Below are positions 1 through 14,966 of a stretch of 14,966 nt of DNA, one piece after another. Position numbers and translations under genes: made by a program. This DNA comes from Leptolyngbyaceae cyanobacterium RU_5_1 (GTDB taxonomy: Bacteria > Cyanobacteriota > Cyanobacteriia > Leptolyngbyales > Leptolyngbyaceae), in the NCBI GenBank assembly GCA_012034055.1, contig JAAUSG010000128.1, forward strand, positions 1 through 14,966, given 5' to 3'. The notes below the pieces were generated by a model. It was not told where the DNA came from, ran no database searches, and was given only the letters and a program-made list of their open reading frames with translations. Within the stretch, counting starts at the first letter, position 1; every line of letters starts with the position of its first letter.

Positions 1-1232
1 ACCGGATTGCTCAGTCGGAGCAGCGCCTGGATGTGCCTGATGCCGCTGCGCACCAGTGTTTTCTGGACGACACCGCCATTGAAGAGTTGTTTGGCTGGGC
101 AGCGACAAAAGGGGCCGCCGTCATTTCTTGCAGTTGGGGCCCAGCGGCTGTCCGCTTTCCGCTGTCACTCCGCCAACGGAATGCGATCGTCCGCACGGCG
201 ACTGAAGGGCGCAACGGCAAGGGGTGTGTGATTGTGTTTGCGGCTGGGAATGCCAACCGTCCAATCAATAGCAGCATCAATGAGCAGGGCTGGCCGAATA
301 ATGTTTTGAAGGGAGCCACAGAATGGTTGAGCGGGTTCGCGGTTCATCCAGATGTGATGGCTGTCGCCGCTTCCACCAGTTTGAATCGGAAAGCGGCATA
401 CAGTAACTGGGGCAGGGAAATCTCGGTCTGTGCGCCCAGCAATAATGCGCCTCCAGGAATGGGGTTGCAGCAGGTTGGCTATGTGTTCACGCCGCCTGAA
501 GTGCGATCGGATTTACCCGGCTTAGGAATCGTCACCTCAGACCGGGTGGGTAAGGTGGGCTATGACCTCAGTGATTACACGACAGATTTTGGGGGGACAT
601 CGAGTGCTTGTCCTCTGGTGGCTGGAGTGGCTGCGCTGGTGTTGTCTGCTAACCCAGAGTTGCAGGCTGCTGAGGTGAGGCAAGTTTTGCAGCAAACGGC
701 CGACAAGATTGTTGATCCCAACCCTGATCCTCAATTTGGCTTCCGCAAGGGAACCTATGAAGCGGGTGGACGCTGTGATTGGTTTGGGTATGGAAAAGTG
801 AATGCATTTAAAGCCGTGCAGGCAGCGGTGCAACGAAGGGTAGCCGCGATCGCAGCCTCCCGCCAAATTCAGCTCCAAAACACCACCAGTCTGTCCATTC
901 CGGACGATGACTCGCAAGGCATCACCAGCACCATTCAAGTTTCTGAAACAGCCCCTGTGCGCAGTATTCAGATTACTGCGGAAATCGAGCACAGCTTCAT
1001 GAGCGATCTGGAGATTAGCCTGATCTCGCCTGCAAACCAGGTCGTGCTATTGCACGGGCGCACTCTAGGCCGGAGAACGTTATTCAAGGGAACCTACTCC
1101 CTGCAAACAACTCCGCTCCTGACAAGAGTCATTGATCAATCTGCCCAGGGACGTTGGCAGCTAAAGATCACAGACAACGCCCAAGGGGATACCGGTATTC
1201 TGAAGAGTTGGCAGTTGACATTGGGATTATAG
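1..1232 (+). CDS. S8 family (subtilisin/kexin-like) serine peptidase with C-terminal proprotein-convertase P-domain; 5' end lies outside the window
   Basis: The frame of ORF 33..1232 stays open back to base 3 (cgg att gct cag ...), so the gene is cut by the window edge. It has the AAGN oxyanion-hole motif and the catalytic-Ser motif GGTSSACPLVAG. The last ~110 aa (SDLEISLISPANQVVLLHGR...GRWQLKITDNAQGDTGILKSWQLTLGL) fit the P/Homo-B domain pattern. Confidence 0.9.
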   Translation, partial: RIAQSEQRLDVPDAAAHQCFLDDTAIEELFGWAATKGAAVISCSWGPAAVRFPLSLRQRNAIVRTATEGRNGKGCVIVFAAGNANRPINSSINEQGWPNNVLKGATEWLSGFAVHPDVMAVAASTSLNRKAAYSNWGREISVCAPSNNAPPGMGLQQVGYVFTPPEVRSDLPGLGIVTSDRVGKVGYDLSDYTTDFGGTSSACPLVAGVAALVLSANPELQAAEVRQVLQQTADKIVDPNPDPQFGFRKGTYEAGGRCDWFGYGKVNAFKAVQAAVQRRVAAIAASRQIQLQNTTSLSIPDDDSQGITSTIQVSETAPVRSIQITAEIEHSFMSDLEISLISPANQVVLLHGRTLGRRTLFKGTYSLQTTPLLTRVIDQSAQGRWQLKITDNAQGDTGILKSWQLTLGL

Positions 1233-1264
1233 TAATTCTCTGTTGAATACGATAGTCTCGGCGA

Positions 1265-1285
1265 GGGTGGGGAGTAGGGAGTGGG
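1265..1285. repeat. G-rich degenerate heptamer run GGGTGGGGAGTAGGGAGTGGG (four G3-4 tracts)
   Basis: Read directly. It lies between the convergent 3' ends of the S8 and transglycosylase genes and resembles the GAGTGGG array at 6866. Confidence 0.5.
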
Positions 1286-1304
1286 CTGATCGCAGACGTA
1301 AGGT

Positions 1305-3516
1305 TTACTGCACAGTTGGATATTGATTGGAGACCTGATCCAGCTTTTGAGCAATTTCTGGATTGTAAAGCCGCAGGTAATTCCAGTAATTCTCAAAGAC
1401 AGATTTGACGTACCCTCGGGTTTCGCTGTAGGGGATCGATTCGATAAACTGATCGGCATCGCCAACGCCTTTCTTGGCGACCCAATCGGCAACGGCACCA
1501 GGACCCGCATTGTAACTGGCAACGGCCAGCATCGAGTTACCGTCGTACTCTGTGTGGGTGTAATCCAGGTACCAGGTGCCCAGCTTGATATTGTCGTCTG
1601 GATCGGTCAGCTCAAACTCCTTCAGCTTAATTTTTGGCAATCCAGGTACCGGTATCTGGCATCACCTGCATCAAGCCCACAGCCCCCGCTGAGGATTTGA
1701 TCCCCGGCATGAAGCGGGATTCCTGACGAATCAATGCCGTTACCAGGAGCGGATTTAGCTGCCGCTCTTGCGACCAGGCTTCAATTGGCTCCAGATACGG
1801 GAACGGATAGAGTGCATACCAGTAGCCGAGCTGTTTTTTCAGTGCTCTGTATTGGGTCTGTTCTTCGGGTAATTCGCGCTCACTCAGGTGCGACACCATG
1901 AAAATGCCGTCCAGGTGATCGCCAACGCCCAACCGCATGACGCCATCCGTGAATTGCTCTGCCACACTGGGTTGCATCGGGTCACGAAACTCTGCCTGCC
2001 AGAGCGCCCAAGCGTCCCGGTCTTGCCCCAGTTGATGGAGTTCTTGCAGGGACTCAGAGCCGGTCGGTAGCGCCGGACGGGCAGCAGGGCGGGCAACCGG
2101 TGGCTTAAGCTGGCGAACACTGGAGAAGTCGCCGACATCCCACCCCAACATGGACGCCGATCGCCAGGCGTAAAAGGACTCTGGATAACGGGTCAGGACG
2201 GTTTCAAAGACTTGCTTAGCCTCATTGGGTTTGCCCAGTTGATTGGCCCATTTACCCAACCAGAAGGCGGCTTCGGGGGCAAATTCGCTGTCTGGGTTTT
2301 GGCTCAACAGGGGAGCGGCCCATTTCTGAGCGGTTTCAATATCTCCAGCTTCAGCACTCTTCTGGGCCATATCCCAACGCAATTCGGCGGCGGCATTGGA
2401 CTTGCCGTAGCGATTGAGCAGAATTTGTCGGGTTAGCGTGGCGGCTTGACCGCTATTCAGTCCATCTAACAGCCTGGATTTTTCCAAAAGCGCTTCTCCA
2501 GCGCGATCGGGGAACCGGCTAATGGCCTGATCCAGATAAGCGATCGCAGTTTTCGGCTCCACAATCCGCGACAACCGGATGAGGGCTAGCCCAGTTTCTG
2601 GGGCATCGGGAAACGTAGCCACCATGCGCTGATAGGCAGCCGTAGCTCCTGGTTTTTCGCCCAGTTGCAGCCCCCGTGCAGTCCGGTAAGCATTGCGGGG
2701 AGTCAGGGGTGCTTTTGCATAAGCTTCCCCGGCTTTGCCGTACACCTGCTTTTCCCAGTAGCCAAAGGCGATCGCTTCCCAGTCATCTGCCTTCAACTGA
2801 TTGGCGTATTTTTCTGCCAATTGGTCGAGTACGCCCATGTACTCTGGCAAATACAGTCCATGTTGCGCAATCAGCAAGAGCAGCTCAGGCTGATTCGGAT
2901 TTTGCTTCAGTCGCTGTTGAGCAATGTCCATCACCCGCGGATGGGCAGGAAACTGAGCGATCGCCTGATCCCAGTAGCGGGGATTGGTCTTACCCAATGC
3001 GTACAGGGCTTCCGCGGCGGCTGGGTCTTTGGGGTGGTGCTTGAGGATTGCCTGCCTGGTTGCCGTTGCCGTTGCGCTGTCGCCAACCAGGTCATAAGCC
3101 TGGGCCCGTTTCATCAAGACATGACTGGCCAGAACTGTGTAGGTTGACTCCAGTCCATCCAGTTGCTCCAGGGCTTTCTTGCCTTGCCCTTGCTGCAGCA
3201 GCTCTGTTGCCAGGAGATAGCGAGCACGGCTGCGATCGAGAGATTCCTTGCTTTTGGCGATCGCGGACAGCTTTTCCGCCCGCTTTTCAGGCGCTAAAGA
3301 CTTGATCAGGTTGATATCCTTGATTTGGACAGCACCAGCCTGTAGTTCTCCACCGGATTGTAAAAACTCGCTACCCTGCTGACGGCTGATCAGCGCTTTA
3401 GTCAAAGCGCTGCCCACCAACAATACCCCCAGGCTGACGCCAACTATTCGATAAACCCGTGCTCGTCGTTGCTGCATTGGTCTACTACCAGAACTAGAGA
3501 GTTTGAAAAGGCTCAC
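1305..3516 (-). pseudogene. Slt70-like soluble lytic murein transglycosylase, frame broken once (ORFs 1627..3516 and 1305..1640 are one gene)
   Basis: The 629-aa ORF has an N-terminal membrane anchor/signal (VGVSLGVLLVGSAL) and a long helical-repeat region. It ends inside the SLT catalytic domain (LIRQESRF...GAVGLMQVMPDTGTWIAKN*). The 111-aa ORF continues that domain (KLGTWYLDY...AVASYNAGPGAV...). The junction is an A5 run on the coding strand (T5 at 1631-1635). An alternative start is the ATG at 3477. Confidence 0.85.
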
Positions 3517-3787
3517 TTGACCAAAGGTCTGGTCAGGTCATAGAATTTTTCGCACTATTTTTTTGCACTATGTTAACCACAAAACCCTTTCGCGACTGTA
3601 GCATTTTGCAAAAAGGTGGACGAGGACTGATCACCTCCGGGTCTACATCCCGTTAATTTTTTGAGCAATACTGGAATTAAACCTTATCCACGTTCAGACC
3701 TGGAGTTTTTCTGAAGGGAAAGCTACAGATTCCGAGCTGAACGTGGTTTAGTTGCTCGGTGAGACTAAGTAAACAGGGGTAGAAAAG

Positions 3788-3808
3788 GGTCATTGGTCAC
3801 TGGTTATT
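3788..3808. repeat. STRR2-like heptamer array GGTCATT GGTCACT GGTTATT
   Basis: Three tandem 7-mers, a cyclic permutation of the cyanobacterial STRR2 unit TTGGTCA, about 100 bp upstream of pepA. Confidence 0.6.
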
Positions 3809-3911
3809 GGGGATGCAACACACGACGGACGACCGATGGCACATGATTGTTCCCCTGAGATGTTTGGTTCTACCGCTTGCTCAAAAAACAGGAACGTTGA
3901 GGATATCCCGA

Positions 3912-5393
3912 ATGGATTTGCGAGTAACAGATACGTCATACCTGGAGTGGTCTGGTGATGCGTTGGCGGTGGGTTTGTTTGAAGATCAAATAGAGCTGAG
4001 TGGCGATTTAGCGGTATTAGATGAGCAATTGGCTGGTACCGTCAAAGAGTTGATTGCCGAGACAGAGTTCAAAGGTAAAGAAGGCAATAGTGTTGCCACA
4101 CGAGTTGGCAGCGGCACGAAGATTCGCAAAATCGTTTTGGTGGGATTGGGCAAGGTAGACGACTTTAAGCTGGAGCGGCTGCGGCGAGCTGGAGCGGCGA
4201 GTGCGCGATCGGCAAAGAAGGAGAAATGCAAAACATTGGGAATCACTCTGCCGATATTGGGTGGGGATGCGGCCGCCAGTGCTCAAGCGATCGCCGAAGG
4301 GGTTGAACTTGCCCTTTATCAAGACACTCGCTTCAAATCTGAACCGGATGACAAAGGCCCCAGGGTAGAACAGGTTGATTTATTGGGATTGGCTGGACAG
4401 GACGCCGCCATCACTCGTGCGCGTCAGATTTGTTCTGGAGTGATTTTAGCGCGGGAGTTGGTTGCCGCCCCTGCAAACATCGTTACACCCATCACCCTGG
4501 CAGAAACGGCCAGCGCGATCGCCCAGGAATACGGACTGGAGTTAGAAATTCTGGAGCGAGAAGACTGCGAGAAATTGGGCATGGGCGCATATCTGGGTGT
4601 GGCCCAGGCGTCTGACTTGCCGCCCAAATTCATCCACCTCACCTACAAGCCGGAAGGTACTCCCCGCCGTAAGCTAGCGATTATCGGTAAAGGACTGACC
4701 TTTGATTCCGGTGGGCTAAACATCAAAGTCTCTGGCAGCGGCATCGAAATGATGAAAACCGACATGGGTGGAGCCGGGGCAACCCTGGGAGCGGCAAAAG
4801 CGATCGCCCAACTCAAACCCGATGTGGAAGTTCATTTCATCAGCGCCGCCACGGAAAACATGATCAGCGGTCACGCCATGCACCCCGGCGACATCCTCAC
4901 GGCGTCTAACGGCAAGACGATCGAAATCAACAACACCGATGCCGAAGGACGCCTCACCCTGGCTGATGCCCTCGTGTTTGCTGAGAAGCTGGGAGTGGAA
5001 GCGATCGTCGATCTGGCCACCCTCACTGGAGCCTGTGTGATTGCCCTGGGTGACGACATTGCTGGACTCTGGAGTCCCAGTGACGATCTCGCCAATCAAC
5101 TCCTGACAGCCTCCGAAACCTCTGGCGAGAAACTGTGGCGCATGCCGATGGAAGAAAAGTACTTTGAAGGCATGAAATCTGTCGTCGCTGACATGAAGAA
5201 TACCGGTCCCCGCCCTGGTGGAGCGATCACTGCCGCCCTGTTCCTGAAGCAGTTTATCAAAAACACTGCCTGGGCACACCTGGATGTCGCAGGTCCAGTC
5301 TGGGCAGACAAGGAAAACAGCTACAACAGCGTTGGTGCGACTGGTTTTGGGGTACGAATCCTGGTGAATTGGGTGTTGGGCACTGGTCTCTAA
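3912..5393 (+). CDS. pepA: leucyl aminopeptidase (M17 family)
   Basis: Has the M17 signature [14 protein letters not shown] and the metal/active-site block [14 protein letters not shown]. Start placed at ATG 3912 (MDLRVTD...), preceded by GAGGA 8 nt upstream. The 35 extra N-terminal codons of ORF 3807 run through the heptamer repeat and look non-coding. Confidence 0.93.
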
Positions 5394-5571
5394 AGGGGTA
5401 ATCAACGGGAGGGCTATTCATGGAACGTCCCTACGGACACGAACAATAGCTTTGAAACACAACCCTAACTCTTTGGTTGCAAAAATTTAATGATGAGAGC
5501 ATGACATAATGATTGGCGTCCGATGATGAATTCGCGATCGCAGTTAGACGATCAGGTTGAGGTACAAAAAC

Positions 5572-6864
5572 GTGAAGGTTTTGGTTGTCGGGAGCGGCGG
5601 TCGGGAACATGCACTGGCTTGGAAGCTATTGCAGTCCAATAAAGTACAGCAAGTCACTTGCGTACCTGGAAATGGCGGCACAGCGTCTATGTCGCGTTGC
5701 CAAAATTTGGCGCTCAGCGCTCAAGATTTTGAGGGCATTGGGCGGTTTGCCCTGGTGAATGGAGTTTCGCTGATTGTAGTAGGTCCAGAAGTTCCGCTAG
5801 CGGCAGGAATCACTGATTATCTACGACAGCAAGGGTTAACTGTATTTGGTCCAACCCGATTGGGGGCACAACTTGAAGCCAGCAAGGTATGGGCAAAAGC
5901 ACTCATGCAGGAGGCAAAAATTCCCACAGCCCAGTCAGTCATATTTACTCAAGCAGAGCCAGCCCTGGATTATGTTCGCCAACACGGTGTGCCTATTGTT
6001 GTTAAAGCAGACGGATTAGCCGCTGGCAAGGGCGTGACGGTCGCAACAACGGTTGAGGAAGCAGAAGCTGCCATTACGGATGCCTTCAACGGAAAATTTG
6101 GCGAAGCAGGCTATCGGCTTGTGCTTGAGGAATACCTGACCGGGCAGGAGGTCTCGATTCTGGCGCTGACCGACGGTATCACCATTCGCCCTTTAATCCC
6201 AGCTCAAGATCACAAGCGCATTGGAGAAGGTGACACGGGAGCCAACACAGGGGGTATGGGAGCCTATGCTCCAGCCCCAATTGTCACTCCTGAGTTGATA
6301 GAGCGGATTCAGCAGGAAATTTTGGACCCTGCGATCGCCACCCTGAGCAAACGCAAGATCGACTACCGGGGCGTTCTCTATGCCGGATTAATCATTACTC
6401 CCGATGGGGATCCCAGGGTAATTGAATTCAATTGCCGCTTTGGGGATCCGGAGACCCAGGTTGTGTTGCCGCTGCTCGACACGCCACTGCATGAATTACT
6501 GCTGGCCTGTACCCAGAAACGACTTGCAGACCTGCCTGCGATCGCCTGGAAACCCGGTGCAGCCGCTTGTGTCGTTATAGCAGCGGCTGGCTATCCTGAC
6601 GCTTATGCCAAGGGAAAGATGATCACTGGAATTGATCAGGCAGAATCAGAAGGAGCCGTTGTGTTTCATGCTGGAACTCAACGCAAATCGCAAACGTTGG
6701 TCTCCGATGGTGGACGAGTGTTGGGGGTCACTGCCCTGGGTGAGACCCTGGATGCCGCGATCGCTAACGCCTATACTGCCACCCAATCTATTCAGTTTGA
6801 GGGCATGTACTATCGCCGTGACATCGGCTACCAAGTGCAAACTGCCAGGTCGGCTGCTGGTTAG
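5572..6864 (+). CDS. purD: phosphoribosylamine--glycine ligase
   Basis: Has the N-terminal PurD motif VKVLVVGSGGREHALAWKL, an ATP-grasp core (VVKADGLAAGKGV) and the C-terminal block VIEFNCRFGDPETQ. GTG 5572 has a GAGG ~9 nt upstream. The ORF track's TTG 5557 is a possible alternative start. Confidence 0.93.
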   Translation: MKVLVVGSGGREHALAWKLLQSNKVQQVTCVPGNGGTASMSRCQNLALSAQDFEGIGRFALVNGVSLIVVGPEVPLAAGITDYLRQQGLTVFGPTRLGAQLEASKVWAKALMQEAKIPTAQSVIFTQAEPALDYVRQHGVPIVVKADGLAAGKGVTVATTVEEAEAAITDAFNGKFGEAGYRLVLEEYLTGQEVSILALTDGITIRPLIPAQDHKRIGEGDTGANTGGMGAYAPAPIVTPELIERIQQEILDPAIATLSKRKIDYRGVLYAGLIITPDGDPRVIEFNCRFGDPETQVVLPLLDTPLHELLLACTQKRLADLPAIAWKPGAAACVVIAAAGYPDAYAKGKMITGIDQAESEGAVVFHAGTQRKSQTLVSDGGRVLGVTALGETLDAAIANAYTATQSIQFEGMYYRRDIGYQVQTARSAAG

Positions 6865-6865
6865 C

Positions 6866-6911
6866 GAGTGGGGAGTGGGGAGGAGACAGGAGTGAGTAGA
6901 CAGGAGTCTAC
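6866..6911. repeat. Degenerate heptamer array (GAGTGGG GAGTGGG GAGGAGA CAGGAGT GAGTAGA CAGGAGT) with embedded 6-bp hairpin
   Basis: Six 7-nt units are read directly between the convergent purD and DUF3110 3' ends. GTAGAC-agga-GTCTAC (6896..6911) could act as a weak bidirectional terminator, but there is no U-tract. Confidence 0.55.
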
Positions 6912-6931
6912 TTAGTCACTATCCACCTCCA

Positions 6932-7330
6932 CTACAACAGCCCCTCCAATCGCCGCCGAATTTGCTCCAAGTCTGACTCTGCGATCGCCGGTTCGTCTCG
7001 CAATTTCTGGGCTTCCAATTGCCAATCGGTTTCTTCCACGTTTCGTTCTGGAGGAACGAGTAGGAGGCGTTCGGCGTCGGATTGAGGCACGAATCCTTGG
7101 GGAATGAGCTGGCAATAGTATCCAGCGCTCTGACAAAATTCCTCAATTTCTTGATCATCAATGGGTTCGACGGATGGGGCTGGAAAGTCCTGTGCCTCTA
7201 GAAGAAGGGCGTAACGAGTTGCGTCGTCTTCTTCCTCAAACATCAGCACGAGGTCGCGATCGCCAATTCGTAAGGTATGCAGCCCCTCGTTGTCTGTTCC
7301 AACATTAAATAGCAGCACAAATACACGCAT
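6932..7330 (-). CDS. DUF3110-family conserved cyanobacterial protein
   Basis: MRVFVLLFNVGTDNEGLHTL...LVLMFEEEDDATRYALLLEAQDFP...IEEFCQSAGY matches my recollection of the DUF3110 N-terminal pattern. GGAG lies 4 nt upstream of the ATG. The overlapping ORFs 6912..7136 and 6919..7161 are alternative frames of the same stretch. Confidence 0.7.
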   Translation of the reverse strand: MRVFVLLFNVGTDNEGLHTLRIGDRDLVLMFEEEDDATRYALLLEAQDFPAPSVEPIDDQEIEEFCQSAGYYCQLIPQGFVPQSDAERLLLVPPERNVEETDWQLEAQKLRDEPAIAESDLEQIRRRLEGLL

Positions 7331-7444
7331 GACTCCAGAGTGTTCTTATCGTTTTTTCAATCTTAGAGCCTATCGGACAGCTCACAGACTCAAGCAACGA
7401 TTCAAAATCTTACCACCCGCAAATTTTCTGTTGATTGGCGATCG

Positions 7445-7513
7445 CGGTAGGGGCGGGTTTAGCCACAGACTCTGCTTGTAGCCTCAGATTGACAACAAAA
7501 CCCGCCCCTACCG
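7445..7513. repeat. 16-bp perfect inverted repeat CGGTAGGGGCGGGTTT / AAACCCGCCCCTACCG with 37-nt spacer
   Basis: Read directly (7445-7460 and 7498-7513). It sits in the divergent promoter region between the DUF3110 gene (-) and the DUF255 gene (+). Confidence 0.85.
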
Positions 7514-7544
7514 TCAACGGGAAATTTACGCCGGGAAAGTTTCC

Positions 7545-7572
7545 ATTTTTAATTTTGCATTTTGCATTTTGA
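7545..7572. repeat. Heptamer array ATTTTTA ATTTTGC ATTTTGC ATTTTGA
   Basis: Four tandem 7-mers, 21 bp upstream of the DUF255 start. Confidence 0.7.
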
Positions 7573-7592
7573 ATCGTTAATTGTCTTTTTCT

Positions 7593-9663
7593 ATGCCCAA
7601 TCGCCTTGCCCAATCCAAAAGCCTCTACCTGCGCAAACACGCTGAAAATCCCATCGACTGGTGGCCATGGTGTGATGAAGCGCTGGACACCGCACGACGC
7701 GAGAACAAGCCCATTTTTCTTTCGGTCGGTTACTCCAGTTGTCACTGGTGTACGGTGATGGAGGGGGAAGCCTTCTCGGATGGTGCGATCGCGGACTACA
7801 TGAATGCCAACTTCGTGCCGATCAAAGTGGATCGGGAGGAGCGTCCTGATCTGGACAGCATCTATATGCAAGCGGTTCAGATGATGATTGGGCAAGGGGG
7901 GTGGCCCTTGAACGTGTTTCTCTCCCCCGATGATCTGGTGCCATTTTATGGTGGGACGTATTTTCCATAGAACCTCGCTATGGGCGACCGGGCTTCTTCC
8001 AGGTGTTGCAGGCAGTGCGCCGCTACTACGATGTTGAAAAAACGAAGCTGCAGTCGATTAAGTCGGAAGTGTTAAGCAATCTCCAGGGGACGGCTGTTTT
8101 GCCACCCGCGCAAGAATTAAGCCGTGAACTGCTGCAGCAAGGACTGGAATACAACACCGGCGTAGTTTCCTCCAAGTCTCTTGGTTCCAGCTTTCCGATG
8201 ATTCCCTATGCAGAGGTGGCGTTGCGATCGCGGCGATTCACCGTCGAATCCCGTTACAACGCCAAAGAAGTCAGCACCCAACGGGGACTGGATTTAGCAC
8301 TGGGTGGCATCTTTGATCACGTTGGCGGTGGTTTCCATCGTTACACCGTGGATCCGACCTGGACTGTGCCCCACTTTGAGAAGATGCTCTACGACAACGG
8401 ACAGATTGTGGAGTATTTAGCAAACCTGTGGGCGGCCGGAGCACAGGAACCCGCGTTTGAACGCGCGATCGCCCTTACCGTTCAATGGCTGCAGCGCGAA
8501 ATGACTGCCCCCGAAGGCTACTTCTACGCTGCCCAGGATGCCGACAGTTTTGTCGATCCCAGTGAAGCAGAACCCGAAGAAGGCGCTTTCTACGTTTGGG
8601 ACTATCCAGATCTAGAAGCATTACTCACTTCAGAGGAGTTGGCAGAACTGCAAGAACAGTTCACGGTAACTGAAAATGGCAATTTTGAGGGCTACAACGT
8701 TCTGCAACGACACCATCCCGGCAAGTTGAGCGACTCCTTAGAGACCGCACTGTCCAAGTTGTTTCAGGCACGCTACGGCTCCTCTGCAGCCGACCTGTCC
8801 GTCTTTCCCCCTGCCCGCAACAATCAAGCCGCAAAAACCACCCCCTGGGCAGGTCGCATTCCGCCCGTCACCGATACCAAAATGATTGTTGCCTGGAACA
8901 GCCTGATGATTTCTGGGTTAGCACGGGCATCAACTGTATTTCACCAGCCAGATTATCTGGAATTAGCCATCAAGGCCGCCGACTTTATCGGCACCCATCA
9001 GTGGATCAATGGACGCTTCCATCGCGTTAACTACGACGGTCAGGCAGATGTGTTAGCGCAGTCCGAAGATTATGCATTGTTCATCAAAGCGCTATTGGAT
9101 TTGCATCAGGCTATGCAGGGGTCAGGAACCGAATCTGAAACCTGGAACCTGAAACCTGAAACCTATCTCGATCGCGCCCTCAAAACCCAATCAGAATTCG
9201 ACGAATTCCTCTGGAGCATTGAGATGGGTGGTTATTACAACACCGATGCCAGCCGCGATTTGCTGGTTCGGGAGCGCAGCTATGCCGACAACGCCACACC
9301 CGCCGCCAACGGAGTAGCGATCGCCAATTTAGTGCGATTGGCCTTGCTAACAGAGGACCTCAGCTATCTGGACAAGGCAGAGCAAACGCTGCAGGCGTTT
9401 GGGAGTGTGATGGAGCGATCGCCCCAATCGTGCCCAGCCTCTTCTCCGCACTCGACTGGTTCCACAACCACACCCTGATCCGCACCACTACCGACCCGCT
9501 GGCAACCCTTGCACCCCAATACCTACCCACCACTGTTTACACTTGGGAGCCTAATTTACCAGAAGGGGCTGTCGGATTCGTTTGCCAGGGTTTGAGCTGC
9601 CAAGAACTCGCCCGCAGCCCAGAACAGTTGCTAGAGCAGGTCGCAAATATACGATTCTCTTGA
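7593..9663 (+). pseudogene. Thioredoxin-domain protein (DUF255 / YyaL / SPATA20-like), frame broken twice (ORFs 7581..7970, 8003..9478, 9430..9663)
   Basis: The N-terminus [29 protein letters not shown]...[20 protein letters not shown] is the DUF255 thioredoxin-like domain. The first ORF ends ...GGTYFP*, and the next frame reads EPRYGRPGFFQVLQAV from 7970, so one base is missing between 7967 and 7970. The second break is at 9431-9437: ...RSPQSCP in one frame and SLFSALDWFHNHTLIRTT in the next. Confidence 0.85.
9135..9162. repeat. Intragenic heptamer array CTGAAAC CTGGAAC CTGAAAC CTGAAAC
   Basis: Four tandem 7-mers inside the DUF255 reading frame, translated as ...SETWNLKPETY... Confidence 0.8.
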
Positions 9664-9774
9664 AGATGCACCGAACTATCCAGACGATTTCTACCCAGCT
9701 CAGGATGGTGTACAGAGGCTAAAAGTCAAAAATCAATTTCTACTGGCAGAGCTGAGAAACGTCGAACCTGGTGA

Positions 9775-10137
9775 ATGGCGAAAAGTTTATCAAGTCAAGA
9801 TGGAGCAACTAATCAAATGGCAATCCCGGTAATCGCGATAGTTTTGAGGCTGGCAGAGCGGACAGAAATTGAACGCTGGGTTGCTGTGATGAGTCTGGGA
9901 ATTTGTGCAGCGATCGCAGACGGCAGTATGAGCATTGAGACAGCCGAATCCCGACTGTTTAATCCCCGAACACTAGTACCTCACGGCATAAATCAGCCAA
10001 CCGTAGAGACGTTACATGTAACGTCTCTAGAGGGTCAACGGTTGTTAAACTTATGCCGTAGACTACTAGGGATTTTAAGCGAACTGGAACATTCAGGTCG
10101 TTCCAACTCCCAGGCTCAGCAATGGATGCAGACTTGA
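9775..10137 (+). CDS. hypothetical protein (weak call)
   Basis: A 120-codon ORF with no motif I recognise. It contains a 26-bp perfect palindrome, so the opposite strand encodes the same LETLHVTSL peptide. It may be spurious or a remnant. Confidence 0.25.
   Translation: MAKSLSSQDGATNQMAIPVIAIVLRLAERTEIERWVAVMSLGICAAIADGSMSIETAESRLFNPRTLVPHGINQPTVETLHVTSLEGQRLLNLCRRLLGILSELEHSGRSNSQAQQWMQT
10004..10029. repeat. 26-bp perfect palindrome TAGAGACGTTACA|TGTAACGTCTCTA
   Basis: Read directly. Both half-sites are exact reverse complements. Confidence 0.95.
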
Positions 10138-10207
10138 GGAAGAATGGGTTGCGATCGCCTACCTGCTGCGATTTCCTTTCCAATGTGCTTTGATTGGGCA
10201 AAGTGAA

Positions 10208-10315
10208 TTAGAGAGTATTGTCTGCGATGTTAATCACGTCGTGAACTGTTTGAGGCAATCGCGCATCATTTGTAACCCACCAGAGGGGAGTGTGGGTGTC
10301 AAGTAAGGCTTTCAT
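10208..10315 (-). pseudogene. VapC/PIN-domain toxin N-terminal remnant (35 codons)
   Basis: MKALLDTHTPLWWVTNDARLPQTVHDVINIADNTL* matches the typical VapC start (MKxLLDTHxxLWW...D..L), including the first catalytic Asp. It stops where full-length PIN proteins continue for ~100 aa. I found no antitoxin ORF in any upstream frame. Confidence 0.5.
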
Positions 10316-10530
10316 AGTAGCGTTGCTGCCAATCCACGAACCGCGATCAACCCTCATTCCAGCAAGTGCGATCGCGGCGAGTGCGCGATCGCAACTTACC
10401 CATAGGAGCTTAAGACGCCTAACCCATCCTTTTAGATCACACAGTGCTGCTCCACAACCTAGTTTCAACTTCAACGGTTGCATCTGACTTAAGCAAGCGG
10501 GGTGACTGGGAGTGCGTCATCCGTTTTGGA

Positions 10531-10833
10531 TGCTGGATAACTCCGGAGTCCAGGGTGTTATCCGTCAAAAATGCTGGATAACACCCCCTATTTCCAGACT
10601 TAACCTGCAAATCTGCCGGATAACATCTCAAAAGTCGGACTTAACCCGCAATTTTTTGGTTTAAATCCTGAAAACTTGGGGATTATCCAGCAAATGTGCA
10701 ATACAACCGTGGAAATCGAGGATGTTATCCAGCAGATTTGCCACTGATTACCTAGTTATGCGGCTTCAAGTTATTTGTGAAGGCAATACATCCAGGTTGT
10801 CTAGCTGAGTTCACAGCCTCAGGATGTTATCAG
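10531..10833. repeat. Phased array of TGCYGGATAAC(A) motifs: three direct copies, then two to three inverted copies
   Basis: Direct copies: 10531-10541, 10572-10583, 10614-10625 (spacing 41 and 42 bp). Inverted copies: 10683-10692 and 10723-10734 (spacing 42 bp). Weaker copies: 10557-10564 and 10823-10833. There is a 20-bp inverted repeat with one mismatch (10608-10627 vs 10721-10740) and a 14-bp direct repeat GACTTAACCYGCAA (10597-10610 and 10638-10651). Confidence 0.8.
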
Positions 10834-10870
10834 TCAGTAACAGCAGGTAAAGTTGATAAGGAGCTAAGTA

Positions 10871-11680
10871 TTGAGCTTTATGCAACCAATTCAAGCCGAT
10901 CAACTCATACCGCTCTCGATTTCAGACAGATTTCAATTGATTGAAGAGTATGCAAAATTGGTTACTGTACCTGCTGAATTGAACTCCGATCTACATCGTG
11001 CTTACCAGATTGCAGCCGTACTCACACCAGCCTTACCTAACTTTATCCAATACCAGATTCAAGTAGATATTTCTCACGGATCTATTTTTGAGGGGGATCG
11101 CCAATCTACAGCGATTTCAAATGAGTGTGAACAGTTTGCAAATCGCTTTATCGACACCATCCCATCATTAGTCAGATCTCCAGCAGAAATGGAAGTCAAC
11201 CCACGTAATCTTTACGAACTGTGCGGAGCCGCAGTCTTTGTTGAAAGCAATTCAATCTCCAGACAGTTAAGTAGACCGATGGGAGATCTTTGGGAGACAA
11301 TCGCTAACATTAGTCCCTATGCGATCAGCCCAGAAAAAGACTTTGGGATCAAAATTACGGGTATTGATTCAGTTCTTCTGCGTCAAGGAAAAGGTGCCCC
11401 TGTATTTGTACAAATCAAAACACAGCGGAATACCCTCACAGGAAGTCAAGCACCGAGATCAAGAAGTGAGCTAGAATTTCATCAGAATCGACTTTTCGCA
11501 GCCGCTTTTTGTACAGGAGGTAATTGGACGTTCTCAAGCACAAGTATTCGCCGCGCTTGTGGTGCTGAATTTTGGTCTATGGTAGGACTTGATTATGAGT
11601 TACTGAAGTTTCATGTAAAGCAGATGATACTCAAAATTCAAGCCGCTTACATAGACTTTCAACAGAAGACTCCCTTGTGA
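10871..11680 (+). CDS. hypothetical protein; candidate Type II restriction endonuclease partner of the adjacent C5 methyltransferase
   Basis: AAGGAG lies 7 nt upstream of TTG 10871. The gene is convergent with the MTase, with stops 19 bp apart, and shares its AT-rich composition. It has a PD-(D/E)XK-like arrangement: ...LWETIAN...ITGIDSVLL-x12-VFVQIKTQRNT (D...QxK). I see no similarity to a named enzyme. Confidence 0.6.
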   Translation: MSFMQPIQADQLIPLSISDRFQLIEEYAKLVTVPAELNSDLHRAYQIAAVLTPALPNFIQYQIQVDISHGSIFEGDRQSTAISNECEQFANRFIDTIPSLVRSPAEMEVNPRNLYELCGAAVFVESNSISRQLSRPMGDLWETIANISPYAISPEKDFGIKITGIDSVLLRQGKGAPVFVQIKTQRNTLTGSQAPRSRSELEFHQNRLFAAAFCTGGNWTFSSTSIRRACGAEFWSMVGLDYELLKFHVKQMILKIQAAYIDFQQKTPL

Positions 11681-11699
11681 CAGGAATAAAAAAATTGCT

Positions 11700-13130
11700 T
11701 TATATCAGAGATAGGGACAGTTGTTTTATGGAACTAGAATGGGAGTTTTCTAAAACATCTATTTCCCAACTAATATCATTAGTCTTTAGATATCGAGAGT
11801 AGGGAAAATCCTTAAAAACAATTGGCTCCACCCCGTTCAAGTGGTTTACTAACGTCCTACCAATTGCCCGACCAAGAGAACAAGGGACGGCATTGCCAAC
11901 CTGTCGATATTGATCAAGCAGACTACCCTCAATAATCCAATCATCAGGGAATTCTTGTATACGTTTATACTCCTGAATACTAAGAGGTCGATCCTCTTCT
12001 GGATGTGCTAAATCTGTTGCAGGCATTGCTGGGTGAGTAACGAGTGTAGGAGAAGGTTTATCCCAAGCTAATCTCCGATAAAAACCTGTTTTTCCACCTC
12101 CGGCATGATATGACGCTCCTAATGCCTCTTGTTGCAAGTTCACCGGTAGATCACGCCAGTATTGCCCAGGCTTGAGAAGTCGATAATATTTGAGGCGCTT
12201 ATCTGGAAATTTAACAAAATTGTGTCGATCTTTCGGCAGTCCTGTCAGTGCATCTCTGAGGGTCTTCCACTTCGGTAGTTCATATAAGCCTTTCTCAGAA
12301 TGAGTAGGCGTGAGGTAGGGGAGCCTTTCTCCATCTCGACTACAAATAATAACGACTCTTTCTCGTTGCTGAGGTGAGCCAAAATTAGCTGAATTGTATA
12401 GGTTGAAAGACACACCATAACCTGCATCTTTCAACTTACGAATGATGTTGAGAAGTGCTCCTCCTCTTTGTTCTTCCTGAGAAAGTGGTGGATATTGACT
12501 TCCTCTCATTTCATGGGGTCTGTGCTTTAACGGAGCAGATAATAACCCTCGGACGTTTTCGATAATTGCAAATTTAGGTCTGAGTTCAATAATCAAATCG
12601 ACAAACATTAGAAATACATTGCCCCGCTCATCATTGAAACCTTGTCTCTTACCAGCACTACTAAAAGCTTGGCATGGTGGACCACCAACCATTACATCAA
12701 TATCTTCTTGAGGTGTTAGTCCTGCTTTTTCTCTGATCTTGCTAGCTGAATAGTCTCTGATATCGCCAATTAGAGCGATATCAGGTTTATTCGTTTCGAT
12801 TGTCCTTCGTGCTGCTTTATCTACTTCGCAAGCAAGGATTACTTCAATTCCTTCTTTTTCCAGCCCCAAATCAAGTCCCATGCAGCCAGAAAAGAAGCTT
12901 AACGCCTTCAAAGTAGGTTTGCTAGAAGACCGTCTCTCATGATCTGGAACAACAGAATCTGGTTCATTTTCTTTATAGCGATATTCATTAGCCGATTTTG
13001 ATGCGATCACCCATCTATTACTGACCAATTCTCCGCTGAGTTCACCACTCCTAAGCAGCTTGCGAACATATTGTTCTGAATAACCAAGCATTTCAGAGGT
13101 TTCTTTTACAGAAAAATATCCTGTGGACAT
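11700..13130 (-). CDS. DNA (cytosine-5)-methyltransferase with N-terminal excisionase/MerR-type helix-turn-helix
   Basis: C5-MTase motifs are present in order: I FFSGCMGLDLG, II ACEVD, IV GGPPCQAFS, VI ENVRGLLS, VIII QQRERVVII, IX RRLAWDKPSPTLVT, X QVGNAVPCSLGRAIG. The N-terminal ~50 aa (FSVKETSEMLGYSEQYVRKLLRSGELSGELVSNRWVI) fit the HTH_17/excisionase pattern. Start placed at ATG 13130; the 21 extra codons of the ORF-track start run through the promoter. Confidence 0.92.
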   Translation of the reverse strand: MSTGYFSVKETSEMLGYSEQYVRKLLRSGELSGELVSNRWVIASKSANEYRYKENEPDSVVPDHERRSSSKPTLKALSFFSGCMGLDLGLEKEGIEVILACEVDKAARRTIETNKPDIALIGDIRDYSASKIREKAGLTPQEDIDVMVGGPPCQAFSSAGKRQGFNDERGNVFLMFVDLIIELRPKFAIIENVRGLLSAPLKHRPHEMRGSQYPPLSQEEQRGGALLNIIRKLKDAGYGVSFNLYNSANFGSPQQRERVVIICSRDGERLPYLTPTHSEKGLYELPKWKTLRDALTGLPKDRHNFVKFPDKRLKYYRLLKPGQYWRDLPVNLQQEALGASYHAGGGKTGFYRRLAWDKPSPTLVTHPAMPATDLAHPEEDRPLSIQEYKRIQEFPDDWIIEGSLLDQYRQVGNAVPCSLGRAIGRTLVNHLNGVEPIVFKDFPYSRYLKTNDISWEIDVLENSHSSSIKQLSLSLI

Positions 13131-13164
13131 GAGTTTCGCCTGCGAAACTAGAATTAGGTACCCT

Positions 13165-13193
13165 ACCCTAAGACAAGTACAGTTGTTTTGCAA
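13165..13193 (-). promoter_or_regulatory. Candidate sigma70-type promoter of the methyltransferase
   Basis: The minus strand reads TTGCAA (13193-13188), then 17 nt, then TAGGGT (13170-13165), about 35 nt upstream of ATG 13130. This is pattern match only. Confidence 0.3.
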
Positions 13194-13226
13194 GTCCTAT
13201 AAGCTTCTGAGTCCTATAAGCTTCTG
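13193..13226. repeat. Perfect 17-bp tandem duplication AGTCCTATAAGCTTCTG x2
   Basis: Read directly (13193-13209 and 13210-13226). Each copy contains an AAGCTT palindrome, and the repeat abuts the putative -35. Confidence 0.95.
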
Positions 13227-13265
13227 TGTTAGTGCTATAGTTTCCCAAATGCCGACAGCCGTATA

Positions 13266-13879
13266 ATCGGGTAACCGGGGGATTTTCTCCCTCAGTCCCC
13301 ACAGCACCCCACGTGCGGATCCGCATGGGGCGCTTCCTCAAAGAGGTTTAGACAATTCAGTTCCGAAGCACTGATGTCCAGGGTTGGCTACACAATTAAG
13401 CGCCGACCATTCAGCTCCCCCGTCCAGGTTCATCGCCCCGTCGAGCTTTGCGGCTCCTCCCTGCTCTTTGAAGTTCAGCCCTTCACCTTGTTTCATCCTT
13501 ACGATGAGCGTTTGGCTACTCTGGCCTCTGCTGACTTCTGCTCAATCATGACTGGCGTTGCCACCCTTCACGCTGCCTGTATTCCCCTAGGGTTCTGTGG
13601 GGTGTCGATTCGTTTCCAAATCGCCCTCAGTCCGACTCCCATAGGTTCACAGACCGCCTCTTGAGCAGATCTCCCCAGATCACCGTGAACTGTCGCTGCA
13701 CAACCGCGTCATTTACTGTGTCCCTTGAACCAAAAGGCTTTGTGATGTTGTGCTCACTTGCCACAGGGATCTCAGCCTGCTATGACATTTCTGTCCGTCG
13801 GCTCGCAGCTTTGCCGCCAGCTTCCTGCAGACCCTTCCTCGCGGAAACGCCCTTGCCTTAAGCTAGTCGTTATCGTCAC
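13266..13879 (-). mobile_element. ORF-less group II intron-like ribozyme (3' end well defined, 5' end uncertain)
   Basis: The minus-strand RNA at 13334->13303 reads AGCGCCCCA-UGCG-GAUC-CGCA-CG-UGGGGUGCU, which is domain V architecture with an AGC triad and a 2-nt bulge. The RNA at 13300->13269 folds as a hairpin with one bulged A (opposite t13272), 7 nt before a terminal ...GAU at 13266; this fits domain VI with a branch-point A and a 3' AY. There is no minus-strand ORF of 60 aa or more in the region. There is no canonical GUGYG; the nearest match is GUGAC at 13879. Confidence 0.6.
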
Positions 13880-14213
13880 TCGATTTTTCGATCATTTGGA
13901 CATGGCGTGAATATCCCGATAGTTGAAATGTAGTTGTTTGCATATGAACTTACGGCTGCTGCTGCCGGAAGCGTTCAGGCCGTGCGCGCCGACCTCCGCT
14001 GATGTGAGCGCCGCCTGCCGGCCCTATTGGAGGCAAAATGCCGCTGCGTATCACAATTTTGTGACAGCGCAGATACGATCATGCCGCCCGACCGCAACGA
14101 CGCGTGCGGACGCATCGCCATGCTGGTCGCGATCCTTTCGCCGTCGGCCGTTTCGTGCATAGTCTGGCGCAAGCGCACTATCACCACGGAATCGAGGAAG
14201 ACGGGCCAGCGAA

Positions 14214-14686
14214 ATGTGGAACCTGTTCAACCAGCGCCGCGAATTGGATGCGGAGGTCTTCGCGAAGCTGCGTCCGGGCGACCTGTTCGGCAGCGAACAG
14301 CAGGCGACGCGGCGGCCGGAGTATCTCGTACGGTATCTCGTGCTGGCGAATGCGTCGGTGCTCACATTCTTCGCCGTCGTGCTGTCCCGCGTGGGCGCCG
14401 AGTTGCCGGCATACCCGGACATCTATGCCGCCGTGTGGCTGACCGGCGTCGGTATCGCGATCGCGGCGGGCGCGTGGACGCTGATGAAGCTCTCGCGCCG
14501 GGGTCGAAGCCCAGGCGCTCGCTCACGGCACCGGCGGCATGTGCGTCCGAGCTGTCGCCGGCGGTGCGAACCCTCATGAAGAAGGCGGCGGTCAAGAAGC
14601 TCCTCGCCATCCGCATCCTGATCGTCTCGGCGTTGTCCGGCTTTATCGGCTTCTATCTCGGCCTCAAGGGCCTGTTCCTGCTTTAG
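14214..14686 (+). pseudogene. GC-rich hypothetical membrane protein; coding signal hops frames twice
   Basis: G/C at the third codon position is strong in the frame of 14214 up to ~14500 (MWNLFNQRRELDAEVF...VLTFFAVVLSRVG...GVGIAIAAGAWTLMKLS). It then moves to the frame of 14503 (VEAQALAHGTGG...). From ~14573 it moves to a third frame (LMKKAAVKKLLAIRILIVSALSGFIGFYLGLKGLFLL*). No family recognised. Confidence 0.3.
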
Positions 14687-14690
14687 CCCG

Positions 14691-14966
14691 TCATTCGCGG
14701 AGCCAGCGCCGGCAGGCCTCGATCAAGGCTGCAGGATCGCCGTCTTCGGCGAGGTCGAGGGCGCGAGGCCGCCCACGCAAGACCGTCGCGCCCGACTGGG
14801 CAGCGATGTCGCTGACCGCCTCGAAGGACGGCCCGTCGTAGCGAATGATCTCTAGCCCCTGGCGGAGCGCGGCCAGCGCGTGCCCGGCATGGCGCCGCAG
14901 TCGAGCACGCCCTCGATCGCCGCGTCGGGATGATCTTCGGCGCCATGCGGAGGACGGCCTGGAACC
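14691..14966 (-). pseudogene. 3' part of a GC-rich gene of unknown function, runs off the window; frame hops
   Basis: The minus frame ending in TGA (14693-14691) reads ...HALAALRQGLEIIRYDGPSFEAVSDIAAQSGATVLRGRPRALDLAEDGDPAALIEACRRWLRE* with high GC3. Further upstream the GC3 signal moves to two other frames (PDAAIEGVLDCGAMPG, then FQAVLRMAPKII). The ORF-track entry 14683..14946 is a different, Arg-rich frame. Confidence 0.3.

Follow-up and report, generated by a model that had tools for sequence, protein, structure and literature searches.

A phased box array beside a cyanobacterial restriction-modification cassette is probably an orphan integron attI site

We analysed a stretch of 14,966 nucleotides from Leptolyngbyaceae cyanobacterium RU_5_1 (the window), in which a phased array of short repeats in both orientations stands at the left edge of a restriction-modification (R-M) island. 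With a probability of roughly 85%, this array is the attI site of a cyanobacterial chromosomal integron, whose integrase gene (intI) has been lost except for a stub and at whose core an R-M cassette is docked. The array is a known kind of site, the integron attI, in an expanded form with about ten boxes, and it is an orphan copy; read from left to right, the window holds the intI stub, the multi-box attI, a two-gene R-M cassette and an attC disrupted by an intron. Four observations carry the assignment: the place beside intI, a cassette boundary that is exact, attC sites downstream and the resemblance to the DR1 and DR2 repeats of attI1. The family to which the array belongs adjoins the start of a divergent integron integrase gene (in the window, a stub of ~15 codons), the cassette joins at the G|TT of a GTTRRRY-type core on the side nearest to it, and co-oriented cassettes ending in attC follow (the attC of the window was seen in the copy of a relative, G280). 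To our knowledge, attI has been characterised for only a handful of integron classes, and we found no description of a cyanobacterial attI in the literature searched.

The motif TGCYGGATAAC, with at most one mismatch, was found six times within a span of 204 bp, at 10531, 10572 and 10614 on the plus strand and at 10557, 10682 and 10724 on the minus strand. For the whole 15-kb window 0.49 matches were expected, and none of 200 shuffled sequences reached six. These positions confirm the phasing described in the sequence-only reading, with steps of 41 and 42 bp between the direct copies and of 42 bp within the inverted pair; the copy at 10557, regarded there as a weaker one, is real and belongs to the family. 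The repeat unit of the array is longer than 11-12 nt and reads about TGNNGGATAACACCC. Weaker boxes occupy the gaps (ACTTAAC at 10598 and 10639, GTTTAAA at 10659, and a decayed box near 10701), and strong and weak boxes together make ten, following each other in steps of 19-23 bp, that is about 21 bp or two helical turns. All of them are variants of integrase core boxes (xxxTAAC or GTTAxxx).

The anatomy of the boxes was worked out by reading of the sequence together with the family profile. Box A (10531..10541, plus strand, TGCTGGATAAC, with the 7-mer GGATAAC from 10535) is a motif match and is conserved in the family. Box B (10557..10567, minus strand, GTTATCCGTCA on the plus strand, 7-mer GTTATCC from 10557) was recovered by motif match, inverted repeat and family profile, and box C (10572..10582, plus strand, TGCTGGATAAC, 7-mer GGATAAC from 10576) by motif match and family profile; the inverted-repeat search joins the two into the palindrome GGGTGTTATCC-N12-GGATAACACCC. 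The weaker box C' follows (10594..10604, plus strand, CCAGACTTAAC, 7-mer ACTTAAC from 10598), of which the TTAAC is nearly invariant in the family, and then box D (10614..10624, plus strand, TGCCGGATAAC, 7-mer GGATAAC from 10618). Box D' (10636..10645, plus strand, CGGACTTAAC, 7-mer ACTTAAC from 10639), supported by sequence reading and family profile, and box E' (10658..10668, minus strand, GGTTTAAATCC on the plus strand where the family consensus is TGTTTAATTCC, 7-mer GTTTAAA from 10659) are again of the weaker sort. Box E (10682..10692, minus strand, ATTATCCAGCA on the plus strand, 7-mer ATTATCC from 10682) forms in the family a palindrome with box F (10698..10707, plus strand), which in the window has decayed to GCAATACAAC (7-mer at ~10701) from a family consensus of GGATAAT. 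Box G (10721..10735, minus strand, GATGTTATCCAGCAG on the plus strand, 7-mer GTTATCC from 10724) stands 19 nt from the crossover G and is followed by the crossover region (10736..10761, plus strand), a tail ending in CACTGATTACCTA and the core GTTATGC from 10755. The family-conserved region as a whole, comprising the end of the stub, the box array and the crossover core, covers 10495..10757 on the plus strand (nhmmer with the family profile, 233.7 bits).

Several symmetries run through the array. Boxes B/C and E/F are 34-bp palindromes of the form TTATCC-N12-GGATAA, and boxes D and G are the left and right arms of an inverted repeat of 21 nt with 95% complementarity (10607-10627 / 10721-10741), in agreement with the long inverted repeat that had been noted between the innermost direct and inverted copies. 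A still longer inverted repeat has arms of 58 nt and 74% complementarity. The 42-bp tandem repeat that had also been noted was recovered as a 26-nt match at 77% identity, but Tandem Repeats Finder reported nothing. A scan of 10400-10900 with the sigma-70 consensus gave no promoter, a consensus that cyanobacterial promoters may not fit. DnaA boxes were considered and ruled out: the copies are dispersed, and with TTATCCNNCA the box exceeds TTATCCACA by one base.

The array proved to be one copy of a dispersed family of ~265 bp with several copies in its own genome. A search of the assembly (5.6 Mb, 382 contigs, 88% complete) with the family profile returned three full copies (C123:10497-10758, C180:2455-2713 and C326:6046-6277), three truncated or rearranged ones (on C265, C162 and C195) and one solo right end. 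The latter (C56:6589-6649) consists of box G, the tail and GTTAGG, follows directly after rmlD with the rest of the element absent, and has no mobile gene nearby. The genes beside the own copies vary and include endonuclease III with an M50 peptidase, an HNH nuclease, flavodiiron proteins and rmlD. The motif does recur in the genome, a condition under which the sequence-only reading would have taken it for an ordinary dispersed repeat, but it does so only as further copies of the same phased array. We also considered whether stub and attI together make up a mobile unit with G|TT at both sides, and we do not claim this: the left edges of the copies on C123, C180 and C265 agree only within ~15 bp, and that on C326 differs.

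Beyond this genome, the family is present in 10 of 41 close relatives, and a search started from another copy found it in 39 of the 401 cyanobacterial genomes sampled, representing 29 of 170 genera; an exact-pattern scan gave matches also in metagenome-assembled genomes of Gloeobacterales and Thermosynechococcaceae. In total, 57 unique copies were gathered from many cyanobacteria. Conservation of the array in relatives without the island had been named beforehand as a sign of a native regulatory region. The array is indeed kept in such relatives, which we read as pointing to an integron platform rather than to a native regulatory region. The three full own copies form one clade and vary at 13 of 108 family-conserved columns versus 32 of 117 (Fisher p=0.0045). 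The lower variation suggests that constraint continued after duplication even with the integrase missing, which is compatible both with an integrase acting in trans and with a different binding protein.

In relatives the element stands just before the start of a bona fide integron integrase gene, which reads away from it. Locus L034, for example, has a tyrosine recombinase with SAM_4 and integrase domains ahead of the element and in divergent orientation. The integron-integrase model TIGR02249 (cut-off 265 bits) was passed in 127 of the 401 genomes, and at 30 integrase loci the element was found directly at the integrase start in six, with a weak partial match in one more. Nine of the 57 copies abut an intI covered over its full length (fragmented or frameshifted in three of the nine), and the IntI beside such copies scores ~480 bits against TIGR02249. 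A further 11 abut 5' fragments of intI encoding 32-160 aa, one of these with an IS630-type transposase inserted in it, and for the other 37 no intI could be detected; cross-tabulation showed that an integrase match is absent from 10 of the 39 element-bearing genomes. The left edge of the family is accordingly a graded series of intI truncations with no fixed end. At L042 / L021 (Thermosynechococcaceae MAG; G012), a 77-aa 5' fragment of intI lies 1.1 kb from the array, and the space between the two holds a transposase gene of the IS630 type (DDE_3); insertion of this type is one concrete route of integrase destruction.

In the window, alignment with the intI-linked copies identified the intI remnant at 10476..10520 on the minus strand. 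It keeps the start codon (10520->10518), placed by this alignment 10 bp from box A, and ~15 codons (MTHSQSPRLLKSD..), beyond which homology to intI is lost (10520->10476). The own copies on C180 and C265 have intI stubs of similar length. Elsewhere in the own assembly (88% complete), TIGR02249 and tblastn gave weak Xer-like matches only and no intI, so the copy in the window cannot act in cis.

Conservation across 40 copies stops at ..GAATAYATAG|TT, which in the window is 10755|10756, and in these copies the bases after G|TT fit GTTRRRY or nearly so. Strand exchange would thus be placed, from the sequences, between G10755 and T10756. The same position was reached from the cassette side. A blastn comparison of the window with the corresponding region of G280 (another genus of the same family) gave a single block, 10755-13266, with 88.4% identity over 2514 bp, so that cassette homology begins at the G of the core GTTATGC, and the claim that the array marks the left boundary of imported R-M DNA holds to the base. 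In the window, the right end of the block is the 3' boundary of a group II intron, while in G280 it runs straight into an attC (GTATAAC...GTTATTC; 35 bits, E=3e-7 with our covariance model R1). As the block starts at the core and, in G280, ends in an attC, the R-M pair is a two-gene integron cassette docked at attI (10756..13266, plus strand, ending in the first bases of its attC). It contains a 269-aa ORF (10871-11680, plus strand), which has an 87%-identical homologue in G280, and a C5 methyltransferase with a fused HTH (11700-13193, minus strand), recognised with Pfam.

The group II intron (13267..13848, minus strand), delimited by Rfam matches and by comparison with the G280 junction, lies in the R'' box of the attC of this cassette; the junction reads GTATAA|intron in the window versus GTATAAC... 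in G280. Within 10700-14000 of the window, neither the fold-based finder nor the covariance model with its filters off returned an intact attC, and the intron-split attC of the window is deduced from the G280 relative and the position of the intron. The weak copy of the motif formerly listed at 10823 lies inside the R-M cassette, and since the surrounding 10820-10839 is letter-identical in the G280 cassette, which adjoins no array, this copy is not part of the array. The identical block, CAGGATGTTATCAGTCAGTA, lies 66 bp into a cassette that overall is 88% identical, and 32 bp upstream of the 269-aa ORF; possibly it serves the R-M pair as promoter or operator, and perhaps the HTH-fused methyltransferase in particular. 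In G280 (locus L118, G280:C1:5808000-5827000, at ~7661-10240) the cassette stands directly after the stop codon of a SNF2-type helicase gene (..AAGTT|GTTATAC), with its attC intact and neither an attI array nor an integrase nearby, as would be expected of a lone cassette that had entered at a secondary GTT site.

Downstream of intI-linked copies, canonical attC sites (R'' ..TAAC and R' GTTAG..) were recovered by a fold-based search, and six of them were used to build R1. Between them, the fold-based search and R1 found co-oriented attC sites after the intI-linked copies at L075, L076 and L077, and likewise after the orphan copies at L035, L040 and L041 and on C326 of the own genome, where the order is array, HNH gene, DUF5615 gene, attC. 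The motif TTATGCGGCTTCAAG that follows the crossover in the window is also seen after attC R' boxes in these genomes. Locus L077 (G281:C82) holds a second, partial copy of the array at 8436-8595, only the right half, ~2.8 kb downstream of the intI-linked copy and in the same orientation, within the cassette array and flanked by a 75-bp repeat of 90% identity (7538-7611 / 8888-8962). In the own genome, where no integrase is detectable, R1 located about ten attC sites on many contigs with 34-57 bits: C62:6892-6975 and C62:7396-7483, the two being ~500 bp apart, C88:8468-8551, C139:13977-14064, C188:9998-10085, C264:6978-7060, C14:2993-3081, C306:27087-27143, C65:2640-2726 and C326:4396-4482.

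The ~265-bp family was met only beside IntI proteins that share 75-100% identity. Where identity falls to 58-66%, the IntI clades come with arrays of another make, with a phase of 40-42 bp and different GTTA/TAAC-type boxes (TTAGGCAGA..GTCTAAC, CCTAATCA and TTCCGTCTAA), which again end in GTTAGC-type cores. Such a tracking of IntI clade by box sequence fits integrase-specific sites and could also be produced by linkage of neighbouring DNA alone. In the arrays at L052, L058, L046, L072 and L073, all of other IntI clades, there are four to five units at the 40-42-bp phase, each a TTAGGC-like plus a GTCTAAC-like box that resembles a miniature R'/R'' pair, and the arrays end in GTTAGCC-type cores.

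The attI1 site of class 1 integrons consists of a simple site, L and R, and of the accessory IntI1-binding repeats DR1 and DR2. The sequence used for it matched at 100% in at least 5000 plasmids. As in the array, attI1 lies between a divergent intI and the first cassette, has its crossover at the G|TT of a GTTRRRY-type core, and carries upstream of this core co-oriented accessory boxes that contain GTTA. Box G (GATGTTATCCAGCAG) is identical to DR2 at 13 of 15 positions and to DR1 at 12 of 15, in the same orientation, and its distance of 19 nt to the crossover G compares with 20 nt for DR1 in attI1. In contrast to the four sites over ~65 bp of attI1, the array of the window spreads about ten boxes of either orientation over ~225 bp, some of them paired into 34-bp palindromes, on a regular lattice of ~21 bp, with the intI start codon only 10 bp from the first box; moreover, its host is a cyanobacterium, the integron is chromosomal and the integrase gene is gone from the window copy. 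With ten lattice boxes against four sites, the analogy may be incomplete.

A second comparison is with attP of phage lambda, whose arm sites (P1, P2 and P'1-3) require IHF/Xis and are recognised by an N-terminal domain that Int has for them separately; we know of no integron integrase with such an arm-binding N-terminal domain. Both systems have several recombinase sites in both orientations and a crossover core within ~250 bp, and the wrapped complex of attP would have its counterpart in the array, but the core of the array is at one end and not in the middle. The window also shares with CALINs the presence of cassette DNA without a neighbouring integrase gene. Cury et al. 2016 (PMC4889954) require of a CALIN two or more attC sites with no integrase close by, propose loss of intI as one origin and report recognisable intI pseudogenes near only 5% of CALINs; the same authors, those of IntegronFinder, treat attI as unknown for most integrons and hence not searchable (PMC4889954). 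We did not class the window as a CALIN: it keeps an attI and a short intI stub, and a single attC, split by the intron, can be deduced in 10700-14000.

Taken together, the sites suggest the following arrangement. In intact relatives, intI starts ~10 bp to the left of box A and reads leftward, and to the right of its start ~225 bp with about ten GTTA/TAAC-type boxes in both orientations, ~21 bp apart, lead to the GTTRRRY-like core where cassettes are joined at G|TT. In the window, intI has been deleted save for ~15 codons, the 2.5-kb R-M cassette has docked at 10755|10756, and a group II intron has later split the attC of that cassette. The sequence-only reading was right in seeing a multi-site, phased array at the edge of the island, and most likely the array binds a recombinase. 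By analogy with IntI1 at L, R, DR1 and DR2 of attI1, the protein on the boxes would be IntI, with integrase monomers occupying core and accessory boxes. With its boxes spaced along one face of the helix, the DNA could wrap up into a single nucleoprotein complex able to capture a cassette by its folded attC, and the boxes would also overlap the divergent promoter region. The integrase-less copy in the window may still be used in trans.

The same features could in part be expected of an integron control region in which the repeated boxes bind a host or integron-linked transcription factor for the integrase and cassette promoters, and only the terminal core recombines. The 34-bp palindromes B/C and E/F are typical of dimeric regulators, and with the intI start codon a mere 10 bp away from box A, the array has to contain the promoter of intI. 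The own copies, moreover, kept their conserved columns at the variation given above (13/108 vs 32/117, p=0.0045) in a genome without detectable IntI, and an integrase match is missing from those 10 of 39 element-bearing genomes. However, the boxes are of the GTTA/TAAC type, like integrase core boxes, box G reproduces DR1 and DR2 of attI1 in its sequence as well as in its orientation and its distance, the boxes differ in sequence from one IntI clade to another, and no candidate regulator gene travels with the element. We consider such a control region unlikely, though it is by a good measure the strongest competitor of the attI reading.

Far less probable, and contradicted by the results, is a miniature inverted-repeat element (MITE) with halves that derive from a Tn7-, Mu- or IS21-like transposon by collapse of its two ends, each with several transposase sites, as proposed in outline before. 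The family is dispersed in six to seven copies with varied gene contexts, the own copies are one clade and the boxes point inward from both sides, all of which a MITE would explain. But alignment of the copies with their flanks, for the own and ~25 foreign ones, revealed neither terminal inverted repeats nor target-site duplications, no transposase lies beside them with the sole exception of the gene of IS630 type found within an intI remnant, cargo between the halves is absent from all 57 copies, no parent element was found, and the edges are those of graded intI truncations on the left and of an integron core on the right. The iteron or centromere-like array that had been offered beside it is likewise rejected, with no rep or par genes adjacent and the neighbours being housekeeping or cassette genes. 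Least credible of all, and contradicted too, is a structured non-coding RNA gene or leader with the inverted repeats as stems: the 58-nt arms at 74% and the 21-nt arms at 95% complementarity might be so read, but RNAalifold on 35 copies gave -3.3 kcal/mol with a covariation term of +0.12 and eight pairs with practically no compensatory changes, the array region has no match in Rfam, and it is the motif sequence that is conserved and not the pairing.

If the array is an attI, one structure accounts for the repeat array, the R-M island and the intron of the window, and a complete two-gene R-M system can travel as an integron cassette. The family would then be a searchable attI signature for one large cyanobacterial integron lineage and a direct marker of cassette loci that arose by loss of the integrase gene. 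The arrays of the other clades are evidence toward multi-box phased arrays being general in cyanobacterial integrons, with box sequences tracking the integrase clade. More speculatively, and with odds well short of even, such integrons might be 'distributed': several integrase-less attI pads per genome would be maintained by selection, and an integrase from another locus, or one that arrives transiently, would act on them in trans. Each pad would be a lattice of about ten same-face boxes over ~225 bp and, in contrast to attI1 with its four sites, would wrap into a large complex with the integrase. In that case the pads and not the integrase gene would be the stable part, and they would double as promoter modules for docked cassettes.

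A further regularity was seen at several loci, where the extended consensus GTTAGSY-NGCTYNAAG, reaching past the canonical 7-bp core, occurs both after attC R' boxes and at attI cores. This indicates that the first ~15 cassette bases in these integrons are not free.

Follow-up and report, generated by a model that had tools for sequence, protein, structure and literature searches.

Group II introns of bacterial class C that target integron attC sites (IIC-attC introns) insert into the attC bottom strand following the rule TTGT/T, which comprises IBS1 and IBS3 (PMC7923331). A CGC catalytic triad is recorded for "some introns" in a review of bacterial group II introns, according to which ORF-less bacterial introns are rare and usually occur alongside related introns whose protein may act in trans (PMC4424553). 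Here we report that positions 13901->13266 (minus strand) of a 14,966-nt stretch from Leptolyngbyaceae cyanobacterium RU_5_1 (GCA_012034055.1 JAAUSG010000128.1:1-14966; hereafter the window, which is one whole MAG contig) probably constitute a non-autonomous, ORF-less IIC-attC intron whose 5' end was lost through a likely assembly chimera.

When the whole window was scanned with Rfam, exactly three matches exceeded the curated thresholds, all of them collinear and on the minus strand: RF02001 (group-II-D1D4-3) at 13848-13682 with 125.3 bits (E 6e-26, full model), RF01998 (group-II-D1D4-1) at 13572-13478 with 57.6 bits (full model) and RF00029 (Intron_gpII, domains V and VI) at 13335-13266 with 49.7 bits (cutoff 40). 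With RF02001, intact relatives reach 124-129 bits, and a permissive rescan of 13100-14200 yielded no further Rfam match. A sequence-only reading of this stretch had proposed a minus-strand group II intron that terminates at 13266, and the three models, each over its gathering score, bear this out: the domain V/VI model RF00029 is matched, as are domains I-III (DI-DIII) through RF02001 and RF01998. The features of the element and of its surroundings are as follows.

13266-13901, minus strand: ORF-less group II intron of the IIC-attC lineage, family positions ~61-700 of ~700
13682-13848, minus strand: domain I core (RF02001)
13748-13751, minus strand: predicted EBS1 (ACAA) in the hairpin loop GCACAACA, complement of UUGU at the end of the 5' exon
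13478-13572, minus strand: domain II/III region (RF01998)
13336-13478, minus strand: domain IV stub of 143 nt, which replaces the RT/maturase ORF
13304-13333, minus strand: domain V (edges 13334/13333->13304/13303; RF00029 alignment)
13269-13300, minus strand: domain VI with the bulged branch-point A at 13272 (covariation and RF00029)
13213-13265, minus strand: 3' exon, which starts TATACGG and runs into the leader of the R-M module (comparison with relatives and with contig L060)
11700-13130, minus strand: HTH_17 and C5 DNA methyltransferase (Pfam, NCBIfam; context only)
10871-11680, plus strand: 269-aa ORF, probably a restriction enzyme, convergent with the methyltransferase and without a family match
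13880-13901, no strand assigned: 22-nt junction string GTCCAAATGATCGAAAAATCGA (written on the minus strand), where intron and foreign homologies overlap; probable chimeric join
13902-14966, no strand assigned: foreign GC-rich block (67% GC) outside the intron, with an intergenic region and two frameshifted small genes

The Rfam alignment agrees with the earlier placement of domain V (13334->13303), domain VI (13300->13269) and the bulged A (13272). Domain V consists of a 9-bp lower helix (a U·G pair included), an AC bulge, a short upper helix and a GAUC loop, and the catalytic triad, previously read as AGC, is CGC at 13332-13330 in the register of the Rfam alignment. Covariation was counted on this specified structure, with domains V and VI of 22 distinct copies aligned. 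Across these relatives 96.6% of the pair cells are standard, compared with 44-56% when the partner is slid, both-side changes occur at 10 of the 24 pairs, and none of 500 shuffles matches the observed covariation score. Domain V accounts for 12 pairs (99.2% paired, three with both-side changes) and domain VI for the other 12 (93.9% paired, seven with both-side changes). Because the pairing is far above the slid control and no shuffle equals it, both helices of the sequence-only reading are real and conserved. The bulged A13272 is unpaired in the covariation-supported domain VI and lies 7 nt from the intron end. The 3' splice site follows 13266 (…CCCGAU|U), and every relative likewise terminates in …CCCGAT with T as the next base. 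The 3' exon of the window (TATACGG) resembles the remainder of an attC R'-core, and those of the relatives start with TAGAC, TAGGC, TATAA or TATGC.

The 32-nt domain V with its GAUC loop and the missing GUGYG had been regarded as unusual and as possible signs of a variant class. Both observations stand, as domain V is 2 nt shorter than the Rfam consensus with a GAUC loop and GUGYG is absent from the window, and they are what speaks for a new structural class of group II intron. The same short domain V with a GANC loop and the CGC triad is, however, found in all 22 relatives, including an integron intron on a Providencia IMP-4 plasmid (in the domain V/VI alignment the triad is kept in 21-22 of the 22 and the U·G pair is invariant), the relatives start with a normal GU(GU)ACG, and their target site and protein type fit the described IIC-attC lineage. 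A new class is hence refuted; the 32-nt domain V with its GANC loop is a family trait and no defect of the window copy, and the lack of GUGYG does not hold as a peculiarity of the intron, given that the family has GU|GUACGCCC.

A plasmid search in distant mode identified a full-length match with 84% identity on the 1.2-Mb plasmid of Kovacikia minuta, which is matched at five places, and an ORF-less full-length match on pPBPR1 of Photobacterium profundum, together with hundreds of partial matches, confined to DI-DIII, to ORF-containing introns of enterobacterial plasmids. Over DI-DIII, the nucleotide identity to introns of enterobacterial integron plasmids is 67-70%, and one of the partially matching introns is located in a class 1 integron beside catB3/qacEΔ1. 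With one genome taken per species, a motif scan retrieved 50 loci, mostly from Leptolyngbya-like cyanobacteria (Nodosilinea, Stenomitos, Phormidesmis, Kovacikia-like and Altericista) in addition to Photobacterium and Colwellia, and Photobacterium sagamiensis possesses several copies in one genome. The window sequence 13901->13266 is 82-87% identical to full-length ORF-less copies of 700-705 nt from Kovacikia, Phormidesmis, Stenomitos and Coleofasciculaceae. ORF-containing relatives are found in other cyanobacteria (L010, L016, L018 and L032).

The 5' exons, represented by 23 sequences from cyanobacterial copies and uninterrupted sites, share a unit of ~82 nt with the pattern YTAAC-G…CAGCGGCGGC…CCGTCCGCTGCA…TTGT, which forms a bulged hairpin with compensatory changes at 14 of its 15 predicted pairs. 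A covariance model of attC-like sites, trained on these 23 sites of relatives, including three uninterrupted sites (67-85 bits) of the Nodosilinea locus L005, detects 28 sites at 35-91 bits across the relatives' loci, where the extra sites outside the training set score 35-83 bits. The relatives' loci are cassette arrays. The relatives insert at NTGT|T, mostly TTGT, and this matches the published IIC-attC rule exactly. The EBS1 hairpin loop GCACAACA, which complements UUGU, is retained across all copies except for compensatory change: in copy L040 the 5' exon ends in TGGT and the loop reads ACCA, a pairing that demonstrates base-pair-guided targeting by an ORF-less copy.

Of this target rule the window holds only EBS1 (ACAA) and the 3'-exon T/TATAC, the 5' exon being off the contig, and the attC-like covariance model finds no site in the window (best 7.8 bits, E≈3). 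A cluster of GGATAAC/GTTATCC repeats at 10.5-10.76 kb was also considered as attC sites and is unsupported by that model. The protein of the ORF-containing relative L016 comprises RVT_1 and GIIM, has no endonuclease domain and matches TIGR04416. Based on the CGC triad, the ACAA EBS1, the TTGT|T attC-like insertion of the relatives and the endonuclease-less RT and maturase, we place the window element in the attC-targeting sublineage of bacterial class C, a label that refers to target site, triad and domain content.

That the element has no RT ORF had been noted before and is upheld. The ORF is absent between domains III and V, where a 143-nt domain IV is found instead, and neither of the two ORFs antisense to the intron matches Pfam significantly (the 96-aa ORF has no hit, the 66-aa ORF a sub-threshold one at chance level, with E 0.067 and 12.5 bits versus a cutoff of 25). 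With its own RT/maturase absent, any activity would need a protein supplied in trans, as was also suggested earlier. The domain IV stub retains a Shine-Dalgarno sequence (GGAGGAG) and ~20 N-terminal codons of the protein, with a TGA directly ahead of domain V; its frame-2 translation LNFKEQGGA…GGAEW (with M between QGGA and GGAEW) agrees with the N-terminus of the intron-encoded protein. The window intron aligns to nt 1-~560 and to the last ~90 nt of the ORF-containing L016/L010, and no similarity to the parental ORFs could be detected in the 3' ~70 nt of the stub. The idea that the stub arose from the parental ORF by simple internal deletion was considered and rejected, as only the first part of the stub maps to the ORF start.

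The ORF-less copies (n = 14) are 700-721 nt long and fall into three groups: group A consists of the window copy, those of Kovacikia, Phormidesmis, Coleofasciculaceae and Stenomitos and one on a HIP1-rich contig mis-binned as "Rhizobium"; group B is from Nodosilinea/Leptolyngbya and group C from Photobacterium. The stub is 143-147 nt long in all 14, and an alignment of 12 stubs reveals compensatory changes at 18 of the 43 predicted pairs of its fold. Stub homology is plain between groups A and B and partial with group C. The group B ribozymes are nearer to ORF-containing introns than to group A, while groups A and B have the stub in common. Every ORF-less copy lies in its own attC site or flank. 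Taken on these comparisons, the ORF-less copies give the impression of a non-autonomous lineage that has been maintained, rather than of deletions that arose afresh each time, and they possibly recombine with autonomous relatives (cf. the affinity of the group B ribozymes). A wider proposal, to which we give an even chance, is that they represent an undescribed, long-lived non-autonomous IIC-attC lineage of ~700-nt ribozymes with a structured 143-147-nt domain IV, the 3' half of which is unrelated to the ORF, that resides in attC arrays of filamentous cyanobacteria and marine Photobacterium, is retargeted by EBS1/IBS1 co-variation and parasitizes the RT of autonomous relatives. A literature search found no paper on an ORF-less IIC-attC form; the copies of Photobacterium profundum may be catalogued in the survey of Simon et al. 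(2008), which lay outside that search.

The intron is directly upstream of the C5-methyltransferase and in the same orientation, as the sequence-only reading had stated. The R-M module to which this gene belongs is found with 86-87% identity in two JGI contigs (L060 and L061), in unrelated contexts and with no adjacent intron. The homology of L060 to the window begins exactly at 13265 (TATACGRC…GTCGGCATTTGG), and at the equivalent place L060 reads TATACGACCATCGGCATTTGG with no intron. The start of this homology confirms the 3' boundary and shows the intron to be an insertion beside a mobile R-M module. The module possesses its own conserved promoter-like element (TTGCAA-N17-TAnnnT) and leader, and a promoter scan of 13000-14300 detected nothing. 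IIC-attC introns are usually opposite in orientation to cassette genes, a rule that is usual and not strictly defining; the intron here has the orientation of the neighboring methyltransferase gene, and the contig displays no cassette array. It is conceivable that the methyltransferase or the R-M module has co-opted the intron RNA, which would act as a structured 5' leader or regulator, for example as an insulator or as a promoter donor (Pout-like), which its co-oriented position directly upstream would suit, as would the findings that IIC-attC introns impede read-through transcription and carry internal promoters (PMC3001079). We hold such co-option to be very improbable, for the module has a promoter-like element of its own and is intron-free in two assemblies, its homology starts at the 3' boundary of the intron, the published Pout is antisense and leads out of the intron 5' end, away from the methyltransferase, and the promoter scan is empty. 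Since the module occurs intron-free elsewhere, has its own promoter-like element and lies in a window with no attC-like site, the adjacency of intron and methyltransferase is incidental, not functional.

Full ORF-less copies are ~700 nt long, their first bases being GU|GUACGCCCAGC. Wherever upstream sequence is present, the relatives have the 5' end GU|GUACGCCC, which corresponds to a normal GU(GU)ACG, and their start lies ~105-113 nt upstream of the motif GGCAAGGGC in the arrangement GTGTACGCCCAGCATGGGC-GTGAACTNATG-GGGGTGAAAGTCCCC-TGTCGGAGAACCAACG; CGUUGGUUCUCCGACAGGGGACUUUCACCCC is a string in this 5' region of the family. The TTGT/T rule (PMC7923331) puts the splice site within GT|GTACG. 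The GUGAC at 13879, which had been taken as the 5' limit, is internal and part of the family-conserved CGAGUGACG; homology extends to 13901, and the 5' end of the family lies ~60 nt beyond. BLAST homology to all relatives begins at 13901 and never earlier, and in 20-nt bins the window matches the Kovacikia copy at 75-100% identity over 13900-13266, with a collapse further upstream. With a covariance model of the 5' region, built on the first 131 family positions and with the window excluded from training, the window scores 48.8 bits, compared with 132-161 bits for intact copies, including untrained ones. Local alignment of window positions 13901-13990 with family nt 1-60 is no better than with shuffled sequence (p = 0.44), none of the missing 5' motifs is found across the window with three or fewer mismatches, and the GUGYG 5' splice-site consensus and the 5'-terminal DI helices are absent from the window. 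Because the homology stops at 13901, the 5' model scores weakly, 13901-13990 aligns at chance level and the motifs are nowhere in the window, the window lacks ~60 nt of the intron, the 5' splice site among them. A 5' end that is degenerate rather than missing is ruled out by the chance-level alignment and the absence of the motifs. The missing 5' end is attributed to the contig, not to the family.

The foreign block lies at the extreme end of the contig. Positions 1-9500 have a GC content of 54% and 20 HIP1 sites (GCGATCGC), and positions 13950-14966 have 67% and one such site. The sequence 14966->13880 (~1.09 kb) is 91.9% identical to L059, a Logan contig with 64% GC, and the block is 84% identical to L055, an ENA contig with 65% GC and the gene order LysR–157-aa–85-aa–GAPDH–transketolase–DUF4164, with EF-P, ThiE and DeoC at the other side. 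Past the junction, the L059 and L055 lineages have no intron, and intergenic DNA of their own, then LysR, follows instead. To judge by these matches, the block 13902-14966 is shown to be DNA of a non-cyanobacterial housekeeping locus. A plasmid search with the block and an exact-protein look-up of two window ORFs gave no match. The block had also been considered as native cyanobacterial DNA on account of its HIP1 site at 14457; that site is forced by a conserved IAIA peptide, and a native origin is further excluded by the 84-92% identity to non-cyanobacterial contigs with 64-65% GC. In the block, the 157-aa gene is spread over three frames and the 85-aa gene over two, which amounts to ~5 frameshifting indels relative to the homologues, and all cyanobacterial genes of the contig (13 kb) are intact. 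Frameshifted genes of this kind would also suit an integrated, decaying foreign fragment, i.e., a real 5' truncation.

The intron homology (13901->13266) and the foreign homology (14966->13880) overlap by 22 nt. The native sequence is CCAAATGATCGAAAAAATCGA in L059 and GTCCAAATGATCGAAAAGATCCGA in the Kovacikia intron, and both parents natively possess a join string of at least 21 nt. When two unrelated genomes meet at a common string of this length close to a contig end, the join is typical of de Bruijn-graph chimeras. Sister MAGs in this series consist of SPAdes NODE contigs with 2-10x coverage. The Logan contig SRR11470445 is 100% identical to 10678-13857 and stops inside the intron. Its end falls in 35 nt over which family copies are identical; the assembly graph therefore branches at this point, a hint as well that other family copies were in that sample. 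Metagenome contigs were scanned twice with exact patterns, and neither junction sequence was recovered independently.

These observations bear on whether the window copy is truly a 5'-truncated, dead fragment, generated by illegitimate recombination at the 22-nt microhomology with an acquired piece of a foreign chromosome. Such an event would remove the attC exon together with the 5' splice site and the first hairpins of DI and leave a remnant unable to splice. The contig as deposited has exactly that arrangement, the ~5 frameshifting indels in the foreign genes beside intact cyanobacterial genes are like decaying DNA, and 5'-truncated IIC-attC fragments are known from cassette arrays (PMC7923331). 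The foreign piece is, however, a core housekeeping intergenic region of only ~1.09 kb at the extreme end of a MAG contig, the join falls within at least 21 nt that both parents possess natively, an independent assembly of the identical sequence breaks within the intron at the 35-nt family-shared stretch, and the retained 636 nt are undecayed, with Rfam scores equal to those of intact copies and with EBS1 and domains V and VI intact. We consider a real truncation, and with it a remnant unable to splice, rather unlikely. From its sequence, the contig is most likely an in-silico chimera, a reading that we rank well above real truncation. The earlier suggestion of a 5'-truncated copy is thus apt as a description of the contig, but the cause is best explained by a contig switch at the 22-nt string and not by intron biology.

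We propose that the ~700-nt RNA would fold as a six-domain ribozyme with the CGC triad in domain V and the bulged A in domain VI (family-inferred). Its target would be recognized by the upstream attC bottom-strand hairpin, a 4-bp EBS1(ACAA)–IBS1(UUGU) pairing and a single IBS3 U, and for splicing help and retrohoming it would depend on the RT/maturase that ORF-containing relatives supply in trans. The Shine-Dalgarno/start-codon region of domain IV is the primary binding site of the protein in other group II introns; the conserved, structured 143-nt stub keeps this region, a probable protein-binding site. Both the trans-mobilization and the activity of the window copy are what we infer from this scheme. 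From family position ~61 onward, as far as the 3' splice site, the window copy is intact. Its attC 5' exon is off the contig, which would have been joined to another bacterium's DNA via the 22-nt shared string; the real genomic copy is probably full length. Under a chimera, the true sequence past 13857 would run into GTGTACGCCCAGC… and the attC hairpin.

The apparently odd intron, with its missing 5' end and unusual domain V, is an ordinary member of a known lineage on a probably chimeric MAG contig. For the annotation of MAG RU_5_1, caution is warranted, as the last ~1.09 kb with its two NJP10933-like "genes" is not cyanobacterial. The more novel by-product is the widespread, structurally conserved ORF-less attC-targeting form in cyanobacterial and Photobacterium attC arrays. 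If mobilized in trans, it would offer a naturally occurring case in which to examine the service of a maturase/RT to non-coding partner introns and the part that introns play in shaping integron cassette arrays.

Compared by its features with IIC-attC introns of the S.ma.I2, E.c.I7 and Kl.pn.I1/I3 types, the element has the CGC triad in common, its relatives likewise occupy bottom strands of bulged, attC-like hairpins (insertion at TTGT|T), and its ORF-containing relatives likewise encode an endonuclease-less RT and maturase. It differs in that the window copy has no intron-encoded protein and is co-oriented with its neighbor gene on a contig with no attC site, and in that the hosts are filamentous cyanobacteria with attC arrays that are chromosomal or on a megaplasmid. 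As in trans-serviced ORF-less introns, such as those of a thermophilic cyanobacterium cited in the review (PMC4424553), a domain IV stub replaces the ORF, ORF-containing relatives exist in the same taxa, and multiple copies occur per genome among the relatives (five on the Kovacikia plasmid and several in Photobacterium sagamiensis), whereas here the lineage appears old and widespread, with three groups in two phyla and a structured domain IV of constant length. The element also recalls MITE-like non-autonomous transposable elements, as its cis parts are kept (the ribozyme, the target loop and the probable protein-binding stub) and its enzyme gene is lost; it is, however, an RNA-based retroelement, and the analogy is one of logic, not of family.

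The ribozymes of the group B ORF-less introns from Nodosilinea and Leptolyngbya are 86-89% identical to those of the ORF-containing cyanobacterial introns L016 and L010 and only 73-75% identical to those of group A, to which the window intron belongs. Yet the DIV stub, which is found at 13336-13478 in the window and also in L005, L013 and L003, is the same in groups A and B. Because group B is nearer to L016 and L010 while sharing its stub with group A, these sequence comparisons suggest that the ORF-less and ORF-containing forms have recombined. In Photobacterium, two DV/DVI ends are found within about 1.5 kb in both L003 (2052-2128 and 3540-3616) and L008 (978-1054 and 2145-2221), and the ORF-less copies are therefore closely spaced at neighbouring sites. 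Locus L050 contains a 414-nt copy with an internal deletion. Positions 44-2203 of L024, from a Phormidesmis MAG, are a twintron, in which an ORF-less IIC-attC copy is split between its DV and DVI by another group II intron. This inner intron has a separate DV/DVI (RF00029, 48.9 bits) and encodes a 537-aa RVT_N+RVT_1+GIIM protein.

Leptolyngbya-like cyanobacteria also possess arrays of attC-like bulged hairpins of about 82 nt with the consensus YTAACG…CAGCGGCGGC…CCGTCCGCTGCA…TTGTTRRRY, of which the following are examples among others:

L005, 1067-1149, 3422-3503 and 5359-5439: attC-like hairpins
L002, 4181-4262: attC-like hairpin
L031, 4488-4573 and 5273-5359: attC-like hairpins

These attC-like sites suggest integron/CALIN cassette arrays.

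The window also contains a mobile type II R-M module:

10755-13212: R-M module
11700-13130, minus strand: HTH-fused C5 methyltransferase of the module, convergent with the 269-aa ORF
10871-11680, plus strand: 269-aa ORF, no family match

The module is found with 86-87% identity in other genomic contexts in two JGI metagenome contigs, and its end lies at a GCATAAC core similar to the sequence with which attC sites in the relatives begin. A 17-nt exact tandem duplication of CAGAAGCTTATAGGACT (13192-13225, minus strand) lies directly upstream of the promoter-like TTGCAA-N17-TAGGGT of the methyltransferase, and the unit is present only once in the homologous JGI loci L060 and L061. This duplication may be an operator for the N-terminal HTH of the methyltransferase.

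The last ~1.09 kb of the window (13880-14966) is DNA from a different bacterium of ~64-67% GC, with a LysR–GAPDH–transketolase neighbourhood and two small genes, both frameshifted; the database entry for one of them (NJP10933.1) names it a hypothetical protein of a cyanobacterium. The window contig is probably chimeric. Two contigs, L040 and L026 (45-47% GC), are filed under the MAG 'Rhizobium sp. Q54' and contain 8-12 HIP1 (GCGATCGC) sites per 8 kb; both are cyanobacterial and apparently mis-binned.

At 10500-10760 of the window, at least six TGYTGGATAAC / GTTATCCAGCA units form a dense cluster, within which are a perfect 10-bp hairpin (GGTGTTATCC-N12-GGATAACACC) and, at 10607-10627 / 10721-10741, an inverted pair of 21 nt. 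When run on the window, the attC-like model did not recognise the GGATAAC-type units of this cluster. The units are similar to DnaA boxes (TTATCCAGC).
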